In this document: positions 1-55,965 of the stretch, one piece after another
Layout: every line of letters begins with the position of its first letter
Position numbering within the stretch: position 1 is the stretch's first letter
Origin: a virus
Direction: 5' to 3' (one strand)
Virus record (IMG/VR): IMGVR_UViG_3300027872_000003
Span: 1 to 55,965 of that record
Length of the DNA: 55,965 nucleotides
The notes under the pieces: generated by a model
What the model saw: only the letters and a program-made list of their open reading frames with translations
Told to the model about the DNA's origin: nothing
The model's database searches: none
Position numbers and translations under genes: made by a program

Positions 1-127
1 CCATCCTGAACGCTAACCGTCTTTCTGAAATCAGCCTGGAAGTCTGCCTTGCTGGTCTTTATTTCAATCTCGTCGACATACCCGCTTTTACGTATTGCAA
101 TAATATCCATTTCGTTAAACTGCCAAT
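1..127. repeat. Terminal direct repeat, identical to 55839-55965 (circular-assembly overlap or terminal redundancy)
   Basis: Base-by-base comparison of the two window ends: 127/127 identical. Identity stops at 55838. Confidence 0.95.
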
Positions 128-194
128 CAAGATAAATATTTGGCGCAACGATTTCATACCTCTGAAAAGTATGCTGATAAAATGCAAACTGCAT
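1..194 (-). CDS. N-terminal part of the MmcB-like PD-(D/E)XK nuclease gene that crosses the circular junction (continues as 55544-55948)
   Basis: ATG at 194 is in frame (28 codons, MQFAFYQHTFQRYEIVAPNIYLDWQFNE) with the MDIIAIRK start at 110. Bases 1-110 duplicate 55839-55948. Confidence 0.45.
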   Translation of the reverse strand, partial: MQFAFYQHTFQRYEIVAPNIYLDWQFNEMDIIAIRKSGYVDEIEIKTSKADFQADFRKTVSVQD

Positions 195-205
195 ATCCTT
201 GGTGT

Positions 206-460
206 TCATTTTCGATATGACCTGCGATTAATGGCTTGCATTGAGTCGGGCCCGCGGCATTCTTCGCGCAATTTTAACCGCTCGATCAGTTCTGATTTAA
301 CCTTTTCACAATGCGCCTTCGTGCCATGAACAAGCGGGATATGATCAGTCTTAATATCGCCGATAAACGCACTCAAATTCTTTTCAAGCGATAATTCCAG
401 TTCGTGCACAAGTAAGGAATTGAGCCTTTGTGACCACTCGAGGACGTGTGTGTTATCCAT
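206..460 (-). CDS. hypothetical protein (84 aa)
   Basis: ORF in the replication operon. Its start overlaps the helicase stop by 8 nt. Confidence 0.5.
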   Translation of the reverse strand: MDNTHVLEWSQRLNSLLVHELELSLEKNLSAFIGDIKTDHIPLVHGTKAHCEKVKSELIERLKLREECRGPDSMQAINRRSYRK

Positions 461-1424
461 AGTCGAGATCCTTCGTTGGGTTTACATCAAATGGAAGTTT
501 TTTGCCGTAATTATCACCGGTGAATTGCATAGAATCCGTATCAAACCATAGGGCAATTTTCCCCTCCCATTTACCAAACCGCTGCTTGGCGACAATCAAT
601 TGCTGATCTGGCCTGTTATCGTAATATTCTTGCTCTGAATCCTTTACGTCAAAGCCAGAATTGATTTTGTGGCCGATGGCGTCTTTTTTCTTATCGGCCC
701 AAACAATCATCACGTTGTCGACCATATCTGTAATTTCACCAGCGCCACGAACATCGAAGCGGCCTGGTATATATTCGTCACCCCCTTGCGGCGGCTTTCT
801 TACGTGGGCAACCAGGTGAATATGAATCTTAAGCGCCTTTGCTGCAGCGGCCAATGTATCAAGGAATCGTTTCTCTGCGTCCCTGTCGCCGCTCCTGAGT
901 CCGCATTTTGTCAATGAGTCTATCATCACGTGCTTGCAGCCGCATTCGTGGGCCATGTAGTACAACGCGCCCAATACCCGCTCCGTTGGTACAGAATCCA
1001 GTTGGTCGTAGAAATACAGCTTATTTTGGCCCCATTGCAACCACTGCTGTCCGAAGTCTGGAGAAGGTGCACAACTGGCAGCCTGTGAAATCATTCTTTC
1101 CATTGTATCGATGACCGGCATTTCGAACGAGGCAACACCTGTCGGCACGTTCTGAGCAAACCACATCATGACCATACCGGTAAGCATTGATTTTTTATGT
1201 CCGTTGATGCCGGCCCAGATTGTTACCTGTCCCTCTCCGAACCTGACTAAGTTGTGCGTCTTGGTCCAGGGCAGCGGATCACCTCGAAGCTGCCAGCCGT
1301 TTTTTAGCCGGTCAGCCATTTGTTCACGATAGAAAAGCGTTGATTGGATTGATTGGGCCTCCTGATTTCCGATGAAGTTCATCAGTTCACGATCGTTGTA
1401 ATCTATGTTCGGGATTACGTTCAT
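453..1424 (-). CDS. DnaB-family replicative helicase (RecA-like C-terminal domain)
   Basis: Walker A-like GINGHKKS, Walker B-like HVMIDSL, and IHIHLVAHVRK / RGAGEITD motifs typical of DnaB/P-loop phage helicases. Lies next to the replisome organizer. Confidence 0.75.
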   Translation of the reverse strand: MNVIPNIDYNDRELMNFIGNQEAQSIQSTLFYREQMADRLKNGWQLRGDPLPWTKTHNLVRFGEGQVTIWAGINGHKKSMLTGMVMMWFAQNVPTGVASFEMPVIDTMERMISQAASCAPSPDFGQQWLQWGQNKLYFYDQLDSVPTERVLGALYYMAHECGCKHVMIDSLTKCGLRSGDRDAEKRFLDTLAAAAKALKIHIHLVAHVRKPPQGGDEYIPGRFDVRGAGEITDMVDNVMIVWADKKKDAIGHKINSGFDVKDSEQEYYDNRPDQQLIVAKQRFGKWEGKIALWFDTDSMQFTGDNYGKKLPFDVNPTKDLDYG

Positions 1425-2113
1425 ACGAAATACTCCTTACCTGAATTATTTTGATTGTTTTGATTGTTTTCTATCTCGTCATTCCAAACCTCTTGATTAA
1501 GATAGGTCTCAAAGTTTTTCCTGTATTGCTTGTCGGGAGTTGAAAGAGCGTAAATAGGAATATGGTTTAGTAAATCTCGTTTCGTAGAGTCAGATAACTT
1601 TGAGTATTTAGCCTTGCAGGTTTTCTTGTTTCCCTTCTTGCCGTAGATATTCCATACGTTTTCGAATTCATCATCTAATTTCTTTTTCTTTCCTTCTTTC
1701 CATTCTTTCATTCTTATATCTTCGTTCGACTGGTCGTCCGTGATACGTTCGTCTGGTCGTTCGGGTGGTCGTTCGTTCGATTTATCCTCATCCTGAAAAC
1801 TGTTGAAATTACATATACTTACGATAGTAGTTATATCGTTCGTTTTTATCGTAATCATGCCCTGGTTAGTAAGCATTAACAAAAATCTTTTTACCTTGTT
1901 TTGGGACCATTTCCATCGTTTTTGCATTGATATCTGAGATATGGCAACCTGACCTCTGTCTATATTAACTAGCTTTCCTTTCATCATTGCAGATCCGTCT
2001 GAATGCCTAGCCATCATCAATAGATCAATCCATGCCATAGCCTTGTCTGGTGATTTAAAATCCCATAACCAGTGATCTGATAACGATCTATGGAGCTTAA
2101 TCCATCCGCTCAT
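1421..2113 (-). CDS. replication initiator / replisome organizer (lambda O- or DnaD-like N-terminal domain)
   Basis: N-terminus WIKLHRSL..HWLW...AWIDLLMMA is the conserved phage replisome-organizer signature. Has an acidic repeat linker, is coupled to the helicase gene, and contains iteron-like repeats. Confidence 0.6.
   Translation of the reverse strand: MSGWIKLHRSLSDHWLWDFKSPDKAMAWIDLLMMARHSDGSAMMKGKLVNIDRGQVAISQISMQKRWKWSQNKVKRFLLMLTNQGMITIKTNDITTIVSICNFNSFQDEDKSNERPPERPDERITDDQSNEDIRMKEWKEGKKKKLDDEFENVWNIYGKKGNKKTCKAKYSKLSDSTKRDLLNHIPIYALSTPDKQYRKNFETYLNQEVWNDEIENNQNNQNNSGKEYFV
1722..1780. repeat. iteron-like direct repeats inside the replication-initiator gene (candidate ori)
   Basis: TGGTCGTYCG at 1731-1740, 1754-1763 and 1766-1775. 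TCGTTCGA at 1722-1729 and 1773-1780. A 44-nt T/C-rich (A+T-rich) tract lies adjacent at 1677-1720. Confidence 0.4.
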
Positions 2114-2421
2114 AATCCTGCCTTAAAAGCTCTCAAGCTCTGCCAAATAAGAATCTCTTGCGCCTTATCTTCTGTCGATATCTTCTTGCCAATGCTTCTG
2201 GCGTGACTAATCACATCGAGGAAGAATTGACCGAATGCAACGTCTCTGAGTTTTTTTGGCTTGGGTATTGGGTACTTGGCTGCAATCCTTAGATTGATCG
2301 ATACCGGGTCACAGTTGCTTTTGCACTTGATGAATTCGTGGCCGGTGTTTAATCGAACGTGAGCCAAATCGTCAAAGCAGACAGGGCATTCTAGGATGGT
2401 GACTTTCTTGCGTAGTTTCAC
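2110..2421 (-). CDS. hypothetical protein with CxxC...CxxxC zinc-ribbon-like motif (103 aa)
   Basis: ORF overlapping the downstream gene by 4 nt. Motif: CPVCFDD...CKSNC. Confidence 0.5.
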   Translation of the reverse strand: MKLRKKVTILECPVCFDDLAHVRLNTGHEFIKCKSNCDPVSINLRIAAKYPIPKPKKLRDVAFGQFFLDVISHARSIGKKISTEDKAQEILIWQSLRAFKAGL

Positions 2422-2485
2422 TATACTTCACTCGTAACGTTGATATTTGCCGCTAATGCCTTGCAGGGCTAGGCGGCTTTCTTTT

Positions 2486-2701
2486 TTAAGCTGCTTTTTC
2501 TTCTTCTCCGAGCGCAATAAATTCGCTGACCTTATAATCCATCGCAGTAGCCATTTTCTCAATAGTATCGATATTGGCGTGGTGCCGGTTATTCGATAGC
2601 GCAGATACATGAGGCTGTGACATTTCAATCAGCTTTGCCAGCGCGGTAGTAGTAAGCCCCTTGTAAGCCATCCCGATCTTGATTGATCTGCCTATGTTCA
2701 T
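2486..2701 (-). CDS. XRE/Cro-type helix-turn-helix transcriptional regulator (71 aa)
   Basis: GLTTTALAKLIEMSQPHVSALSNNRHHANIDTIEKMATAM is a classic HTH_3 pattern. It is the first gene of the leftward operon at a divergent promoter region. Confidence 0.75.
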   Translation of the reverse strand: MNIGRSIKIGMAYKGLTTTALAKLIEMSQPHVSALSNNRHHANIDTIEKMATAMDYKVSEFIALGEEEKAA

Positions 2702-2802
2702 ATGGTACCGCCTTTTTATAAACTCAATGTGATTATAATAGTTGATTTATCGTATATTAGTGCTTACACTTGCTCAAGTCAAATAAATAAGTGGAGAGGG
2801 AT
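2702..2802. promoter_or_regulatory. divergent promoter region between the Cro-like gene and the rightward 2803 gene
   Basis: Plus strand: TTGATT (2742-2747), 17-nt spacer, TACACT (2765-2770). Minus strand: perfect TATAAT (2737-2732) with a weak -35. The region is AT-rich. Confidence 0.4.
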
Positions 2803-3033
2803 ATGGATACTATCAAATGCGGGCGCGTTACGTATAATTTGGCAGAGGGCGACACCGTTATGGATAATGGGAAATGTCTTCAGCTAATTACTAGAGAGGT
2901 TGGTAGCGGATGGAATAGATTTCACCCTAAAGTATCGAAAGCTGCGTTCGCCCAGTTCAAGGCTAATACCAATGTAAGTATTGAGACAGATCATGCGTAT
3001 GGTGACTGGGTTACGCTTTATCGGTACGGTTAA
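2803..3033 (+). CDS. hypothetical protein (76 aa)
   Basis: ATG at 2803 is preceded by GGAGAGGG. The ORF-track start at 2791 is a GTG inside the SD. Confidence 0.45.
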   Translation: MDTIKCGRVTYNLAEGDTVMDNGKCLQLITREVGSGWNRFHPKVSKAAFAQFKANTNVSIETDHAYGDWVTLYRYG

Positions 3034-3130
3034 CCCGGTTAACACATACTGAGAATCTTAACCAACAAGGGCTTAACATCCCTTACCCCTCCCAACTAAC
3101 CTCTACCGCCACTAACGAAGGAGATCATGA

Positions 3131-3331
3131 ATGGATAGGCTTAAGCTTAGAGAGATTAAAGTTAGGCCGCGTATCTACTACGATAAGCATCGCAGAATAA
3201 CTAGGCGCATCACCATTGGCGGCGGTTACCTGCACGGTTGTTGGCTGCCAGAGATCAAGAGAACTTGGGGTCAGATATTTATTGCAAAACGTGAAGGCGC
3301 TAAACTTGCAGCTCTCTTTGATAAATCTTGA
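3131..3331 (+). CDS. hypothetical basic protein (66 aa)
   Basis: ORF with AAGGAG 7 nt upstream. Confidence 0.4.
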   Translation: MDRLKLREIKVRPRIYYDKHRRITRRITIGGGYLHGCWLPEIKRTWGQIFIAKREGAKLAALFDKS

Positions 3332-3454
3332 TTTCTATACGCCAGACCCACCGGATATCAAGTGGGAAAACATTACAAATTGTTAATTTTACGATTCTTG
3401 CCATATAATTAATCTGCTCAATGTCGAGCGTGACTGAAAAAAGAGACTGAAATT

Positions 3455-3760
3455 ATGAATGATATCGAAGAAGAGATTGTCAAAAAGGGTTTAACTGCCC
3501 CCCGAATAACCCCCGCAAGACTTGAAGAGGTCGTTGTTTCCGAGCAATATCATGTTTTCCCAAATACAACATTTACAGCCTGTCTGCTAACTTTGGAGAA
3601 CGGTTATACCGTGCTTGGTGAAAGTGCCTGTGCCAGCCCTGAGAACTTCGACGCTGCTTTGGGTCGTAAGATCGCAAGGGATAACGCCAAGAACAAAATC
3701 TGGCAACTGGAAGGCTATCTGCTGCGTCAACAACTGAACGATGCAGACAAACCCTCTTAA
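3455..3760 (+). CDS. Gp49-like protein (N4 gp49 / Sf6 gp66 family)
   Basis: Pattern T.C.L.L.NG..V.GES.C.SPENFD...G..IA...A..KIW.LEGY recalled from that family. Confidence 0.55.
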   Translation: MNDIEEEIVKKGLTAPRITPARLEEVVVSEQYHVFPNTTFTACLLTLENGYTVLGESACASPENFDAALGRKIARDNAKNKIWQLEGYLLRQQLNDADKPS

Positions 3761-3832
3761 CTATTAAGCTGCCAAGGACGGCGCATATCAAGTGGGAATG
3801 GTTACATTTTTGTAATGTTTGGGTGACTCGGA

Positions 3833-4126
3833 TCAAACTTTGTATGGGTTCCCGTCACCATCCGCGCGCCTTATCAGATAAATGCAGTCGTCATAGCGAA
3901 CAAACCCTTCCTTCTCCATTCCATCTATACCGACAGGAGACCCGCTCCATGACCGTATCTGAATTGCCATCACCCAGGGATCCTTCATTTCTGCCCAATG
4001 ATACCAATGTCTGCACCACATTCCATTTCCGCAATTTATGGCGATCTTTACTAGATCAGCTGGATGCATTAGGCCCGCACCGGCAATCAAATCCTTTAGT
4101 TCTTTTATTTCGCTCTCTGACTTCAT
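3833..4126 (-). CDS. hypothetical protein (97 aa)
   Basis: ORF convergent with 3455-3760. Part of a compact minus-strand gene string. Confidence 0.45.
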   Translation of the reverse strand: MKSESEIKELKDLIAGAGLMHPADLVKIAINCGNGMWCRHWYHWAEMKDPWVMAIQIRSWSGSPVGIDGMEKEGFVRYDDCIYLIRRADGDGNPYKV

Positions 4127-4165
4127 AATCTTCTCCGGTTTGGTAAAGTGCGTTATTTGTGCAGT

Positions 4166-4387
4166 TTACGTGTTGCGAGGTTTTTGCCTGCCAGTTGCAA
4201 TCAGTGCTGGGTCTTCTGACATTATCGAATTTGCTTCCAGCCTGTTTATTAGTGAGCGACTCAGTATTAATTTCTTGGTAACAGCTTCTAGCTCAAGGTA
4301 CTTAGTAGCTATCCAGTGCGCGTCATTTTCTGGCTTATAGCCCAGATCGCCGCTTATCATCATTTCTGCTAACTGTTTCGCTGTCAT
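4166..4387 (-). CDS. hypothetical protein (73 aa)
   Basis: ORF in a compact minus-strand string. Confidence 0.45.
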   Translation of the reverse strand: MTAKQLAEMMISGDLGYKPENDAHWIATKYLELEAVTKKLILSRSLINRLEANSIMSEDPALIATGRQKPRNT

Positions 4388-4414
4388 TTCTAATGCTCCA
4401 ATGCTGTAAAGTAT

Positions 4415-4699
4415 TTAGCGTTGATTTCTCTGTATATGGTCAAGCGGTATGCATATCGGATTCTCTGCGCGATACTCGGCAACCGTTTTTCCAAAGTGGA
4501 TTTCAGCGCACGGCTTGCAAAATGCCTCTTCGCAATATAGGCACTTGTATGCTTGATGCGGCCAAAGCTTTCTCAGACATCCACAACGAACAAACGGTCT
4601 AATATCATCCATTAACTCTTTTGTCTGCTTAGCCACAACATGCAGTTTTCGCCGCCAATCTTCTATCGGTACTATCGCCATTCTAAATCCCCGATCCAT
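4415..4699 (-). CDS. hypothetical Cys-rich (zinc-finger-like) protein (94 aa)
   Basis: CGC...CLYCEEAFCKPCAEIH cluster. Confidence 0.5.
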   Translation of the reverse strand: MDRGFRMAIVPIEDWRRKLHVVAKQTKELMDDIRPFVRCGCLRKLWPHQAYKCLYCEEAFCKPCAEIHFGKTVAEYRAENPICIPLDHIQRNQR

Positions 4700-4799
4700 T
4701 TATATAGTTGAATAAATATAGCCAAATGCTGCCAGCTCCAGTACTACCATTATTGCTATTGCTTGGAATACATTTAGTTTCATGATTGCCTCGTGTGTG

Positions 4800-4997
4800 T
4801 TAAATGCTATTCACGACCTTTTTAATGACGTCGCCCTCGCTTGCAAACTCTTCGAGAACCTTATTGCCATGACTGATCAATTCGGCTTTATGGTCCTGAT
4901 TTTTCACTGGAACAGCGACAAAATCAATGCCATATTTCTTAAACTGATTGACTACTTCCAAATTCTTGCGCATTTCTACTGGGCTACACCTGTTCAT
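4800..4997 (-). CDS. hypothetical protein (65 aa)
   Basis: ORF in a compact string. Confidence 0.45.
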   Translation of the reverse strand: MNRCSPVEMRKNLEVVNQFKKYGIDFVAVPVKNQDHKAELISHGNKVLEEFASEGDVIKKVVNSI

Positions 4998-5000
4998 AAA

Positions 5001-5159
5001 TCACTCCCCGCTCCGATACCGTTTATATTTCTCAATCCAAACGCGCCACATGCCGCAATTCTCGCATCTTGATTTGATATGAGTCTTGGACATAATGAAT
5101 TCCCATATGTCGCGCTCAATCAGGTTTAAAGGCGCTGGCGTGTGGTTGCATTTGGTCAT
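5001..5159 (-). CDS. hypothetical small protein (52 aa; below the ORF-track cutoff)
   Basis: Hand translation: MTKCNHTPAPLNLIERDIWEFIMSKTHIKSRCENCGMWRVWIEKYKRYRSGE. It fills the gap between neighbouring genes. Confidence 0.35.
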   Translation of the reverse strand: MTKCNHTPAPLNLIERDIWEFIMSKTHIKSRCENCGMWRVWIEKYKRYRSGE

Positions 5160-5179
5160 GGTGGTTACCCGTTAATGCG

Positions 5180-5470
5180 CTAATAATCTTTGAACTGTTC
5201 TAGCTTTCTATGGCTGGTCGTATAGCCGGCACTGAAAATATCGTCCTTTATCGGGTAGTAGCGGCCTAGTTCTGGCTCTTTGATTATCCAATCTCCAAGA
5301 CGAACAATCGCTATCTCGCCGTAAATAGTCGTTACTTTTAAAATCGGCTTACCGTCTTCGAAATCATGTGAGTACTGCCCTGTCAGTTCGTTGAAAACCT
5401 GATCTTTGTTCTCATTTGTAAATTGCACGGCCTGAACCGTTTTTGGTAATCGCTGGTATTTTTCAAACAT
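5180..5470 (-). CDS. hypothetical protein (96 aa)
   Basis: ORF in a compact string. Confidence 0.5.
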   Translation of the reverse strand: MFEKYQRLPKTVQAVQFTNENKDQVFNELTGQYSHDFEDGKPILKVTTIYGEIAIVRLGDWIIKEPELGRYYPIKDDIFSAGYTTSHRKLEQFKDY

Positions 5471-5480
5471 CCTGCTCTCC

Positions 5481-5750
5481 TTAAATAAATATAGATTCTA
5501 TCTTGTGCGGCATCTTTGGGAATACCGGCTGAACTTCTTTCTTTGGCTTCACGGAGTACCGCAAAAATGTTCTATTGCCGTTAAGCTTGCAGAATGACCA
5601 CTCAGAATCCAAATGATCTGATCGGGTCAGAGCCAGCAGATGATGCTTTATTGCTCCGCGCTTCAGATGAAGAGGTACTAGCAGGTCGGTCACCTCGGAA
5701 TTCGGATGCTTTGCAATGTAATTGAGTACTCGTTTTCTGGCTGGTGACAT
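5481..5750 (-). CDS. winged-helix (MarR/ArsR-like) DNA-binding protein, putative (89 aa)
   Basis: RKRVLNYIAKHPNSEVTDLLVPLHLKRGAIKHHLLALTRSDHL resembles a wHTH. Confidence 0.4.
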   Translation of the reverse strand: MSPARKRVLNYIAKHPNSEVTDLLVPLHLKRGAIKHHLLALTRSDHLDSEWSFCKLNGNRTFLRYSVKPKKEVQPVFPKMPHKIESIFI

Positions 5751-5759
5751 TTTTCTTCC

Positions 5760-6254
5760 TCAAAACGGCAAAATATCATGCGGGTTTTTATCCAGGGCAA
5801 GGTATCCGAAAAAACTTGCACTGCGGGTCTCTTCATTGCTGCGGCCTTTCCACCCCGTGAGTCTTTCGAAAGTGGGCTTATCCTTCGCCTTGGCCCAGTT
5901 CGATTTGTCGGGCTTGTACGTGACGTATTTGACGCCGTAGTGGATCAGGACGCGTTCAAGTTCGACGAAAGCCTGCTGGCACCTGCCAACACCCATACCC
6001 ATTTTCCCTGCTATTCTTGCCGCCGCATCACCGCTATTTTCTGCTCGGGCCATTCTGGATGAGTAAATAAACTGATTGGCCATGACGTTCTCGATGGAAA
6101 ACAGCAGTTCAATATGTGGATTCCTGCGCATTTCTTCGATGAAGGCGATAATATCCATTAGCGGCAACTGGTCGAGCTGGTCCAGAACGCCGTCTTTGAA
6201 GATGGCTATTCCGTGGGCTTTCGAGTCCGGGTCACAGCCACAAACGATTTTCAT
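5760..6254 (-). CDS. RuvC-like Holliday-junction resolvase
   Basis: N-terminal IVCGCDPDSKAHGIAIF (GxDPG-type first acidic motif) and SIEN second acidic motif. Size of 164 aa fits. Confidence 0.55.
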   Translation of the reverse strand: MKIVCGCDPDSKAHGIAIFKDGVLDQLDQLPLMDIIAFIEEMRRNPHIELLFSIENVMANQFIYSSRMARAENSGDAAARIAGKMGMGVGRCQQAFVELERVLIHYGVKYVTYKPDKSNWAKAKDKPTFERLTGWKGRSNEETRSASFFGYLALDKNPHDILPF

Positions 6255-6562
6255 TGACTGACCGCCACGTTATTAATTTTATCCATCATTTCAGAGAATG
6301 ATTCGGTAGATGGCGGGTGTTTCTTGCGTAGCGTTGGTTGTCCGAAATAAGGGTTTGAATCAGACGCGGGAAAGCAAGACTCATCTATCCCTATGAGCTT
6401 ATATGCAAACCCCTCGACTACTCTGTAAAAAAGTAGATCATGCCGTGTCGGGTAAATCCCCTTCGCACGAATATGCTCCACAACATGCTCACCGTTGAAT
6501 TCTGGATAATTCTTGCTTTCCAAAATCACTTCTTCACCGACGCTAAAATATGGCTGTGTCAT
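6251..6562 (-). CDS. hypothetical protein (103 aa from MTQPYF)
   Basis: ATG at 6562 is preceded by AGGAAGG. The longer ORF start at 6601 would overlap the upstream gene. Confidence 0.45.
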   Translation of the reverse strand: MTQPYFSVGEEVILESKNYPEFNGEHVVEHIRAKGIYPTRHDLLFYRVVEGFAYKLIGIDESCFPASDSNPYFGQPTLRKKHPPSTESFSEMMDKINNVAVSQ

Positions 6563-6591
6563 GTCACACCTTCCTATTGTAATTGGGTTAT

Positions 6592-6846
6592 TTAATGGCA
6601 CTCACATAAGCCGCCGTTGTATGCATACGGTCCTCGATCACCCTGAGGGTCATCACTGTTATAGTGTTCACCGGAAATTCCATACCAGCTTTCTCCATTA
6701 CCACAGCAGTCACAAACCTGAACGTCATGGTCTTTATGCGCAGCAATCCATGTGAAATAATCTTTGTCAGATATCAAGTCAGTGTCATCTGGTATCTGAT
6801 CTGTATTAATGAATCCAGTTCCTTCACACCTTGTGCATGTAGTCAT
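6592..6846 (-). CDS. hypothetical Cys-rich protein with DnaJ-type CxxCxGxG motif (84 aa)
   Basis: CTRCEGTGF at the N-terminus, CDCCGNG and CEC at the C-terminus. Confidence 0.5.
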   Translation of the reverse strand: MTTCTRCEGTGFINTDQIPDDTDLISDKDYFTWIAAHKDHDVQVCDCCGNGESWYGISGEHYNSDDPQGDRGPYAYNGGLCECH

Positions 6847-6860
6847 CTTGTTCGCTTCCC

Positions 6861-7091
6861 TTATTTAACTCGCACCCGAAAACCTTTAACAACCTTGATG
6901 GAGCGGCTTTGGTTCGGCATCTTCTCAACGGCGCCAGCGAGAATCAAATACTTCAATCGATCGTTGGCGGCATTTATAGCGATAACGAAATGAGCCGCTA
7001 TCTCTGATAATGTCGGTGGATACCCGTTCTCGGCTATATAGGTCTTGATGAAAAGTAAGGTATCTGCCTGTCTTTGCGTTAATTTCGTCAT
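6861..7091 (-). CDS. stand-alone LexA DNA-binding-domain (wHTH) regulator, no S24 peptidase domain
   Basis: MTKLTQRQADTLLFIKTYIAENGYPPTLSEIAAHF...AANDRLKYL aligns by eye with the E. coli LexA N-terminus ([43 protein letters not shown]). GGAGAG SD lies before the ATG at 7091. Confidence 0.7.
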   Translation of the reverse strand: MTKLTQRQADTLLFIKTYIAENGYPPTLSEIAAHFVIAINAANDRLKYLILAGAVEKMPNQSRSIKVVKGFRVRVK

Positions 7092-7126
7092 TTTGCTCTC
7101 CGGTTGTTTTACACATAGTAGCATGG

Positions 7127-7176
7127 CTGTAACTATTTACAATTATTTATGCAAATAAACTTGCATTAGTTTACAG
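7127..7176. promoter_or_regulatory. pair of SOS-box-like half-palindromes (candidate operators)
   Basis: CTGTAACTATTTACAA (7127-7142) and TTGCATTAGTTTACAG (7161-7176). Each matches CTGT-N8-ACAG with one degenerate arm; together they form an inverted pair. The second overlaps the -35 of the rightward promoter. Confidence 0.35.
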
Positions 7177-7188
7177 TCGTGCTAAATT
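7161..7188 (+). promoter_or_regulatory. sigma70-like promoter for the long rightward operon
   Basis: TTGCAT (7161-7166), 16-nt spacer ending in TGC (extended -10), TAAATT (7183-7188). Lies 39 nt upstream of the ATG at 7227. Confidence 0.45.
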
Positions 7189-7226
7189 GAATCACACAAA
7201 CAAATAAACAACAACGGAGAAATACC

Positions 7227-7895
7227 ATGCCAAATCACGTAACCAGTGTTATTACAATAAATTCCCCCAGTGCATCCGAAGTCCTGAGTTATATTGCAGG
7301 CGAAAAGCATCTATTTGATTTCAATAAAATAATGCCAATTCCGGAGTCACTGAATATAGAGTCCGGTACGCGTTCTGAATATGGCGAATGGATAGCTGGC
7401 GGCAATCCTCCAGATTTTTGTAGCATAAGCATTGAAGAAGCAAAAAAAAGGCTTGGTGATAGGCTGGAAGAATACACGGCCATAGGTCGCGCACGAATAG
7501 ATAACCGTAAAAAATACGGTTCATCTGACTGGTATGGATGGGCTATTGAAAAATGGGGCACTAAATGGAATAGCTACGACAATGAAATGCGCGGCGAAAA
7601 CATCGTAAAAATAGAAACCGCTTGGTCCATACCAGAGCCTATATTCACCGCATTGTCAGCAAAGTTTTCTGATGCTGAGTTTCTTATTGATTATGCCGAC
7701 GAAGACACCGGCTCAAATTGCGGAAAGCTAATATTCAAGTCTGGCGTAAAAGCGATTATTACGGACAACAAAAACGTTGTTCCTGATGGATTTAAAAACT
7801 GGAATCACTTTGCTTTAAAGCTCTGCTATCCAAACGATGACGCTAAATCTCATTGTTACAACGAAGACTGGGAATATGACGAGTCGCTGGAATAA
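7227..7895 (+). CDS. DUF1281 / Api92-like ferredoxin-fold protein (tentative)
   Basis: N-terminal MPNHVT..I and central WYGWAIEKWGTKWN..., ETAWS.P motifs recalled from plasmid/phage DUF1281 proteins. The family assignment was not verified. Confidence 0.4.
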   Translation: MPNHVTSVITINSPSASEVLSYIAGEKHLFDFNKIMPIPESLNIESGTRSEYGEWIAGGNPPDFCSISIEEAKKRLGDRLEEYTAIGRARIDNRKKYGSSDWYGWAIEKWGTKWNSYDNEMRGENIVKIETAWSIPEPIFTALSAKFSDAEFLIDYADEDTGSNCGKLIFKSGVKAIITDNKNVVPDGFKNWNHFALKLCYPNDDAKSHCYNEDWEYDESLE

Positions 7896-7942
7896 CCCAC
7901 ACTCACACCTAAACAGCCCCTTAATTGGGGCTAAGTCATTGT

Positions 7943-7960
7943 AACCCTTCGGGGTTTTTT
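7943..7960 (+). terminator. rho-independent terminator
   Basis: AACCC-TTCG-GGGTT hairpin followed by a T-run. Confidence 0.7.
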
Positions 7961-8035
7961 ATAACTTAGTTAGTTCTGCCGGAACAGAGGATAAGATCAT
8001 GTTATATAGCGGGTTAGGAGACTGCCCTTAAATTC

Positions 8036-8069
8036 CCAGCATCCTGATCATAGGCTCTGCTGGTTTTTT
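8036..8069 (+). terminator. rho-independent terminator (larger loop)
   Basis: CCAGCA...TGCTGG stem followed by TTTTTT. Confidence 0.55.
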
Positions 8070-8094
8070 GGTAAAAGCCAAGAGGAAAAATAAA

Positions 8095-8313
8095 ATGATA
8101 CCAGTAACCGTACAAGTCACCTGCCCCGCATGCCACAAGGAGCAACAGCAGCAAGTTATGGCCAGCAAGATATCCAGCGCTTATGGAATCGGCAGACCGT
8201 TTACATGTTCATTTCCAGATGGCCAGAGCGATGGCGGTTGTGGTGCGCCTTTTGTCGTTTATTACCGCTGCGTACTTGAAACTAAAGTGAAGTTGTTTCC
8301 GGAGGCAGGATAA
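8095..8313 (+). CDS. hypothetical zinc-ribbon-like protein (72 aa)
   Basis: ATG at 8095 with AGAGGA upstream. Motif: CPACHKE...C...GGCG. Confidence 0.5.
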   Translation: MIPVTVQVTCPACHKEQQQQVMASKISSAYGIGRPFTCSFPDGQSDGGCGAPFVVYYRCVLETKVKLFPEAG

Positions 8314-8534
8314 TGACCTACCAAGCCGAACAGAATCACCACGACAAACAATTAGCCGATCACCTTGATTCATTCAAAGAAGATGGCGCATTCAAGTTCA
8401 AATGTGAAGAATGTTTGGAATCAAAGCCTTTCCGAGAAATGCGCTATACGCACGATCACAAAGAAGAGGGCTGCTGTAACGATTGCTCTCTTATTCCTTT
8501 TATCGCTCAACAGTGGGGATTCGACAATGCCTAA
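8313..8534 (+). CDS. hypothetical Cys-rich protein (73 aa)
   Basis: GGAGG SD. Start overlaps the upstream stop (TAATG). Motif: CEEC...CCNDC. Confidence 0.5.
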   Translation: MTYQAEQNHHDKQLADHLDSFKEDGAFKFKCEECLESKPFREMRYTHDHKEEGCCNDCSLIPFIAQQWGFDNA

Positions 8535-8727
8535 GTGGATTTATACGCCAACACAGCCAGGCTGGTACGCCGTTCGCAACCTTGGCGATACAGACATGCG
8601 CGCCTTGTGCTTTGAGTGCTTCGACGCCGATATGGTTGATTTAACCGGTGTTCCGATTGAGCGATACCAGAACTCCGAGTTCACCAAAATCGATGCAGAT
8701 GAGCTTATGAATAGGGGTGTTGAGTGA
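8527..8727 (+). CDS. hypothetical protein (66 aa, MPKWIY...)
   Basis: Internal ATG of ORF 8365-8727, 8-nt overlap with the upstream gene. The upstream part of that ORF overlaps 8313-8534 in another frame. Confidence 0.45.
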   Translation: MPKWIYTPTQPGWYAVRNLGDTDMRALCFECFDADMVDLTGVPIERYQNSEFTKIDADELMNRGVE

Positions 8728-9020
8728 TGGGTGATCAATCATTTGCAAACACTATAACTGCTATCGACCTCGGTGAGACGGCATCAAGCGTCATGTCTTC
8801 GTGTGAAAAATACGGAATGACATGGGGCTGCGATACTGAATGCCCGGTACTTATGGCTGGGAACTGCGAACTAAAAGACGATGAAAACAAGAACTTGTGG
8901 GAAGAAGTTAAGCCGAGATTCGATGATGTCAGCTGCTCTAGTTGCGGCGAAGGATTCGGCCCCGGTGACAATGGATTTTCTCACTGTGAAAGCCACGCTG
9001 GCATGAAGCCGGTTAATTAG
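8727..9020 (+). CDS. hypothetical Cys-rich protein (97 aa)
   Basis: ATGA-type overlap with the upstream stop. Nine Cys residues. Confidence 0.5.
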   Translation: MGDQSFANTITAIDLGETASSVMSSCEKYGMTWGCDTECPVLMAGNCELKDDENKNLWEEVKPRFDDVSCSSCGEGFGPGDNGFSHCESHAGMKPVN

Positions 9021-9045
9021 CCACCAATAACGAACGGGAAATGAA

Positions 9046-9351
9046 ATGAACGAATTGGTTGAAAAAATTAATGATGGTGAAATTGTAGATGACGCCAAAT
9101 TGAATTTGAACTCTCCTGTTCAGGTTAAATATGAAGAGAATGAGGACTGGATAAACGCTCACTTTCATTCATTTAGCAAAGATGGCCGAATAAACGTAGT
9201 TCCCAATGGACGAACAAGCTTCACAAGTCTGGTTCAGGGTGAAGATGCCAAGTGGCATTACAGTACATATAATTTTTACAGGACGGTTAACGAGATTACT
9301 GATACCGGCGATGCCAGAGAAAGCGACGCTTATTTAGAGCACTGGAATTAA
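9046..9351 (+). CDS. hypothetical protein (101 aa)
   Basis: ORF in a compact plus-strand string. Confidence 0.5.
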   Translation: MNELVEKINDGEIVDDAKLNLNSPVQVKYEENEDWINAHFHSFSKDGRINVVPNGRTSFTSLVQGEDAKWHYSTYNFYRTVNEITDTGDARESDAYLEHWN

Positions 9352-9370
9352 TTTGTAATGTGTTCGTAAC

Positions 9371-9416
9371 AATTGACCACCTGAAACCGGTATAAAATAC
9401 ATTTTTAATAAGAGGA
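9371..9416 (+). repeat. copy 1 of a 46-nt promoter/5'-UTR-like direct repeat
   Basis: AATTGACCACCTGAAACCGGTATAAAATACATTTTTAATAAGAGGA. 42/46 identical to 10630-10675. Ends in the SD of the downstream gene. Confidence 0.8.
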
Positions 9417-9425
9417 TAAATAAAA

Positions 9426-10601
9426 ATGATTATATTTGAGAACGATGGACTTATTGACAAGCGAAGCATTACCACATTTGGTATTTCAAGCAAAGAAACC
9501 GATTCAGCGATAGGCTATTTCGGGACCGGCCTTAAATACGCTATAGCGGTATTGCTGCGGGAAAATATCAGTATCACTATATGTGTTGGCGACGAAAGAC
9601 TTTGCTTTACCAAAGAGCGGGAAGCTGTTCGCGTCGACGAGTTTGATTTTATTTACATGAATGGCGAGAGGCTTGCGTTTACCACAGAACTGGGTAAGAC
9701 CTGGGAATTGTGGCAGGCATTCCGAGAAATTTATTCTAATTGTCTTGATGAAAGCGGCACTATTTACGAAGCGAGATCATTTTCAGCTAAGGAAGAATGC
9801 ACGGTGATATCTGTTGAAGGTAGCGCGTTTGCAGATATATTTTACAACAAAAATGACATCTTCCTGGAGTCGTCACCCATCTATTCAAAAAACGGGATAG
9901 AGGTCCATTCAGGAGAAGGTAAGTATTTGTTTTATAAAGGCGTTCGAGTGGCCGAGCTTGTTACTCCAACCATCTACACCTACAACATAAAGACTCATAT
10001 TACGTTAACAGAAGATCGCACAATAAAATATATTCAGACCGCATTTCAGAAAATATCAGAGCTGGCAATTACCTGTGGCGACGAATCAATAATCAAATCG
10101 ATCTGTACTGCATCAAAAAGATTTGCCGAGCACGATTTAGACTTTGATTGGAGCTACGAACCAAGCCATGAATTTTTAACCGTTGTCGGATCGCTTAAAA
10201 ATGAATTCTCATCAAGGCTTAGTGCGTCGGCATTAAAGAAATATTCTCAGCATGTAGCCACCGTTTTCCATCCCGACCCGACAAAGCTGAATGATATACA
10301 AAAAATGCAACTCGAAAAGGCTATAAATTTTAATAAGCTAATCGGTTATCAGGTTGATGATTACGAAATAATAGTGACTGACTTTATGGGCGAAGGTGTC
10401 CTTGGTATGGCGAAAGATGGAAGAATATTCATAGCCACGCAGGTCTTTATGATGGGAACAAAGTATCTGGCATCGACGATACTGGAAGAATTCTTACACC
10501 TTCGATTCAAGCTGGTTGACGAAACCAGGAATATGCAAAACTTTCTTTTCGATGCGATTATGACCGTTGGCGAAATTCATGCGCTAAAAGAGCCTTTGTA
10601 A
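9426..10601 (+). CDS. hypothetical protein (391 aa), function unknown
   Basis: Long ORF with AAGAGGA SD. Contains GYFGTGLKYA and EIYSNCLDE motifs, but in the wrong order for a GHKL ATPase. Confidence 0.6.
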   Translation: MIIFENDGLIDKRSITTFGISSKETDSAIGYFGTGLKYAIAVLLRENISITICVGDERLCFTKEREAVRVDEFDFIYMNGERLAFTTELGKTWELWQAFREIYSNCLDESGTIYEARSFSAKEECTVISVEGSAFADIFYNKNDIFLESSPIYSKNGIEVHSGEGKYLFYKGVRVAELVTPTIYTYNIKTHITLTEDRTIKYIQTAFQKISELAITCGDESIIKSICTASKRFAEHDLDFDWSYEPSHEFLTVVGSLKNEFSSRLSASALKKYSQHVATVFHPDPTKLNDIQKMQLEKAINFNKLIGYQVDDYEIIVTDFMGEGVLGMAKDGRIFIATQVFMMGTKYLASTILEEFLHLRFKLVDETRNMQNFLFDAIMTVGEIHALKEPL

Positions 10602-10629
10602 CATTACAGAAAGTTAATCCAATGGTAAT

Positions 10630-10675
10630 AATTGACCACCTGGAACCGAGTTAAAATACATTTTTAATAAGAGGA
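10630..10675 (+). repeat. copy 2 of the 46-nt promoter/5'-UTR-like direct repeat
   Basis: AATTGACCACCTGGAACCGAGTTAAAATACATTTTTAATAAGAGGA. Confidence 0.8.
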
Positions 10676-10682
10676 AAGTATC

Positions 10683-11564
10683 GTGAACGAAATAATAACG
10701 CCACCGACCGAGATTGTTGTTCCGAAACGAGAATTGATTAAGCCCGGCATCTATTACGACATGCAGAACGAGGACTATCACGCCACCAAGGACATAAGCA
10801 AGACCACTCTTGACCTTGCGCACGATGACCCGTATGGCCCTGACTGGTCTAAGTCGTGCCCGGTTGACGAAGAGAAGCTGAAGACGTTTGATTTTGGTGA
10901 CGCAATGCACGCTATCTGCCTTGAGCCTGAACGCTTGAAATCTGAGTTTGTTGTGATGCCTAAGTTTGGGCAAAAGAATGTGGACAAAGAAGCGAAACTG
11001 AAATGGCAGCTAGCCCACCAAGGGCTGAAGATTCTCAGTGAAGACGATCATAAAAAGCTTAACCTAATGTTTGAATCGGTTATGGCCCATGGCGAGGCAA
11101 GAGAATTAATTGAAGCCGAGGGAGTTGCTGAGTCATCATACTTTTGGATTGACGAGCAAACAGGGCTTGGCTGCAAGTGTCGCCCAGATAAGCACATTAA
11201 AAACGATAACCTGCTGGTTGACGTGAAGACCACTCCCTACTTATCAAAATTTAATTTCTCTGTCGATGATTACCGGTATTACGTACAAGACCCCTGGTAC
11301 TGTGATGGTGTTAGCCGCTTCACTGATGAGCCGGTACGCATGGAATTCTTGGTAATACAGAAGTCTATCGAGTGCGGCCGGTATCCAGTAGCGGTGCTTA
11401 AACTGCCTTCCGAAGCTATCGAGTATGGCCGTGATATGTATCGCGAAGACCTCAATCGTTACGCAGAATATCTAAACTCCGAGCAGCCTTACGAAACAAG
11501 AGAGATTGATATGGGCTATCGATTCAACCAGAAAATAGAAAACCACTTTGGAGAAGTATTCTAA
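10683..11564 (+). CDS. PD-(D/E)XK exonuclease, RecE C-terminal / DUF3799-like
   Basis: YH....ISKT.L, FGDAMHAICLEPE, CKCRPD....LLVDVKTT (D...D/ExK core), YYVQDPWY. GTG start 7 nt after AAGAGGA. Confidence 0.65.
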   Translation: MNEIITPPTEIVVPKRELIKPGIYYDMQNEDYHATKDISKTTLDLAHDDPYGPDWSKSCPVDEEKLKTFDFGDAMHAICLEPERLKSEFVVMPKFGQKNVDKEAKLKWQLAHQGLKILSEDDHKKLNLMFESVMAHGEARELIEAEGVAESSYFWIDEQTGLGCKCRPDKHIKNDNLLVDVKTTPYLSKFNFSVDDYRYYVQDPWYCDGVSRFTDEPVRMEFLVIQKSIECGRYPVAVLKLPSEAIEYGRDMYREDLNRYAEYLNSEQPYETREIDMGYRFNQKIENHFGEVF

Positions 11565-12088
11565 TGGAAAACGAAAACGATTTATCAAGCACGGTAGTAG
11601 CCAAGTCTGACCAGCTAAATGCCGATGAGCTAATTGACCCAATTACCATTACGGTTACGCGAGTCGATAAAGTAGCTTCGAAAGATCAGCCGGTACTGAT
11701 TCACTCCGCAGGAATACAGCCTTACAAGCCATGCCTGACTATGCGCCGCATGCTGATAGCCGCATGGGGCAAGTACAAAGATCAGTGGGTTGGTCGCTCA
11801 ATGGTTTTGTATTGCGATCCAGAGGTTATGTGGGCAGGCAAAGAACAGGGCGGCGTGCGAGTTAGTCATGTTAGCGATATCGATCAGCCGGTAAGTAGAA
11901 TGCTGGCGGTGACGCGGGGCAGGAAAAAGCTATTTACACTCCTTCCGCTTGTGGATACTCGGCAGATTACCGACGATGATCAGAAATGGATTGACGCGGT
12001 GATAGCCGATCCCGAGGTTTTAAATCAGATTAATGACCCGGAGTACAAGGCATTCATTGAAAGTAATCTGCAGAAAACTGCTCAATAA
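11564..12088 (+). CDS. conserved phage hypothetical protein (174 aa)
   Basis: TAATG-coupled to the exonuclease gene. Motif: PYKPCLTMRRMLIAAWG...GRSMVLYCDP...GGVRVSHVS. Confidence 0.5.
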   Translation: MENENDLSSTVVAKSDQLNADELIDPITITVTRVDKVASKDQPVLIHSAGIQPYKPCLTMRRMLIAAWGKYKDQWVGRSMVLYCDPEVMWAGKEQGGVRVSHVSDIDQPVSRMLAVTRGRKKLFTLLPLVDTRQITDDDQKWIDAVIADPEVLNQINDPEYKAFIESNLQKTAQ

Positions 12089-12099
12089 ACATGGTCTTT

Positions 12100-12122
12100 C
12101 CCCGTGAAACGCGGGGCTTTTT
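12100..12122 (+). terminator. rho-independent terminator
   Basis: CCCCG-TGAAAC-CGGGG followed by CTTTTT. Confidence 0.7.
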
Positions 12123-12139
12123 ATTCAGCGGAGAATAAT

Positions 12140-12460
12140 ATGGAAATGGAAAAGCAAAACATCGAAGACAGGGAAATAAACACCGTCCAAGTATGCATTG
12201 GTGTCGAGGGCGGGTGCGATCCATGCGAAGGCGAATATACGCTTAATATCTGTTCGTTTATAGGATCGCTTGATTTGCATTCTGTCGGTGGTGTTGACGA
12301 TATCAGCTTGATAAAAGATTGCATCGAAAACGACTTTCACTTTGCGTTGCTGCCGAACGAAGGATGCGCCATGGTGACGCTTGAAGAAAGCGGCGAATGG
12401 GAAGACGTATTTTGGCACAAGTATTATAAAATCGTTCGCGTGACTATGGCTGAATATTGA
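12140..12460 (+). CDS. hypothetical acidic protein (106 aa)
   Basis: ATG at 12140 lies after the terminator and a GGAGAA SD. The ORF-track start at 12104 lies inside the terminator hairpin. Confidence 0.45.
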   Translation: MEMEKQNIEDREINTVQVCIGVEGGCDPCEGEYTLNICSFIGSLDLHSVGGVDDISLIKDCIENDFHFALLPNEGCAMVTLEESGEWEDVFWHKYYKIVRVTMAEY

Positions 12461-12912
12461 TGTCTGAAACATGGAAGGTCACCAACGCATCGAGCCTGAC
12501 TGGATTTATTGCCCGGGCAACTAAGTTGGCTGAGGAAAATGAACAAATCGTTTTTTCATGGAGGGTTGGCCGTGATATGTCGGACGACCAGAGAAAAATG
12601 ACCTTCGAGCTTTACACGCGCATAGGTAAGGCGCTGTATGGCGGCGACACGTCACACGCTCGGGCAGAGTGCAAGCTTACCCTGGGCGTCTTCATCATGC
12701 GCCGTGACAACGTTGAATACCGCGAGAAATACGACAAGATTATCAGGCCGATGGATTACGATACCAAACTAGAGCTAATGGTCGAGCCTTTAGAATTCCC
12801 GGTTACATCCTGCATGGGGATCCGCCAATGTCGCGAATTTATAGACATCGTAATCAAGACGTATACCGAGAAAGGCGTGGACTTTTCCCCTATTTTGAAT
12901 AATCCGTATTGA
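12457..12912 (+). CDS. NinB-like recombination protein (lambda NinB/Orf-pathway family)
   Basis: DMSDDQRKMTFELYTRIGKAL and TSCMGIRQCREFIDIVIKTYTEKGVDFS align by eye with lambda NinB RSLDQNRKLWACLGDVSRQV and TSRMRVGEFAELLELIQAFGTERGVKWS. Confidence 0.6.
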   Translation: MMSETWKVTNASSLTGFIARATKLAEENEQIVFSWRVGRDMSDDQRKMTFELYTRIGKALYGGDTSHARAECKLTLGVFIMRRDNVEYREKYDKIIRPMDYDTKLELMVEPLEFPVTSCMGIRQCREFIDIVIKTYTEKGVDFSPILNNPY

Positions 12913-12919
12913 GGTAATT

Positions 12920-13420
12920 ATGAAAATTGAAAATAAAGAATTGAGCCTAAATCCGATATCGATAATCGACATTATCAAACACAGAAATGAGAGGTTTACA
13001 CAGACCTTTCTCGTATTAGATCGAGCGCCTGATTTCTCATATGAGCGGATCGGGAACCATCTTATTGCCGAGGACTCTGGATTCTTTAACTTTTTTTACC
13101 ATAGCGGCCCAACAAAGGCGTTCCAGGCTTTCGGTGGTCGAGAATTCACTATCAAAATGAAAGATGAGGATGACATTAAAGCAAATGGCCAGTGGTGGGA
13201 TGGCATGCCTCCTGATTATTATGACCTTGTTTCTCAAAATGGAATAGGAACCATAAAAGGACTTAATGAGTGCAACGTGTTTTCGAGCTGCTATATCGAC
13301 AAAGATATTGTTAGCTATTGGCTTGCAAATAATGACCCGAGCAATAACTACAATAAATATTGCGTGAGGGATAAAGATTACGGCATGCATAAAATTGTCA
13401 GTAAATGGGACAGGAATTAA
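12920..13420 (+). CDS. hypothetical protein (166 aa)
   Basis: ORF with GAGG SD. Confidence 0.5.
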   Translation: MKIENKELSLNPISIIDIIKHRNERFTQTFLVLDRAPDFSYERIGNHLIAEDSGFFNFFYHSGPTKAFQAFGGREFTIKMKDEDDIKANGQWWDGMPPDYYDLVSQNGIGTIKGLNECNVFSSCYIDKDIVSYWLANNDPSNNYNKYCVRDKDYGMHKIVSKWDRN

Positions 13421-13427
13421 GTCAACT

Positions 13428-13607
13428 ATGAAAACAAACAAAGGCAAAGGTTATTTTTATCGGATGGGTCAGCGGGATTTAGTGTTCCATAAGTTTGAAT
13501 ATCACTTTGAGCAAATGAAGTTTCGTATGAAAGGCGGACATATAGATTGTTGGCCTGAATGGGCGCAAAAAGCATATCTTAATGGATTCAGGGGTTATGG
13601 ATTATGA
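13428..13607 (+). CDS. hypothetical protein (59 aa, MKTNKGKG...)
   Basis: First ATG of ORF 13395-13607. The track start is a TTG that overlaps the upstream gene. Confidence 0.4.
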   Translation: MKTNKGKGYFYRMGQRDLVFHKFEYHFEQMKFRMKGGHIDCWPEWAQKAYLNGFRGYGL

Positions 13608-13897
13608 GCAAAAAACTCAGAGACAGCGCGCGCGGTCAAGATTGCCGACTTGAGATCCATCCATACTGCAACGGTAACCCCGAGACAACGGTTTTGTGCC
13701 ACATAAATATCGATTCTGGCATGGGGCAAAAAGAGAAGGATCACTTTGGCGTTTTCGGTTGCAGCTCCTGCCATGACATAATCGACGCAAGGGTTCAAAC
13801 GGATATCGATCCTATTGAGATTGAACAAATTAAACTTCGAGCACTAAAACGAACATGGTCATACTGGATTGGGATAGGGCTTATTACGATTAGATAA
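13604..13897 (+). CDS. YbcO-like DUF1364 zinc-binding (putative nuclease) protein
   Basis: ARGQDCRLEIHPYCNGNPETTVLCH...CSSCHDIIDAR matches E. coli DLP12 YbcO ARGRECQVRIPGVCNGNPETSVLAH...CSACHDEIDRR. Confidence 0.85.
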   Translation: MSKKLRDSARGQDCRLEIHPYCNGNPETTVLCHINIDSGMGQKEKDHFGVFGCSSCHDIIDARVQTDIDPIEIEQIKLRALKRTWSYWIGIGLITIR

Positions 13898-13909
13898 TTG
13901 GAGAGTGAT

Positions 13910-14236
13910 ATGAATGGAACAGAATTGAAGCCAGCCAGATTGATGTATAGCAATATTTCTGGTGTCGGTAAAGAGATCTACGCAATGATCGTGAGAGAGG
14001 TTAAGTGCGTCGAGTTTGATAAGTTGCCCGGCCCTCACATAATTATGCACCCAAGAGCCGAAGGTCCAATGCGGTCTGTTGTAGCCTATGAGCCTTGGAT
14101 TCAGTTCGAACCCAAAGAGTGGAGCGAAATGATAGAAGTCATGTTCCAGCAAATGGTGGATTTATGGAACGAGAAAAACGCTACCATTTCAGAAGATGAT
14201 GCGCTTGATTTCATTAAGCAGGTGAGAGGTTATTAA
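13910..14236 (+). CDS. hypothetical protein (108 aa)
   Basis: ATG at 13910 follows GGAGAG. It is the last gene before the ORF-free region. Confidence 0.5.
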   Translation: MNGTELKPARLMYSNISGVGKEIYAMIVREVKCVEFDKLPGPHIIMHPRAEGPMRSVVAYEPWIQFEPKEWSEMIEVMFQQMVDLWNEKNATISEDDALDFIKQVRGY

Positions 14237-14279
14237 TCAGCCCGCCGAAATAGAAAAGACTGGTTATAGCTAATCAGAC

Positions 14280-14307
14280 TTGACAAATTTTGCAGGAGGT
14301 ATAGAGT
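14280..14307 (+). promoter_or_regulatory. sigma70-like promoter inside the ORF-free region
   Basis: Consensus TTGACA (14280-14285), 16-nt spacer, TAGAGT (14302-14307). No ORF follows. Confidence 0.45.
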
Positions 14308-14359
14308 TCGGTTTGTAGGCGTGTTGGAACGTCTTTAGAAAAGTTTAAAGTTTGCAGAA

Positions 14360-14455
14360 GGGTTATTTAATATCAAGTTCAGAGGCTATGGGTTTACACC
14401 TGTGACACCTGAACTGCCTTTCCAAACTGGGCTTGATATCAAATAGCCCTTTTTT
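14360..14455 (+). terminator. very long imperfect hairpin plus T6 (terminator and/or body of a ~145-nt sRNA)
   Basis: 14360-14382 pairs with 14409-14413 and 14432-14449: 23 positions, one G-U, one A-C. TTTTTT follows at 14450-14455. Confidence 0.55.
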
Positions 14456-14718
14456 GTGTCTGACCTTTACCGGGTGCGGTAACTAAGACTTCATATAGTC
14501 TTACGTAGCAACTTGAAAGCAGTTATCCAGACACAAATCCTTTCTAAAGTCCTTCCTTATAGCCTGTTTAGATGATGGTATTGATAGAACCGAAATATGT
14601 GTATGGCGTGCATAGCAAAGCATTGAGGATCTACAGTGAGAACCGAAGGCCAAGGGGACACTGGTAAAAAGCATCGACACTGATCGTAGCGCTTAATATC
14701 ATCTTCTAAGCAAGTTAT

Positions 14719-14886
14719 AGAGTCTATATTGAAGTGGTGGTTCGATTCCACAGACTGTGTACGGTGGTAGAGTTCAATTCTCTACAGGCGAACGGGGTAG
14801 TGAAAACTTTAAATGGTGCCCAGCCGATTCCAAAGTTTGGAAAAAGTGGTTCAGCCGGAAGCAGTCACCACCTCAATATAGATTCT
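14719..14886 (+). ncRNA. module 1: 21-position closing helix enclosing two T-loop hairpins (tRNA-mimic / Y-RNA-like architecture)
   Basis: 14719-14739 pairs with 14866-14886. Inside are GTGG-TTCGATT-CCAC (14737-14751), GTAGAG-TTCAATT-CTCTAC (14767-14785) and helix 14804-14816/14830-14838. Confidence 0.5.
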
Positions 14887-14911
14887 CCTCTACCGAGTTA
14901 GTATTTGTGGT

Positions 14912-15010
14912 GTTGTTATCGTGGCTGAATGTAGAAGCCAGCATGATAGCCGGGAGCGCGCCCGAAGGCTGTCAAATGTGACGTAGGGAGGTCGAAATCC
15001 CATAGCAACC
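14912..15010 (+). ncRNA. module 2: non-canonical tRNA-shaped element (not a functional tRNA gene by eye)
   Basis: 7-bp acceptor-like helix GTTGTTA/TAGCAAC. D-like TGGC/GCCA stem. 11-bp arm at 14945-14973 with a 6-nt loop. T-like GGGA-GGTCGAAA-TCCC abuts the 3' acceptor strand. Confidence 0.4.
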
Positions 15011-15348
15011 CTTCAAATACTATCTCTCGGTTACATTCAATGCTCAGGCAGATACCGATGAAAACGCAGCCGAAAACGTATTTCTACCGCACTAGCCATA
15101 TACCGAAAGGTTACCGGCAAAGTTGGCTTCCCTCAGCGATAAGTTAATGGATAAGAAGGGTGTGGACTGTTCACTACAAGGGACAGGGCATAAACGGGTT
15201 AAATGACAATTGCCTTCGGGCAGGGCGACCTAGTAAGTCGATAAACTATACCCGATAAGTTTGATAATACGATTAGTAGATAAGGTAATAACACTAGGGT
15301 CAGATGATGTCCTTTTATGTCAACTATACGATTAAATAAGGTGATGAT

Positions 15349-15702
15349 ATGAATGCACAAGAAACAGAATTTAAAGCAATTGTAGTGGGGAAGAACTTAC
15401 ATACTGCTATCTCATGGCCTTCTTTTAACTATCTTAGAGCATGCCTGTATCCATCAATCAATGCTTGTTCTGATTCTGAGGAATGCAAGGCCACGCTGAC
15501 AGTTAAGATTGACGGAAAAATTACGGACATTTTAGAACAGAGGCAGCCTTTTAGCGCCGATAGTAAGGTTGATATTCTGCTGTCTAAATATATGTTTTTA
15601 TTGAATAACTATGACGAAGACGACTATCACGAATTACTCACAGAATATCCGGATGATGAAATACACAAAGTCACAATATCAATACGGATAGAGCTGAGCT
15701 AG
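15349..15702 (+). CDS. hypothetical acidic protein (117 aa)
   Basis: ORF with AAGGTG SD. First gene after the ORF-free region. Confidence 0.5.
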   Translation: MNAQETEFKAIVVGKNLHTAISWPSFNYLRACLYPSINACSDSEECKATLTVKIDGKITDILEQRQPFSADSKVDILLSKYMFLLNNYDEDDYHELLTEYPDDEIHKVTISIRIELS

Positions 15703-15749
15703 CCACTACCCGATAAACCATAAACCGACAATTCTTAAAAGGTGAAATA

Positions 15750-15893
15750 ATGGTAACTATCGACTTCGGCTCAATAATCCTAAAAATCCAGGGTGATGTT
15801 ATTTGGCTAGAGCTACCAGACGGCGAGAGTATGGGTGTCGACAAAGAGGTGATAGAAAAGCTTCTTCTCGAATACTACGCTGATAACTTTTAA
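15750..15893 (+). CDS. hypothetical small protein (47 aa; below the ORF-track cutoff)
   Basis: Hand translation: MVTIDFGSIILKIQGDVIWLELPDGESMGVDKEVIEKLLLEYYADNF. AAAGGTG SD. Confidence 0.4.
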   Translation: MVTIDFGSIILKIQGDVIWLELPDGESMGVDKEVIEKLLLEYYADNF

Positions 15894-15914
15894 CAGACAG
15901 ACAGTTCTTAAACG

Positions 15915-16475
15915 GTGAATACGATGGAAGACCACAGAATAATTTACCCACGAAGTCAGGATTTAATCGACTTTGCATATCGGTACGCTAAAGAAGCTCA
16001 CGGCGATCAGCGGCGCAAATACACTGGGGAGCCTTATATGCATCACCCCGTAGCGGTTGCGCATATTGTCATGGAAACAAACCCTGATTGCGATATGGTG
16101 TGTGCGGCGTTGCTGCATGACGTTATTGAGGATACTGATAGGACCTACGAGGACATTCGTGATGCCGGATTCATGTGTCAAATAGCAGACTTGGTTCTTG
16201 AGTTATCCGATGTATCAAGGCCTGAAGACGGCAACAGGGAAACACGAAAGGCCATGGATCGGGAACACCTTACAGGAATATCTAATCGCGGCAAAACCAT
16301 TAAGCTCGCCGACCTGATCCATAACTCTGAATCGATAACCGCATACGATCCTAATTTTGCAAAGGTTTACATGGCAGAAAAAAGATTATTGCTCGATGTG
16401 CTCAAGGGTGGCGATGAAATGCTTATGCGCAAAGCAAGATCTATTGTCGATGATTACTACGAAGACCAACATTAA
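15915..16475 (+). CDS. HD-domain small alarmone hydrolase (RelA/SpoT-homologue hydrolase domain only)
   Basis: AHGDQRRKYTGEPYMHHPVAVAHIV and AALLHDVIEDT are the RSH hydrolase HD signature. At 186 aa it is a single domain. The start could instead be the ATG at 15924. Confidence 0.8.
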   Translation: MNTMEDHRIIYPRSQDLIDFAYRYAKEAHGDQRRKYTGEPYMHHPVAVAHIVMETNPDCDMVCAALLHDVIEDTDRTYEDIRDAGFMCQIADLVLELSDVSRPEDGNRETRKAMDREHLTGISNRGKTIKLADLIHNSESITAYDPNFAKVYMAEKRLLLDVLKGGDEMLMRKARSIVDDYYEDQH

Positions 16476-16512
16476 CTTATCGTAACATTCCACCAGTCGG
16501 AAAGGTGCTATC

Positions 16513-16707
16513 TTGAGGTTAAACCAGTTTGGACCGCCAGCAGGAATCGATCACGGTAAGGCCAAGACAGAATTTGCAGTGGTTGAGAAATGCCGCGACC
16601 TCCACGAATACGACAACATGAATACCAGGCAAATATCTGAATTGATGGGGATTAGCAAAGAGACTGTTCGCGATTGGATTGAGCTAAAAACGCGAACTTA
16701 TGGTTAA
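16513..16707 (+). CDS. small HTH DNA-binding protein (64 aa)
   Basis: NTRQISELMGISKETVRDWIE helix-turn-helix. TTG start after GAAAGG. Confidence 0.5.
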   Translation: MRLNQFGPPAGIDHGKAKTEFAVVEKCRDLHEYDNMNTRQISELMGISKETVRDWIELKTRTYG

Positions 16708-16722
16708 TGAAAGGAGATAGTG

Positions 16723-17145
16723 ATGAGCGATATTTTTTATAGTGAAAACGGCGAGGATTATCGACACGATGAATTATCTGGCGCTGCCGGTGCAATCCTA
16801 GACGATGAAACTGATCTTCATGTTGGTTTTTTATTCTCTGTTTGGCAAGGGATCTGTAATCCCCGAAAGGCTTCCAGTTATGCGCCTGATGTTTTAGAAG
16901 CGATGGAAAACGATGCTTACGATGAAATGCCTGAATTCTCCGATAGCTGGCCAGATGCTACGGTTGAGCAAAGAAAGGAATTAGCCGATAGCATCCTGTG
17001 GATTATTGATACATGGGCAGATAAATATCATCATCAGCCAAATTTTGGAGCGATGAGTGAGTGCAAAGAGCGCTTTTTCAAAGTAACAAAAATGGCCGAA
17101 TTCACTGATGATATCGAATATATAGAAATAACCGATGCCGAATGA
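16723..17145 (+). CDS. hypothetical highly acidic protein (140 aa)
   Basis: AAGGAG SD. About 33 D/E versus 10 K/R residues. Confidence 0.5.
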   Translation: MSDIFYSENGEDYRHDELSGAAGAILDDETDLHVGFLFSVWQGICNPRKASSYAPDVLEAMENDAYDEMPEFSDSWPDATVEQRKELADSILWIIDTWADKYHHQPNFGAMSECKERFFKVTKMAEFTDDIEYIEITDAE

Positions 17146-17305
17146 CAAAAAGCCCAGAAAGAATCCGTTCACCGACTGCTGGTGTCATGCCAGGCTTTCC
17201 AAGTCGGTGGATCATTGTCCATATGAGAATAATCCATACCGGGGCGCTTGGTTGAATGCGTTTAATAAACATAAGCAGGTTGATTTTATCGGGAGTAAGA
17301 AATAA
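17135..17305 (+). CDS. hypothetical small Cys/His protein (56 aa; below the ORF-track cutoff)
   Basis: Hand translation: MPNDKKPRKNPFTDCWCHARLSKSVDHCPYENNPYRGAWLNAFNKHKQVDFIGSKK. Overlaps both neighbouring genes (TAATG at its 3' end). Confidence 0.4.
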   Translation: MPNDKKPRKNPFTDCWCHARLSKSVDHCPYENNPYRGAWLNAFNKHKQVDFIGSKK

Positions 17306-17949
17306 TGAAGACTCGACCAATACTATTCAGCACTCCAATGGTTCAAGCATTATTGGATGGCAGCAAGGGAATGACGCGGAGAATTTTGAAGTCGCAGCCC
17401 GAAGGTTGTCAATTGATATCACGGGACGCTTGCTCGCCATCCGGCTATTCGTTTATTGCTGATATGTATGATGACGAATATATCAAGTGTCCCTATGGGA
17501 AAGCTGGCGATCTTCTTTGGGTTCGTGAAACGTGGAGGCCATCGGTTGACGGCGAAGTTTCTTGCAGCGAATATAAAACGGGCGAGTTTGTGCCAATTGA
17601 AAATACGCCAGAAGCTGCCGATGCATGGATAGAATCACGAAAGGCTGTAGAGCAATACCCGATACTTAAGCCACCTGTATGGCGGCCATCGATATTCATG
17701 CGCCGGTGGGCTTCACGCATCACGCTGGAAATAACCGATATTTGCATTGAGCGATTAAAGGATATTTCTGAAGAAGACTGCGTAAGCGAAGGGATAAAAA
17801 AGCTCCAAGGTGGCGCAATGGTCGAATTCAAAACATTGTGGGAATCGATTAATGGCAAAGACTCTTGGTGGGATAACCCTTGGGTTTGGGTAGTTAAATT
17901 CAATGTTCATCGATGCAATATTGACGACTTCGCGGGCAGAAAGAAATGA
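17305..17949 (+). CDS. ASCH-like domain protein
   Basis: RPILFSTPMVQALLDGSKGMTRR, LWVRETW, and PSIFMRRWASRITLEITDICIERLKDISEEDCVSEGI resemble the phage ASCH family. Confidence 0.5.
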   Translation: MKTRPILFSTPMVQALLDGSKGMTRRILKSQPEGCQLISRDACSPSGYSFIADMYDDEYIKCPYGKAGDLLWVRETWRPSVDGEVSCSEYKTGEFVPIENTPEAADAWIESRKAVEQYPILKPPVWRPSIFMRRWASRITLEITDICIERLKDISEEDCVSEGIKKLQGGAMVEFKTLWESINGKDSWWDNPWVWVVKFNVHRCNIDDFAGRKK

Positions 17950-18110
17950 ACAGAGTACAAAAACAAATCATCAAAGACGCCATCGACTATCCTGAAAATC
18001 TATCTGAATGGGAGTCTGAATTTATCGACAACATAGCCGACAAAGATGATGACTATGAACTGTCAGAAGAGCAGAATTCAGTGCTGAATAGAATCGGGTC
18101 GAAAGTTTAA
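17946..18110 (+). CDS. hypothetical small acidic protein (54 aa)
   Basis: Hand translation: MNRVQKQIIKDAIDYPENLSEWESEFIDNIADKDDDYELSEEQNSVLNRIGSKV. ATGA overlap with the upstream stop. Confidence 0.4.
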   Translation: MNRVQKQIIKDAIDYPENLSEWESEFIDNIADKDDDYELSEEQNSVLNRIGSKV

Positions 18111-18160
18111 GAAAGCCAGATGGTATCTGGATCGTGAAATTACACAATTGGATAAAGGTA

Positions 18161-18841
18161 ATGGATAAAATAAAATTATTGGATCATGGTTTCGCTCGTC
18201 TTGTCGATCATATGGGCAGAGATTTGTCGATAGCGAGGAATGCCCGTGTATCCTACGACGCAGAATGGCGCGCAGGTGACGACGAAGGAAGTGACGCAAG
18301 GCTGATCAATTACCTTTACAAGAATGGCCACAACACGCCGTTTGAGGCTGTCACGTTCACATTTGACATCAAGGCACCTATATTTGTTTTTCGCCAATGG
18401 CACCGACACCGCACTCAATCATTCAACGAATTATCTGCGCGCTATCGAGAACTGCCCGAGGAATTTTATATTCCGGATATCGATCAAATCACAACCCAGT
18501 CGACCGACAATAAGCAAATGAGAACTGATGAACAAAATCAGCACGCGGAATTGATTCGTGCCGCGATGACCTGCCACAACAAAGAAGCGTTTGCGCTCTA
18601 CCGTGGAATGCTAGATCAGGGATGCCCGAGAGAATTGGCGCGCTCTGTGTTGCCGGTGGCGACTTATAGTCATATGTTTGCAACGGTTAATCTGCACAAC
18701 CTTTTTAGGTTTCTATCTGAAAGAATGCACGAACACGCGCAATATGAAATTCGGGTATATGCCAATGCACTGCTTGAGTTAATTGAACCGATTGTTCCTG
18801 TTGCGGTGGCAGCGTTTAAAGAAAGTATGACCGATGATTGA
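18161..18841 (+). CDS. thyX: flavin-dependent thymidylate synthase ThyX
   Basis: ThyX signature FRQWHRHRTQSFNELSARY (RHRxxS...SxR). ATG at 18161 follows AAAGG. Confidence 0.9.
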   Translation: MDKIKLLDHGFARLVDHMGRDLSIARNARVSYDAEWRAGDDEGSDARLINYLYKNGHNTPFEAVTFTFDIKAPIFVFRQWHRHRTQSFNELSARYRELPEEFYIPDIDQITTQSTDNKQMRTDEQNQHAELIRAAMTCHNKEAFALYRGMLDQGCPRELARSVLPVATYSHMFATVNLHNLFRFLSERMHEHAQYEIRVYANALLELIEPIVPVAVAAFKESMTDD

Positions 18842-19001
18842 TTTCACACTAAAAACAATCATGGTCACAATATGCACCTGCGCCGGACTGTTCTGTATCG
18901 AGTATTACCGGTCGATAATTAATCCACCGTGCATGCCGATATATATTGTTTGCAATATGGCAGATGAAGATTGCGCGAAGATGACGGATCCGGAGGGATA
19001 A
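18834..19001 (+). CDS. hypothetical small membrane protein (55 aa)
   Basis: Hand translation: MIDFTLKTIMVTICTCAGLFCIEYY.... Overlaps the thyX stop. Confidence 0.35.
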   Translation: MIDFTLKTIMVTICTCAGLFCIEYYRSIINPPCMPIYIVCNMADEDCAKMTDPEG

Positions 19002-19002
19002 T

Positions 19003-19332
19003 ATGTGCAATTGCGTAAATGTAGAAATGGGCAGCTATGATAATCAGGTCGTAGTTCCGGTGCCTGAATATATTGATCTTCGTATGAACAATCCTGAACA
19101 GTACCGACGAGAAACAGTTTGCATTGATGCCTGCCTATTCGATGAGATCAAAGCATTGTGGCGCGTAGGAATAACCACCACAGGCTGTTGCTGCGGGCAC
19201 AATAAGATTCAAGGATATATTGGCGTCTTGGATAGAGATATTCACAAAATGAAAGCACTGGGCTATGTCGTCGCTCACAATACATGCAGGCCGGGCGACG
19301 AAGACAGCTTTATACCGAAGAGTGGGCTATAA
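19003..19332 (+). CDS. Cys-rich protein, distant member of the CCGH paralogue set (109 aa)
   Basis: GGAGGG SD. Motif: C.DAC...GITTTGCCCGHNKIQGYIGV. Confidence 0.5.
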   Translation: MCNCVNVEMGSYDNQVVVPVPEYIDLRMNNPEQYRRETVCIDACLFDEIKALWRVGITTTGCCCGHNKIQGYIGVLDRDIHKMKALGYVVAHNTCRPGDEDSFIPKSGL

Positions 19333-19333
19333 A

Positions 19334-19564
19334 ATGGCATTAAGAATTCGACAAAACGGTTCTGTTTTATGCGCCGCTATTCACAAGGAGCAATGCGGTG
19401 ACATTTATATTCCCGACAATATCAGTGAAATATTAACAGGATGCACAGGAGAGATCCCTGTCTTGGTCACTGAGCCGAATGAAAAGCATATGAAGCATGG
19501 CCTTTGGTGGTGGGCATATGGAGCAATACCTGAGTGGGCTGAAATAGATTATTGGTGGAAGTAA
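19334..19564 (+). CDS. hypothetical Trp-rich protein (76 aa, MALRIRQNG...)
   Basis: Internal ATG of ORF 19265-19564, immediately after the upstream stop. Confidence 0.45.
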   Translation: MALRIRQNGSVLCAAIHKEQCGDIYIPDNISEILTGCTGEIPVLVTEPNEKHMKHGLWWWAYGAIPEWAEIDYWWK

Positions 19565-19809
19565 TGAAGATGAAATACTACACAAGCGAGGACGCCGGAA
19601 GCGGGCAACATGGAATTTGTATCAAGTGTAAAAAAGGCCCAACCAAAGAAGGTCACGACGGATGCATTGGTACCCTACCCTCGCCCACAGTAATGAATGC
19701 TTGTTGCGGGCATGGCCGGGATGAATGTGCTTATGTTCAGTTTTGGGATGAACCGAGAATAAGCGGTGCCGAGGCTCTTAAATATATCGATAACAGGAAA
19801 TCAAAATGA
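19564..19809 (+). CDS. CCGHG-motif Cys/His-rich protein, paralogue A (81 aa)
   Basis: CIKCKKGPTKEGHDGCIGTLP..VMNACCGHGRDECAYVQF. TAATG coupling. Confidence 0.5.
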   Translation: MKMKYYTSEDAGSGQHGICIKCKKGPTKEGHDGCIGTLPSPTVMNACCGHGRDECAYVQFWDEPRISGAEALKYIDNRKSK

Positions 19810-19961
19810 AACAATCAGCGGAGTTTGAAGAATCAATGGAGCGCGCCAAGGACTTTCCACTAATCCAGACGGTTGCGCGTAGTAAATATTTGAAGCTGAA
19901 CGATAAAATTGATGTGCTGGTTAGGGTTCAGCGTGAAATGGATAGACTAAATAAGAGGTGA
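19806..19961 (+). CDS. hypothetical small protein (51 aa)
   Basis: Hand translation: MKQSAEFEESMERAKDFPLIQTVARSKYLKLNDKIDVLVRVQREMDRLNKR. ATGA overlap. Confidence 0.35.
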   Translation: MKQSAEFEESMERAKDFPLIQTVARSKYLKLNDKIDVLVRVQREMDRLNKR

Positions 19962-19964
19962 TTT

Positions 19965-20285
19965 ATGGCTACTAAAAGTAAGTTCAGAGGACATGACGTT
20001 GAATATAGAAACGAAGAGTGGTTCTTTTGTGAAACTGGGTTATCAATTATAGAAACCCATATCGACATGCCGTGCGGGCATTGTGGAAGGGGCGATACGC
20101 CAGAGGGTCATGACGGCTGCTTGGGAACCTTGCCGGGGGTAATGAACGCATGCTGCGGGCATGGTGTAGAAAGTGAGGCATACATACAGTTTTCACCGGG
20201 TGTCGCTATATATGGCGGGGAAGCTGCGGGGGAAATTCACCGACTAAAAATGCAGGTTAACCCCCCTTCTTCAGCAAAGCCTTAA
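19965..20285 (+). CDS. CCGHG-motif Cys/His-rich protein, paralogue B (106 aa)
   Basis: CGHCGRGDTPEGHDGCLGTLPGVMNACCGHGVESEAYIQF. AAGAGGTG SD. Confidence 0.5.
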   Translation: MATKSKFRGHDVEYRNEEWFFCETGLSIIETHIDMPCGHCGRGDTPEGHDGCLGTLPGVMNACCGHGVESEAYIQFSPGVAIYGGEAAGEIHRLKMQVNPPSSAKP

Positions 20286-20574
20286 CGATTTTCTCCCCGT
20301 TCTTATCAATAAACTCAATAATCTTGTAGCAGAAAAAGCCGCATATCATCAGGTATCCCGGCTTATTCGGTCCATCAGGCAGAAAGATATAACCAACAAC
20401 GCCGATAAAGAATGCCAGCATTGATGTTGTGAGAAGGTGGCGGAATTTAAATTTGATGTGCTGCCGATCGATATAATAAAAATAATTGGCCAGCCCTCCG
20501 AACATCCCAATTAAGCCGGCGTCCAGATATTGGATATAATCATTGAAGGGTTGAATTAATATCGAAGTGTCCAT
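20257..20574 (-). CDS. holin-like three-TM membrane protein (105 aa)
   Basis: Three hydrophobic segments and a Lys-rich C-terminus. Last gene of the lysis cassette. Confidence 0.45.
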   Translation of the reverse strand: MDTSILIQPFNDYIQYLDAGLIGMFGGLANYFYYIDRQHIKFKFRHLLTTSMLAFFIGVVGYIFLPDGPNKPGYLMICGFFCYKIIEFIDKNGEKIVKALLKKGG

Positions 20575-20647
20575 TCATTTCACGCCGCCAGCCGATAATT
20601 ATTCGTCGTCCTCTTCTACGAGCACCTTTATTCCCGACAGCACAGCC

Positions 20648-21196
20648 TTAATGAGAGTGTGGATCACGCCTATGTACGCGGCGGTCTCCAACAGTTCGGG
20701 TATTCGTATCTCGAACAGCACTACCATAATGACCAATATGGCCAAATTTATCTCGAATGACATCGGAGCCCACCATTAGTAGCGTCACCTCAATTGCGCA
20801 AAGTGCGGGGATTAAATAAATCATTGACCATATCTGCGTTGTCCCAAAGAATCTAAATTCTAATGGAATTCCGATATTGCATAGAACGGTAAATATTAAA
20901 GGGATTGAAACCAGTCGATAGGCTTTATTTGTAGCATCGATGAATTTTAAAAGTGCAAAGATATTGAGTGCGGCAGGAACGATGTATTGTGAGAAATCCA
21001 GAAGCCTGGTTATCGAATCACTCGCCGGATATATTGCGTCACGACCATCAATCCACATTGTTGTGCAATGGCCTATAAATCCAGCAAACAACAGCACCCA
21101 TGCATACATGTGGCAAAGTCGGGTTTTCTGTTCTGTCGTACTTAGATTGGCTGCGAAACCGGCAATGACCGCAAATAGAATAAACGAATATTCCAT
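20648..21196 (-). CDS. multi-pass membrane protein (182 aa)
   Basis: At least four hydrophobic segments and a basic His/Arg-rich tail. Lies in the lysis cassette. Confidence 0.45.
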   Translation of the reverse strand: MEYSFILFAVIAGFAANLSTTEQKTRLCHMYAWVLLFAGFIGHCTTMWIDGRDAIYPASDSITRLLDFSQYIVPAALNIFALLKFIDATNKAYRLVSIPLIFTVLCNIGIPLEFRFFGTTQIWSMIYLIPALCAIEVTLLMVGSDVIRDKFGHIGHYGSAVRDTNTRTVGDRRVHRRDPHSH

Positions 21197-21300
21197 TACT
21201 TTTCAGGATTTCGATCGCGCGGCTTTGAAGTCTGACCACCGGCTCCTTTGGGTTTTGATGCGGGTTTATTGGTTGATGCGGGAGTGGGTTTCTTAGCCAT
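21196..21300 (-). CDS. hypothetical small basic Pro/Lys-rich protein (34 aa)
   Basis: Hand translation: MAKKPTPASTNKPASKPKGAGGQTSKPRDRNPEK. AAAGGA SD. TAATG overlap with the downstream gene. Confidence 0.3.
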   Translation of the reverse strand: MAKKPTPASTNKPASKPKGAGGQTSKPRDRNPEK

Positions 21301-21361
21301 TTCGATTTCCTTTATACGATAAGATTTTATGCGATGACTTGATTATATCCGAAAACTGTTT

Positions 21362-21757
21362 TTATTCCACCTCTGCGGACCACCATAATTTTACATCGAA
21401 GCCGGGGCAGTATGATTTCTTTGAATCTAAGTCGGAGTGTCCAAGTACTTCGGCGTCGGGGAATTTGAAACGAATGGTTGCTATGTAATGCCTGAGTGAT
21501 TGTAGCTGGTTCATCGTAGCATCGCCGCCACGGCCTATTAAGCAAACGCCTACTGAGTGTTGATTGTGGCCGTTAACGTGCGCGCCTGACCAGTATGTAG
21601 GCCTTCCCTGCTCTATTGCACCGTTCTCGAGTATCACAGAATTATATCCAATGCCCCACCAGCCCCTGGCCAGATGCCACAGGTGAATAGTCTCGGCATT
21701 ATCACCGCGGCCTTGTGGTGAATCGGAGCAATGAACAATAATCTTTGTGATATTCAC
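21362..21757 (-). CDS. endolysin: N-acetylmuramoyl-L-alanine amidase (Amidase_2 / T7-lysozyme / PGRP fold)
   Basis: IIVHCSDSP, GYNSVI, GAHVNGHNQHSVGVCLIG, LGHSDLD...CPGFDV. Confidence 0.85.
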   Translation of the reverse strand: MNITKIIVHCSDSPQGRGDNAETIHLWHLARGWWGIGYNSVILENGAIEQGRPTYWSGAHVNGHNQHSVGVCLIGRGGDATMNQLQSLRHYIATIRFKFPDAEVLGHSDLDSKKSYCPGFDVKLWWSAEVE

Positions 21758-22122
21758 TTCTCATACCTATCAATCATCTTTTGTGCAGAATCAACCTTTC
21801 GCTTTTTCTTAAACAGCTCCTTTAGTTCGGGCTCTGATTTATTTGCCCTAACTTCCAGCTCTTCAACTCTTTCCATTAAATCATCTACACGCTGCGACTG
21901 TAATATAACGATCAGTGCTGAAAGAGATTCAACGGCCCTTTGTTCAACTTGAACGACTTCCTTTTTAATCTCTTTAACGTCGACGCTCTGGTCGTGCCTA
22001 GCATCTACAGCAAGAACGCTTCCGGCAATAAATCCTATCGATACGAGAATCGCTGAAGCTTCTTTCCACCTTGATAGAAATTTATTTACCACAAATTTCA
22101 CCTGAATAATTGTCCATATCAT
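21754..22122 (-). CDS. N-terminal-TM coiled-coil protein (i-spanin-like or holin-associated)
   Basis: TM segment ASAILVSIGFIAGSVLAV followed by a charged helical region. Overlaps the endolysin start by 4 nt. Confidence 0.4.
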   Translation of the reverse strand: MIWTIIQVKFVVNKFLSRWKEASAILVSIGFIAGSVLAVDARHDQSVDVKEIKKEVVQVEQRAVESLSALIVILQSQRVDDLMERVEELEVRANKSEPELKELFKKKRKVDSAQKMIDRYEK

Positions 22123-22681
22123 GGCTTTTAATCGGTCCCAGATTACCGCCGATTTTCTTCATCCTGATATCGTGCTTAAAAAATGGGGGAACCATGGGAA
22201 CAATATCATTGCCGTATCGATAGCCGATTACGTCGATGCCTTTCAGTGACTTCAGTCGGCCAACTCTCGGAGGTGCAAACGCTCGAACCACTTTGACATT
22301 ATAGCCACGGCGGGCAAGGAATGCGGCCACGATTAAACAGATTGCAGCGCCAAGGCTATGACCAGAGAGGTACAGTGGCGTGGTTTTGTCTTCGATCATT
22401 AGTTCGACGTTATCGCATATTCTGACGGCTGCTTTGGTAAAGCCTGCGGGATGCCAGCCGAGCCCGGGAGTCCATACGGGGAAGAATCGAATATCAGTGA
22501 GAATGTCTTTCAATAACGATGATACAGAATGGCCGTTTTTGTTGGTGCCGCGAAATGCAAACGAGAATCCATCGGAATATGGCTGAAAGTAAGCCTCGAC
22601 ATTGCCGTCCACAATATTCGACATTTCATAGGACTGTTCAGCAAACCCCGCTAAGTCTTGGTCTACCTGGGGGAATTTCAC
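22082..22681 (-). CDS. class 3 (Lipase_3) lipase-like serine hydrolase
   Basis: FAFRGTNK and nucleophile elbow GHSLGAA. Start assigned to the GTG at 22681 (GTGA overlap with the upstream stop). Confidence 0.7.
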   Translation of the reverse strand: MKFPQVDQDLAGFAEQSYEMSNIVDGNVEAYFQPYSDGFSFAFRGTNKNGHSVSSLLKDILTDIRFFPVWTPGLGWHPAGFTKAAVRICDNVELMIEDKTTPLYLSGHSLGAAICLIVAAFLARRGYNVKVVRAFAPPRVGRLKSLKGIDVIGYRYGNDIVPMVPPFFKHDIRMKKIGGNLGPIKSHDMDNYSGEICGK

Positions 22682-22944
22682 TGGAAATCTAAATCGGTTA
22701 TGGTGTTTTTCTTGGTAGTGCTGACAATACAGACGCCATCGGAGAAATTGATATACAGTTTCACGTCGTCCATGCCTTTTTTCGTGCCCTTGCAATAGAG
22801 AACATCTCCGGAGAATACTTGATAAATCAGACCAGCTTTGCCAGATGACGCCATGACATAATTAGTGCTCTCGCTTTCAGAGCCAATACCAGTAGTTCCG
22901 CAACCCATAAGAAATATTACTAAAACATAAAGAATATTACGCAT
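22678..22944 (-). CDS. lipoprotein (88 aa)
   Basis: MRNILYVLVIFLMGC: signal peptide plus lipobox L-M-G-C. AGGTGA SD before the ATG at 22944. Confidence 0.6.
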   Translation of the reverse strand: MRNILYVLVIFLMGCGTTGIGSESESTNYVMASSGKAGLIYQVFSGDVLYCKGTKKGMDDVKLYINFSDGVCIVSTTKKNTITDLDFQ

Positions 22945-22945
22945 A

Positions 22946-23734
22946 TCACTCACCTGTATAAGTAAATCGAATTAAACGTTCAACCCATGGCGCCGGGTGA
23001 TCTTTATCGCCGAATACTTTGAAGCCATGATTTACGCCATCAACAATGTAGAGCTCGCCGGTAGATTTTACGGCAGCCATTCGACTGGATTGCTGAGAGC
23101 TGACAACCGTGTCATCACTGCCATGAAATAATAGGTATTTTTTAATGGGGAACCGGATATTGATTGGCGAGGCTGTCTGCTTCTTCCTGCCACTGCCACC
23201 GGTATAGGTGTCGATCATTCTTTGAACGGTTAAACTGAAATCATGTTGCCTGGTAAGTTGATACGCGCCATAGAAACCGATAAAGCCGTCAATGATGCTT
23301 GGGTAATATGCATAAGTCAGCGCCGAGATGTTCGCCCCGGCAGATGTTCCAAGAAGCACAACACGGGATGCGCCAACACGCTTTTTGATCTTCATTGCGG
23401 CAATCATGACGTTGTGTGTAGGTCTGGGCTTTGGCCCTGTAACGCTCAACGGTGCGGTCGGTGCACCATTCCGCGCGAGAGTGTAATTGACTGATGCGAC
23501 GTTTAAACCGTATCTGGCGGCCACATACTTTACCGCCTCACCTTGATCGAAATTTGCCGCACGCTTATCGCCTTTAACCCAACCGCCACCGTGGACCAAA
23601 ATCAATAATGTTTGGCTCTGTCCAGTGGCCAGATCATACCGGTGTTGTGGTTCTGGTCCGTACGACTGGTCAGGGAAATATTCAGCAAAACACGATAAGG
23701 GGAATGATAAAATCAGGAATATTGACCATTTCAT
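22946..23734 (-). CDS. secreted alpha/beta-hydrolase (esterase/lipase, HGGG-type)
   Basis: Sec signal MKWSIFLILSFPLSCFA. Oxyanion motif LVHGGGW, nucleophile GTSAG, and HGSDD / NHGF acid and His motifs. Confidence 0.7.
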   Translation of the reverse strand: MKWSIFLILSFPLSCFAEYFPDQSYGPEPQHRYDLATGQSQTLLILVHGGGWVKGDKRAANFDQGEAVKYVAARYGLNVASVNYTLARNGAPTAPLSVTGPKPRPTHNVMIAAMKIKKRVGASRVVLLGTSAGANISALTYAYYPSIIDGFIGFYGAYQLTRQHDFSLTVQRMIDTYTGGSGRKKQTASPINIRFPIKKYLLFHGSDDTVVSSQQSSRMAAVKSTGELYIVDGVNHGFKVFGDKDHPAPWVERLIRFTYTGE

Positions 23735-24213
23735 ACTTGTAACCCTGTTAGCATTTCAGTCTGTTTAGCTTCATCAATGTACAATTGTTCAGCGGCTGCA
23801 AAATGATTGACGGCTGCGATATAATCATCATGACCGATCCAGATTTTTTCACCTTCAACGTTTATTTCACGGGCAATGTCGACGAAGTAATCGGCTACAG
23901 CGTCACCGGCTGCAGCGGCGGTTTTAATCGCCCCGTAAGCAGCAACACCCGTTAACTTTATAACTTCGGAACCGGTTAGATATTTTTTATAAACAGGTTC
24001 GGCGGGGGGTAATTCGACCGTTGGCCGTTCCGCTTCGGTTCGGTTTCCGGTGTAGTTAAAATATACAAAACCAGGGGAAGACATTACCTCCCCCTCGTCG
24101 TCCTTAAAAACAGGGGGGACTTGGTGTAAGATAGGGCCGAACAGTTCGTCCGACTCCCCGTCGTAATCGATTAGACCACCGTTGTTATGCTCAATAGCTA
24201 TTGTTCTGCTCAT
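23731..24213 (-). CDS. hypothetical protein (possible fibre assembly/accessory, 160 aa)
   Basis: Coupled (4-nt overlap) to the upstream fibre-like gene. Call is by position only. Confidence 0.3.
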   Translation of the reverse strand: MSRTIAIEHNNGGLIDYDGESDELFGPILHQVPPVFKDDEGEVMSSPGFVYFNYTGNRTEAERPTVELPPAEPVYKKYLTGSEVIKLTGVAAYGAIKTAAAAGDAVADYFVDIAREINVEGEKIWIGHDDYIAAVNHFAAAEQLYIDEAKQTEMLTGLQV

Positions 24214-25253
24214 GCGAAAAACGCCTCCCCTGGTGCAAAGTTTTCTTTATTTCCGACTGCTTGAAACCACCTATCCAAGTCTACGCGGTCTTTCGATCTT
24301 TGCCCGTATATAGGCTGGAAGCTGGCGGTGCCCGTTACCTGTGCGTCTGAAATCCAAACAACTGAATCATCGCTTATAACTTGCGCCACTAGGTTACCGT
24401 TCGTCGAGTTGTCAGCAGGTACACCGCTATCAAGACCCCTAACAGGAAGGGGCATAGGCATATTCCCATCGTACGGCATAATTATCGTTTTTTGTGTAGA
24501 ACCTCGCTGCATAACGAACGATATAGCCGGACCGCTTAAGTCGTTGTTATCGGCCCGCAACCACGAACCTATAAGTATCTGTTTATCAGCGGTCATATAC
24601 GACATGCGCATATTAAACGACTGGTTAGTACCGCCGGAATCGACTTTCAAATCAACCGCGTTCTGTTTAACCCCTGCGTTCGTATATTCCTCTTTCTTGG
24701 CTAAGCCTGTGGCGTCGTCCTGATACACGATAACCCACGTACTGTTGAATGGATCAGAAGGATCGAGCGGATAGAAGACTGGTTTAGATGATGGGTCGAA
24801 TGTTACTGCTCCGCTACCCGCCGCCCAGACTGTCACCGCCGCCCCCGTTGCAATATCGACTTCAATTAATCTTAAGAACGAATTTACAGTGACATTGTTA
24901 TTGGTAAGCAAGTACATCTTCTGGTTTGTAGTATCTTCATAATATAAACCTGTGGCACCACCTAGTATTTGCCCCCCAGTATTAAACAAGGTCGCCCAAT
25001 CCACCGCCCCGCCAGGACGCTTACCCCGTCCCATAGATACGGCTGTGCTTAATGACGGGGCGACAGGAACAGCTATACCCGCGTAAACGTTACCCGCTAT
25101 AGGTAAGTCGCGACCAACATCCCACGGGTAGTTGCTGCCTCCCCCGGTGGTGAAACTCGTATTGTACGCATTGATTAGCGTGGCTGAATTGTTGGCAGGC
25201 TTTACACCTAGAAACCCTCTGCCTCCACCAAATCTATCATCAAAGTTTGTCAT
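24210..25253 (-). CDS. distal tail fibre / receptor-binding protein candidate (347 aa)
   Basis: ATG at 25253 has an ATGA overlap with the upstream stop. Gly/Asn/Thr-rich. Position is after the proximal fibre gene. Confidence 0.4.
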   Translation of the reverse strand: MTNFDDRFGGGRGFLGVKPANNSATLINAYNTSFTTGGGSNYPWDVGRDLPIAGNVYAGIAVPVAPSLSTAVSMGRGKRPGGAVDWATLFNTGGQILGGATGLYYEDTTNQKMYLLTNNNVTVNSFLRLIEVDIATGAAVTVWAAGSGAVTFDPSSKPVFYPLDPSDPFNSTWVIVYQDDATGLAKKEEYTNAGVKQNAVDLKVDSGGTNQSFNMRMSYMTADKQILIGSWLRADNNDLSGPAISFVMQRGSTQKTIIMPYDGNMPMPLPVRGLDSGVPADNSTNGNLVAQVISDDSVVWISDAQVTGTASFQPIYGQRSKDRVDLDRWFQAVGNKENFAPGEAFFA

Positions 25254-25756
25254 AGTGTTGCCCCTACAGTGCCGACTACAATTATTTTCCAGCCGATTAA
25301 GCCGGCGACCCATACAGCGGCAATTTTTGTGTTGTCTGCATTTGTTGAATTCATGACGAAATCTGTTGCCGAGCCTTCAATGCTCTGGCTATTTCGTCCA
25401 ATAGTCAGCGCGTTTACAGAATAAAGCTGATCTGTCACCTGCTCGAAAAACACAGTCGCGCCAACGAATAGATCTGCAATCGGCGGCAGATTCACAGTTA
25501 ATGCCGCGGAAGAATTGGCCGGTTGAACATTATCACCGACGGCGGCAGTAGTTGCATCAGCTCTACTAATACGTTTACCGCCTGTTGCGATTGCCTTATG
25601 TGTTTGAAGGTTGTCATCACCGACAGCGGGAGTTAGTGTTTGACCAGACTCGGTGATGGCATTCTGGACATCATTGGCGAAATCATTGAACTCATCCGCA
25701 TCGAGCTGGCCTGTTGGTCCACCGGTATTGTCAAACTTCGGCGTTAAATCTTTCAC
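25250..25756 (-). CDS. tail fibre protein, proximal part
   Basis: N-terminal L.A.EFNDFANDVQNAI motif typical of fibre N-termini. Follows the Mu gp48-like gene. Confidence 0.5.
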   Translation of the reverse strand: MKDLTPKFDNTGGPTGQLDADEFNDFANDVQNAITESGQTLTPAVGDDNLQTHKAIATGGKRISRADATTAAVGDNVQPANSSAALTVNLPPIADLFVGATVFFEQVTDQLYSVNALTIGRNSQSIEGSATDFVMNSTNADNTKIAAVWVAGLIGWKIIVVGTVGATL

Positions 25757-26341
25757 TTAATCGACTCCAAATATTATGTCGCAATTGTCTGGCTTCAGCT
25801 TAGTGAACAAACATTCCAGTATTGCAAATTGAGCACTACCAAACAGTATAGGAAATATTAGCGGAAAATTGTTACCAGAAAAGGGAAAAGTAACAACGAT
25901 GGTAAATTGTCCCTCTGGTTCTGCTATCCCCGCATCTATGCCAGATCCTACAATAGTACCGGGGAATCCCAAAATTGTTGCTAAATTAATAAAATCATCG
26001 CTTGTCTGAACACCTAATGAGGCAAGCTTAACCAATACGTGCAGACGCCTTATTTCTCGATCGGGTTCTTCTGCCCCCGGGAAGCATTCATCGGGTATGC
26101 CGACAGCCTGTTCCCAGTTCTCCAAAAACGATGTGCCTGGCTGCGATGGTATGAATTCGCTGTTGTATACGGCCATGAAACACTGAACATCCAGCAGTAC
26201 ACCGGATAGACCGAGCAATAAAGCATTTGTATTTGTGAGCGGTATTAATGCTGATTCCCATAACTCGCCACCAGGCAAATACGCCGCTAGTGATTCCTGC
26301 GTTTCAATCAGTAATTTATTGTCTATTACCAATCCTGTCAT
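25757..26341 (-). CDS. baseplate/tail protein, Mu gp48 / DUF2313 (YmfQ) family
   Basis: YLPGGELWE...LLLGLSGVLLDV...FLENWEQAVGIPDECFPG matches the DUF2313 pattern. Confidence 0.7.
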   Translation of the reverse strand: MTGLVIDNKLLIETQESLAAYLPGGELWESALIPLTNTNALLLGLSGVLLDVQCFMAVYNSEFIPSQPGTSFLENWEQAVGIPDECFPGAEEPDREIRRLHVLVKLASLGVQTSDDFINLATILGFPGTIVGSGIDAGIAEPEGQFTIVVTFPFSGNNFPLIFPILFGSAQFAILECLFTKLKPDNCDIIFGVD

Positions 26342-27942
26342 GGGAGCGCCGTATAGTCGTCTGTGCCGTGCGTTGGAAGTTCGCCGGTGCCAACAGTAAT
26401 ATCGCCTGTCGGCGAGCTCAATTCAAACGATGTGACAGTGAAACCGGTGTCTGGGTCGATAGTGTTGAATATGGCGGCCCTGTATGCGTCTTGATCAATA
26501 TCAACATTAACATCAACTTGTTCGCCGAAGAACTGATCCAAGTTAGCAGTGACCGCAGATCTCATTGTTGTCGAATCTGGCGCAAGGCCAGTAAAAACGA
26601 AGTTTTGAGGCAGTGCCGTTGGTGCGGCTGTATCCACAAAGGAGTCAGGAGTATTGGCCGGGGTAATCTCTAAAACAGCTGTATTTACATCGGCGATTTC
26701 CGGAGCCGTCGGTATTGGGTCTGCGTCAAGATCTCGAGTGAAGTATATCTGAACTCTGCCCAAAGGAATCACGCCGGTAGAAACAATCGTTCCAGTGGCT
26801 GGTGTCGATGGTGACCCGGAAACCAGATAAGCAAATGATGTCGCGCTTATGACTAAAACAGATGCGTCGGTGACGTTGTACGCTGCCTCGACCGCGCCAG
26901 TAACGGTTATTTGCGCAGCGTCAAACAATCCATGCGGCGAAGCCGTCACAACCTTTGCGAAAATATCGAACCGATTGATTGAAGTAATACTGACCGTGCC
27001 TATTTGCTGCCCTGATTTTTGAATGAATGTGCGGGTAACACCTGGGACTTCAGCTCTAATCTGTTGATCGATATCAGGCGTGGCAAAGTGAGATACAGGA
27101 TTTCTTATCTTATCGGTATAACGCTCTTTATATTCGGCATCTGTTTCCTCATCAGCGCCTCCGGACATTTGGGAAAAATCAACATTGGCAACATTGTCGA
27201 CGCCGGCAATCGGAGAAGCCAGGGAAAGAGGTGCATCCAATAGTTGGTTAGTTGCCGCGCCAAAAGGATCCTCTGGGTTTACAGGAACTAATGCTTGTAG
27301 CGGTACGCTTGCCGATGTGAAGTCAGCGGTTATGGTTCCTGTCGCTGGAGAAGTTGGTGTTGTTGCGATGGAGTAGGTAAATGTTTTAGCGCCGGTGACC
27401 TGTATTACCTGAGCGCCGTTATATTCAGTTTCTACGGCCCCCGCTATCGTCACGGCGACGTTTGACCCGAGCAAGTGATCATCGTCGGTGGTTACGGTTA
27501 CAATGGTTCCCAGCAAAGTAATACTGGCTACAGTGAGGCTTTGAGCGGTGACAGTGGCCGCAGCGGTTGATGAATATTGAACGCCAGACAATTGATAGAC
27601 GGTTGATATTGGAATAGGTGATGTTGCAACACCGGTCGCCGCTACATTGCCGACTGATCCTGTCGCCGCCGTTCTATCGCCAATATAAATGGATCCCCAT
27701 CGGTCCGCGAATTCATCCTCCGCGGTGTCCGGCATGTTCTGCTTAATCGCTTCTTTAAGCTGAAGAACATTGTCGAAAGCTCTGTTTGCGCCGGCAATAG
27801 GAATGGCACCAAGCCAACTAGCCTCGAAAAATACATTAGGCTTATTTACATTGGGTACTTTTTCAAGCTCACGCTGAACATCGGTGAGTGATTTTTGCAC
27901 CATTTCATCGGCTGTTTGCGGTAAGTTGTCTTCAAAGGCCAT
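26338..27942 (-). CDS. baseplate J-like protein (Mu gp47 / P2 gpJ analogue) with inserted repeat domains
   Basis: Position between the gp46-like and gp48-like genes, size, and 4-nt gene overlaps. Confidence 0.6.
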   Translation of the reverse strand: MAFEDNLPQTADEMVQKSLTDVQRELEKVPNVNKPNVFFEASWLGAIPIAGANRAFDNVLQLKEAIKQNMPDTAEDEFADRWGSIYIGDRTAATGSVGNVAATGVATSPIPISTVYQLSGVQYSSTAAATVTAQSLTVASITLLGTIVTVTTDDDHLLGSNVAVTIAGAVETEYNGAQVIQVTGAKTFTYSIATTPTSPATGTITADFTSASVPLQALVPVNPEDPFGAATNQLLDAPLSLASPIAGVDNVANVDFSQMSGGADEETDAEYKERYTDKIRNPVSHFATPDIDQQIRAEVPGVTRTFIQKSGQQIGTVSITSINRFDIFAKVVTASPHGLFDAAQITVTGAVEAAYNVTDASVLVISATSFAYLVSGSPSTPATGTIVSTGVIPLGRVQIYFTRDLDADPIPTAPEIADVNTAVLEITPANTPDSFVDTAAPTALPQNFVFTGLAPDSTTMRSAVTANLDQFFGEQVDVNVDIDQDAYRAAIFNTIDPDTGFTVTSFELSSPTGDITVGTGELPTHGTDDYTALP

Positions 27943-28394
27943 TATTCAGTCTCGGTGATTCCGCTGCGATCCCATAGCGGCAATAATCTTTTGTCTATCT
28001 GCCCGTTTGGTCTTTGTGTCTGGATCAATAAGTTCACTGAGCCGTTGGATAGATCAATATCACTAACAACCCTCAAAGCATAGTCCTCGTTTATAAGCCA
28101 TGCCAAACATTCATTAGCGGCTGAAATAATGCCATTGATTACCGACCGGGTTAGTCTTGACTGATAGTATAGCCAAATCTTTGAACCCCTTTCGAAATCC
28201 GGTGTCGATTCGTTACCTATCCAGCCCCTTCTAAGCTCTGGCCTTTCAACTTCAGATTCAGACGCGCGCTTTTCTTCATAAACTGAAACCAGTATAGCAG
28301 TATCGAAAAACGATTCAGTTTCAGCGTCGCCGTTTTCAGCAATACTGAAATCCCATGTCTTGCCTTTTGGCCTGTTTAATACCGCGTCTGTCAT
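27942..28394 (-). CDS. Mu gp46-like baseplate protein
   Basis: DFSIAENGD...FDTAILVSVYEEKRA...RRGWIGN matches the GP46 family pattern. Confidence 0.65.
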   Translation of the reverse strand: MTDAVLNRPKGKTWDFSIAENGDAETESFFDTAILVSVYEEKRASESEVERPELRRGWIGNESTPDFERGSKIWLYYQSRLTRSVINGIISAANECLAWLINEDYALRVVSDIDLSNGSVNLLIQTQRPNGQIDKRLLPLWDRSGITETE

Positions 28395-28720
28395 ATGCTA
28401 CAACCTAATTCACTGGATTTTGATTGTACAGCTGCCACTGCTTCGGCTTGTTTGGTTATCGTCGCCGCTTGCAGTGCCAACAGTTTGGTGGAAGGTCCTG
28501 AGTATGTGGCCACCACTGCCGTGATCCAGTCGACGATCTCGCCCAGATCCGCGCCGGGAACAGTGAGCAGCGGCAACAACTTGGCTAGTGAATCCGTAAT
28601 TGAAGCTAGAGATTCAGTAAATATACTTTCTATTTCCACGTTTAATTCAATTAATTCAGAACAATCTTTAACTCCGTCCACTCGCTTTATGAGTGAGTCA
28701 TAATATTCAACAGTTGCCAT
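28391..28720 (-). CDS. hypothetical baseplate-module protein (109 aa)
   Basis: ORF coupled on both sides. Confidence 0.45.
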   Translation of the reverse strand: MATVEYYDSLIKRVDGVKDCSELIELNVEIESIFTESLASITDSLAKLLPLLTVPGADLGEIVDWITAVVATYSGPSTKLLALQAATITKQAEAVAAVQSKSSELGCSI

Positions 28721-29202
28721 TATACTATTCCTGTAATTATGCCATCTTGAACAGTAATCACTTTCCCTTCACCACTTGAGAAACTGCCACTAGCCCCCGT
28801 CCCAACTGACACAGACCCGATAACAGTGAGAAAGTTTACATTGTTCCTGCTCTCATTTGCATTGGTTTCGAAGTTTGCGGACGGACCTTCAGCTGTCGCT
28901 GAAATATCAGTGTTTTCTTTATAGATTATACGGCTTTGTGTCAATGGATTAAAAAACGCCACCTCACCGCGCTTTAAATCTTTAACCCTATCCTGTGAGC
29001 GATCTGGAAGCAGAATAATATTGCCATCGTCGCCGCCGACTAGAGCGAATAAACACAGAGAATTTTCAGGTAGATTGTACGACATGCCATAAGGCGCATA
29101 AATCTCAGCGTCATCAACATCACCGTTTTTTGAATACTGCTGGATCCTAACGTCTTTATCGTCAGTACCCTCTTTTGTGATGTTTGCGCGGTCAAATCCC
29201 AA
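28720..29202 (-). CDS. Mu gp45-like baseplate assembly protein V / spike
   Basis: IYAPYGMSYNLPENS....LLPDRS...LKRGEVAFFN resembles the Gp45 N-terminal domain. Position fits. Confidence 0.6.
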   Translation of the reverse strand: MGFDRANITKEGTDDKDVRIQQYSKNGDVDDAEIYAPYGMSYNLPENSLCLFALVGGDDGNIILLPDRSQDRVKDLKRGEVAFFNPLTQSRIIYKENTDISATAEGPSANFETNANESRNNVNFLTVIGSVSVGTGASGSFSSGEGKVITVQDGIITGIV

Positions 29203-30286
29203 AGGGGCTGTCCTTTTTTTCTACCGGTGGCGGCTCTTGTAGTGAGACATTATAGGAATTTCTATCAACAAGTGAAAGTTTCGACAATGTACCACCTGAT
29301 CTGCTTTGGTGAAAGCGAACACTATCAGTCAGCATTATCTCATTTAGCCCGGCATATTCGTCGTTAACAGGAACCAGCTTATTGATTTCCCAAATCTTTC
29401 CACCCTTTGGCCTTACGCCTTGGACGGTGACCGAATAGTCACGGCTTTTGGCGCGTCGAATGTTGCCTTCCCATGTTGCCCGGGACTGACACTGTTCTGA
29501 TGAGGAAGATTTTTCAGCCTTTTTAACCAGCTGCCTATTTAATCCGAAATCAATCATTGTCTGGTCTTCAGCGCTGCCGACCTGGTTAACCGATTCCTCT
29601 GGATTTAATGAACCGGCAAAAACACTGGCTGATTCGTTTAACTGGGATTGAACAAAATATTTATCGTATCGCCTGGATAGGTCATAGGAAGCAGAGCCAT
29701 CAATGATATTACCACCACCGCCAAACAGATTGGTCAATGTAACGTTTAGCTCTTCTGTGCCAGTTCGATCGATAACGATATTGCCTAAAGCATCGGAGGT
29801 CAAAAGCACCTGTCTTTTTAGCGCGAGTTTATTGGCATACTCGAAAGCATTTTCACCGACGCTGGCACCAATTTTATCCTCAGTCTGTGAGAAGTCAGCT
29901 AAGCCTGAAACGTTATTGACAATAGATAATGTTGATTTGAGCTGTGTTAAAGCCTTCTGAATAGCTGCTTCTAGCGATATGTCGGTTAATATGGAGAAAG
30001 GTAGTAGTGATGAATCAATGAAGTTTGCGGCCTTGCTGCGGCCAGTCATTGTGATTGTATGGCCTTCTTTATTGTATCCCGGGGTAACTCTGAAGATATT
30101 CCCATCAATAAACAACTCGTTATCGATAACAATTTTTACAGCTTCACCACCGGTGAAAGGAATGGCCCTGTCATTTGGTCTGGCAATGACTATTGTGAAG
30201 TCCCTGACCAGGGCCCCCAATGACGCACCACACTCAACCGAAATTAATCGTTCATATTGAATGCCCTTGGCGTCTACAGTGATCAT
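29192..30286 (-). CDS. baseplate hub protein (Mu gp44/P, gpD-like)
   Basis: Size of 364 aa and position between the DNA-circulation-like and gp45-like genes. Confidence 0.55.
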   Translation of the reverse strand: MITVDAKGIQYERLISVECGASLGALVRDFTIVIARPNDRAIPFTGGEAVKIVIDNELFIDGNIFRVTPGYNKEGHTITMTGRSKAANFIDSSLLPFSILTDISLEAAIQKALTQLKSTLSIVNNVSGLADFSQTEDKIGASVGENAFEYANKLALKRQVLLTSDALGNIVIDRTGTEELNVTLTNLFGGGGNIIDGSASYDLSRRYDKYFVQSQLNESASVFAGSLNPEESVNQVGSAEDQTMIDFGLNRQLVKKAEKSSSSEQCQSRATWEGNIRRAKSRDYSVTVQGVRPKGGKIWEINKLVPVNDEYAGLNEIMLTDSVRFHQSRSGGTLSKLSLVDRNSYNVSLQEPPPVEKKDSPFGI

Positions 30287-30525
30287 GCGGTCAATATATC
30301 AACTTCACCGCTATAATACGATACGTTGATATCTTTGTTGAGATTTATCAAATCCTCGGCAAGCGCGCTATCACCGAAAAAATCAAATGATACCAGCCTA
30401 ACCGGGCGCGTGTTAACTTCAACCTGATCAACTCTTTTTGCAGATAGCTTTTGATCGTTTAATACCGCTTGCGTAGTTACCCGGATATCATCGAGGCTAT
30501 TAAGAACTTCTAAGCTCAAGCTCAT
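30283..30525 (-). CDS. hypothetical tail protein (80 aa)
   Basis: ORF coupled on both sides inside the tail module. Confidence 0.45.
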   Translation of the reverse strand: MSLSLEVLNSLDDIRVTTQAVLNDQKLSAKRVDQVEVNTRPVRLVSFDFFGDSALAEDLINLNKDINVSYYSGEVDILTA

Positions 30526-31466
30526 GCCACCACCTTTTCAAAAACTGATTCAAGATTGTTGGAAACCGAATCTATCTCGTCGACAGTACCGTATTCAATC
30601 AACCCTGCAGCCTGGTAAGCAACTGCAAGCGCGGATCCCTGTATAGTCTTATTCAGAGTGCTGTTGTTCAAAGCCCTCTCAGAGAGCCCTGTGGTGGTTT
30701 CAACGATAGGCGTGTCATCGTCACCGAAATCAAAGAACCGCCCTGATACCTCAAGGATTTGCTCTGGTTCGTCGTATATATTGGCAATGTCGCCCATTAG
30801 GTCAGTTATTTGTATGCCAAGCTCTTCAGGGTTGCTAATTAAACTGTTGATATTTTTTGAGAAGTCATTAACCGCGGCCTTGAATCCATTGGCCAGCCCG
30901 CCCGATATGGTTGCGGTGGTTACATTTTTAATCAGCGATATGACAAAGCCATCGAGCTTACCTTTTGCCGACTCAAAGTTTCCAGTCGATGTGCTTGTGA
31001 CCTTGAATTTATCTTTGACCTCGGTAGAAAATGAATCCAACACGACTAGTTTTTTCTGCGTAATCTCGCTACTGGTATTAATCAGCTTTGTCGGAATGCC
31101 TTCTGATTCGTCAAGCTCAAAAACAAGTGGGATTTCCACCCTGCCAAGCGCGCTCATCCTTTCTTCGAAATCGACGGGGAATGCAACAATATTTTCTATT
31201 CGGCCATAAAACGGATGAATCAGCGTTCCCTTTCCACCCTCTTCGATTTTGGCAAGTAACCTGTCCCTATCCTGTAAATAATTGGTTCCAGTGATGACGG
31301 CAGTGAGTTGGTACCCTCGAGGGTTTAGGCCTTGATCCTCAATAGAATTTTTGTTGCTGTTGATAAACTTGTGAATTATTTGAGCACGGCCAACTCTTGT
31401 CCGGGAAACAGTACAAGGAAACTCTACACCTTTGAAAGAGGCTGTGTGTAACTGTTCAATCGTCAT
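30522..31466 (-). CDS. DNA circulation protein-like tail protein (Mu gp43/N family)
   Basis: N-terminal ASFKGVEFPC....GR...IHKF pattern. Immediately follows the tape measure gene. Confidence 0.65.
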   Translation of the reverse strand: MTIEQLHTASFKGVEFPCTVSRTRVGRAQIIHKFINSNKNSIEDQGLNPRGYQLTAVITGTNYLQDRDRLLAKIEEGGKGTLIHPFYGRIENIVAFPVDFEERMSALGRVEIPLVFELDESEGIPTKLINTSSEITQKKLVVLDSFSTEVKDKFKVTSTSTGNFESAKGKLDGFVISLIKNVTTATISGGLANGFKAAVNDFSKNINSLISNPEELGIQITDLMGDIANIYDEPEQILEVSGRFFDFGDDDTPIVETTTGLSERALNNSTLNKTIQGSALAVAYQAAGLIEYGTVDEIDSVSNNLESVFEKVVA

Positions 31467-33091
31467 CCTGCCAACCCTAAGCCAATATTGCCTTGTGCGC
31501 CCTGGAAGTTGCCACCAGAGCTCACAGATTCGACGTTGTTGCCCTTATCCCTTACGACTATCTCGCCGCTAACAGTGGCGTTTGCATTAGCGCTGGCGAC
31601 CGCTGGGCTCGCCGTAGGTGGAACAAATGATGATTGGGGGCCTGTTGCGCCCTCGGGGCCCAAGCCAAGGAAGCTGCCGCCTAGATCGAACGCGGTGCTT
31701 AGGTCGAATTGGCTAAAGTCCAGAGTTGCAAATGCGGCGACTACCTGGGCTACGACTGTCGCTATTCCTTTCAAAATAGCGAGAACGGGTTTCACAACAA
31801 AAAGAATGACCTTGAATGCGGCGGCAAACGCCACGGCTACAGAACCAGCCGCAGACGCCAAGCCAGTTAGAAGTAAGCTGAATGCTTCCACGTCGGAGGA
31901 ATCGAGACTACCGAGAAACTTGTTGATGCCGCTGGTTAGAAAACCAATAGAAGGAAGCGTTTTGTCAAAAATACTCGAAGCCAATAAGGAAAGTTTGACT
32001 TTCATTCCTTCCACGCCAGAATTAAATGTAGCCATTCTAACCCTGGCTTGTTCGGTCGCTACGCCTGTGGTTTTCAGCTTCTCGTTTAATTGTGTTATCA
32101 AGGGAATGTTTCTAAGCAATGCGCCGGCAATTTTTTGATGCTCTTCACCAAATAACTTTGATTTCAACTGTGCCTTAGCTGCGGATCCTTCTGTTCTCTC
32201 GAGCATATCGGCAACTTGGGACATTACTCCGTCAACGCCAAGATTTTTAAAATCAAACCCTGCCTTAGTCAGTTTTATGAATATCGCTTGCAGACCGGTA
32301 CCCGCCTGACTAGCGACAAAACCACCTTTAGCAACAACCTGTATGGCTGCGTTTAACTCTCTGAAATTTATACCCGCATCGACAGCAGAGCCACCGGCTA
32401 TTAGTATAGCCTCTCCTGTATTTCGTATTTCTGATGACCCAAACTTGGCACCGGCAGCCAGGATATCGACAAACTTTCCTGCCTGATCTGCGCTTTGTCC
32501 AAATATGTTCAAACCCCGGGCAACTGTATTTACCGCTTCCTCCATTTCAATGCCAGCAGCGTTCTTCAGCAATAAAACCTGCTCAGTTACATCGGATAAT
32601 AGCGCGGTATTTTCAAGAAGTTCAGGTTTTGCAGAAGCGACAGATTTGAACGCAAGCGCCACATCGGTAGGCATAACACGAGAAGCAATAGCGAGCTCTT
32701 TAACTTTACTCTTCAGGAAATCAAAGTCACCACCAACGGCGCCGGTAATAGCCGACAAGTCAGCCATAGAGTCTTGAAATTTTGCACCCTCCTGTATCAA
32801 TTTCAAAAGACCTAACCCTGCAATAGCAGTAGCAGCAAATGTCTTTATCTCAGAAGTTAGTTTCGATGATGCTTTCTGTGTGAGATTTGTTTCTTTCCGA
32901 TAGGCCTTAAGCTTTCGTCTGGCAATTAATGCCGCTGCCTTTACTTTCCTGAGAGCTCTTTCCTTTCTAGATAGCGTTTTAGCAGCACCCAACGATTCCC
33001 TTTTTATTTTAGAGATATTGTCAGCAATCCTTTTCGCTTCTTTGGAAAATTTGTTCTTAGCTGTGAAGACCCAGCTCACATCAAATGACAT
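31463..33091 (-). CDS. tail tape measure protein
   Basis: 542 aa, Ala/Gly/Lys-rich helical sequence with hydrophobic C-terminal segments. Follows the chaperone pair. Confidence 0.8.
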   Translation of the reverse strand: MSFDVSWVFTAKNKFSKEAKRIADNISKIKRESLGAAKTLSRKERALRKVKAAALIARRKLKAYRKETNLTQKASSKLTSEIKTFAATAIAGLGLLKLIQEGAKFQDSMADLSAITGAVGGDFDFLKSKVKELAIASRVMPTDVALAFKSVASAKPELLENTALLSDVTEQVLLLKNAAGIEMEEAVNTVARGLNIFGQSADQAGKFVDILAAGAKFGSSEIRNTGEAILIAGGSAVDAGINFRELNAAIQVVAKGGFVASQAGTGLQAIFIKLTKAGFDFKNLGVDGVMSQVADMLERTEGSAAKAQLKSKLFGEEHQKIAGALLRNIPLITQLNEKLKTTGVATEQARVRMATFNSGVEGMKVKLSLLASSIFDKTLPSIGFLTSGINKFLGSLDSSDVEAFSLLLTGLASAAGSVAVAFAAAFKVILFVVKPVLAILKGIATVVAQVVAAFATLDFSQFDLSTAFDLGGSFLGLGPEGATGPQSSFVPPTASPAVASANANATVSGEIVVRDKGNNVESVSSGGNFQGAQGNIGLGLAG

Positions 33092-33740
33092 TACCCTGAC
33101 TCCACTATTCGTTTCTCTTGTTCGGCAGCCTTATTTACTACGGTGATTTCGGCAAATAATTCATTAAGAGGTAGGTTGATTAGTCTTTCTATCGGTGACC
33201 CGCCATTCGTGAACCTGGTCACCTTGTAGCAATCTAGCATTAAATCATCGTAACTCGTCGATAAAGTTACGAATTGATAAAATTTCCGAGATACTCCCCC
33301 GCGAGTTTATCAAAATCCCCGGGCGTCATGTCGTCGATATTGGAACCATTTAATTTGTGATCGTTCTCGCCGTCGATATATGCGACACCTGAGATAAGCA
33401 GAGCTTTCATGTAAAGAGACATTCTGGATCCGTCACCTTTATCACAATATGACCGGAACAAACCCAACAATAATTTACCGTTTTCTATTTCGGTTTTACT
33501 GTCTTTGTCTTCCTTTTTGGATTCCTTGTTGGCTTCGGAGGCCTCAACAGCTGCACTCTTTTCGTCTTCGTCCATCGTATTGGCCATATTAGCCATGGCA
33601 TGAGCATAAATCTCACGGATAGGATCAGCCTTATCCAATTGCTTCATTGAAAAAGGGGAAATGCGAATAAACTTCGCCGTTACATCTTCGCCTTGAAAAT
33701 GATATTTAAACCCGTCATCTAAAGTAACGTCGACACTCAT
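33091..33740 (-). CDS. tail assembly chaperone, predicted -1 frameshift fusion product
   Basis: The -1 frame is open from 33306 down to the stop at 33091-33093. Slippery heptamer A_AAT_TTT lies at 33285-33279. The downstream frame ends TAATG on the tape-measure start. Confidence 0.45.
33267..33740 (-). CDS. tail assembly chaperone (zero-frame product, 157 aa)
   Basis: Acidic protein between the tube and tape-measure genes. Has a frameshift signal near its 3' end. Confidence 0.55.
   Translation of the reverse strand: MSVDVTLDDGFKYHFQGEDVTAKFIRISPFSMKQLDKADPIREIYAHAMANMANTMDEDEKSAAVEASEANKESKKEDKDSKTEIENGKLLLGLFRSYCDKGDGSRMSLYMKALLISGVAYIDGENDHKLNGSNIDDMTPGDFDKLAGEYLGNFINS
33279..33285 (-). 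other. programmed -1 ribosomal frameshift slippery site A_AAT_TTT
   Basis: X_XXY_YYZ heptamer in the zero frame (GGA AAT TTT), 5 codons before the zero-frame stop. Confidence 0.45.
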
Positions 33741-33741
33741 A

Positions 33742-34137
33742 TTAAACCGCCTGGTCGCACTGGAATTCTACGGGGATTTCGCCATCTGCGCCGTGAGAAC
33801 GTTCAGGGTCATCAACAACGGATGCATTCTTGAATGTTCTGCGGAATGATTGCTCAACACCGCCAACTGTTTCAATGCCCGTATCGGTTACGGTATTTGT
33901 GTTGAGTGCATCTTGCCACCCATCAATCAAACCCTCATTCACAACGCTCGGCAATAGCACGAAAGAAACAGAACCCATTGAGTCCTCGAAATCCTGCGCA
34001 AAATCCTGTGTGCGAACATTGCCGACAACGACAGTGCGAACCTTTGATTTAGCTACGCCGCGCTTGTACTTGAAAGAATTCGGCTTTATGGCAACAGGGT
34101 CGCCGTTTACCGTAATCGTATCATTCGCAATAGACAT
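33742..34137 (-). CDS. tail tube protein
   Basis: 131 aa, immediately downstream of the sheath gene. Confidence 0.6.
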   Translation of the reverse strand: MSIANDTITVNGDPVAIKPNSFKYKRGVAKSKVRTVVVGNVRTQDFAQDFEDSMGSVSFVLLPSVVNEGLIDGWQDALNTNTVTDTGIETVGGVEQSFRRTFKNASVVDDPERSHGADGEIPVEFQCDQAV

Positions 34138-34139
34138 TT

Positions 34140-35705
34140 TTAAGCTTCCTCTGTTTCAGTGACACCCGAGCTTTCAACAACATCGAAAACGATTTCAATG
34201 GTGCCATTGAGCTCTCGAAGCTGTACGTTGATTGGAGTTTTAACGGTCCATGTAATAGAACCGGTTTGAAGGTCTGGTACGACAACCATGTTTGCAATGA
34301 AGAAATTAAGCGCCTCTTGGCCACCCTGAGTAAGAACAAATCCCGCTTCGGCCAAAATGGTATAGAACTCTGTTAATTTTGCTTCGAAAAGTATCTTGTT
34401 AACCATTGGCCGGCCAGCAACTACGTCCCCACCAGTCAACCGTGATTGCGCATATGTTAATCTCAAGTTGCTGTCGTAAAATTCTCGGATCCCGGTAGCA
34501 GTATCGAAATAGTTTACAAATTTAAATGAATCGTCTGGGTTTCCACCTGAATCGGTAGTTCGCAGCGTCATCTGCTGGCCCAAAACAACTTTGTTGCCGG
34601 CTTTGTTGTTGCCCATTACTGACAAGCCTGCATCGTTGAGCTGTTCAATTTCAAGTCTCGTCCATCCGATACCCTGGGTAGATGGCAATAGAGCATTAAC
34701 CGGAGTATTTGCCAGAGGGCGCGAGGCTAATGCGGGACCACCAGTGCCATCTAAACCAGATGCACCGACATTCAAATCAGCGATCGCAGCGCCAACAGTT
34801 AATTTAACGCTTCGAAGTGCGCCAGCATAAGCCGCCAAAACATAAGGCAGCTCTGATCGGTCGTTCCCTTTTATAGTCGACGTGCTGATCAGTTTCTGTG
34901 AGTGGTAATTAATAAACGTATTCTCAGCTGCAGCAACAGCCAAGTGATTAGATAACGTATCTGAGGCTGCGACATGGCCCAAGCCGTCCTGAATGTCATC
35001 AGTAACATTGAATCGAGCGTCGACTAATGCAACCAGCTCAGTAAGATCATTGGACCAGCTCCAAACAATAGCCTGGTAACGAGTATCGCCGATGACATCA
35101 AAAATTCCTGTCAATGTTGGGTCGGTTGCTCCGCCTGTCATAGCGGTTACTGTTTGAGTTATTCCTGCAACAGTATCGCCGACTTCCAGGTGGATTCCAT
35201 TACCTTCTGTGCCTAGATTCTGTGCCGTAAGAGCAACACTACCAGCTGTATTAACGCCGGTAACAGGCGCGCGAAGATTGGCGGTAATTGCCGCTACCAG
35301 TGCGGCTCCGACAACGGTGGCCGTATCACCAATGGCAACAGCTATGGATAATTTGTTGTTACGCTTGGACCCAACTATGGCGGTCAGCTCACCCGCTGCA
35401 GTAGCGGTGCCCGTATATGCAATTGATCCTGTGGCCGCCGTTCCTGCTGCGTCAGAAAGGAATATGGCATCAACGGCGGTATCAGTATTGGCCCGACGAA
35501 TACCGCGAACGACAGCGGCACCCATTGAGGTAATCCCCGACAGGCCATCAGCATCAGCCTGGATATCAGTATTCAGGTCTCCGGAGGTTGCGGTGCCCGC
35601 GGCGGTCTTCTGACTTGCCACAAGGATTCGCTGCGGTTCGTTGGCGACCTGTACTACGGCCCCGGTCAGTGTGGTTGTGGTTTTGGGGAAGCTTATCTTG
35701 GTCAT
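34140..35705 (-). CDS. contractile tail sheath protein
   Basis: 521 aa, Ala/Thr/Gly-rich. Position before the tube gene. General resemblance to Mu L-type sheath. Confidence 0.7.
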   Translation of the reverse strand: MTKISFPKTTTTLTGAVVQVANEPQRILVASQKTAAGTATSGDLNTDIQADADGLSGITSMGAAVVRGIRRANTDTAVDAIFLSDAAGTAATGSIAYTGTATAAGELTAIVGSKRNNKLSIAVAIGDTATVVGAALVAAITANLRAPVTGVNTAGSVALTAQNLGTEGNGIHLEVGDTVAGITQTVTAMTGGATDPTLTGIFDVIGDTRYQAIVWSWSNDLTELVALVDARFNVTDDIQDGLGHVAASDTLSNHLAVAAAENTFINYHSQKLISTSTIKGNDRSELPYVLAAYAGALRSVKLTVGAAIADLNVGASGLDGTGGPALASRPLANTPVNALLPSTQGIGWTRLEIEQLNDAGLSVMGNNKAGNKVVLGQQMTLRTTDSGGNPDDSFKFVNYFDTATGIREFYDSNLRLTYAQSRLTGGDVVAGRPMVNKILFEAKLTEFYTILAEAGFVLTQGGQEALNFFIANMVVVPDLQTGSITWTVKTPINVQLRELNGTIEIVFDVVESSGVTETEEA

Positions 35706-35917
35706 TACGAATCGACTCCAATAGATTTAGTTGGTTTGGCTGTCTTCTTCTCAACAATGGAAACACAACCGTCAATGTCAGAATCTTTAATGCGATCTCT
35801 CCAGTACTTCGATGTAGGAATACCATTGTTCGCACTGACTTTAATCTTTTTGCCTTTTGGGTAGCCTGGCAAGTCCACATTAATCATCAGTTCAACATGG
35901 CAATCTTTACACGTCAT
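35705..35917 (-). CDS. hypothetical protein (70 aa)
   Basis: ORF abutting the sheath start. Confidence 0.45.
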   Translation of the reverse strand: MTCKDCHVELMINVDLPGYPKGKKIKVSANNGIPTSKYWRDRIKDSDIDGCVSIVEKKTAKPTKSIGVDS

Positions 35918-35924
35918 AATAGCC

Positions 35925-37025
35925 TCACAATGGTTCGTCGTCTAAATTTATGTCATCAAGCAAGGTTTGATCGCCTTGATCAGTAGTAATACTACCAGCA
36001 ATATCGCGAAATGCCACATTAAAGGGTTCAACCGCCAGATCTTTAGTGCCGATTTCCTCCATAAACTGGAATTCTACGCCGTGCGTGTAAACAGCACCGG
36101 TATATTCAACGACTCCCGCGGATATAAATTTGGACACGGTTTTTGAATCGGTATCGAAATCAGTACCCGGTGACCAGCCAACCAATGCACGTATCATGAA
36201 TCGCTCAATATCGTCCATTGTGTCGCGCTCATCGGCGCCGGAAGTAGATTGTGTGACTTTTTGAAATATCAAAACACTGAAGGCGTTTAGAACCTGTTGC
36301 CTGTTATCACCCGATACGCCGCCTGAATCAACACCATCGTTCAAAGCTGATCGCGACCTGGATACAACCCTGTCACCGACCACTACAAAAGCGACCAGTT
36401 GATTATTAGAGATATCCTTGGTTTCAAATACCTCTTTGGCTCGTTCGATAGTCACTGCTGAATAAATTCGGATACCGAGAACTACGCTTGCATTGTCGAC
36501 GTTTGCGGGCTCTGTCAGTGTTACAGGGAGCTCATAGGTAAATGATGTCGCGCTGGGTACACCGGTTATGGTCACTAGTCCGCTGTAGCCAAATGGAGAT
36601 CCGGGCAATACTAACAGCGGGCTTCCTGTTGATGATGCTGGCCCGGAATCTGCAACCTGAAACGTGAATTTTTTCCTGTTTGGAACAGTTCCTGTCAACT
36701 TGAAATCAAAAGTGTCATTGAATTCTGCCTCGTTAGCGCCCTCAATCGTGATGGTATCAAACCAGTTTTCGGTCAAATCGTGATTTGTGGCAGTGATGGC
36801 CGTTGCTGTTGTTCCGGAACGTGTGATAGATGTGATTTCAATAGGTGCAGCAGCGCCAATGACGTAAACAGAATCGCCAATGCTTTTACCGTGCGCGGCG
36901 GTTGTTGTTGCTGTTGCAGTGGTACCCGATGGAGTAATTGACACCAGCGAGACTTCCCGGGAAAACCTGTCGGTTAATTTCGGTATCTCGTCTTCAAGCC
37001 TTTTTTCAATATCTCTGGCTTTCAT
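35925..37025 (-). CDS. neck / tail-terminator-region structural protein with N-terminal repeat domains (366 aa)
   Basis: Position between the gp10-like and sheath genes. Contains SIT(P/R)SGTTATA repeats. Confidence 0.35.
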   Translation of the reverse strand: MKARDIEKRLEDEIPKLTDRFSREVSLVSITPSGTTATATTTAAHGKSIGDSVYVIGAAAPIEITSITRSGTTATAITATNHDLTENWFDTITIEGANEAEFNDTFDFKLTGTVPNRKKFTFQVADSGPASSTGSPLLVLPGSPFGYSGLVTITGVPSATSFTYELPVTLTEPANVDNASVVLGIRIYSAVTIERAKEVFETKDISNNQLVAFVVVGDRVVSRSRSALNDGVDSGGVSGDNRQQVLNAFSVLIFQKVTQSTSGADERDTMDDIERFMIRALVGWSPGTDFDTDSKTVSKFISAGVVEYTGAVYTHGVEFQFMEEIGTKDLAVEPFNVAFRDIAGSITTDQGDQTLLDDINLDDEPL

Positions 37026-37492
37026 GGCAGTTTGGTTAATTCTCTTTCAATGTTTGAAGAAAAATCGTTGTGTGCATTCTTCTGCGTGGCCCTGACTGTA
37101 TTTCTAAGGCCTGGCCTGGCAGACATTTTACTGGTGCCACTTTCTAGAAATTCTGCGTGCTCAGCGCCCTTGCCTGATCTTATACCCCATTCCAATTGAT
37201 CGGATCCAGATATTTGATAGCCACGGGCTTTACGCATTGTGCCTGTTTGATTTGCTGGTGTCTGCCCCGGTGCTGATGATTTGTGCCTGCGGCGTGCACC
37301 GCCTCGAATTCTCTTTACATAAACCTTGCCGCGTTTGTTTTTGGCCAGCATTTGTTTGGATAATTCGTTGTTTAAATCGTCACCAACTTCAAAGAATCCC
37401 TGTCTTATGCCTCGTTGAGTACGCTTCTCCAAATCCTCGATAGCTATGAATGCGCGCTTGTTTCGTGTCCCGGCTTTAAGCACTGGCCGCAT
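37022..37492 (-). CDS. HK97 gp10-family head-tail joining protein
   Basis: AEHAEFLESGTSKMSARPGLR motif. Confidence 0.65.
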   Translation of the reverse strand: MRPVLKAGTRNKRAFIAIEDLEKRTQRGIRQGFFEVGDDLNNELSKQMLAKNKRGKVYVKRIRGGARRRHKSSAPGQTPANQTGTMRKARGYQISGSDQLEWGIRSGKGAEHAEFLESGTSKMSARPGLRNTVRATQKNAHNDFSSNIERELTKLP

Positions 37493-37868
37493 TCCTATTA
37501 ATCGAACCTTTCTTGACGCATAGAAGCTGTAGGAATTCGCTCAGCTCTTCGAAATTCTCTTGGCTTAATATTGAATACCGCTGATCACTGAACAATATCC
37601 ATTTCTCGCCGGTAATAGCTTCTTCCGGAAACCGGATGGTGAATCTATGGGTGACCTCAATATCGCCGCCATTGACTTCATCGACAACAAAAATACCCTT
37701 GACGGTTTCAAGCATCGACCATGGGGAGAATAGAGTAGTGAATTCTTCGACTTCTGTTTCGCTATCGAATCCATCGTCAAGCGATCGGTCCTGAATAGCT
37801 ATTACCTTATCCAGATCACCAATACATATCTGTCGATGCTTGCGGCGAATCTTTACGCATTTAGGCAT
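37476..37868 (-). CDS. head closure / head-tail adaptor protein
   Basis: I.IQDRS.......W..LETVKG.......THRFTIRF pattern. Confidence 0.6.
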   Translation of the reverse strand: MPKCVKIRRKHRQICIGDLDKVIAIQDRSLDDGFDSETEVEEFTTLFSPWSMLETVKGIFVVDEVNGGDIEVTHRFTIRFPEEAITGEKWILFSDQRYSILSQENFEELSEFLQLLCVKKGSINRNAASA

Positions 37869-39223
37869 TATCGGGCTCGACTCAAAGCGGCTTGTACGAC
37901 TAAATTGATGGTATCCGTTTCATTTGAAACAAACACCTCGAGGAAATCAGTCTCACTTAGGGTTAATTGCCAGAGCACAGTTGTGGAACGAGGGTCATTT
38001 TGGCCTACAAGATTTGCTTTGCAGCTGTTAGCTATCACAGTGCCATTCAGTGCGAGACAGACCTCAATTGCCTTGTTTGATCCACTTACCGCAACAATGG
38101 TTGCAGTGATATCTACCGGAGTTGTTAAATCTCTCTCGGCGTTATAAGTGATTCTTCCTGTGGTATCGCCAGTGTAGTGAGAATTTCTTTCAACGACCCA
38201 TGTTCCCGCGACTTTTACATGCGTACCGGCTACCGATATGACGGTTTCAGTGGCATTGGCGTTAAGCGATACCATCGCATCAGGCATTGTGTCGGGAATA
38301 CCGCCATTGAAATCAAATGCCCACCGAATGTCATTAGTAGTGAGCCCAGATATGCCGGCCATGCCGCCGATAAATGTCGAATCTCTGAAAGTACCAATGC
38401 TGCCAGAGGCGATGTTACCGCTACTGCCTGCACCAGATACACCGACCGCCCCGGCAGGCGCAGACATGAGAATATTGGCAATTTCAAGATTTGGAGATAC
38501 TGCAGAACCTAAATCGATGCCGACAAAAGTTGCAGATGCAGATAATAGCCCGATTTTAGATAATGAAATATTTACCCACGCACTGCCTGCAAAAGTAATA
38601 CCGTCATCGCAGCCAAGACCGTTGACGTTATCGATAGTTACGGCTGACAATCCTGTGAAATCTGCCCAACTTGCGCACCCGGTAACCATGACATCTTGTA
38701 TTTGTATATTGTTGGTACCTGGCACTGCGACATCAGAGAAGTCAAACACCTTGCCATTTGGTGCAGCAAGATCAGCTTCAAAGATATTAAAACTCGCATC
38801 GACACCAGTGAACATTGTTCCTGTGCCGGTATAGGTCAGCGTTGGGCCAAATATGTTTCCGCTGGTCCATGAAATATTGCCTGCACTTGCGTCGATTTCA
38901 TTGATCCCTAGAGAGACATCATCGCCGAGAGTGTAATTGGTATTGGCAACCAGTGTGATTGTCCCTGTGACCGGCGCAGGTAAGTCTGTCAGCGTGTTAA
39001 CGAGAACACTGGTATTGGCAAGGAATAATTGACCGAGATTGGCGAGCGTTGCCTGCTTGGACGTTCCCGCTGGGTTGCTGGTGGTGTCAGATACATCAAC
39101 GACATGGAGAATATCTACAGCCGTAGGAACCGCTAGTGTCGGCTGGTCCGTCAGAATCGCAGCGTTAAGATTTGCAGCACCAACAAATAATAGAGCCGTG
39201 ATAAAGCGATTGAAATATTTCAT
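37868..39223 (-). CDS. signal-peptide-bearing, beta-helix/fibre-like protein (451 aa)
   Basis: N-terminus MKYFNRFITALLFVGAANLNAA, then AVDILHVVDVSDTTSNPAGTSKQATLANL (a fibre or tailspike N-terminal-like motif). Gly/Asn/Thr/Ser-rich repeats follow. Confidence 0.45.
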   Translation of the reverse strand: MKYFNRFITALLFVGAANLNAAILTDQPTLAVPTAVDILHVVDVSDTTSNPAGTSKQATLANLGQLFLANTSVLVNTLTDLPAPVTGTITLVANTNYTLGDDVSLGINEIDASAGNISWTSGNIFGPTLTYTGTGTMFTGVDASFNIFEADLAAPNGKVFDFSDVAVPGTNNIQIQDVMVTGCASWADFTGLSAVTIDNVNGLGCDDGITFAGSAWVNISLSKIGLLSASATFVGIDLGSAVSPNLEIANILMSAPAGAVGVSGAGSSGNIASGSIGTFRDSTFIGGMAGISGLTTNDIRWAFDFNGGIPDTMPDAMVSLNANATETVISVAGTHVKVAGTWVVERNSHYTGDTTGRITYNAERDLTTPVDITATIVAVSGSNKAIEVCLALNGTVIANSCKANLVGQNDPRSTTVLWQLTLSETDFLEVFVSNETDTINLVVQAALSRAR

Positions 39224-39232
39224 TGGATTACC

Positions 39233-39388
39233 TTAGTTGAAGTCTAAATTTGTGCCGTCTTGAAGATCAAAGTTTGTGCCATCCTGAAAATCGAAGTTTA
39301 CTGTTGCAGCGGGTGGTGGAGGCTCGATTATCGGCTGAATAATATCTTGAATGATATCTTCCAAAAATGTGTTTACGACTTGGCTCAC
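39233..39388 (-). CDS. hypothetical small repeat peptide (51 aa; below the ORF-track cutoff)
   Basis: Hand translation: VSQVVNTFLEDIIQDIIQPIIEPPPPAATVNFDFQDGTNFDLQDGTNLDFN. GTG start in a GTGA overlap with the upstream stop. Confidence 0.35.
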   Translation of the reverse strand: MSQVVNTFLEDIIQDIIQPIIEPPPPAATVNFDFQDGTNFDLQDGTNLDFN

Positions 39389-39678
39389 TGGGAAAGACTC
39401 ACAAATATTCCGTCAGTGGGTCCCGTTGTTCCAGTGACGCTCGCACGAATCATCATACCAGGCGCTAAATAATTTAGTTTTACTGATCCGTCAGCAGTAA
39501 AGCTACCGCTCGTCAATGCAACCCATCTTGTAAGTGTATCTTCCTCGGTAGCAATTTGCAGCTCGACTGTAGCTCCGCCAAATTCTGTCGCTGTAATAAG
39601 TACGATTGCCGGCCCGCCTCTACTGATGAATGCTTCGCTATCTTGGCTGGTGCTGATATTGTTCAAAAGAATTGTCAT
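39385..39678 (-). CDS. hypothetical protein (97 aa)
   Basis: ORF downstream of the connector gene. Confidence 0.45.
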   Translation of the reverse strand: MTILLNNISTSQDSEAFISRGGPAIVLITATEFGGATVELQIATEEDTLTRWVALTSGSFTADGSVKLNYLAPGMMIRASVTGTTGPTDGIFVSLSQ

Positions 39679-39689
39679 TGTGGCTCCGT

Positions 39690-40358
39690 TTACAGATTCT
39701 CTATTCTGTTTTGCAAATATAGCATTTTAGACACACGCGGCAAAAGAAGGCCATTTTTATCACCGAATTCACCACAGTCACCACGATTGGCATACATGTC
39801 AGCAACGTGCTGTATGACGCCTTCAGTGACCCATGGCGGCATATCAGTATCGCTGTCGCCAAACCCTGTCTTAAACGTGACCTGAACAGCCTGAAGGCGA
39901 ATATCGGCATTAGTAGGCCATGCCGCAGATGCAACGGTTAAAACTTCCGAGTAATCGCCTTCAAGAGTGTTGTAATAAGTGGTGGCGTCAACAGTAGTCA
40001 GCACACCAGCCACAAAATATTGAATAAGATCAATTGTTTGCAACGGTGATTTTCTAATCTCGAAGCCGATATTGCCGACATCAGACGGGAGAATTGAAAA
40101 GACGTTCTGATAATAACCCTCGGAAAACCCTGGGAAGAAGTCACGAAAGGTTTTATAGGTTCGGGTAATAAAATCTCTTCGCGTGAATTTCTCGGCGTAA
40201 TCGATGGCGGCGGTGATGTAGGCTGTTAGCAGATCATCTTGATTAGTGCCGGTTATCTTCAGGTGATTTTTAACCGTTGGCAATGATACTGCTAACTTTG
40301 CGGGAGGTGCCGTTACCGTGTAGGTATAGGCACGATGCTGAACCGGCGCCAGTCTCAT
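39690..40358 (-). CDS. gp6-like head-tail connector protein
   Basis: LPTVKNHLKITGTNQDDLLTAYITAAIDYAEKFTRRDFI is the Phage_connect_1 signature. Confidence 0.7.
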   Translation of the reverse strand: MRLAPVQHRAYTYTVTAPPAKLAVSLPTVKNHLKITGTNQDDLLTAYITAAIDYAEKFTRRDFITRTYKTFRDFFPGFSEGYYQNVFSILPSDVGNIGFEIRKSPLQTIDLIQYFVAGVLTTVDATTYYNTLEGDYSEVLTVASAAWPTNADIRLQAVQVTFKTGFGDSDTDMPPWVTEGVIQHVADMYANRGDCGEFGDKNGLLLPRVSKMLYLQNRIENL

Positions 40359-40804
40359 TAGCTAGGCAGAATCTCCAACGTTACAACGCCATTTGATGCG
40401 ACAGTACTGAGGCCATCTTTGACGATCTCAATGGCTTCGGCTGCTGTAATAACATTCAGCGCAGAAGGAGTAGACTGATCTACAGTACCAGGAAGTGATC
40501 CAGAGAACGCGATAGTAATAGCAGCACCGGTGACAGCAGTACCGCCAATCTCGAAGGTCAGCCCTGCATTTGCCGTGGTGATAGTCGTATCAATCACGTT
40601 ACTGATTCCAACGATAGTCCCTGCAACGCCAGGAACAACCCAAACACTACCAGAGCTTGATATATCGCCGATTGCAACGGTTACCAGTTTGGTTTTGAGG
40701 CTTGCGCCGGCTGGTGTCTCGACAGTACCGCCAAGAATCAAAGGATTATCAGTGCTGCCACCGACCGGCTGTTCAAATCTGTTGTCTACATTTTCGAGTG
40801 ACAT
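40358..40804 (-). CDS. hypothetical head protein (possible decoration, 148 aa)
   Basis: Gly/Thr/Val-rich beta-type sequence in the head module. Confidence 0.35.
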   Translation of the reverse strand: MSLENVDNRFEQPVGGSTDNPLILGGTVETPAGASLKTKLVTVAIGDISSSGSVWVVPGVAGTIVGISNVIDTTITTANAGLTFEIGGTAVTGAAITIAFSGSLPGTVDQSTPSALNVITAAEAIEIVKDGLSTVASNGVVTLEILPS

Positions 40805-40839
40805 AATAGTTCCTGTTGAATTAAAAATTCACTGTGAAA

Positions 40840-41115
40840 TTACTTTTTAGCCTTTTTCTTGCCGGGCTTCGATAGTTTTTCTTTACTCTCCACTGTCAAA
40901 TCCTTTTCTTTCGATTCGGGTTCGACTGCAGGTTGTTCGATGTGCAATTCAGCTTGTTCCGGCTGATCAACTACTCGGCCATGGCCATTACTAATAGCAG
41001 AATCAGCGATTGAATCGGGTAAATCGATTTCTTCGCCTTCTACCAGTTGGATATGGGGCAAGTGTGGCGCTGATTGCGCATAGGGGATTGTTTTATCTGC
41101 AATGATACGTTTCAT
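40840..41115 (-). CDS. hypothetical protein with Lys-rich tail (91 aa)
   Basis: ORF in the head module. Confidence 0.45.
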   Translation of the reverse strand: MKRIIADKTIPYAQSAPHLPHIQLVEGEEIDLPDSIADSAISNGHGRVVDQPEQAELHIEQPAVEPESKEKDLTVESKEKLSKPGKKKAKK

Positions 41116-41172
41116 AAGGCTTTCCAGAGATTGAACCAGGGGCCGTTAAGCCCCTTCAAACACGACAATCAA

Positions 41173-41580
41173 TTATACGACTGGCATATTCTCTGCAACT
41201 TCTGTGGCAATCACCTGAGTGGTCGCACCAGAGGTTGTGGCGGTTGATACCAAACTGGCTCGCACATACCGAAGGTTACTAATTACGCCAACAGTATCCA
41301 GTGCAGCACCAGCAGCATTTACCGCAGAAACAGCGGGCAATGAGCCAATCAGCTTGTCACCAGTAACGGCAACGGCACCGGACATACCCGAATCGTCTGA
41401 CTCTTCAATCAGAAGCGTGTATGTGCCATCGGTGTAGGCACTAATCTGGACGGCAAACATCAAGCCAAGCTCGAAGTCGGCAGTGTCCAGGATAGAACCA
41501 GCGGTTGTGGTATCTGTTGTGATAGTAGCCAACAGAGCCAGGGTTTGTTTAACGTTGCTGCGAATGTCTTTTACAGCCAT
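41173..41580 (-). CDS. hypothetical head protein (135 aa)
   Basis: ORF immediately after the major capsid gene. Confidence 0.45.
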   Translation of the reverse strand: MAVKDIRSNVKQTLALLATITTDTTTAGSILDTADFELGLMFAVQISAYTDGTYTLLIEESDDSGMSGAVAVTGDKLIGSLPAVSAVNAAGAALDTVGVISNLRYVRASLVSTATTSGATTQVIATEVAENMPVV

Positions 41581-41614
41581 GATCTTTTCCTCTTAAATTT
41601 ACTGAAGTGGTTAA

Positions 41615-41636
41615 AAGCCCCTAGTTTCAGAGGCTT
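41615..41636 (-). terminator. weak stem-loop after the major capsid gene
   Basis: Minus strand: AAGCCTC...GGGGCTT (7 bp with one G-U) followed by a short U-run. Confidence 0.3.
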
Positions 41637-41646
41637 AGACCATGGG

Positions 41647-42966
41647 TTATACAGCCAATTTTTGCAGCTTAAGCGCTTCGTATGAAGTGGGAGCTCCACC
41701 GGTGCGCTTAGTTGTGTAAAATTTAATGAACGGTTTGGCGGTCAATTCGTCACGAATAACGCGGAATCCGATGCGATCGACGATGGTATAACCAACACCG
41801 AAATCACCGTAAACCATCGCAAGAGCATTTGCACCAATGGCAGGCATGTCATCCATAAAGATTACAGGCTTGCCAAGCAGCACAAGGTCATCACCAGTTT
41901 TGAATGAACGAGGATCCAGCAAGTAAGCGCCGTTACCGTCTTTCAATGTGATGATCTGTTCCCATGATGCGCGCTTAATGCCCCAGTTAGCACCAGGCTG
42001 GTAGGCCTCGATCAGTGCGTTTTGAAGTTTTTTAACGCCGTCACCGGTAAATGCTGCGGCTGAGCCAGAATTGATTTGCTCAATCGCGTTACGCTCATAA
42101 GTGCCATTCACGGCCCATGCGGGAAGAGTTAAGAACCCTTTTGCCTTCTGGCTACCATCACCACTGACAAACGATGTGTTCTCGGTGCGCGACATCTTAT
42201 TGGTAACTTTACGACTCAACCAGCCTTCGATATCAAACCCTGCATCATCAAGCATTTTTTGCGTTGCTTTAGGCTGTGCAAATTGCTCATGGACAGGAAT
42301 TGTCAATAGGCCGATATCGGGAGTGTCGGTTTCGCCGCGCGAGGAAGTTTCACCAACCCAGCCGCCGCTAGTCGCTTCGTCATCGTCGATCAGGAATTCC
42401 AGTACATCAGAGGATGTCGTTTCGATGTTGGCAATGCTACGAAGCGGAGAAGTCTCGAAAATGCGCTGAATCATGGTTGAGGACCGCTCCGGGCGAATAA
42501 AGTAGCCGCCTTGAGGGTTGTTGCCAGCGATCAACGTCTTGATTTCATTCTCGCGAACATAATCATCAACACCGAACATTCCATCTTTCAGCTGCAGTTC
42601 GACAACGCCTTTGACCACATCATCATCAAGCCGTGTACCTTTACGGAGATAGCGAGCCATTTGCTCACCAGCTTTGGCAGAGAATTCCTTAACCTCGTCG
42701 CCGCCTGCAGTGCCACCGATACGAGCAAGCATTTTTTCAAGATGCTCGCCGGTTTTTTCAGCAGACTCGAATTTCAGTTTAAGCTCCTGCATTTCCTCGG
42801 CTGCCTTTGCTGATTGTTCGGCGGCCTGTTTAATGGAGTCTTGAACGATAGTATCGATTTCACCTGACTTGCTCAGCGCATCTTCGCCCATTTTCTGGGC
42901 TTTAGTGGCAGTCTCAAGGACCACATCCATCTTTTCGACAAGCTGTGTAATTTCTTTAACTTCCAT
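41647..42966 (-). CDS. major capsid protein, HK97 fold
   Basis: 439 aa with an N-terminal coiled-coil delta-like region. Follows the S78 protease. C-terminal GYTIVDRIG...TKRTGG pattern. Confidence 0.8.
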   Translation of the reverse strand: MEVKEITQLVEKMDVVLETATKAQKMGEDALSKSGEIDTIVQDSIKQAAEQSAKAAEEMQELKLKFESAEKTGEHLEKMLARIGGTAGGDEVKEFSAKAGEQMARYLRKGTRLDDDVVKGVVELQLKDGMFGVDDYVRENEIKTLIAGNNPQGGYFIRPERSSTMIQRIFETSPLRSIANIETTSSDVLEFLIDDDEATSGGWVGETSSRGETDTPDIGLLTIPVHEQFAQPKATQKMLDDAGFDIEGWLSRKVTNKMSRTENTSFVSGDGSQKAKGFLTLPAWAVNGTYERNAIEQINSGSAAAFTGDGVKKLQNALIEAYQPGANWGIKRASWEQIITLKDGNGAYLLDPRSFKTGDDLVLLGKPVIFMDDMPAIGANALAMVYGDFGVGYTIVDRIGFRVIRDELTAKPFIKFYTTKRTGGAPTSYEALKLQKLAV

Positions 42967-43714
42967 AGGAGTTCACCTTTTGAGTAAGAATTGATAATTC
43001 GGATGCTTTTAAATGGTCGTCCATTTTTCCGGACATGTTTTCCAGCATCGCGTTAAAATCGCTCTCATCACTATCAGGCTCGCCCTGCTCTGTGAAATCT
43101 TTCACGATGTATTGCGCGGCATCCTTTGAAAACGCGCCTGACTCTCTCAGTGCCTTTTCCAGATCCCGTTTAGTCCAAGACTTTACGTCCTCGACATTAA
43201 AAAATTGTTCGTCGTTCTTGAATCCGGAGACTTTCGCCATAGTGTTTGCTGGGAACGTAACCAATGACACCTCAAGCAAATTAACCTTTTTGAGTAATCG
43301 GATTCCTTCATCGGTAAATTCACGCTCAATAATTCTAAATCCAATGGACATGGAGCGAATAGATCCGACTTTGATTTGGGGGATAACACGGCCTGATACG
43401 AACGTATCATCTTTGGGTAATTTTGCTTTAAGGAATAAACCTTCTTCGGTCTCCCTGATTTCTTCTGGCATCCCGAGGGGATTTCTCGAGTCATGCTGCC
43501 AAAGCACTACCGGTGTCTTTGTCTCAATAGATTCTTTAAACGCGCCGCGAACAACGATGTCGTCCACTAAATCGATATTGCCGAACGTGCTGGCCAGTCC
43601 TTCGAACCGGAAAAAACCGTCATCAAGATCTTCAATCGCCTTAACTTCGAAAGCAACATCAATATACTGAATCTCTTTTGTATCGATATCTTGATCTTTG
43701 CGCTTTGGCTTCAT
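42956..43714 (-). CDS. HK97-family prohead protease (S78)
   Basis: F.GLASTFGNIDLVDDIVVRGAF...LWQHD...PLG motif. Confidence 0.75.
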   Translation of the reverse strand: MKPKRKDQDIDTKEIQYIDVAFEVKAIEDLDDGFFRFEGLASTFGNIDLVDDIVVRGAFKESIETKTPVVLWQHDSRNPLGMPEEIRETEEGLFLKAKLPKDDTFVSGRVIPQIKVGSIRSMSIGFRIIEREFTDEGIRLLKKVNLLEVSLVTFPANTMAKVSGFKNDEQFFNVEDVKSWTKRDLEKALRESGAFSKDAAQYIVKDFTEQGEPDSDESDFNAMLENMSGKMDDHLKASELSILTQKVNSYGS

Positions 43715-43774
43715 GTTTAAGTCCTAAGTTTTGGCAATTATTGACCTGAAAGGATAAATTTGCAAGTTTATGGA

Positions 43775-44647
43775 TTACTCGATAACCAATTGTGCGCTAC
43801 ATCGGCAGTTTGCGATGTTAGATATAGAGCCGTTTGGGTCTCCTGGGAACCTCAATAGTTCGCCCTGTACAATCCACCCATTACCCTCTTTCTCAGTAAA
43901 ATCGGCGGCTACGTGTGATTGTCGAACCACTTCATCGCCGACAGTTACCCAAATTTCTTTCTCTTCAAGTTGCTGAACATCGGCAATAACGGCCGGTAAT
44001 CCGTTCCTTGCGCCGAAAAAAGTGTCACGCTCGATCGCCTTAACGCCTTCTGCGGTCTTTTGCGTAAATGTCGTGGCAATGGTCGGTGACCGGGCAAATC
44101 CTCTGTTCTTGAAATCGTTCGATGATATCCGCGCGACTTCTCTGTTCGTTGGTATGCGCCCATCACCAATTATAGCAGCCTTGGCAGATGCCACAGCGGC
44201 GTCCATTTCTTTTTGATTGGTGCGGGTAATGAAAGCGGTGTCTCCGGCAACGTTGGTAGCAATGAATTCTTGATTCTTAACGCGGATATCGTTTTTTAGT
44301 TTGGCGATTAATTCAGCAACGGCAAGACCTGATATGGCAGCGATCACCGCGAGCTCTTCGATTATCTGGTCGTCTTCGTCAGTCTCTTCGAGAAAGTCAG
44401 TTACCTGGCCACTGAATGCGGCACCGGTGCGTCGACCCTGCTTTGCGAGTATGCCGCGAAGGTCATCTTCATAGATTGATGCTTGGGGAGCGTTACCGGT
44501 TTCTGATACGAAGGCGAACATGTCGGCTGACATATTGCGAAATAGTTCTCTCAGTTCGAGTATTTGACGGCGTTCGAGCTTTAGCTTTTCGGCCAGGTCA
44601 TTGGCGGCTGATAGTCGAAGTTCTTCGTCTGTGGAATTTAGGGGCAT
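43775..44647 (-). CDS. head morphogenesis protein, Mu F / SPP1 gp7 family
   Basis: C-terminal ...HV....NCRCS motif. Follows the portal region. Confidence 0.7.
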   Translation of the reverse strand: MPLNSTDEELRLSAANDLAEKLKLERRQILELRELFRNMSADMFAFVSETGNAPQASIYEDDLRGILAKQGRRTGAAFSGQVTDFLEETDEDDQIIEELAVIAAISGLAVAELIAKLKNDIRVKNQEFIATNVAGDTAFITRTNQKEMDAAVASAKAAIIGDGRIPTNREVARISSNDFKNRGFARSPTIATTFTQKTAEGVKAIERDTFFGARNGLPAVIADVQQLEEKEIWVTVGDEVVRQSHVAADFTEKEGNGWIVQGELLRFPGDPNGSISNIANCRCSAQLVIE

Positions 44648-44766
44648 ATGTTTTTCGGCTTAGCGGGAGGCGAAGGCCACGGACTATCTGTATTGAATAG
44701 AATAATCACACCTGTTACGCCGATGGCTGTGATTAAAGCTATAAACGTATAAGCCAATACTTCCAT
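44638..44766 (-). CDS. hypothetical single-TM mini-protein (42 aa)
   Basis: Hand translation: MEVLAYTFIALITAIGVTGVIILFNTDSPWPSPPAKPKNICP. TAATG overlap with the upstream gene. Confidence 0.35.
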   Translation of the reverse strand: MEVLAYTFIALITAIGVTGVIILFNTDSPWPSPPAKPKNICP

Positions 44767-45056
44767 TAGAAAACCAGTTCTTTCGGAGCTTCATTCTCGT
44801 CGTAACTTTCTACCGTTACAGAAAGCTCGCCATCATCAGCCTTATGAACGATTATTTCGTAAGTTGGCATCATGAAGCCTGGAGCCACTTCGTCAAACAA
44901 GGGGCTTGTGCCAACATATTCGAATTTGCTTCCATAGTATACTGCCTCAACGCGCGTCGGAATGAATCGCAAAAGGGAAAGAATATCTCTTAGCTCTTCT
45001 TCAGCTGAGTCTAATAGCGCAAACGTCACATAAAATTTACCGAATCGATTATTCAC
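44766..45056 (-). CDS. hypothetical protein (96 aa)
   Basis: ORF, 4-nt overlap with the portal stop. Confidence 0.5.
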   Translation of the reverse strand: MNNRFGKFYVTFALLDSAEEELRDILSLLRFIPTRVEAVYYGSKFEYVGTSPLFDEVAPGFMMPTYEIIVHKADDGELSVTVESYDENEAPKELVF

Positions 45057-46465
45057 ACCAAATCCCTCTCTTCACTAATCCGTAAAATATCAGCATCCGA
45101 ATAAACACGGGCGCCGGTCAATGGGCTTTTTACTTCTCGCATGAGGTCGGAAAACTTACTGGCTGTCGGCTTTTTCAAATTGTCATCAACAAATCCATCT
45201 TGGCCAACGGGAATTAAATTCATTGGTCGCAATATTTGATCGCCACCGGTTTCCAGCGCCTCATCGCCGATTAGCGTTCTCAGTTCATCGATCGTATTGA
45301 CGTTGATTTCACCCTGGCGCTTGGCGTTCTCGATAATCCGGACACGCAGCGCAGTTATATCGCCTTCGTTGAACTTGAATTCAAGATTCTCGCTGTCTGG
45401 ATACCGTTTCAGAATAAACCGGGTTAAATCGGCATATAGGTAATTGGTCAACGGAATAACAGCGTTATCAAATAACTGCAGCATGGACGTTTCCATATTG
45501 CTCAGCGTCATTGATTTATCAAGGAATAATGGCAGAGGGATCCCGTAAGTGGAAAGCGTTCGTGACATCATGGCTTCCTGTAGCTCTTTAAATTCCATGT
45601 CCCGGTTAGTCTGGGAAGTGGCTTTGATATCCATGCCGTCGAGGACAGGCGTACCACCGGTGTTCAAATCACCAGCATATTTTTGCGCTTCTTCTTGAAT
45701 TCTGCTCCACTGCGTATCCGTCAATTCGTCCTGTCTGTTATTAATCCACGCCATAGAAATACGGGTACCGCGCTTGAGCATCGACCAGTTGGTATTGTTG
45801 CCGCTCAAATACTGTTGCAGTTCGAGAAATATCGGCTTGGCACGACTCATGCCCCAGAAATTAGCGGCTGATCGCATAGGATTGAATTGCCGTGTATGCC
45901 AGAGCTCTCGATCCTCGCTATGGTAAAAACGGATAGTGCCGTCAACGTCTTGAGCATCGAACGACGACGCGCCTTGGCCCTGTGTGGTCACTGTGATGGT
46001 GTCGGGTACGTGAAGTATTCCGAACTGATGACCAAAGCCAAATGTGATTCTCTGTGGTGGAACCGTGGCAATCTCAAGCGGTGGATTCTGAACACGGCCA
46101 CCAGCAAACAGAAACGAATCTCCAGTAATGTCGTAATAACTCGCATACTGATAAAGAAATTCATTCCCGGTAACATCTGCATTCGGGTTTTCCATCAATG
46201 CCAATACTGGATGATCGTCGATGAATTCCTTTTTTACCTTATCCCAAACCCTAAGCGGTATCTGTGAGAAATTGCGCGCCCTGATATCGACAGCTGCGAA
46301 CAAAGGCATTGCATCCATGTACATCTGAATTGCGACGATGTTCGCCAGGTCGTTATTGCCGCCATTAGACAGAAACTCGGCGAACGACATGACAGGGTAG
46401 GATTGTAAGGATTTGCGCTCAATAGGGGCAGGATTCGACTTGTTTTCACGCGGATCAAGCAGCAT
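45053..46465 (-). CDS. portal protein
   Basis: 470 aa, located between the terminase and Mu-F-like/protease genes. Confidence 0.75.
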   Translation of the reverse strand: MLLDPRENKSNPAPIERKSLQSYPVMSFAEFLSNGGNNDLANIVAIQMYMDAMPLFAAVDIRARNFSQIPLRVWDKVKKEFIDDHPVLALMENPNADVTGNEFLYQYASYYDITGDSFLFAGGRVQNPPLEIATVPPQRITFGFGHQFGILHVPDTITVTTQGQGASSFDAQDVDGTIRFYHSEDRELWHTRQFNPMRSAANFWGMSRAKPIFLELQQYLSGNNTNWSMLKRGTRISMAWINNRQDELTDTQWSRIQEEAQKYAGDLNTGGTPVLDGMDIKATSQTNRDMEFKELQEAMMSRTLSTYGIPLPLFLDKSMTLSNMETSMLQLFDNAVIPLTNYLYADLTRFILKRYPDSENLEFKFNEGDITALRVRIIENAKRQGEINVNTIDELRTLIGDEALETGGDQILRPMNLIPVGQDGFVDDNLKKPTASKFSDLMREVKSPLTGARVYSDADILRISEERDLV

Positions 46466-46475
46466 TTCAGAGGCT

Positions 46476-46796
46476 CTATATGATGGTCAAAAGTATGATT
46501 ACCGCAGAAGATAATAGCATTGATGCCCACTGGCAACACTTGGCACCTATTCTCAAACGGTCTGCTTTTATCTCTTTGCTATTCACGCAGGATTCCAGAA
46601 ACAATGTAATAAATATCAAATAGCCTATTAGACAGAATATTCCTACGGCACCGGCTAATTGCAACAATAGCACAAATATTGAGTGTTCGTGAAATATGGG
46701 GATGATTATACCAGCGGCGCACATCCCAAATAATGCCTTGGTTAGCAACAAATCATACCGTGCCTGCGTTTCTTGAAACATAGTTTTCACCTTCAA
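46476..46796 (-). CDS. multi-TM membrane protein inserted between terminase and portal (106 aa)
   Basis: Three hydrophobic segments. 4-nt overlap with the terminase stop. Confidence 0.5.
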   Translation of the reverse strand: MKVKTMFQETQARYDLLLTKALFGMCAAGIIIPIFHEHSIFVLLLQLAGAVGIFCLIGYLIFITLFLESCVNSKEIKADRLRIGAKCCQWASMLLSSAVIILLTII

Positions 46797-48376
46797 ATGA
46801 CTATTGCGCGAACGTCGCGGCCTAATTTAACTGGTGCATAATTAATCATAACCGAGTCGGCCAAGTTTGGCGACAATGTGCCGTCTGGCTGTTTGTTTAC
46901 TAAAATCTTTCCATTGCTTAATGAATACGTTGGTTGTGATAGCTCTGTGCTCAGTTTCTGTAGCTCTGGAATATTTGGGTTTATGCTGATTATTTTGTCG
47001 ATGTCGTACGGTTTTCCTTGGAGGGCACGCCAAGTATTTTGGAATAGGATCCGTAGCCACCACCACCCTTGTGCTTTGTGATTCATGAAGTAATCTTTGT
47101 TTTTTCTCCCTGGGACCATTTCTTTTTTCGGGTCAACGACTCCACCGGATGCCCTAAAGAGAGAAACGCCTATTTTTTCCTGCCCGTCTTTTTCTCGACG
47201 TTCATTGATTACCCTTGCATCACCCCTGACACCTGCGCCTAATCCGTCAGACTCATAGTAAAACGATTCGTAGCCCCCCATGTCGCAGATTAAAAATACC
47301 TTTTCAACAGATTCGAATATGTCCTCTGTGGCATCTTTCCCGCTCCACGATTCGATGTACTCAAGTAGAAACCCATGCCTACCGGAAAATGCGTTCTTAT
47401 CCTTTCCTGTATCAGCCACGTCCATCGCGCCCTGTCTTGTTCCTGTTGGCTCTATGCCCAATTTTTCATGTGCACCAATCGCAGCCTGAACCCATTTGCT
47501 TGGGATTATTATTCCTTCTTTCGATGCCTGAAAATCCATGTCAATTTCCTGGGCGATCGTTACCGAGTCCAATTCGTCGACCTGTTTGTCGTACCATGCC
47601 TGATCTTTTCGGGGATCCTCGCGCCAATGGAATGGAAAAACACGCATCTTCCCGCTATTGACCTTTGTGTAAAATGGGTTGTCGGTGCCGTTTACTGTAG
47701 AGACATCAACCCGACAATTGGTTGTTTGAGATAATGACGCCTCGATAGTCTGGGGATGCTCAAGGAATGCCGATTCATCGACAAAGTAAAACGAGGTCCG
47801 GTCGCCCCTCCCTATATCGTCACCAGCCTCACCGGTCAAATAAGATCCGGTGTCTGGTATATTTATTCTCATCTTTGGCGCATGCCGCTTTTCGTCAAAT
47901 CCACCACGGAATTCAATAGGCAGGAACTTGATAAACATTCTGGCTTTATAAAACAGCGACTTAGGAAACCCAATCTTATCGACGTATTCAGCTTTTCGGC
48001 TTCCAAATCCAGCAACGACACCTTCGTTAAACAGACCTACTGATATCGATATAGCCACACAGAGCCAGCTTATCCCCATTTCCCTCGACTTTGGCACCAA
48101 CAACGGCAGATTATTGGCCCAGCAGTAAAGGAACTCTTCCACAAATTCCTCTTGTCGCTGAAAAAGAATGAACGGAAGAATTGAAGGAAGATTGGTATTT
48201 GCGTTTCGAGGATCAAACGTCATGCCCCAGTCGGTTATAAATTGGGCTATGTGTGATTGATAGTAGTGTTTTATATGTGTCAGTTGATCAGGATTGGCGC
48301 GAAGCCATTTCAATCGATTGGCGCGATCTTCGAATACTTTCGGGTAGTCAGGGTTCTTAAAGTCAAAATCATTCAT
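46793..48376 (-). CDS. terminase large subunit
   Basis: 527 aa. Walker-A-like VPKSREMGISW and Walker-B-like FYFVDESAF. The C-terminal region is consistent with a nuclease domain. Follows the small subunit. Confidence 0.8.
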   Translation of the reverse strand: MNDFDFKNPDYPKVFEDRANRLKWLRANPDQLTHIKHYYQSHIAQFITDWGMTFDPRNANTNLPSILPFILFQRQEEFVEEFLYCWANNLPLLVPKSREMGISWLCVAISISVGLFNEGVVAGFGSRKAEYVDKIGFPKSLFYKARMFIKFLPIEFRGGFDEKRHAPKMRINIPDTGSYLTGEAGDDIGRGDRTSFYFVDESAFLEHPQTIEASLSQTTNCRVDVSTVNGTDNPFYTKVNSGKMRVFPFHWREDPRKDQAWYDKQVDELDSVTIAQEIDMDFQASKEGIIIPSKWVQAAIGAHEKLGIEPTGTRQGAMDVADTGKDKNAFSGRHGFLLEYIESWSGKDATEDIFESVEKVFLICDMGGYESFYYESDGLGAGVRGDARVINERREKDGQEKIGVSLFRASGGVVDPKKEMVPGRKNKDYFMNHKAQGWWWLRILFQNTWRALQGKPYDIDKIISINPNIPELQKLSTELSQPTYSLSNGKILVNKQPDGTLSPNLADSVMINYAPVKLGRDVRAIVI

Positions 48377-48869
48377 CTGGACCGTTCAACATTGACTGAT
48401 AGGCTTTGCTGGCCTGCGATGGGTCGCTGGTTATTTTCATTTCAGCCGAAACCCCTTCACCAGGATTGAGCTCGATACTGCCCTGTATCTTGGCGTGGTT
48501 ACCGTTCATTAGATTGACTTCTTTGATGGCCGATACCACAGCGGATAAATTATTGGGGACCTTGTTTCCGTGCTGATCATTTTTGTCCTTGAGGCCTTTT
48601 GTCATTACCTGTTTTAGTGTTTTTTGTAAGTCGGTAGTTGTGAGAGCAAACTTTTTTTCGGCTGCTTTCTTGGCCGCCAGCTGTAAAGCATCAATTCTTA
48701 ACTGAATCTCTACCGTCTTGTGAATTGCTGATGCTTTGGCGTTAACACCGGCAGGCTTCAATTTTGATTCAGGAAATGCAGCACGAAAAGCCTTCGACAT
48801 ATCGCCGTGAAGGATAAAGTTTTTGGCGTATTTGTTGGCTTGGGTAACTGTTGGCCTTTGCTGGCTCAC
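48369..48869 (-). CDS. terminase small subunit
   Basis: N-terminal ...ANKYAKNFILHGDMSKAFRAAFP... resembles Terminase_2/P27-type small subunits. 8-nt overlap with the large subunit. Confidence 0.6.
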   Translation of the reverse strand: MSQQRPTVTQANKYAKNFILHGDMSKAFRAAFPESKLKPAGVNAKASAIHKTVEIQLRIDALQLAAKKAAEKKFALTTTDLQKTLKQVMTKGLKDKNDQHGNKVPNNLSAVVSAIKEVNLMNGNHAKIQGSIELNPGEGVSAEMKITSDPSQASKAYQSMLNGPDE

Positions 48870-48903
48870 CGCTTCCCCCCTGCTTTCTTGGCTGGTTTAC
48901 TGG

Positions 48904-49254
48904 TCATAATTCACTCATATCCATTGCCTCGACTTCTCGCAGCCTGTTAAAAAAATCATAAACAATATAATCGGTCGTTAATGCATCAGATATGAACTCG
49001 GACGTAACCGTAACCGGAAAGAAAAATGACCCTAAGTGCTCTTTGTCTGCTATGTGCGCATAAAACCTCAAGGAATATTGCCCAAGATTTATCAGTGGCC
49101 TGATCACAACAATAACAGGTTTGTCGGCTATCCTTTCGTCACTGGAAATCTTCTCCGCTATCTCCTTGATTTCATTCTCTGCAGCCCTTACGAATTTCTC
49201 AGTTCTTTGCGCCCGTGACACATCAGTAAAATCATATTTTATTTCAATGCTCAT
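48904..49254 (-). CDS. hypothetical protein (116 aa)
   Basis: ORF in the late leader region. Confidence 0.5.
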   Translation of the reverse strand: MSIEIKYDFTDVSRAQRTEKFVRAAENEIKEIAEKISSDERIADKPVIVVIRPLINLGQYSLRFYAHIADKEHLGSFFFPVTVTSEFISDALTTDYIVYDFFNRLREVEAMDMSEL

Positions 49255-49435
49255 TCTTCACCATCCCGCAATAGCCTTTGCCGTTTGATTTCGTATCCCG
49301 CTTCATTGGCATCACCGGGTTTCCAGGTACGTGGTAATCATAATCAGCCTTCCACGCCATGCACTCTTCACCCATGCACAAACCACCTTCAACCGGGCAG
49401 CGTTTCTTTCTGGCTTCTTCGTGAGTGACTATCAT
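49244..49435 (-). CDS. hypothetical Cys-rich protein (63 aa)
   Basis: ORF coupled to its neighbours. Confidence 0.45.
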   Translation of the reverse strand: MIVTHEEARKKRCPVEGGLCMGEECMAWKADYDYHVPGNPVMPMKRDTKSNGKGYCGMVKNEH

Positions 49436-49644
49436 AGCGATCCCATGGTTATTTCAATATCACCAGTGAAGCCGATTTCGGTTGCCTTTTCTTTCGCATA
49501 TGTATTGACCTGCTCAATGGTAACTATTTTGCTGCTAAGATTTTTTACGGCTTTCAGCTTTTCTAACGATATCGGAGTTTTTATCAGCCGATAGCCTTGG
49601 TATCTATGCCTTACCGCTGTTTGTATGCGATCAAGATCAGTCAT
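49432..49644 (-). CDS. hypothetical protein (70 aa)
   Basis: ORF coupled to its neighbours. Confidence 0.45.
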   Translation of the reverse strand: MTDLDRIQTAVRHRYQGYRLIKTPISLEKLKAVKNLSSKIVTIEQVNTYAKEKATEIGFTGDIEITMGSL

Positions 49645-50021
49645 TTCGACACCTCAACGCTCACATGATCGCTATCGACACCATTTATCGTGCCTTGCCA
49701 TATCCCTGCACCAATATATCTTGCGCCTATTTTCAAATATCTTGGATTAGTGGAGGCAATCAGAAGGGCATTCAAATCAGAATTATCGACTCTCGGCGGC
49801 TTAACTTTTGGCATAGGAGGCGTGATCCTATCCTCTTGTCGGTGTCCGCAATCATTGCACGTGCCAGCATTTCCGATATCAAACGGGTCGCCACTGTCAT
49901 ATTTCATGCGCCAATGAATATATCTTGAGCAGAAAATAGCTTTCCGTACCACTCTGGCAAATTCTCGACATGCATTGGTGAAGTTTTCAGCGGCCTCCTG
50001 AGTTGTTATTGGCTTACTCAT
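49641..50021 (-). CDS. hypothetical protein (126 aa from MSKPIT)
   Basis: ATG at 50021 has an ATGA overlap with the upstream HTH gene. The ORF-track start at 50027 is a TTG. Confidence 0.5.
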   Translation of the reverse strand: MSKPITTQEAAENFTNACREFARVVRKAIFCSRYIHWRMKYDSGDPFDIGNAGTCNDCGHRQEDRITPPMPKVKPPRVDNSDLNALLIASTNPRYLKIGARYIGAGIWQGTINGVDSDHVSVEVSK

Positions 50022-50197
50022 TCCCAAAACCTCCGGACATATCGATCAAATATCATGCATTTCAATGGCCTGTGGCCGCTTTTTGAATTCCAGCGTGATT
50101 TAAGCGTGGATGCTGCAACGCCTTCAAGCCTGGATAGTTCCTCTACGGAAATACCGAGCTTTTCTTTGACGAATTCTGTGAGGGGTTTGTTATCCAT
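50018..50197 (-). CDS. small HTH regulator, apparently leaderless (59 aa; below the ORF-track cutoff)
   Basis: Hand translation: MDNKPLTEFVKEKLGISVEELSRLEGVAASTLKSRWNSKSGHRPLKCMIFDRYVRRFWE. The ATG lies 7 nt after the -10 hexamer. Confidence 0.5.
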   Translation of the reverse strand: MDNKPLTEFVKEKLGISVEELSRLEGVAASTLKSRWNSKSGHRPLKCMIFDRYVRRFWE

Positions 50198-50203
50198 ACC
50201 GAC

Positions 50204-50231
50204 ATATTAGCGATATATCGTCGTTTGTCAA
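50204..50231 (-). promoter_or_regulatory. near-consensus sigma70 promoter with a palindromic spacer, heading the late operon
   Basis: Minus strand: TTGACA (50231-50226), 16-nt spacer containing the palindrome CGATATATCG (50211-50220), TAATAT (50209-50204). Confidence 0.6.
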
Positions 50232-50237
50232 ATATTA

Positions 50238-50570
50238 TTATGCGGTGCCGCTTAGTTTGCGGGAGTAAACGCGGACATCTTCGTTCCAGTTGCCTTTTGC
50301 ATTGACGCTTAGTGAGTTGGCATCGACATTGACGACCTCACCTTCTGCAATGACCAGGTTATCGTCGAACGCTGCGTAATAAACACCATTAGTGCCGACT
50401 ACATAGGGAACTGACAGCGGCCAAACATCGGGGAGAACCTTGGTCGCACCTATTTTCAGCGTCACAGTAACAACTGCCACGTTGTCGAAATTCTTCACGT
50501 CCAGTTCGTCGATAAAGAAAAGCCCATTCAATCGAATAGAGTTGGTGTTTAATTCAAAAAACTGTGACAT
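50238..50570 (-). CDS. hypothetical protein (110 aa)
   Basis: ORF at the end of the 50238-53865 module. Confidence 0.5.
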   Translation of the reverse strand: MSQFFELNTNSIRLNGLFFIDELDVKNFDNVAVVTVTLKIGATKVLPDVWPLSVPYVVGTNGVYYAAFDDNLVIAEGEVVNVDANSLSVNAKGNWNEDVRVYSRKLSGTA

Positions 50571-50579
50571 ATAAACCCC

Positions 50580-51389
50580 TTAGCATATTTCGACAGGTCC
50601 ACCGGCAACGCCAGCTATTGATATTTCACCACCAGCAACAGCGGAAACATTGAACGCTCCACCGGCAATCGCTGCGATCGTAAAGCCACCTTCCAGGCAA
50701 TGCTTTTTCAGTGCTGATATAACGTCGCCGATACCGGCCATTACTGCGCTTTGTGATACCAGTGATCCGGTTCCGACTATTCCTACAGAGCCAGTGCCGT
50801 TAGTGGTCGCTGATTGAGATTGTAGCACACCGGAGCCGGTCTTTTCGATTTCACCAGTGCCGTTAGTTGTTGCAGACTGTGATATTAAATCACCAGAACC
50901 GAGAATTATTCCACCGACGGAGCCGCTGCCTGCTGTTGTCGCGCTTTGGGAAACGAGCGCGCCCGATCCAGTCTTGATTATTTCTGCATCACCAGAGGTG
51001 CTTGCGCTTTGGGAGATCAGGGCCCCGGAACCCGTCTTCTCGACTTCTGCTGTTCCGTTCGTTGTGGCAGATTGGGAAATTAATGTACCGGATCCAGTCT
51101 TTACAATATCAGCGGTACCTGAAGTTGTGGCAGATTGCGATACGAGAGCACCAGAGCCAGTTTTGACAATCTCTGCTGTGCCGCTGGTTGATGCTGATTG
51201 AGAGAGTAATGCGCCAGAACCGGTCTTTTCAATTTCGGCTGTGCCGTTTGTTGTTGCGCTTTGTGAGGCAAGTGCTCCGGAACCTGTTATTCCAGCGACA
51301 ATTGTAGAATTAAACTGTGCCCCTCCGTAAATACCAAGACCTGTACCGGTTGAATTTATCCGTTTGCCACCAGCAACTAAAATTCCCAT
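50580..51389 (-). CDS. tandem 21-residue-repeat protein (fibre/solenoid-like, 269 aa)
   Basis: Nine units of TGSGALxSQSATTxGTAEIxK, then xAGGxxxI repeats. Shares ATGA with the upstream gene. Confidence 0.6.
   Translation of the reverse strand: MGILVAGGKRINSTGTGLGIYGGAQFNSTIVAGITGSGALASQSATTNGTAEIEKTGSGALLSQSASTSGTAEIVKTGSGALVSQSATTSGTADIVKTGSGTLISQSATTNGTAEVEKTGSGALISQSASTSGDAEIIKTGSGALVSQSATTAGSGSVGGIILGSGDLISQSATTNGTGEIEKTGSGVLQSQSATTNGTGSVGIVGTGSLVSQSAVMAGIGDVISALKKHCLEGGFTIAAIAGGAFNVSAVAGGEISIAGVAGGPVEIC
50721..51287 (-). repeat. in-frame 63-nt tandem repeats (coding)
   Basis: Five exact 21-aa periods, then four irregular units. The DNA copies appear to be more diverged than the peptide copies (judged by eye). 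Confidence 0.85.
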
Positions 51390-52789
51390 TATGACACCGT
51401 ATAAACGGCATCGGCGTACATGGTTCCCGCAAGCGACGGAATGGCGACGTACATCATAACTTTAGGAACGCTGTCAGCGCCATTGGAGATAGCTAGATCA
51501 ATCCGATATTCATTGTGTCCTGTAAGATCAGAAACCCCGTTTTTCCACGTTACACTCCCACTATCATCGGTAAGGGTTGTTCCTGCTGCGAGTATATCCG
51601 TGTTTCTTGAGCTGACGTAGTTCCATAGGTTTTTGGTAGTATTGTCGGGATTCTGTACAACTATCCATATTTCCGCGTCAGTTGCCGTTGTCGCTGTTGG
51701 CAGCACAAGCCTTACTGTCAAAGTGTCTTCTGCTGCGGTATCTAGTTTTGCTCTGCGTGGAATAATTTCAAAGGCGAAAGGATTTGCAATAGAACAGTTT
51801 GCAGTCGTGGTAACTTTTAGACTGGTTTTCTCACCCGATATTTCATAAGGCTGAGTTTCGTCAAGGTGGATTCCTGCGCTATCCTGATCTTCTGAGACCC
51901 CTAGCCACCTTTTTCTAGATGCTTGGTACTCTGCCGCCGCTGCCGCGGATGATGAGTTAGTAACGTTCATTACGTGACCAGGAGAGCTAAACGCTTCCTC
52001 GGAAAACCCCGTTAAACTTGCGCTTAATTTACACCCGTTTATATTAACTTCAAAATTGTCATCTACGGTATAAGCTGATCCAGTGTCTGCCAGCAAAAAG
52101 CCGTCTATATCGGTCAAATCGACACCGTTCATCTCAACAGTCATGCCTCCATTAGCGGCACTGGAGCCACCTATTAGGTCGGCAATAGCCCCTGTAGTGG
52201 CAGTGATAGCACCTCCTGTCATTTCAAAGCGGGGATTGCCAAGAATTTGCATTACGTGGTTTGCGGTTCCAGCCTCAAAAACAATATCTGTATTGTTTAA
52301 CTGTAAGACAGTTGCATCACCTTGAATATTTATTCTGTCGCCAGATCCTGTAAACGATAACACTCCGTCATACATTATCAAAGCCGTACCGGGGAGGTTC
52401 ATTTCTAGTTCGTCTTCAATTACATAAGTCACGCCGTAGGAGATATTTCTCCCACCAGTAGTGCTTATAGAAAAATCAAGCCCCGCTGCCGTTCGCTCTA
52501 TTGCTCCGGGCGAATACTGATCGGAATTAGCATCGCTTACAGAGACAACGAAGGCTGGAACCTCCGCAACATCAAAACTTTCAATGTCTCCCGCGCTAGT
52601 AAAATCACTGACATCAGAGATGATAATAAAATCCCCTGTGGTGGGGATAGTGGTCGCGCCCCTTGCTGCCTGAGTACTTGGGTAATAGTTCGCTGCACCT
52701 CTTGTGGCAAACGACCCAGTAGGCTGAACTGTTACGCGCCCGCCGTCACCTGTGGCAGAGCCTCCGCTTTTAACCCAATACCAAGCCAT
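51389..52789 (-). CDS. beta-helix / tailspike-like protein candidate (466 aa)
   Basis: N-terminus MAWYWVKSGGSATGDGG resembles starts of right-handed beta-helix proteins. Gly/Thr/Ser/Asn-rich. Confidence 0.4.
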   Translation of the reverse strand: MAWYWVKSGGSATGDGGRVTVQPTGSFATRGAANYYPSTQAARGATTIPTTGDFIIISDVSDFTSAGDIESFDVAEVPAFVVSVSDANSDQYSPGAIERTAAGLDFSISTTGGRNISYGVTYVIEDELEMNLPGTALIMYDGVLSFTGSGDRINIQGDATVLQLNNTDIVFEAGTANHVMQILGNPRFEMTGGAITATTGAIADLIGGSSAANGGMTVEMNGVDLTDIDGFLLADTGSAYTVDDNFEVNINGCKLSASLTGFSEEAFSSPGHVMNVTNSSSAAAAAEYQASRKRWLGVSEDQDSAGIHLDETQPYEISGEKTSLKVTTTANCSIANPFAFEIIPRRAKLDTAAEDTLTVRLVLPTATTATDAEIWIVVQNPDNTTKNLWNYVSSRNTDILAAGTTLTDDSGSVTWKNGVSDLTGHNEYRIDLAISNGADSVPKVMMYVAIPSLAGTMYADAVYTVS

Positions 52790-53298
52790 TATCCACCCCT
52801 CACAATATCAGCATCGCGCAGGGCTTCAAACGCCGTGATATTCGCACTATTGCTATCCAAAAGAGTGTAGCGAGTCGTCATAGTATCCCATTGATTATCT
52901 GTGATATTTAATTGAGCTTTGATTTGTGCGACTGTCCATCCTTGATTAGTTCGGAAATCATTGAATCGTTTCAGTTTGTGATAGGCAATTATTGAATCAT
53001 CTTCACGCATCGCATTTTCTAGATACGCTATTGCGCGCTGTTGCATTGTTGATTCACCCGCATCAGTCTCGATTAACTGGTCTGAGTGGTAGGCGTTCTC
53101 AGCGTCACGCTCCTGCTGTCGTTCTTCAGCTTCGGGGATGAGAGATTGTGCAAAGGTCAAAGCAGATGCCTTATCAATACCGGCATTCCGCAGCGGCCTC
53201 TGACGAACAAGACCACTGGCAAACGTATATTTCACATGAGCGCGATTGCCACCAGCGTGGAGCGTGAAGTTTAATATCTCAGTGTTGACTATCGGCAT
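52789..53298 (-). CDS. hypothetical protein (169 aa)
   Basis: ORF sharing ATGA with the downstream gene. Confidence 0.5.
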   Translation of the reverse strand: MPIVNTEILNFTLHAGGNRAHVKYTFASGLVRQRPLRNAGIDKASALTFAQSLIPEAEERQQERDAENAYHSDQLIETDAGESTMQQRAIAYLENAMREDDSIIAYHKLKRFNDFRTNQGWTVAQIKAQLNITDNQWDTMTTRYTLLDSNSANITAFEALRDADIVRGG

Positions 53299-53314
53299 GC
53301 TTCACCTCAAATAA

Positions 53315-53683
53315 TTAAGGCGCCGCAGTATACGTCAGCGCACTCATTGAAACGGTATCGCCAACACCAACAACTAGGCTGGAAAGGTTGATATCGCCGC
53401 CTGACGTGAGGACATTACCGAGAACGACAGCGCCGCCTAGATTCGCCTGTATTTCGAATTGTGCGACAGTACCGCCAGTGGCATTAGTATCGTCCGAAAT
53501 CGCAGAAAATGTCAGCACTGCTCCGCTAACAGAGCCTGCAGGATCGGATAATGCGAGCGTGGCAACTTCGGCTGCGCCTGCTGTTTGGAATTCAAGATTT
53601 CCGGCGCCAACATCAACATCGATATCATCAAGTACGGCGTTGGCCAGGGAGGTTCGTGTGGTAGTGGAGTGCGTAACGGCCAT
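53315..53683 (-). CDS. hypothetical Ala/Gly/Thr-rich protein (122 aa)
   Basis: ORF in the same module. Confidence 0.5.
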   Translation of the reverse strand: MAVTHSTTTRTSLANAVLDDIDVDVGAGNLEFQTAGAAEVATLALSDPAGSVSGAVLTFSAISDDTNATGGTVAQFEIQANLGGAVVLGNVLTSGGDINLSSLVVGVGDTVSMSALTYTAAP

Positions 53684-53694
53684 GATTTTATCCT

Positions 53695-53865
53695 TTAAGC
53701 GTTTTTGCTCGGTTGAATATTCTGGTTTCGTTCTTCGTTGATTTGCTGCTGTTCGTTGGCGGTAAGCATAGACCAGTGCTCTGGCTGAATATTGTTGATA
53801 TTATCAAAGCGCGGCTTTCCGTTCTTGTCTCGAACAATCCCGAAGCCCTTATATTTTCCAGGCAT
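53695..53865 (-). CDS. hypothetical protein (56 aa from MPGKYKGF)
   Basis: ATG at 53865 follows GAGG. The ORF-track start at 53907 is a TTG. Confidence 0.4.
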   Translation of the reverse strand: MPGKYKGFGIVRDKNGKPRFDNINNIQPEHWSMLTANEQQQINEERNQNIQPSKNA

Positions 53866-53954
53866 GATCTTTACCTCGTTGGTTTCAATTCGGAAAGTAT
53901 AGCGCAATCTATTTGAGGGTGGTAGTTGTTGGATATTTTAGTATTCATGGACAC

Positions 53955-53986
53955 AAAAAAAGCCCGGTATCAAATCGGGCTTTTTC
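53955..53986 (-). terminator. strong rho-independent terminator (symmetrical A-run / T-run, bidirectional in form)
   Basis: AAAAAA-AGCCCG-loop-CGGGCT-TTTTT. Ends the replication/early minus-strand operon. Confidence 0.8.
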
Positions 53987-54026
53987 TTATTCGTAACTCT
54001 TTCGAGTAATTTCTCTTTTTAGGTGA

Positions 54027-54221
54027 TTAGCCACGATCAATCCGAACGAGGCCAATGAGTATTCCCTGGGATTCCGAATTGCCTGCAATAGCATTGTCCA
54101 CGTCTGCCGCAATATCGTCGATAGATTCGAGTATCTTGTTCGTTGCCAGCATTCGCTCGTTCAGTGATTGCTTGGCGCACATTATTTTAATCTGCTTTTT
54201 TAATTGCTCGATTTTGTTCAT
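54027..54221 (-). CDS. hypothetical protein (64 aa)
   Basis: Last ORF before the terminator. Confidence 0.45.
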   Translation of the reverse strand: MNKIEQLKKQIKIMCAKQSLNERMLATNKILESIDDIAADVDNAIAGNSESQGILIGLVRIDRG

Positions 54222-54293
54222 GTTGCCTCCGGATAAAAATCAAGTATCGCACGAAAATTGGCAGAAAAGTGCTTTGTTACAGAATGGTAATAA

Positions 54294-54422
54294 TCACTCC
54301 TTAACAAACCCATCAGCAGTGAAATAGCCTATCTCCTGGCCACGGGTGAATATCCCTTCGCCGTCATGATGCCACCCCATCGAGGCGCAGCGGTCTATTT
54401 GTGTTTGAGTTGGCTTAGTCAT
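54294..54422 (-). CDS. hypothetical small protein (42 aa)
   Basis: Hand translation: MTKPTQTQIDRCASMGWHHDGEGIFTRGQEIGYFTADGFVKE. ATGA overlap with the upstream stop. Confidence 0.35.
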   Translation of the reverse strand: MTKPTQTQIDRCASMGWHHDGEGIFTRGQEIGYFTADGFVKE

Positions 54423-54655
54423 TTTTGGGCGCCCTTCGTTTGTGGCAGGGGTGGGTTATTGCCGCAAATTGGCTTTACGCCGTTACATGAATTAATGAAT
54501 CTACAATTATCAAACACTCGCCCTCCGTGTTCAGCCCTATCAAAACAGATCGGCACTTTAGTTGTCAGTGCCGTGTGCTGTCTATGACATGCTGGGCTAT
54601 GCCCTACCCCATCTACTGCGTTACAGTGCTCGCCTTTACACTCGATCACAATCAC
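54419..54655 (-). CDS. hypothetical Cys-rich protein (78 aa)
   Basis: ORF coupled to its neighbours. Eight Cys residues. Confidence 0.45.
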   Translation of the reverse strand: MIVIECKGEHCNAVDGVGHSPACHRQHTALTTKVPICFDRAEHGGRVFDNCRFINSCNGVKPICGNNPPLPQTKGAQK

Positions 54656-54837
54656 TCTCCTTGTTTAAAAATATCATCAATAATAGGCTCTTCGCATTCT
54701 TCATAGCCGCGATAGGATGTCTCGCCGGTATCAAGATTTACAACTCTAGCCAATTCTTTATCGCTAACATCCTCTAGGACGCAAGCTCTGAAGGTTTCCT
54801 CACCTTCGGGATAAACATCTAAAATTTGGCCCTTCAT
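54652..54837 (-). CDS. hypothetical acidic protein (61 aa)
   Basis: ORF coupled to the downstream gene. Confidence 0.45.
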   Translation of the reverse strand: MKGQILDVYPEGEETFRACVLEDVSDKELARVVNLDTGETSYRGYEECEEPIIDDIFKQGE

Positions 54838-54906
54838 ATTATTCTCCTTTAGCCCTATGCTTTCTAAGCGTTGATTTGAGTCTTTGCACGTCCTTGTGCG
54901 TGATAG

Positions 54907-55347
54907 TTATTCAGTGTCGTTGTCGTAATCGTTATCAGTATCGGTCGCTGAAAAGTTGAATAGATCAGACTGGAATCCAACATTAACGCTCTCAATGCAC
55001 TTGATAAAAGCGGCATCGAGCTCGGCCAACTTGTGTTCGTCAGTCGTGAATCGAACGAAAGCCATTCTTGCCGCCTTCCTGGGAATTCCAACTTTAGGAA
55101 AGCGTGAAAATAACTCGTTTGACCGATCGTTCAACGAATCCCGTTCTTGCTGTATCTCAACGAGCTCATCGAATATTTCTTTTACAAAGGAGCTTTTTAC
55201 AGCCTTGAGTTTATCTTTGTTAATTTGAAGCACCTTTGCCTTGTCCGGTATCTGGTCGGTGCCCGTTGGCGTTATTGCCGTGTTCTGGTTTTTTTCGAGC
55301 TCTTCTCGAGCAATTTGAACTACGCTCATATTCTCATCCTTAGCCAT
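54907..55347 (-). CDS. GapR-like / DUF2312-like DNA-binding protein (tentative)
   Basis: ELVEIQQERDSLNDRSNELFSRFPKVGIPRKAARMAFVRFTTDEHKLAELDAAF parallels the DUF2312 pattern IERIERLEEEKK...DIKEVYAEAKG.GFD.KALR.VVRLR..D..E..E.E. Confidence 0.4.
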   Translation of the reverse strand: MAKDENMSVVQIAREELEKNQNTAITPTGTDQIPDKAKVLQINKDKLKAVKSSFVKEIFDELVEIQQERDSLNDRSNELFSRFPKVGIPRKAARMAFVRFTTDEHKLAELDAAFIKCIESVNVGFQSDLFNFSATDTDNDYDNDTE

Positions 55348-55361
55348 AATAAACCTCTCGG

Positions 55362-55547
55362 TTAGTGTGTTGGACCCATTAGGGCCCGGTTGGTATCCTG
55401 AATGAAACGGTAAATCTCGTTCCTTTCGGAATTCGTCAGATCAATTTTCTTTTCATGTTCGGCAACTGTCATTGCGTCCAAATATTTATAGACCTCCGTT
55501 TTCGTGGTCATGTGGAATAGGACTTGTTTCATCATATCGACTTTCAT
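55362..55547 (-). CDS. hypothetical protein (61 aa)
   Basis: ORF, 4-nt overlap with the upstream gene. Confidence 0.45.
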   Translation of the reverse strand: MKVDMMKQVLFHMTTKTEVYKYLDAMTVAEHEKKIDLTNSERNEIYRFIQDTNRALMGPTH

Positions 55548-55965
55548 TTCTGCCAGTACCTATAAGCCATTTTGCGACCAATTTGATATTTGTGATTCTC
55601 GCTGATTTTACGCTTGTGGAGTAGCAGCGCTGATTTCTTTTCATGGACCCTCACAATTCCGTTTCTGTCGGTTCTGGCAACATACAGGCCTGCGTAATGG
55701 GGAATATTTACTTTTTCCTCCAGTTCTTCTGGAATCAGGAACGAGAAATAATTACTGTGATTTAATCCTTCGATTAGGCAGTCATGCTTTGGCCGAACAG
55801 TGTAATTTTTATAGCTATGCGGTCCAATCTGTTCGAACCCATCCTGAACGCTAACCGTCTTTCTGAAATCAGCCTGGAAGTCTGCCTTGCTGGTCTTTAT
55901 TTCAATCTCGTCGACATACCCGCTTTTACGTATTGCAATAATATCCATTTCGTTAAACTGCCAAT
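55544..55965 (-). CDS. MmcB-like PD-(D/E)XK nuclease-fold protein; 5' end runs off the window and continues at 1-194
   Basis: DIIAIRKSGYVDEIEIKTSKADF (D...ExK core) and NYFSFLIP motifs. The frame stays open to the window edge. Confidence 0.5.
   Translation of the reverse strand, partial: WQFNEMDIIAIRKSGYVDEIEIKTSKADFQADFRKTVSVQDGFEQIGPHSYKNYTVRPKHDCLIEGLNHSNYFSFLIPEELEEKVNIPHYAGLYVARTDRNGIVRVHEKKSALLLHKRKISENHKYQIGRKMAYRYWQK
55839..55965. repeat. Second copy of the 127-bp terminal direct repeat
   Basis: Identical to 1-127. Confidence 0.95.

Follow-up and report, generated by a model that had tools for sequence, protein, structure and literature searches.

What occupies the 1.1 kb between positions 14237 and 15348 of this viral contig, if not genes? 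The window analyzed here is the whole stretch of 55,965 nucleotides (IMG/VR record IMGVR_UViG_3300027872_000003), and a first-pass annotation of it had singled out 14237 to 15348 as free of ORFs. This proved correct. The longest ORFs in the region comprised 74, 64, 59, and 55 amino acids and none was convincing, its small ORFs had no match among the PHROG families, and gene calling for the public contig had placed no gene within 14237 to 15348. The genome had also been described as otherwise gap-free, which was overstated: with the same gene calls, the plus strand has further gaps of 417 nt (7896 to 8312), 247 nt (16476 to 16722), 159 nt (17146 to 17304), and 161 nt (18842 to 19002). The 1.1-kb gap was by far the largest in the plus-strand operon. 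Most likely, the region is a noncoding island inside the early, DNA-metabolism operon on the plus strand of a lambdoid-like tailed phage. No match was obtained by BLAST when the region was compared with INPHARED phages and PLSDB plasmids or when the 10 kb around it was compared with phages, and the flanking orphan proteins, used as probes in IMG/VR, found no relatives. In a synteny test, homologues of two flanking genes adjoined other genes with gaps of 20 to 40 nt; therefore, the region is not syntenic.

The folding of the region was compared with that of shuffled sequences. Its earlier description as helix-dense held for about 55% of it, which folded better than shuffled sequence and consisted of four compact modules of 85 to 175 nt (M1 to M4), each with its own closing helix and with unstructured stretches between them. 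The description did not hold for the spacer at 14540 to 14715 (z of −0.06) or for the tail at 15030 to 15348 (z of +1.8; −0.18 for 14887 to 15348 as a whole). The helices previously proposed at 14360 to 14449 (followed by T6), at 14454 to 14462 with 14528 to 14536, and at 14719 to 14739 with 14866 to 14886 were all present, as was a hairpin at 14945 to 14973. The structured features were as follows.

14354 to 14457, plus strand: long hairpin of M1 (module 14360 to 14455), with a core stem of 14360 to 14377 paired with 14432 to 14449, then T6 at 14450 to 14455 (fold of 14308 to 14460, z of −4.6).
14453 to 14537, plus strand: M2, a cloverleaf-like fold with a 10-bp closing helix around three hairpins (z of −4.4).
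14716 to 14889, plus strand: M3, a double-T-arm RNA of 174 nt (long helix, z of −4.3).
14892 to 15031, plus strand: M4, a second long-stem RNA with an imperfect closing helix of about 25 bp around three hairpins, the hairpin at 14945 to 14973 lying inside this fold (z of −4.85 on the plus and −3.7 on the minus strand).
15211 to 15222, plus strand: an isolated UUCG-capped hairpin in the sequence (UGCC UUCG GGCA), within an otherwise unstructured tail.

A single giant RNA was considered and rejected, because unstructured spacers split the modules and each has its own closing helix. GOLLD and ROOL are phage- or prophage-borne structured noncoding RNAs often found near tRNA genes, and the region had been likened to such a single large RNA. 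They are, however, three to five times larger than M3 and of unrelated architecture, whereas the 1.1 kb in the window holds several small RNAs, and the covariance models of GOLLD and ROOL gave no match at the gathering score or even at an E value of ≤10; the likeness was abandoned. At least four independent compact plus-strand RNAs most likely make up what we call the RNA island.

M3 and its relatives form a family of tRNA-like RNAs, each bearing two T-arms, that is not catalogued. Two unrelated IMG/VR contigs were found first, by a two-T-loop pattern, and further pattern scans brought the family to 22 members, the window and at least 21 others in phage or metagenome contigs of 35 to 65% GC. 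With a covariance model, R1, all 22 members scored 50 to 116 bits, and those outside the 18-sequence seed scored 50 to 73 bits. Over the window, 14716 to 14889 was the sole R1 match and covered the full model (73.3 bits; E value of 6e-17), partly by construction, as the window is one of the 18 seed sequences. With the filters off, no degenerate second copy was found in the region, and the low-scoring matches on the two strands were long stems only. A scan of bacterial representative genomes, with a pattern that had no pairing constraints, gave 3 real members (L076, L115, and L159) among about 120 matches listed, nearly all of which were chance matches inside genes. One such chance match lay in a conserved TVEEFLSWQA protein of Hyphomicrobiales.

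The RNAs of the family are 105 to 180 nt long. A long closing helix, P1, which is a near-perfect duplex of 14 to 22 bp not conserved in sequence except for GUGG/CCAC at the junction, opens to a tight three-way junction, whose other two arms are a canonical tRNA T-arm and the helix P2. Beyond P2 come a UA/GAA internal loop, a CGG/CCG helix (P2b), and then a second junction, from which a second canonical T-arm and a short helix emerge; this helix is capped by a hairpin whose D-loop-like loop always contains GG. The linker ends in GGUUYA-GCCGGAA. The elements of R1 are T-arm 1, P2, the UACGG/CCGGA helix, T-arm 2, the GGC/GCC helix, the GG-loop hairpin, and the GGUUYA linker. A canonical T-arm has a 5-bp stem and a 7-nt loop with U54, U55, C56, R57, and A58; both T-arms of all members are of this kind, with GUUCRANUC and covarying stems of 4 to 5 bp. 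P1 is absent from 3 of the 22 members (L007, L016, and L167) and is therefore not essential to the core. In M3, the elements lie at the following positions.

14719 to 14735 with 14870 to 14886, plus strand: P1.
14736 to 14752, plus strand: T-arm 1.
14753 to 14757 with 14862 to 14866, plus strand: P2.
14762 to 14764 (CGG) with 14855 to 14857 (CCG), plus strand: UA and P2b.
14767 to 14785, plus strand: T-arm 2.
14787 to 14789 with 14823 to 14825, plus strand: P3.
14795 to 14798 with 14818 to 14821, plus strand: P4.
14799 to 14816, plus strand: insert on P4, GAAA-capped at 14799 to 14808, then UUAAAUGG at 14809 to 14816.
14828 to 14842, plus strand: linker hairpin.
14848 to 14853, plus strand: GGUUCA.

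Among three T-arm-like hairpins noted earlier, those at 14737 to 14751 and 14767 to 14785 are genuine and conserved; the one at 14986 to 15001, in M4, has a noncanonical loop and no homologues. A helix of 14804 to 14816 with 14830 to 14838, also proposed earlier, competes with the conserved hairpin-plus-UUAAAUGG insert and the local hairpin at 14828 to 14842 and was rejected. A tRNA acceptor end made of the 3′ strand of P2 and ACCA was likewise discarded: its polarity relative to T-arm 1 is wrong, and the ACCA belongs to the conserved CCAC of P1. Individual MFE folds of many members gave the same architecture. T-arm 1 and the upper part of P1 compete with each other in L174 and in the window, whose MFE fold lacks T-arm 1.

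In an anchor-based alignment, 89.9% of the pair cells were paired, versus 64% in shuffles and about 40% with slid partners, and both sides changed in 39 of the 49 pairs. When the 22 sequences were aligned to the model, 91.9% were paired, compensatory change on both sides was found for 40 of the 49 pairs, and none of 500 shuffles reached any of five measures. P2 was 97 to 100% paired and covaried at every pair, although P1 and P2 gain from alignments made with knowledge of the structure or by fitting to the model; only sequence anchors were used to align the T-arms and P4. P2b was invariant in the seed and changed from CGG/CCG to UGG/CCA in the independently found L039. Because the members were gathered by sequence patterns, selection accounts in part for the invariance of ACGGUGG, CAGGC, and GCCGGA. 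The core helices contained 42 G·U versus 1 A·C, a strand-specific RNA signature of the plus strand. Structured RNA on the plus strand, as the first-pass annotation had anticipated, was borne out, and its suggestion of a possible new family holds for one part, 14716 to 14889, which is supported by covariation and has no match in Rfam 15.

Searches of the window, the region, a 196-nt core, and 24 other loci against Rfam 15, at the gathering score and at an E value of ≤10, gave nothing above noise. No model in Rfam (GOLLD, ROOL, tmRNA, tRNA, and others) or ARAGORN recognized the window region: ARAGORN found 0 tRNA and 0 tmRNA genes in the window, and the Rfam tRNA model had no match there at an E value of ≤10. 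A tmRNA combines a tRNA-like domain with a tag reading frame; the only Rfam trace of one, 6.3 bits against a cutoff of 84, covered a single hairpin. RAGATH-36 (RF03104) reached 13.3 bits (E value of 1.2) against a gathering cutoff of 70 bits, mainly over the first hairpin. ARAGORN reported a "tRNA-Ser" over the motif at 1 of 20 loci scanned (L007). No description of the motif was found in the open-access literature on tRNA-like phage RNAs, RNAs with two T-arms, and tRNA mimics; it may have an unnamed entry in a catalogue of 10,006 csRNAs.

The genes around the family members were also compared. No neighboring protein was common to the loci; Pfam assigned replication and recombination genes, none of which recurred beyond two loci, and the downstream HD_4 hydrolase gene was restricted to this phage. 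The motif typically lies in a gap of 200 to 300 nt and is co-directional with the flanking genes.

For the remainder of the island, two related phage contigs, L188 and L193, were found to contain a block-wise homologous noncoding module, which in L188 sits elsewhere, in a different operon. Both keep M1, the closing stem of M2, and the base of the M3 stem. The following sites and blocks accompany the modules.

14280 to 14307, plus strand: promoter-like site TTGACA-16-TAGAGT, with 10 of 12 matches in a consensus scan, where the noncoding module begins.
14312 to 14339, plus strand: small leader hairpin in the MFE fold, containing the conserved GTAGGCGTGTTGGAACG block.
14541 to 14583, plus strand: TTCTAAAG..CTTCCTTATAGCCTGTTTAGATGATGG, a block of about 40 nt whose primary sequence is kept in L188 and L193 (89 to 91% identity), with no significant fold.
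14674 to 14702, plus strand: promoter-like site TCGACA-17-TATCAT (consensus scan, 10 of 12 matches), just 5′ of M3.
14701 to 14718, plus strand: conserved leader ATCTTCTAAGCAAGTTAT, directly 5′ of the M3 closing stem and identical in L188 and L193.
15030 to 15074, plus strand: block TTACATTCA..CAGG..GATAC..AAAACGCA.CCGAA, common to L193 (BLAST, 78% over 45 nt), where it directly follows the stem slot.

Promoter-like sites were no more frequent in the region than in shuffled sequence by the consensus scan. TTGACA and the following GTAGGCGTGT..GGAA block were kept in L188 and L193, and the GTAGGCGTGTTGGAACG block was invariant in the three-way alignment; the spacing of the promoter-like sites was conserved in neither contig, making TCGACA-17-TATCAT a weak site. 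M1 has a terminator-type GGG..CCC stem of 18 bp directly before T6, and its counterparts in L188 and L193 have stems of 17 to 19 bp followed by T6 or T7, with diverged arm sequences. A consensus terminator scanner with a loop limit of 8 nt missed M1. Judged from the sequence, M1 is most likely the intrinsic-terminator-like end of a transcript of about 140 nt, either a conserved short transcript or an operon terminator. Lambdoid operons have terminators, and in lambda, PR′-6S RNA-tR′ forms a late regulatory unit. M1 resembles this unit in its conserved −35-like TTGACA, a structured transcript of about 140 nt, a strong hairpin with a U-tract, and a position just 3′ of nin-like genes, but it has no recognizable Q antiterminator on its 5′ side, and with the structural and lysis genes lying on the other strand, M1 does not gate a late operon here.

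The closing helix of M2, GTGYCTG/CAGRCAC, was kept with compensatory change in L188 and L193, and at the position of the window hairpin 14484 to 14503, L188 has a canonical T-arm, CTAGGTTCGAGTCCTAG. M4 was also picked up as inverted repeat I2, and its last hairpin is the T-arm-like GGGAGGTCGAAATCCC at 14986 to 15001. No homologues of M4 were found; an exact scan for this hairpin gave 8 chance matches inside coding sequence, and 14898 to 15029 are absent from L193, where the flanks abut. M2 and M4 are most likely closed-stem RNAs, so far particular to this lineage, a view that draws on predicted folds with little or no comparative support. The leader and the base of P1 are common to the window, L188, and L193, with compensatory changes (AT/AT, AC/GT, and GC/GC). 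The M3 position is filled in L188 and L193 by different RNAs of 193 and 209 nt (z of −5.3 and −7.3), which R1 did not match. This suggests that the stem base of P1 behaves as a slot, the leader and base being kept while the inner structured RNA differs between related phages.

With moderate confidence, we read the locus as an RNA island of at least four compact RNAs in which M3, the double-T-arm family member, would likely act in trans as a tRNA mimic. M3 most likely functions as a processed, stable RNA of this type. It would be cut from, or stabilized within, the operon transcript by means of the long double-stranded P1. Once freed, it could serve as a stable decoy or scaffold: the two T-arms and GG loops would form tRNA-elbow-like surfaces that engage a tRNA-recognizing host factor, which would be titrated or recruited in early infection. 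This factor could be an enzyme that modifies or processes tRNA, or a defense nuclease that targets it. No conserved neighbor gene across the family loci offered itself as a protein partner.

Lambdoid Stx phages have tRNA clusters between Q and the lysis genes, and T4 encodes the species 1 and 2 RNAs. M3 is like phage tRNA genes in being a small RNA gene at an accessory position in an operon, with canonical T-arms and a place in arrays (at L076, with other small RNAs). Unlike a tRNA, it has no cloverleaf, anticodon arm, or free acceptor end, and it carries two T-arms in one molecule. Interdigitated double T-loops are found in T-box stem I, RNase P, and the ribosomal L1 stalk (PMC3664808). The presence of two T-loop motifs in one RNA, common to these RNAs and M3, suggests by analogy that M3 may recognize or imitate the tRNA elbow. 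In the double T-loop RNAs, however, each motif is a module of 5 nt, one in a bulge and one in the distal loop of a single helix, and the two pack head to head into a flat surface that stacks on a tRNA elbow (PMC3664808), whereas M3 has complete tRNA-type T-arms at opposite ends of P2 and P2b, with a helix of about 10 to 12 bp between them.

A bolder proposal, which we hold to be possible but doubtful, is that the whole island is cassette-like, with a conserved leader and stem-base slot whose payloads, small RNAs that are strongly folded and unrelated to one another, are swapped within one phage lineage, and with the double-T-arm RNA as a new class of tRNA mimic directed against host factors that read tRNA shape. 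If this is true, the swift turnover of payloads would be an arms race fought with RNA, not protein, and the double-T-arm RNA would circulate among phages without common neighbors, to be used early as a decoy or adaptor. Its targets could then be tRNA-cleaving or tRNA-modifying immune effectors.

It is unlikely that M3 is instead cis-acting punctuation, at which RNase P, RNase Z, or RNase III would cut the early transcript and release an RNA without a role. Such a cut would set different stabilities for the genes 5′ and 3′ of it. The motif is nearly always co-directional with both neighbors in a short intergenic gap inside operons and has no conserved partner gene, P1 is a near-perfect duplex, and a U-tract directly follows P1 or P2 in L164, L016, L167, and L174, all of which would suit a processing site. 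A processing signal would, however, have no use for some 40 invariant junction nucleotides, nor for a second T-arm, a GG-loop hairpin, or the optional GNRA-capped insert with its strictly conserved UUAAAUGG; simple stem-loops suffice for RNase III, and P1 itself is missing from three members.

A YrlA-type Y RNA, whose stem would bind the host Ro60/Rsr ring while its tRNA-like part tethers an exoribonuclease such as PNPase, is more improbable still. In YrlA, pairing of the two RNA ends makes a long stem, beyond which come a T-arm and a closed helix resembling an acceptor stem; phages, too, have YrlA-like RNAs, and the Ro60-binding motif GNCGAAN0-1G lies near the 5′ end, on the 5′ strand of the stem (Chen et al. 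2014, PMC4201824). M3 has the same topology, with an end-to-end long stem, a canonical T-arm, and then a closed helix at the acceptor-stem position, and to this extent the analogy with YrlA drawn in the first-pass annotation stands. It breaks down elsewhere. By a regex search, GNCGAAN0-1G was present 5′ of T-arm 1 in 0 of the 22 members, and P1 is unconserved in sequence apart from the GUGG/CCAC at the junction. YrlA genes lie no more than about 4 kb from a Ro60/Rsr (TROVE) gene, with both on one strand, whereas no TROVE/Ro60 domain was found in 10 large ORFs of the window, in the Pfam calls of the flanking 20 kb, or in 61 neighbors at the other loci. The order in YrlA is V, T-arm, acceptor-like stem-loop, and D-arm; M3 lacks the D-arm, with 0 to 3 nt between the 3′ strands of P2 and P1, and where YrlA has a loop, the acceptor-like helix of M3 ends in a whole second domain (second T-arm, GG-loop hairpin, and junction core).

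We give very little credence to M3 as a catalyst or ligand binder (for instance, a self-cleaving ribozyme or orphan aptamer) in which the T-loops would be structural modules only. Its highly conserved junction nucleotides next to freely varying helices, the phage intergenic location without a conserved gene association, as for many self-cleaving ribozymes and RAGATH candidates, and the weak resemblance of one hairpin to RAGATH-36 would fit such an RNA, but no ribozyme or riboswitch family of Rfam 15 matched, both T-arms are full canonical ones (5-bp stem and UUCRANU loop) and not bare T-loop modules, and no conserved downstream gene speaks for a riboswitch. Least probable of all are decaying tRNA genes or a DNA element (attP, a replication origin, or a recombination site), with the hairpins as remnants or as inverted repeats for protein binding. 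T-arm sequences would be the expected residue of tRNA gene decay, tRNA genes are often found 3′ of the nin region in lambdoid phages, the region has long inverted repeats, and the motif of L007 lies directly next to the 3′ end of an integrase gene. However, the same multihelix architecture with compensatory changes recurs in 22 contigs of widely different GC content without common neighbors, the 42:1 ratio of G·U to A·C is that of a strand-specific RNA, an integrase domain was found in only 2 of the 61 neighboring proteins scanned at the other loci, and with only 3 real members among the roughly 120 bacterial-genome matches listed, the motif is not a common host gene serving as an attachment site.

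Phage proteins have been charted far better than the structured RNAs that phages encode. Absent from Rfam 15, and having two complete T-arms, a conserved junction core, and clear covariation, this family would bring a new class to the short list of tRNA mimics, on which Y RNAs, tmRNA, viral tRNA-like structures, and mascRNA now stand. R1 together with the 22-member alignment provides ready seeds for its description. A slot that is kept while the inner RNA is exchanged suggests a modular acquisition of small RNAs, open to systematic search. M3, read as a probable tRNA mimic, is a concrete molecule for asking which host tRNA-recognizing machinery phages target with RNA.

The window corresponds, in circular permutation, to Logan SRR8436516_14307, an assembled phage genome of 55.9 kb. 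This phage lacks a close cultured relative: capsid identity was at most 47%, and no nucleotide match was found in INPHARED. The early region is lambdoid in style (LexA-type repressor, DUF1382, DUF3799 and YbcO), and the minus strand carries the morphogenesis genes (HK97-type capsid, portal, tail tape measure-like protein and baseplate J). The public Logan contig runs from window position 14235 round to 14264, its two ends overlapping by 30 nt. The assembly break thus coincides exactly with the beginning of the noncoding island, and probably reflects an arbitrary cut of a circular path. The surroundings of the island are as follows.

13910-14236, 108-aa orphan gene downstream of YbcO, left neighbour
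14237-15348, noncoding island
15349-15702, 117-aa orphan gene, right neighbour, followed by the HD_4 gene
15924-16475, HD_4 (RelA/SpoT-type) phosphohydrolase gene, downstream
18161-18841, ThyX thymidylate synthase gene, downstream

The first-pass annotation had described the island as helix dense and free of convincing ORFs in an otherwise gap-free genome. The lack of ORFs held: the longest in 14237-15348 were 55 to 74 aa, several crossed helices, none matched PHROGs, and the public contig's gene caller placed no gene there. The plus strand operon was indeed compact, but it also contains gaps of 417 nt (7896-8312), 247 nt (16476-16722), 159 nt (17146-17304) and 161 nt (18842-19002). A 160-nt segment at 17000-17159 had z values of -3.5 on the plus strand and -2.3 on the minus strand, and may be a terminator or another small RNA. 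Helix density was found to be true of part of the island only, as seen from the fold of each segment.

14308-14460, z -4.6
14448-14545, z -4.4
14540-14715, z -0.06
14715-14890, z -4.3
14890-15036, z -4.85
15030-15348, z +1.8

Because the coding flanks mostly ranged from -1 to +2 in the sliding scan, about 55% of the island is exceptionally structured. Four modules (M1 to M4) make up the structured part, and every one is closed by a helix of its own. For M1, the best reading is either a short terminated transcript that is conserved, or an operon terminator; M2 and M4 are lineage-specific structured RNAs. A 34-nt inverted repeat (14326-14359 with 14523-14556, 71% complementary) encloses M1 and M2 and is present in the global MFE fold; no comparative support for this repeat was found.

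M3 proved to belong to a wider family. IMG/VR was scanned for two T-loop sequences 8 to 30 nt apart, giving 38 loci, two of which (L007 and L016) shared about 60 nt with window 14739-14798 by BLAST. The three have a common block order (T-arm 1, TACGGTGG, T-arm 2, CAGGCGA, GGGG..CCCAGCC, GTTCAGCCGGAA), although their stem sequences differ. Sharper patterns gave further members from IMG/VR, metagenomes and at least three bacterial MAG contigs, making at least 22 distinct members including the window, with 35 to 65% GC. The covariance model of the family, R1, matched the window once, at 14716-14889 (plus strand, 73.3 bits). At L007 3725-3808 (minus strand), directly after an integrase gene, an ARAGORN call of tRNA-Ser(cga) overlaps the double-T-arm RNA; this call, at one locus only, looks like a false positive from the two T-arms, and an attP-type role of the motif there is conceivable.

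The closing helix P1 has 14 to 22 bp; apart from GUGG/CCAC at the top its sequence is free, and it is absent in three loci (L007, L016 and L167). It leads into a three-way junction in which nearly all bases are paired and whose branches are T-arm 1 (GGUUCGAWUCC) and P2 (4 to 8 bp), the latter continuing through U-A and A•G into the CGG/CCG helix P2b. A second junction carries T-arm 2, P3 (GGC/GCC) capped by the hairpin P4, with GG in every P4 loop, and a variable linker ending in GGUUYA, then GCCGGAA. In five members, including the window, the P4 loop holds an insert, made up of a 3-bp hairpin, whose cap is GAAA in all but one of them, and then the invariant UUAAAUGG; the hairpin stem covaries (AGU/ACU, GGC/GCC, GAC/GUC, GGA/UCC).

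Pairing was quantified in an anchor-based alignment (A2) and in 22 real sequences aligned to R1 (A5). Pair cells were paired at 89.9% in A2 and 91.9% in A5, against 64% and 63% after column shuffles and about 40% and 42% with the 3' partners slid by 1 to 3 columns, where P1 and P2 registers were chosen for maximal pairing, A5 is model-fitted, and the T-arms and P4 were placed by sequence anchors alone. Both sides changed in 39 of 49 pairs in A2 and 40 of 49 in A5, and none of 500 shuffles attained the observed values in either. The structured RNA proposed at first pass thus has, for M3, covariation in its homologues. P2 was 97 to 100% paired, with every pair covarying. P2b had been fixed by the search patterns; L039, a locus found without that constraint, has UGG/CCA there, and loci L184 and L185 have G·U in place of A•G. 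The ratio of G·U to A·C in the core helices was 42:1; therefore, the functional molecule is the plus strand RNA.

No protein was common to the neighbourhoods of the family. Pfam domains among 61 neighbours (DNA polymerase A, AAA_24, integrase, SSB, methylases, DnaB, primase, ligase and exonuclease) were each confined to one or two loci, and the HD_4 gene adjoined the motif at no other locus scanned. The RNA usually occupies a 200- to 300-nt gap in the same orientation as its neighbours. M3 is therefore a self-contained RNA gene moving between phage early regions. In a Blastopirellula MAG contig (L076, NVWB01000056.1, 4250-4903), it is the last element of an array of three tandem long-stem RNAs (stems 4250/4371, 4390/4479 and 4484/4602, the last holding the T-arm GAGGTTCGAGTCCTC) and a tRNA-like gene at 4620-4745, with acceptor GGACAAG/CTTGTCC, encoded ACCA and an insert of about 60 nt at the expected anticodon-arm site; ARAGORN made no call for this gene. 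An element at L003 488-629, also in L008, L031 and L040, has three T-arm hairpins within an acceptor-like stem (GGATCAG/CTGATCC) and a D-loop-like AGTTGGTA. It scored only 22.9 bits with R1 and may represent a cousin family of multi-T-arm RNAs.

Homologues of both island-flanking genes (75 to 81% identity) occur among differently ordered genes with no large gap, and the island is therefore not syntenic. A block-wise homologous noncoding module was found on a single strand in two related phage contigs.

L188 (NCBI JAZHCI010049455.1), 5700-6290, minus strand, ORF-poor RNA island in a lambdoid early region
L193 (IMG/VR contig), 5205-6383, minus strand, ORF-poor stretch of 1.17 kb

Kept in all three are TTGACA and the GTAGGCGTGT..GGAA leader, the M1 stem of 17 to 19 bp followed by U6 or U7 (arms divergent yet complementary), the M2 closing helix GTGYCTG/CAGRCAC, a 40-nt block (14541-14583), the leader ATCTTCTAAGCAAGTTAT and the P1 base GAGTCTNNATTGA/TCAATNNAGATTC with compensatory AT/AT, AC/GT and GC/GC. 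L188 has a canonical T-arm in place of the window hairpin 14484-14503. Inside the P1 base, both contigs carry very stable long-stem RNAs that differ from M3 (L188 5710-5902, 193 nt, z -5.3; L193 5737-5945, 209 nt, z -7.3), and R1 matched neither. A 65-aa ORF placed by gene callers inside the L188 RNA is probably spurious. L193 lacks M4 (14898-15029), and the sequences on either side of it are directly joined there. M4 is an insertion relative to L193; it has inverted-repeat ends TTAGTATTTG..CAAATACTA, lies in the window between the copies of an imperfect direct repeat (TCTACCGAGTTA / TCTCTCGGTTA) and recalls a small mobile cassette. Since shared blocks enclose different slot RNAs and M4 is absent from L193, the island appears to be modular and to gain and exchange its payloads.

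The island could not be assigned to a known family by eye, nor by search: Rfam 15 gave no match in the whole window at gathering score and only noise at E<=10 in the island and its 196-nt core, and ARAGORN found no tRNA or tmRNA in the window. The M3 motif is absent from Rfam 15 and was not found in searches of a library of open-access papers; the IMG/VR csRNA catalogue may list it without a name.

What the data show for M3 is an RNA of several helices that is conserved and strand-specific, has two canonical T-arms and GG in its loops, and sits in early operons independently of neighbouring genes. Its long P1 duplex may serve its release or stabilisation; some members instead have a U-tract as their end, immediately behind P1 or P2. 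One or two T-loop/GG contacts resembling the tRNA elbow could form, and M3 would act in trans on a host factor that recognises tRNA, by mimicking tRNA. We ranked this tRNA mimic above four alternatives. The first is a pure processing signal. The second, a Y RNA, draws on the stem, T-arm and closed-helix topology shared with YrlA. In YrlA RNAs, the paired ends form a Ro60-binding stem bearing GNCGAAN0-1G, followed by V arm, T arm, acceptor-like stem-loop and D arm, and the genes lie within 4 kb of Ro60 (PMC4201824). In contrast, that motif was found in 0 of 22 family members, M3 has no D-arm, and no TROVE gene was found among the 10 large window ORFs scanned, Pfam calls of flanking genes or the 61 neighbours at other loci. 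M3 thus resembles YrlA in design only and is not a member on any defining feature. A ribozyme or aptamer, and a relic or DNA-level element, were likewise placed below the tRNA mimic. M3 is probably a tRNA-mimicking noncoding RNA, which is a known kind, and comes with an unexpected slot-and-payload organisation.

What the first reader, a model, noticed from the sequence alone, without database searches (positions are those of the whole stretch)
14719..14886. 168-nt module: 21-position closing helix around two T-loop hairpins, with three competing GGTGG copies
Seen: AGAGTCTATATTGAAGTGGTG (14719-14739) pairs with CACCACCTCAATATAGATTCT (14866-14886). That is 19 Watson-Crick pairs, one G-U and one A-C.

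The enclosed 126 nt contain:
- GTGG-TTCGATT-CCAC.
- GTAGAG-TTCAATT-CTCTAC, with canonical TTCNANT-type T-loops.
- A 7+2-bp helix at 14804-14816/14830-14838.

The 3' strand CACCACC can alternatively pair with GGTGG(T) at 14735-14740, 14763-14768 or 14846-14850. Mutually exclusive folds are therefore possible.

No 7-bp acceptor partner exists for either T-arm, so these are not tRNA genes.

Inference: this is a tRNA-mimicking RNA. Possible roles are a Y-RNA/YrlA-like scaffold, a decoy for tRNA-targeting defence nucleases, or a domain of the larger RNA.
Basis: partly seen in the sequence, partly recalled or inferred. Interest (0 to 1): 0.7.

Follow-up and report, generated by a model that had tools for sequence, protein, structure and literature searches.

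The report
Phage tRNA-mimic RNA with two T-arms
The 168-nt module is a real, conserved phage non-coding RNA that carries two tRNA-type T-arms inside a covarying multi-helix fold; it belongs to a small, apparently undescribed RNA family whose function is still unknown.

Summary
The 21-position inverted repeat (19 Watson-Crick pairs, one G-U, one A-C) is the only one of its kind in the 56-kb window and never appears in shuffles.

About 35 related copies exist: in uncultured phage contigs, in metagenomes and in two cultured Klebsiella phages (Kpn BU9, KP13-27). Together they define a fold:
- P1, an optional closing helix
- T-arm 1
- P2
- P3 (CGGU/GCCG)
- T-arm 2
- P4 and P5, a hairpin with an invariant GG loop
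- P6, a variable hairpin
- the conserved motif GGUUYA

In the core helices 97% of cells pair, and 111 cells carry changes on both sides. G-U outnumbers A-C by 70 to 1, which points to an RNA on the + strand.

ARAGORN and Rfam 15 find nothing at this site. It is not a tRNA, tmRNA, GOLLD, ROOL or T4 rnaC/rnaD. Its topology resembles the permuted tRNA-like domain of YrlA, but the window has no Rsr gene and the family lacks the Rsr-binding motif.

Copies fill tRNA-sized slots in phage tRNA arrays or stand alone, some followed by a U-tract. Neighbouring genes are not conserved.

Most likely it is a trans-acting tRNA mimic.

The parts
14719..14736 (+). P1, 5' strand of the closing helix.
   Evidence: Inverted repeat I4. 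Unique in the window. A helix of 11-22 bp with unrelated sequences is present in 17 of 29 family members, against 3% of non-cognate pairings.
14737..14751 (+). T-arm 1: stem GUGG/CCAC around the T-loop UUCGAUU (14741-14747).
   Evidence: The loop G-UUC-A-U-C is invariant in 28 of 28 sequences although it was not part of the pattern. Stem pairs change on both sides in 18-19 sequences.
14753..14758 (+). P2, 5' strand (GACUGU). It pairs with 14861-14866 and follows directly on the T-arm 1 3' strand, as the acceptor 3' strand does in tRNA.
   Evidence: A helix of at least 6 bp at this place in 27 of 29 members, all with different sequences, against 20% of non-cognate pairings.
14759..14761 (+). 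Internal loop GUA, opposite GAA at 14858-14860.
   Evidence: The GUAC...GGAA type recurs in the family alignment.
14762..14767 (+). CGGUGG. CGGU is the P3 5' strand and pairs with GCCG at 14854-14857, including a U-G pair. The following GG is unpaired.
   Evidence: RNAalifold and pair counts give 98% paired, with the U-G pair in 28 of 28. GGTGG was part of the search pattern, so its own invariance is partly by design. GCCG was not in the pattern.
14768..14784 (+). T-arm 2: stem UAGAG/CUCUA around the T-loop UUCAAUU (14773-14779).
   Evidence: Four of the five stem pairs carry changes on both sides; 97% of cells pair.
14787..14825 (+). P4 (GGC 14787-14789 with GCC 14823-14825) encloses the junction GAACG and hairpin P5 (GGGU 14795-14798 with GCCC 14818-14821). 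The P5 loop carries the invariant UGG (14814-16). In this copy it also holds an inserted mini-hairpin AGU-GAAA-ACU (14799-14808) followed by UUAAA.
   Evidence: P5 pairs covary: GC:16, CG:9, UA:2 at one pair and UG:16, AU:8, GC:2 at another. The loop GG is invariant and was outside the search pattern. The insert is present in 5 members with a covarying 3-bp stem (AGU/ACU, GGC/GCC, GAC/GUC, GGA/UCC).
14828..14842 (+). P6, a variable hairpin (UUCCAA/UUGGAA).
   Evidence: Unrelated hairpins, or none, sit at the same place in other members (L089, L109, L119, L125).
14848..14857 (+). The conserved motif GGUUCA, followed by GCCG, the P3 3' strand.
   Evidence: GGUUYAGCCG is conserved across the family and was not part of the first search pattern.
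14861..14866 (+). P2, 3' strand (GCAGUC).
14869..14886 (+). P1, 3' strand.
14237..15348 (+). The ORF-free, strongly structured stretch that holds the module. It lies between + strand early genes. Apart from the module it has no relatives in any sequence fetched.
   Evidence: ORF list. Fold z = -4.9 on the + strand and -4.2 on the - strand. nhmmer with the gap as query hits only gap positions ~350-710, essentially the module.

Best explanation
Window 14719-14886 (+ strand) encodes one copy of a conserved phage non-coding RNA with two tRNA-type T-arms.

The fold (shown). An optional closing helix P1 opens into T-arm 1. The 3' strand of T-arm 1 runs straight into helix P2, the way the acceptor stem follows the T-arm in tRNA. 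P2 is not open at its far end. A small GUA/GAA internal loop and a 4-bp helix P3 (CGGU/GCCG) lead into an inner domain. That domain holds T-arm 2, a P4/P5 hairpin with an invariant GG loop (D-loop-like), a variable hairpin P6 and the motif GGUUYA. The topology is that of a circularly permuted, nested tRNA mimic. It resembles the tRNA-like domain of bacterial Y RNA YrlA, which runs stem, T, closed acceptor-like stem, D, stem.

Mechanism (inferred). The RNA is made as a discrete stable molecule.
- In tRNA arrays it fills a tRNA slot and would be released by the enzymes that trim the neighbouring tRNAs.
- Copies without P1 often end in a U-tract after P2/P3.
- Copies closed by P1, like this one, sit inside longer transcripts, and the 18-21-bp P1 could be an RNase III site.

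The two T-loops probably dock on the conserved GG elements to form two tRNA-like elbows. They would be recognised by T-arm enzymes (TruB, TrmA), as shown for YrlA. The RNA would then act in trans by occupying or recruiting a host or phage factor that reads the tRNA T-arm or elbow.

Shown: family, fold and strand. Inferred: processing, modification and trans action. The partner is unknown.
For: Homologues:
- nhmmer with the window gap as query hits 22 loci, confined to gap positions ~350-710, essentially the module, with E down to 2.5e-13.
- A pattern scan gave ~31 true members in viral, genome and metagenome collections.
- Sequences outside the model's training set score 72-91 bits: Klebsiella phages BU9 and KP13-27, and L185 and L205, which were found with an independent 3' pattern.

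Structure:
- 21 core pairs are 97.3% paired, with 111 cells changed on both sides. No shuffle in 500 reached the observed values for cells paired, double-change cells or the covariation score. Versions with the 3' partner slid by 1-3 columns pair only 29-50%.
- P1 and P2 covary. Cognate partners beat non-cognate ones: P1 in 17 of 29 against 3%, P2 in 27 of 29 against 20%.
- The family fold costs -55.9 kcal/mol on the window sequence, against an MFE of -58.5.

Strand: 70 G-U cells against 1 A-C.

tRNA-like handling:
- The module lies within 4 nt after a tRNA in L100, L111 and L113. In L100 it abuts the next tRNA.
- It lies 47 nt upstream of a real phage tmRNA in L094.
- ARAGORN mis-reads it as tRNA-Ser in L043 and L100.

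Trans action rather than cis control:
- No homologous flanking genes among 31 loci.
- Several members without P1 have a U-run just after the P2 3' strand (read from the sequences).

Precedent: YrlA carries pseudouridine 55 made by TruB, and phages encode YrlA-like RNAs (PMC4201824).
Against: - There are no expression data for any member.
- No binding partner or co-occurring protein was found.
- The tertiary docking of T-loops on GG elements is a guess from sequence conservation.
- Part of the apparent invariance (GGTGG, T-loop 2, AGGC, GGG) was imposed by the search pattern. L185 has GGTTGG, and KP13-27 and L205 have TGGC.
- The family is small: about 10 contigs in IMG/VR, about 20 in JGI metagenomes and 2 cultured phages. 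Any function is therefore dispensable for most phages.
- The window copy has no nearby terminator, and promoter-like sites are no more frequent than in shuffles. Its own transcript ends are unknown.
Confidence: 0.5

Rival explanations
1. It is a cis-acting processing or stability element. A tRNA-like fold placed between genes of a polycistronic transcript would be cut by RNase P, RNase Z or RNase III. This would separate or stabilise the flanking mRNAs, like tRNA punctuation, and the excised RNA would have no role of its own.
For: The module is usually co-oriented with both neighbours and sits in short intergenic gaps of 15-90 nt. It is flush with tRNAs in arrays. P1 in the window is long enough for RNase III.
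Against: The elaborate core has invariant unpaired nucleotides: the UGG loop, GGUUYA and the AGGCGA junction. These are conserved from marine to enteric phages. That is far more than a cleavage signal needs. Several members without P1 end in a U-run, like independent small RNA genes (read). No neighbouring gene is conserved.
Confidence: 0.2
2. It is a Y-RNA/YrlA-type scaffold. The closing stem would bind a Ro60/Rsr-like ring protein, and the tRNA-like part would tether an exoribonuclease or another effector.
For: It shares YrlA's permuted order: stem, T-arm, closed acceptor-like stem, GG hairpin. Phages are known to carry YrlA-like RNAs (PMC4201824).
Against: No Rfam family matches even at E<=10. 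None of the eight window ORFs of at least 439 aa that were scanned has a TROVE domain. The GNCGAAN0-1G motif is absent from all 29 members. P1 is missing in 12 of 29 members. It has two T-arms rather than one. No neighbour is conserved.
Confidence: 0.1
3. It is a decoy or inhibitor for a tRNA-directed host defence or toxin, that is, a nuclease or modifier that recognises tRNA shape. This is a special case of the trans-acting mimic.
For: It presents two tRNA-like T-arms or elbows. It travels with phage tRNA arrays, which are themselves thought to counter tRNA-cleaving defences (my own knowledge). A coding-frame-less mini-tmRNA of mycobacteriophage DS6A inhibits host tmRNA, which is a precedent for tRNA-like inhibitors (PMC11915505).
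Against: It has no anticodon stem-loop, which is the target of most known tRNA-cleaving defence nucleases. It has no free acceptor end. No link to any defence system was tested or found.
Confidence: 0.12
4. It is a DNA-level element (attP core, replication origin) or decayed tRNA gene remnants, and not a functional RNA.
For: In two loci the module lies 18-32 nt downstream of ORFs that I read as integrases (L043, L119). They were not scanned against any family library. Phage attP sites often contain tRNA 3' fragments (my own knowledge). The window gap lies among recombination genes, with replication genes elsewhere in the genome.
Against: 70 G-U cells against 1 A-C show selection on one transcribed strand. 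Compensatory changes occur in seven helices. Only 2 true members turned up in one genome for each of 185,579 species, so it is not a common host integration target. Pseudogene remnants would not keep covarying helices and invariant loops.
Confidence: 0.03

Closest known systems
YrlA, a bacterial Y RNA with a tRNA-like domain (Chen et al. 2014, PMC4201824)
   Same: Both have a long stem formed by the 5' and 3' parts that closes a permuted tRNA-like domain. Both have a canonical T-arm (GGUUCRAnUCC) followed by a closed acceptor-like stem, and a GG-containing hairpin that could play the D-loop. Both also occur in phages.
   Different: This RNA has two T-arms, nested. It lacks the GNCGAAN0-1G motif. 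The window has no rsr gene. The closing stem is optional. The module occurs in tRNA arrays and many unrelated contexts. No covariance-model match was found.
Phage T4 stable RNAs rnaC and rnaD (species 1 and 2 RNAs) in the T4 tRNA cluster
   Same: These are small phage RNAs of unknown function that occupy slots in a tRNA array. rnaC ends in a tRNA-type T-arm.
   Different: They are not homologous. Model R1 gives only ~15 bits, from the T-arm alone. They have one T-arm and a different architecture.
tRNA, and the tRNA-like domain of tmRNA, including the coding-frame-less mini-tmRNA of mycobacteriophage DS6A
   Same: The T-arm sequence and its stacking on a following helix are shared. One member lies beside a real phage tmRNA (L094). 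The Klebsiella phage copies lie beside a tmRNA-like tag frame.
   Different: It has no open 7-bp acceptor end or CCA, no anticodon arm and no tag frame of its own. ARAGORN and Rfam call nothing at the window copy. A profile of the phage tag element does not hit the window gap.
GOLLD and ROOL, large ornate phage RNAs
   Same: All are phage-borne, of unknown function, and tied to tRNA islands. GOLLD can carry tRNAs in its linker (bioRxiv 10.1101/2024.12.08.627333). More distant double-T-arm variants lie next to ROOL (L077) and GOLLD (L039).
   Different: Neither covariance model matches. The module is ~110-170 nt, not 500-800 nt.
The interdigitated double T-loop motif (T-box Stem I apex, RNase P, L1 stalk; PMC3664808)
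   Same: Two T-loops lie in one compact RNA element.
   Different: Those are five-nucleotide T-loop motifs in a bulge and an end loop of a single helix. They bind a tRNA elbow. Here both are full tRNA-type T-arms (5-bp stem, 7-nt loop), which would themselves form elbows.

Membership tests
Double-T-arm phage RNA family defined here (model R1) | T-arm 1: a stem of about 5 bp around UUCRANU, closed by a G-C pair | tested here: met
   Window 14737-14751. The window stem has 4 bp (GUGG/CCAC); the fifth position, G14736-A14752, is a mismatch. The loop is invariant in 28 of 28 and the stem covaries.
Double-T-arm phage RNA family defined here (model R1) | T-arm 2, preceded by CGGUGG, whose CGGU pairs with a downstream GCCG (P3) | tested here: met
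   Window 14762-14784 and 14854-14857.
Double-T-arm phage RNA family defined here (model R1) | AGGC...GCC (P4) enclosing hairpin P5 with a UGG loop, then GGUUYA | tested here: met
   Window 14786-14825 and 14848-14853.
Double-T-arm phage RNA family defined here (model R1) | P2 helix between the strand after T-arm 1 and the strand after GCCG | tested here: met
   GACUGU/GCAGUC, 14753-58 with 14861-66.
Double-T-arm phage RNA family defined here (model R1) | Significant similarity to members that does not depend on the model's training set | tested here: met
   nhmmer with the window gap as query: 22 loci, E down to 2.5e-13. The R1 score of 85.8 bits is partly by construction, because the window sequence was in the seed alignment.
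tRNA | Cloverleaf with an open 7-bp acceptor stem, a D-arm and an anticodon arm | tested here: not met
   ARAGORN finds 0 genes in the window. The Rfam tRNA model does not match, even at E<=10.
YrlA / bacterial Y RNA | Encoded next to an rsr (Ro60, TROVE domain) gene | tested here: not met
   None of the eight window ORFs of at least 439 aa that were scanned has a TROVE domain. Flanking genes are NinB-like and HD-domain genes and ORFs of unknown function. The contigs of other members were not searched for rsr.
YrlA / bacterial Y RNA | A GNCGAAN0-1G motif near the 5' end (presumed Rsr contact) | tested here: not met
   0 of 29 members.
YrlA / bacterial Y RNA | One T and one D stem-loop separated by a closed acceptor-like stem, all closed by a long stem | tested here: inconclusive
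   The topology is comparable, but there are two T-arms, no clear D-stem in the outer layer, and P1 is optional.
tmRNA (standard or permuted) | A tRNA-like domain with an acceptor end, plus a tag reading frame | tested here: not met
   ARAGORN and Rfam find nothing in the window. A tag-element profile does not hit the gap.
GOLLD / ROOL | A match to Rfam RF02032 or RF03087 | tested here: not met
   No match in the window at gathering threshold or at E<=10. The same scan does detect both families in other loci.
T4 rnaC / rnaD | Homology to the T4 stable RNAs | tested here: not met
   R1 run on the T4 tRNA region without filters gives at most 16 bits, from T-arms only.
Interdigitated double T-loop motif | Two five-nucleotide T-loops, one in a bulge and one in the end loop of the same helix, interlocked | not testable with these tools
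   This needs a 3D structure. The secondary-structure layout here differs: two separate 5-bp hairpins with 7-nt loops.

The most novel reading that the evidence does not exclude
This would be a new class of phage-encoded RNA: a nested mimic with two tRNA-like elbows. It would belong to a wider set of multi-T-arm RNAs, including three-T-arm forms and variants beside ROOL and GOLLD, that ride in phage tRNA islands. It would work by capturing a host factor that reads the tRNA T-arm or elbow. Candidates are tRNA-processing or tRNA-modifying enzymes, the ribosome, or a tRNA-directed defence. Two cultured Klebsiella phages offer a direct experimental system.
Probability: 0.35. Interest if true: 0.8.

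Novelty: new variant of a known kind. Interest (0 to 1): 0.62.

Why it matters
Phage tRNA islands carry several RNAs whose roles have stayed unknown for decades, such as T4 rnaC/rnaD, GOLLD and ROOL. This family adds a compact case of about 110-170 nt with a well-supported fold and an obvious biochemical handle: two canonical T-arms. It occurs in two cultured Klebsiella phages, where deletion, modification mapping and pull-downs are feasible. If it sequesters or recruits a tRNA-reading factor, that would be a new way for phages to manipulate the host tRNA machinery. It also shows that gene finders either leave such elements unannotated or mis-call them: spurious small ORFs in phage BU9, and a 'tRNA-Ser' from ARAGORN in two contigs.

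Tried and rejected
- Rfam: gathering threshold on the whole window, and E<=10 on 13900-15600. No match.
- BLAST of the gap against cultured phages and E. coli genomes: no match.
- Exact 51-nt pattern in IMG/VR: 0 hits.
- Synteny route through flanking proteins. The 117-aa and 166-aa neighbours have no relatives in IMG/VR. The HD-domain neighbour gave 36 loci, none with the module. The closest of them (L002) has no gap.
- T4 rnaC/rnaD as homologues: rejected.
- A link to tmRNA:
  - A tmRNA-like tag frame lies next to the module in KP13-27, and a real tmRNA lies next to it in L094.
  - A profile of that tag element does not hit the window gap.
  - Other phages with the tag element lack the module.
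  - The weak likeness of window 15066-15095 to a tag frame is therefore set aside.
- A second, independent search pattern (GCCCAGCC...GGTTYAGCCG) returned mostly chance hits in GC-rich coding DNA. Only 5 true members were among them.
- The minimum-free-energy fold of the isolated 168 nt does not form T-arm 1 or P3-P5. It was not used as the model, because the family covariation supports another fold of nearly equal energy.

Full report
**Setting.**
The window is a complete, circularly permuted phage genome of ~55.9 kb. It is the same sequence as Logan contig SRR8436516_14307. Its head, portal, baseplate and tail genes lie on the minus strand. Its early genes lie on the plus strand: exonuclease, NinB-like protein, HD-domain hydrolase and ThyX. 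It is far from any cultured phage, with capsid identity of 47% at most.
The finding lies in a 1.1 kb stretch without credible ORFs, 14237-15348, between plus-strand genes. This stretch folds much better than shuffled sequence: z = -4.9 on the plus strand and -4.2 on the minus strand.

**Check of the observation.**
- The arms 14719-14739 and 14866-14886 pair as described: 19 Watson-Crick pairs, one G-U and one A-C.
- An exhaustive count found this to be the only inverted repeat in the window with 21-nt arms, at least 19 Watson-Crick pairs and a loop of up to 200 nt. None occurred in 15 shuffles.
- Both T-loop hairpins are present.
- ARAGORN finds no tRNA or tmRNA in the window.
- Rfam 15 finds nothing, either at gathering scores or at E<=10.

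**Finding relatives.**
BLAST against cultured phages and E. coli genomes found nothing, and neither did synteny searches through neighbouring proteins.
A pattern requiring two T-loops 14-34 nt apart returned 53 IMG/VR loci. Three of them (L043, L057, L089) aligned to the module with compensatory changes.
A pattern taken from the shared blocks (GGTGG-N4-GTTCRANTC-N5-AGGCNANNGGG) was then run against three collections:
- 8 viral loci;
- 6 genome loci, of which 2 are true members;
- 25 metagenome loci, of which ~20 are true members.
The hits were sorted into true members and chance matches by inspection.
A BLAST search with one member found the module in two cultured Klebsiella phages, Kpn BU9 and KP13-27. 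There it lies in an otherwise unannotated 1.08 kb gap inside the head-gene cluster; BU9 annotates small reverse-strand ORFs across it.
With the window gap as an nhmmer query, 22 loci match, confined to gap positions ~350-710, that is, essentially to the module. E-values go down to 2.5e-13.

**The fold.**
The alignment of 28 sequences (A2), RNAalifold and explicit pair counting support five core helices.

| Helix | Pairs | Evidence |
|---|---|---|
| T-arm 1 | 5 | 4 pairs with changes on both sides |
| P3 (CGGU/GCCG) | 4 | conserved; U-G pair in 28 of 28 |
| T-arm 2 | 5 | 4 pairs with changes on both sides |
| P4 (GGC/GCC) | 3 | conserved |
| P5 | 4 | 2 pairs with changes on both sides |

Overall 97.3% of cells pair and 111 cells carry double changes. 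No shuffle in 500 reached the observed values for cells paired, double-change cells or the covariation score. When the 3' partners are slid by 1-3 columns, only 29-50% of cells pair.
Two further helices vary too much for MAFFT to align, so they were tested sequence by sequence against non-cognate partners:
- P2 lies between the strand after T-arm 1 and the strand after GCCG. It has at least 6 bp in 27 of 29 sequences, against 20% of non-cognate pairings.
Its sequences are unrelated from one member to the next.
P1 is nevertheless optional.
Other conserved or variable features:
- The P5 loop carries an invariant UGG.
- Five members, the window among them, insert a covarying 3-bp hairpin plus UUAAAU into the P5 loop. 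Four of these hairpins have a GAAA tetraloop.
- A variable hairpin, P6, follows P4.
- The motif GGUUYA precedes the P3 3' strand.
The family fold on the window sequence has -55.9 kcal/mol, close to the MFE of -58.5.
G-U pairs outnumber A-C mismatches by 70 to 1, so the selected molecule is an RNA read from the plus strand of the window.
Model R1, built from A2, gives 72-83 bits for the Klebsiella phages. It gives 82-91 bits for L185 and L205, two loci found with an independent pattern that holds no T-arm. Those two also have both T-arms. They show that GGTGG and AGGC are not strictly invariant.
Caveat: the invariance of GGTGG, T-loop 2, AGGC and GGG in A2 is partly imposed by the search pattern. 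The following were not in the pattern: T-arm 1, the UGG loop, CAGCC, and GGUUYAGCCG.

- The '7+2-bp helix' joins bases that in the family belong to the optional P5-loop insert and to P6. It is not conserved.
- Each of the three GGTGG copies falls in a conserved element. The first is the top of P1 and the T-arm 1 stem. The second is the P3 5' strand, which pairs with GCCG, plus the following GG. The third is GGUUYA.
- The P1 3' strand begins with CCAC in many members, so local branch migration at the P1/T-arm 1/P2 junction is possible in several sequences (gap5 of -1 to -3). I found no family-wide support for a switch.

**Topology.**
The 3' strand of T-arm 1 continues into P2 after a single unpaired base, as the T-stem continues into the acceptor stem in tRNA. 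P2 is 6-7 bp in most members with the GUAC/GGAA junction.
The far end of P2 is closed by the inner domain. The RNA ends, or P1, emerge where the D and anticodon arms emerge in tRNA. This is the permuted order described for YrlA: stem, V, T, closed acceptor-like stem, D, stem (PMC4201824). The inner domain repeats it: P3, GG, T-arm 2, P4/P5 hairpin, P6/GGUUYA, P3.
I therefore read the module as a nested, double tRNA-like mimic. This reading is an inference from secondary structure. No 3D test was possible.

**Genomic contexts.**
- In L100 the module fills the space between tRNA-Met and tRNA-Leu exactly. In L111 and L113 it starts 4 nt after a tRNA.
- In L094 it lies 47 nt upstream of a bona fide phage tmRNA and a tRNA-Met.
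- In L043 and L119 it follows an ORF that looks like an integrase.
- Elsewhere it lies in short gaps between co-oriented ORFs that share no homology across loci.
- Several members without P1 have a run of U just after the P2 3' strand (sequences).
- Only in the window and the Klebsiella phages does it sit in a ~1.1 kb non-coding stretch. Those stretches share nothing but the module.
The module is therefore an autonomous unit that behaves like a tRNA-sized gene. Absence of a conserved neighbour argues against a riboswitch or leader.

**Comparison with known families.**
- It is not a tRNA, tmRNA, GOLLD or ROOL.
- It is not related to T4 rnaC/rnaD. Those share only the idea of a T-arm-bearing stable RNA in a tRNA cluster.
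- The closest functional analogue is YrlA, but three defining features fail: no TROVE gene among the eight window ORFs of at least 439 aa that were scanned, no GNCGAAN0-1G motif, and no model match.
- Literature searches for RNAs with two T-arms or two T-loops found only the unrelated interdigitated T-loop motif.
- I could not check whether the family is among the 10,006 unnamed candidates of PMC10690425.

**Mechanism and confidence.**
That this is a conserved, structured, plus-strand RNA of a family not in Rfam 15 is close to certain (~0.9).
How it works is inferred. I favour a discrete, stable, trans-acting tRNA mimic. Its two T-arms would be handled by tRNA enzymes and would engage a factor that reads the T-arm or elbow.
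The rivals are a cis processing or punctuation element, a Y-RNA-type scaffold, a decoy against tRNA-directed defence, and a DNA-level element. Strand asymmetry and covariation effectively exclude the last.

**Verdict.**
This is a new variant of a known kind (tRNA-mimicking non-coding RNAs). Interest is moderate to high, because the fold is well supported, the function is open, and cultured phages carry it.

Noticed in passing
L128 (Klebsiella phage KP13-27, OP617744) 2295-2470; L130 1501-1625; L131; L132; L133; L135: An unannotated element of ~125-175 nt encodes a tmRNA-like tag frame. The tags are ANEEMYLAVA* (KP13-27), ANDNVFLAVA* (Felixounavirus fjerdesal), ANDNTFLAVA* (Kuttervirus PhiSH19) and ANDDVVLMAA* (Sf11), and the changes are conservative at codon level. 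The element matches 828 cultured-phage records. In fjerdesal it sits in the tRNA array between tRNA-Ile and tRNA-Arg. ARAGORN (on KP13-27/BU9) and Rfam (on KP13-27) do not call it. A profile built from it hits the real permuted tmRNA in L067.
   Followed up: partly
L038 ~480-620 (also L045, L074, L090): An RNA-like element with three tRNA-type T-arms in a row, closed by a GGATCAG/CTGATCC helix. It is a weak partial match to model R1 (35.5 bits).
   Followed up: no
L077 899-1014; L039 260-358: More distant double-T-arm elements lie ~120 nt upstream of a ROOL RNA (L077) and downstream of GOLLD plus a tRNA (L039 and its relatives). The L077 copy keeps an AGGCG..GAGUGC-GGU-GCA..GUCC block that resembles P4/P5.
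   Followed up: partly
L094 12037-12584 (minus strand): A family member lies 47 nt upstream of a bona fide phage-encoded tmRNA (Rfam 61.6 bits; tag ...VEELVAA*), which is followed by tRNA-Met.
   Followed up: partly
L043 3725-3808 and L100 3064-3154: ARAGORN reports a 'tRNA-Ser (cga)' that spans T-arm 1 to T-arm 2 of the module. In L100 it overlaps a real tRNA-Met. This is most likely a false call caused by the two T-arms.
   Followed up: no
window 14358-14457: A 25-nt-arm hairpin (14358-14382 with 14427-14451, 84% complementary) is followed directly by TTTTTT. It looks like a terminator and lies downstream of a TTGACA-16-TAGAGT promoter-like site at 14280-14307. The first ~140 nt of the gap may be a separate small RNA.
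   Followed up: no
window 14895-14919 / 15002-15026 and 14960-14969 / 15212-15221: Further long-range complementary segments lie just downstream of the module: 25 nt at 80% complementarity, and 10 nt perfect (GCCCGAAGGC/GCCTTCGGGC). The rest of the gap has no relatives in any locus fetched.
   Followed up: partly
window 15066-15095: GCAGCCGAAAACGTATTTCTACCGCACTAG (AAENVFLPH*) weakly resembles the phage tmRNA-like tag frames. The tag-element profile does not support it.
   Followed up: yes
L127 (Klebsiella phage Kpn BU9, OR145793) 1915-2936: Four small reverse-strand 'hypothetical protein' CDSs are annotated across the non-coding stretch that holds the module and the tag element. The near-identical KP13-27 record annotates none. 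The CDSs are probably spurious.
   Followed up: no
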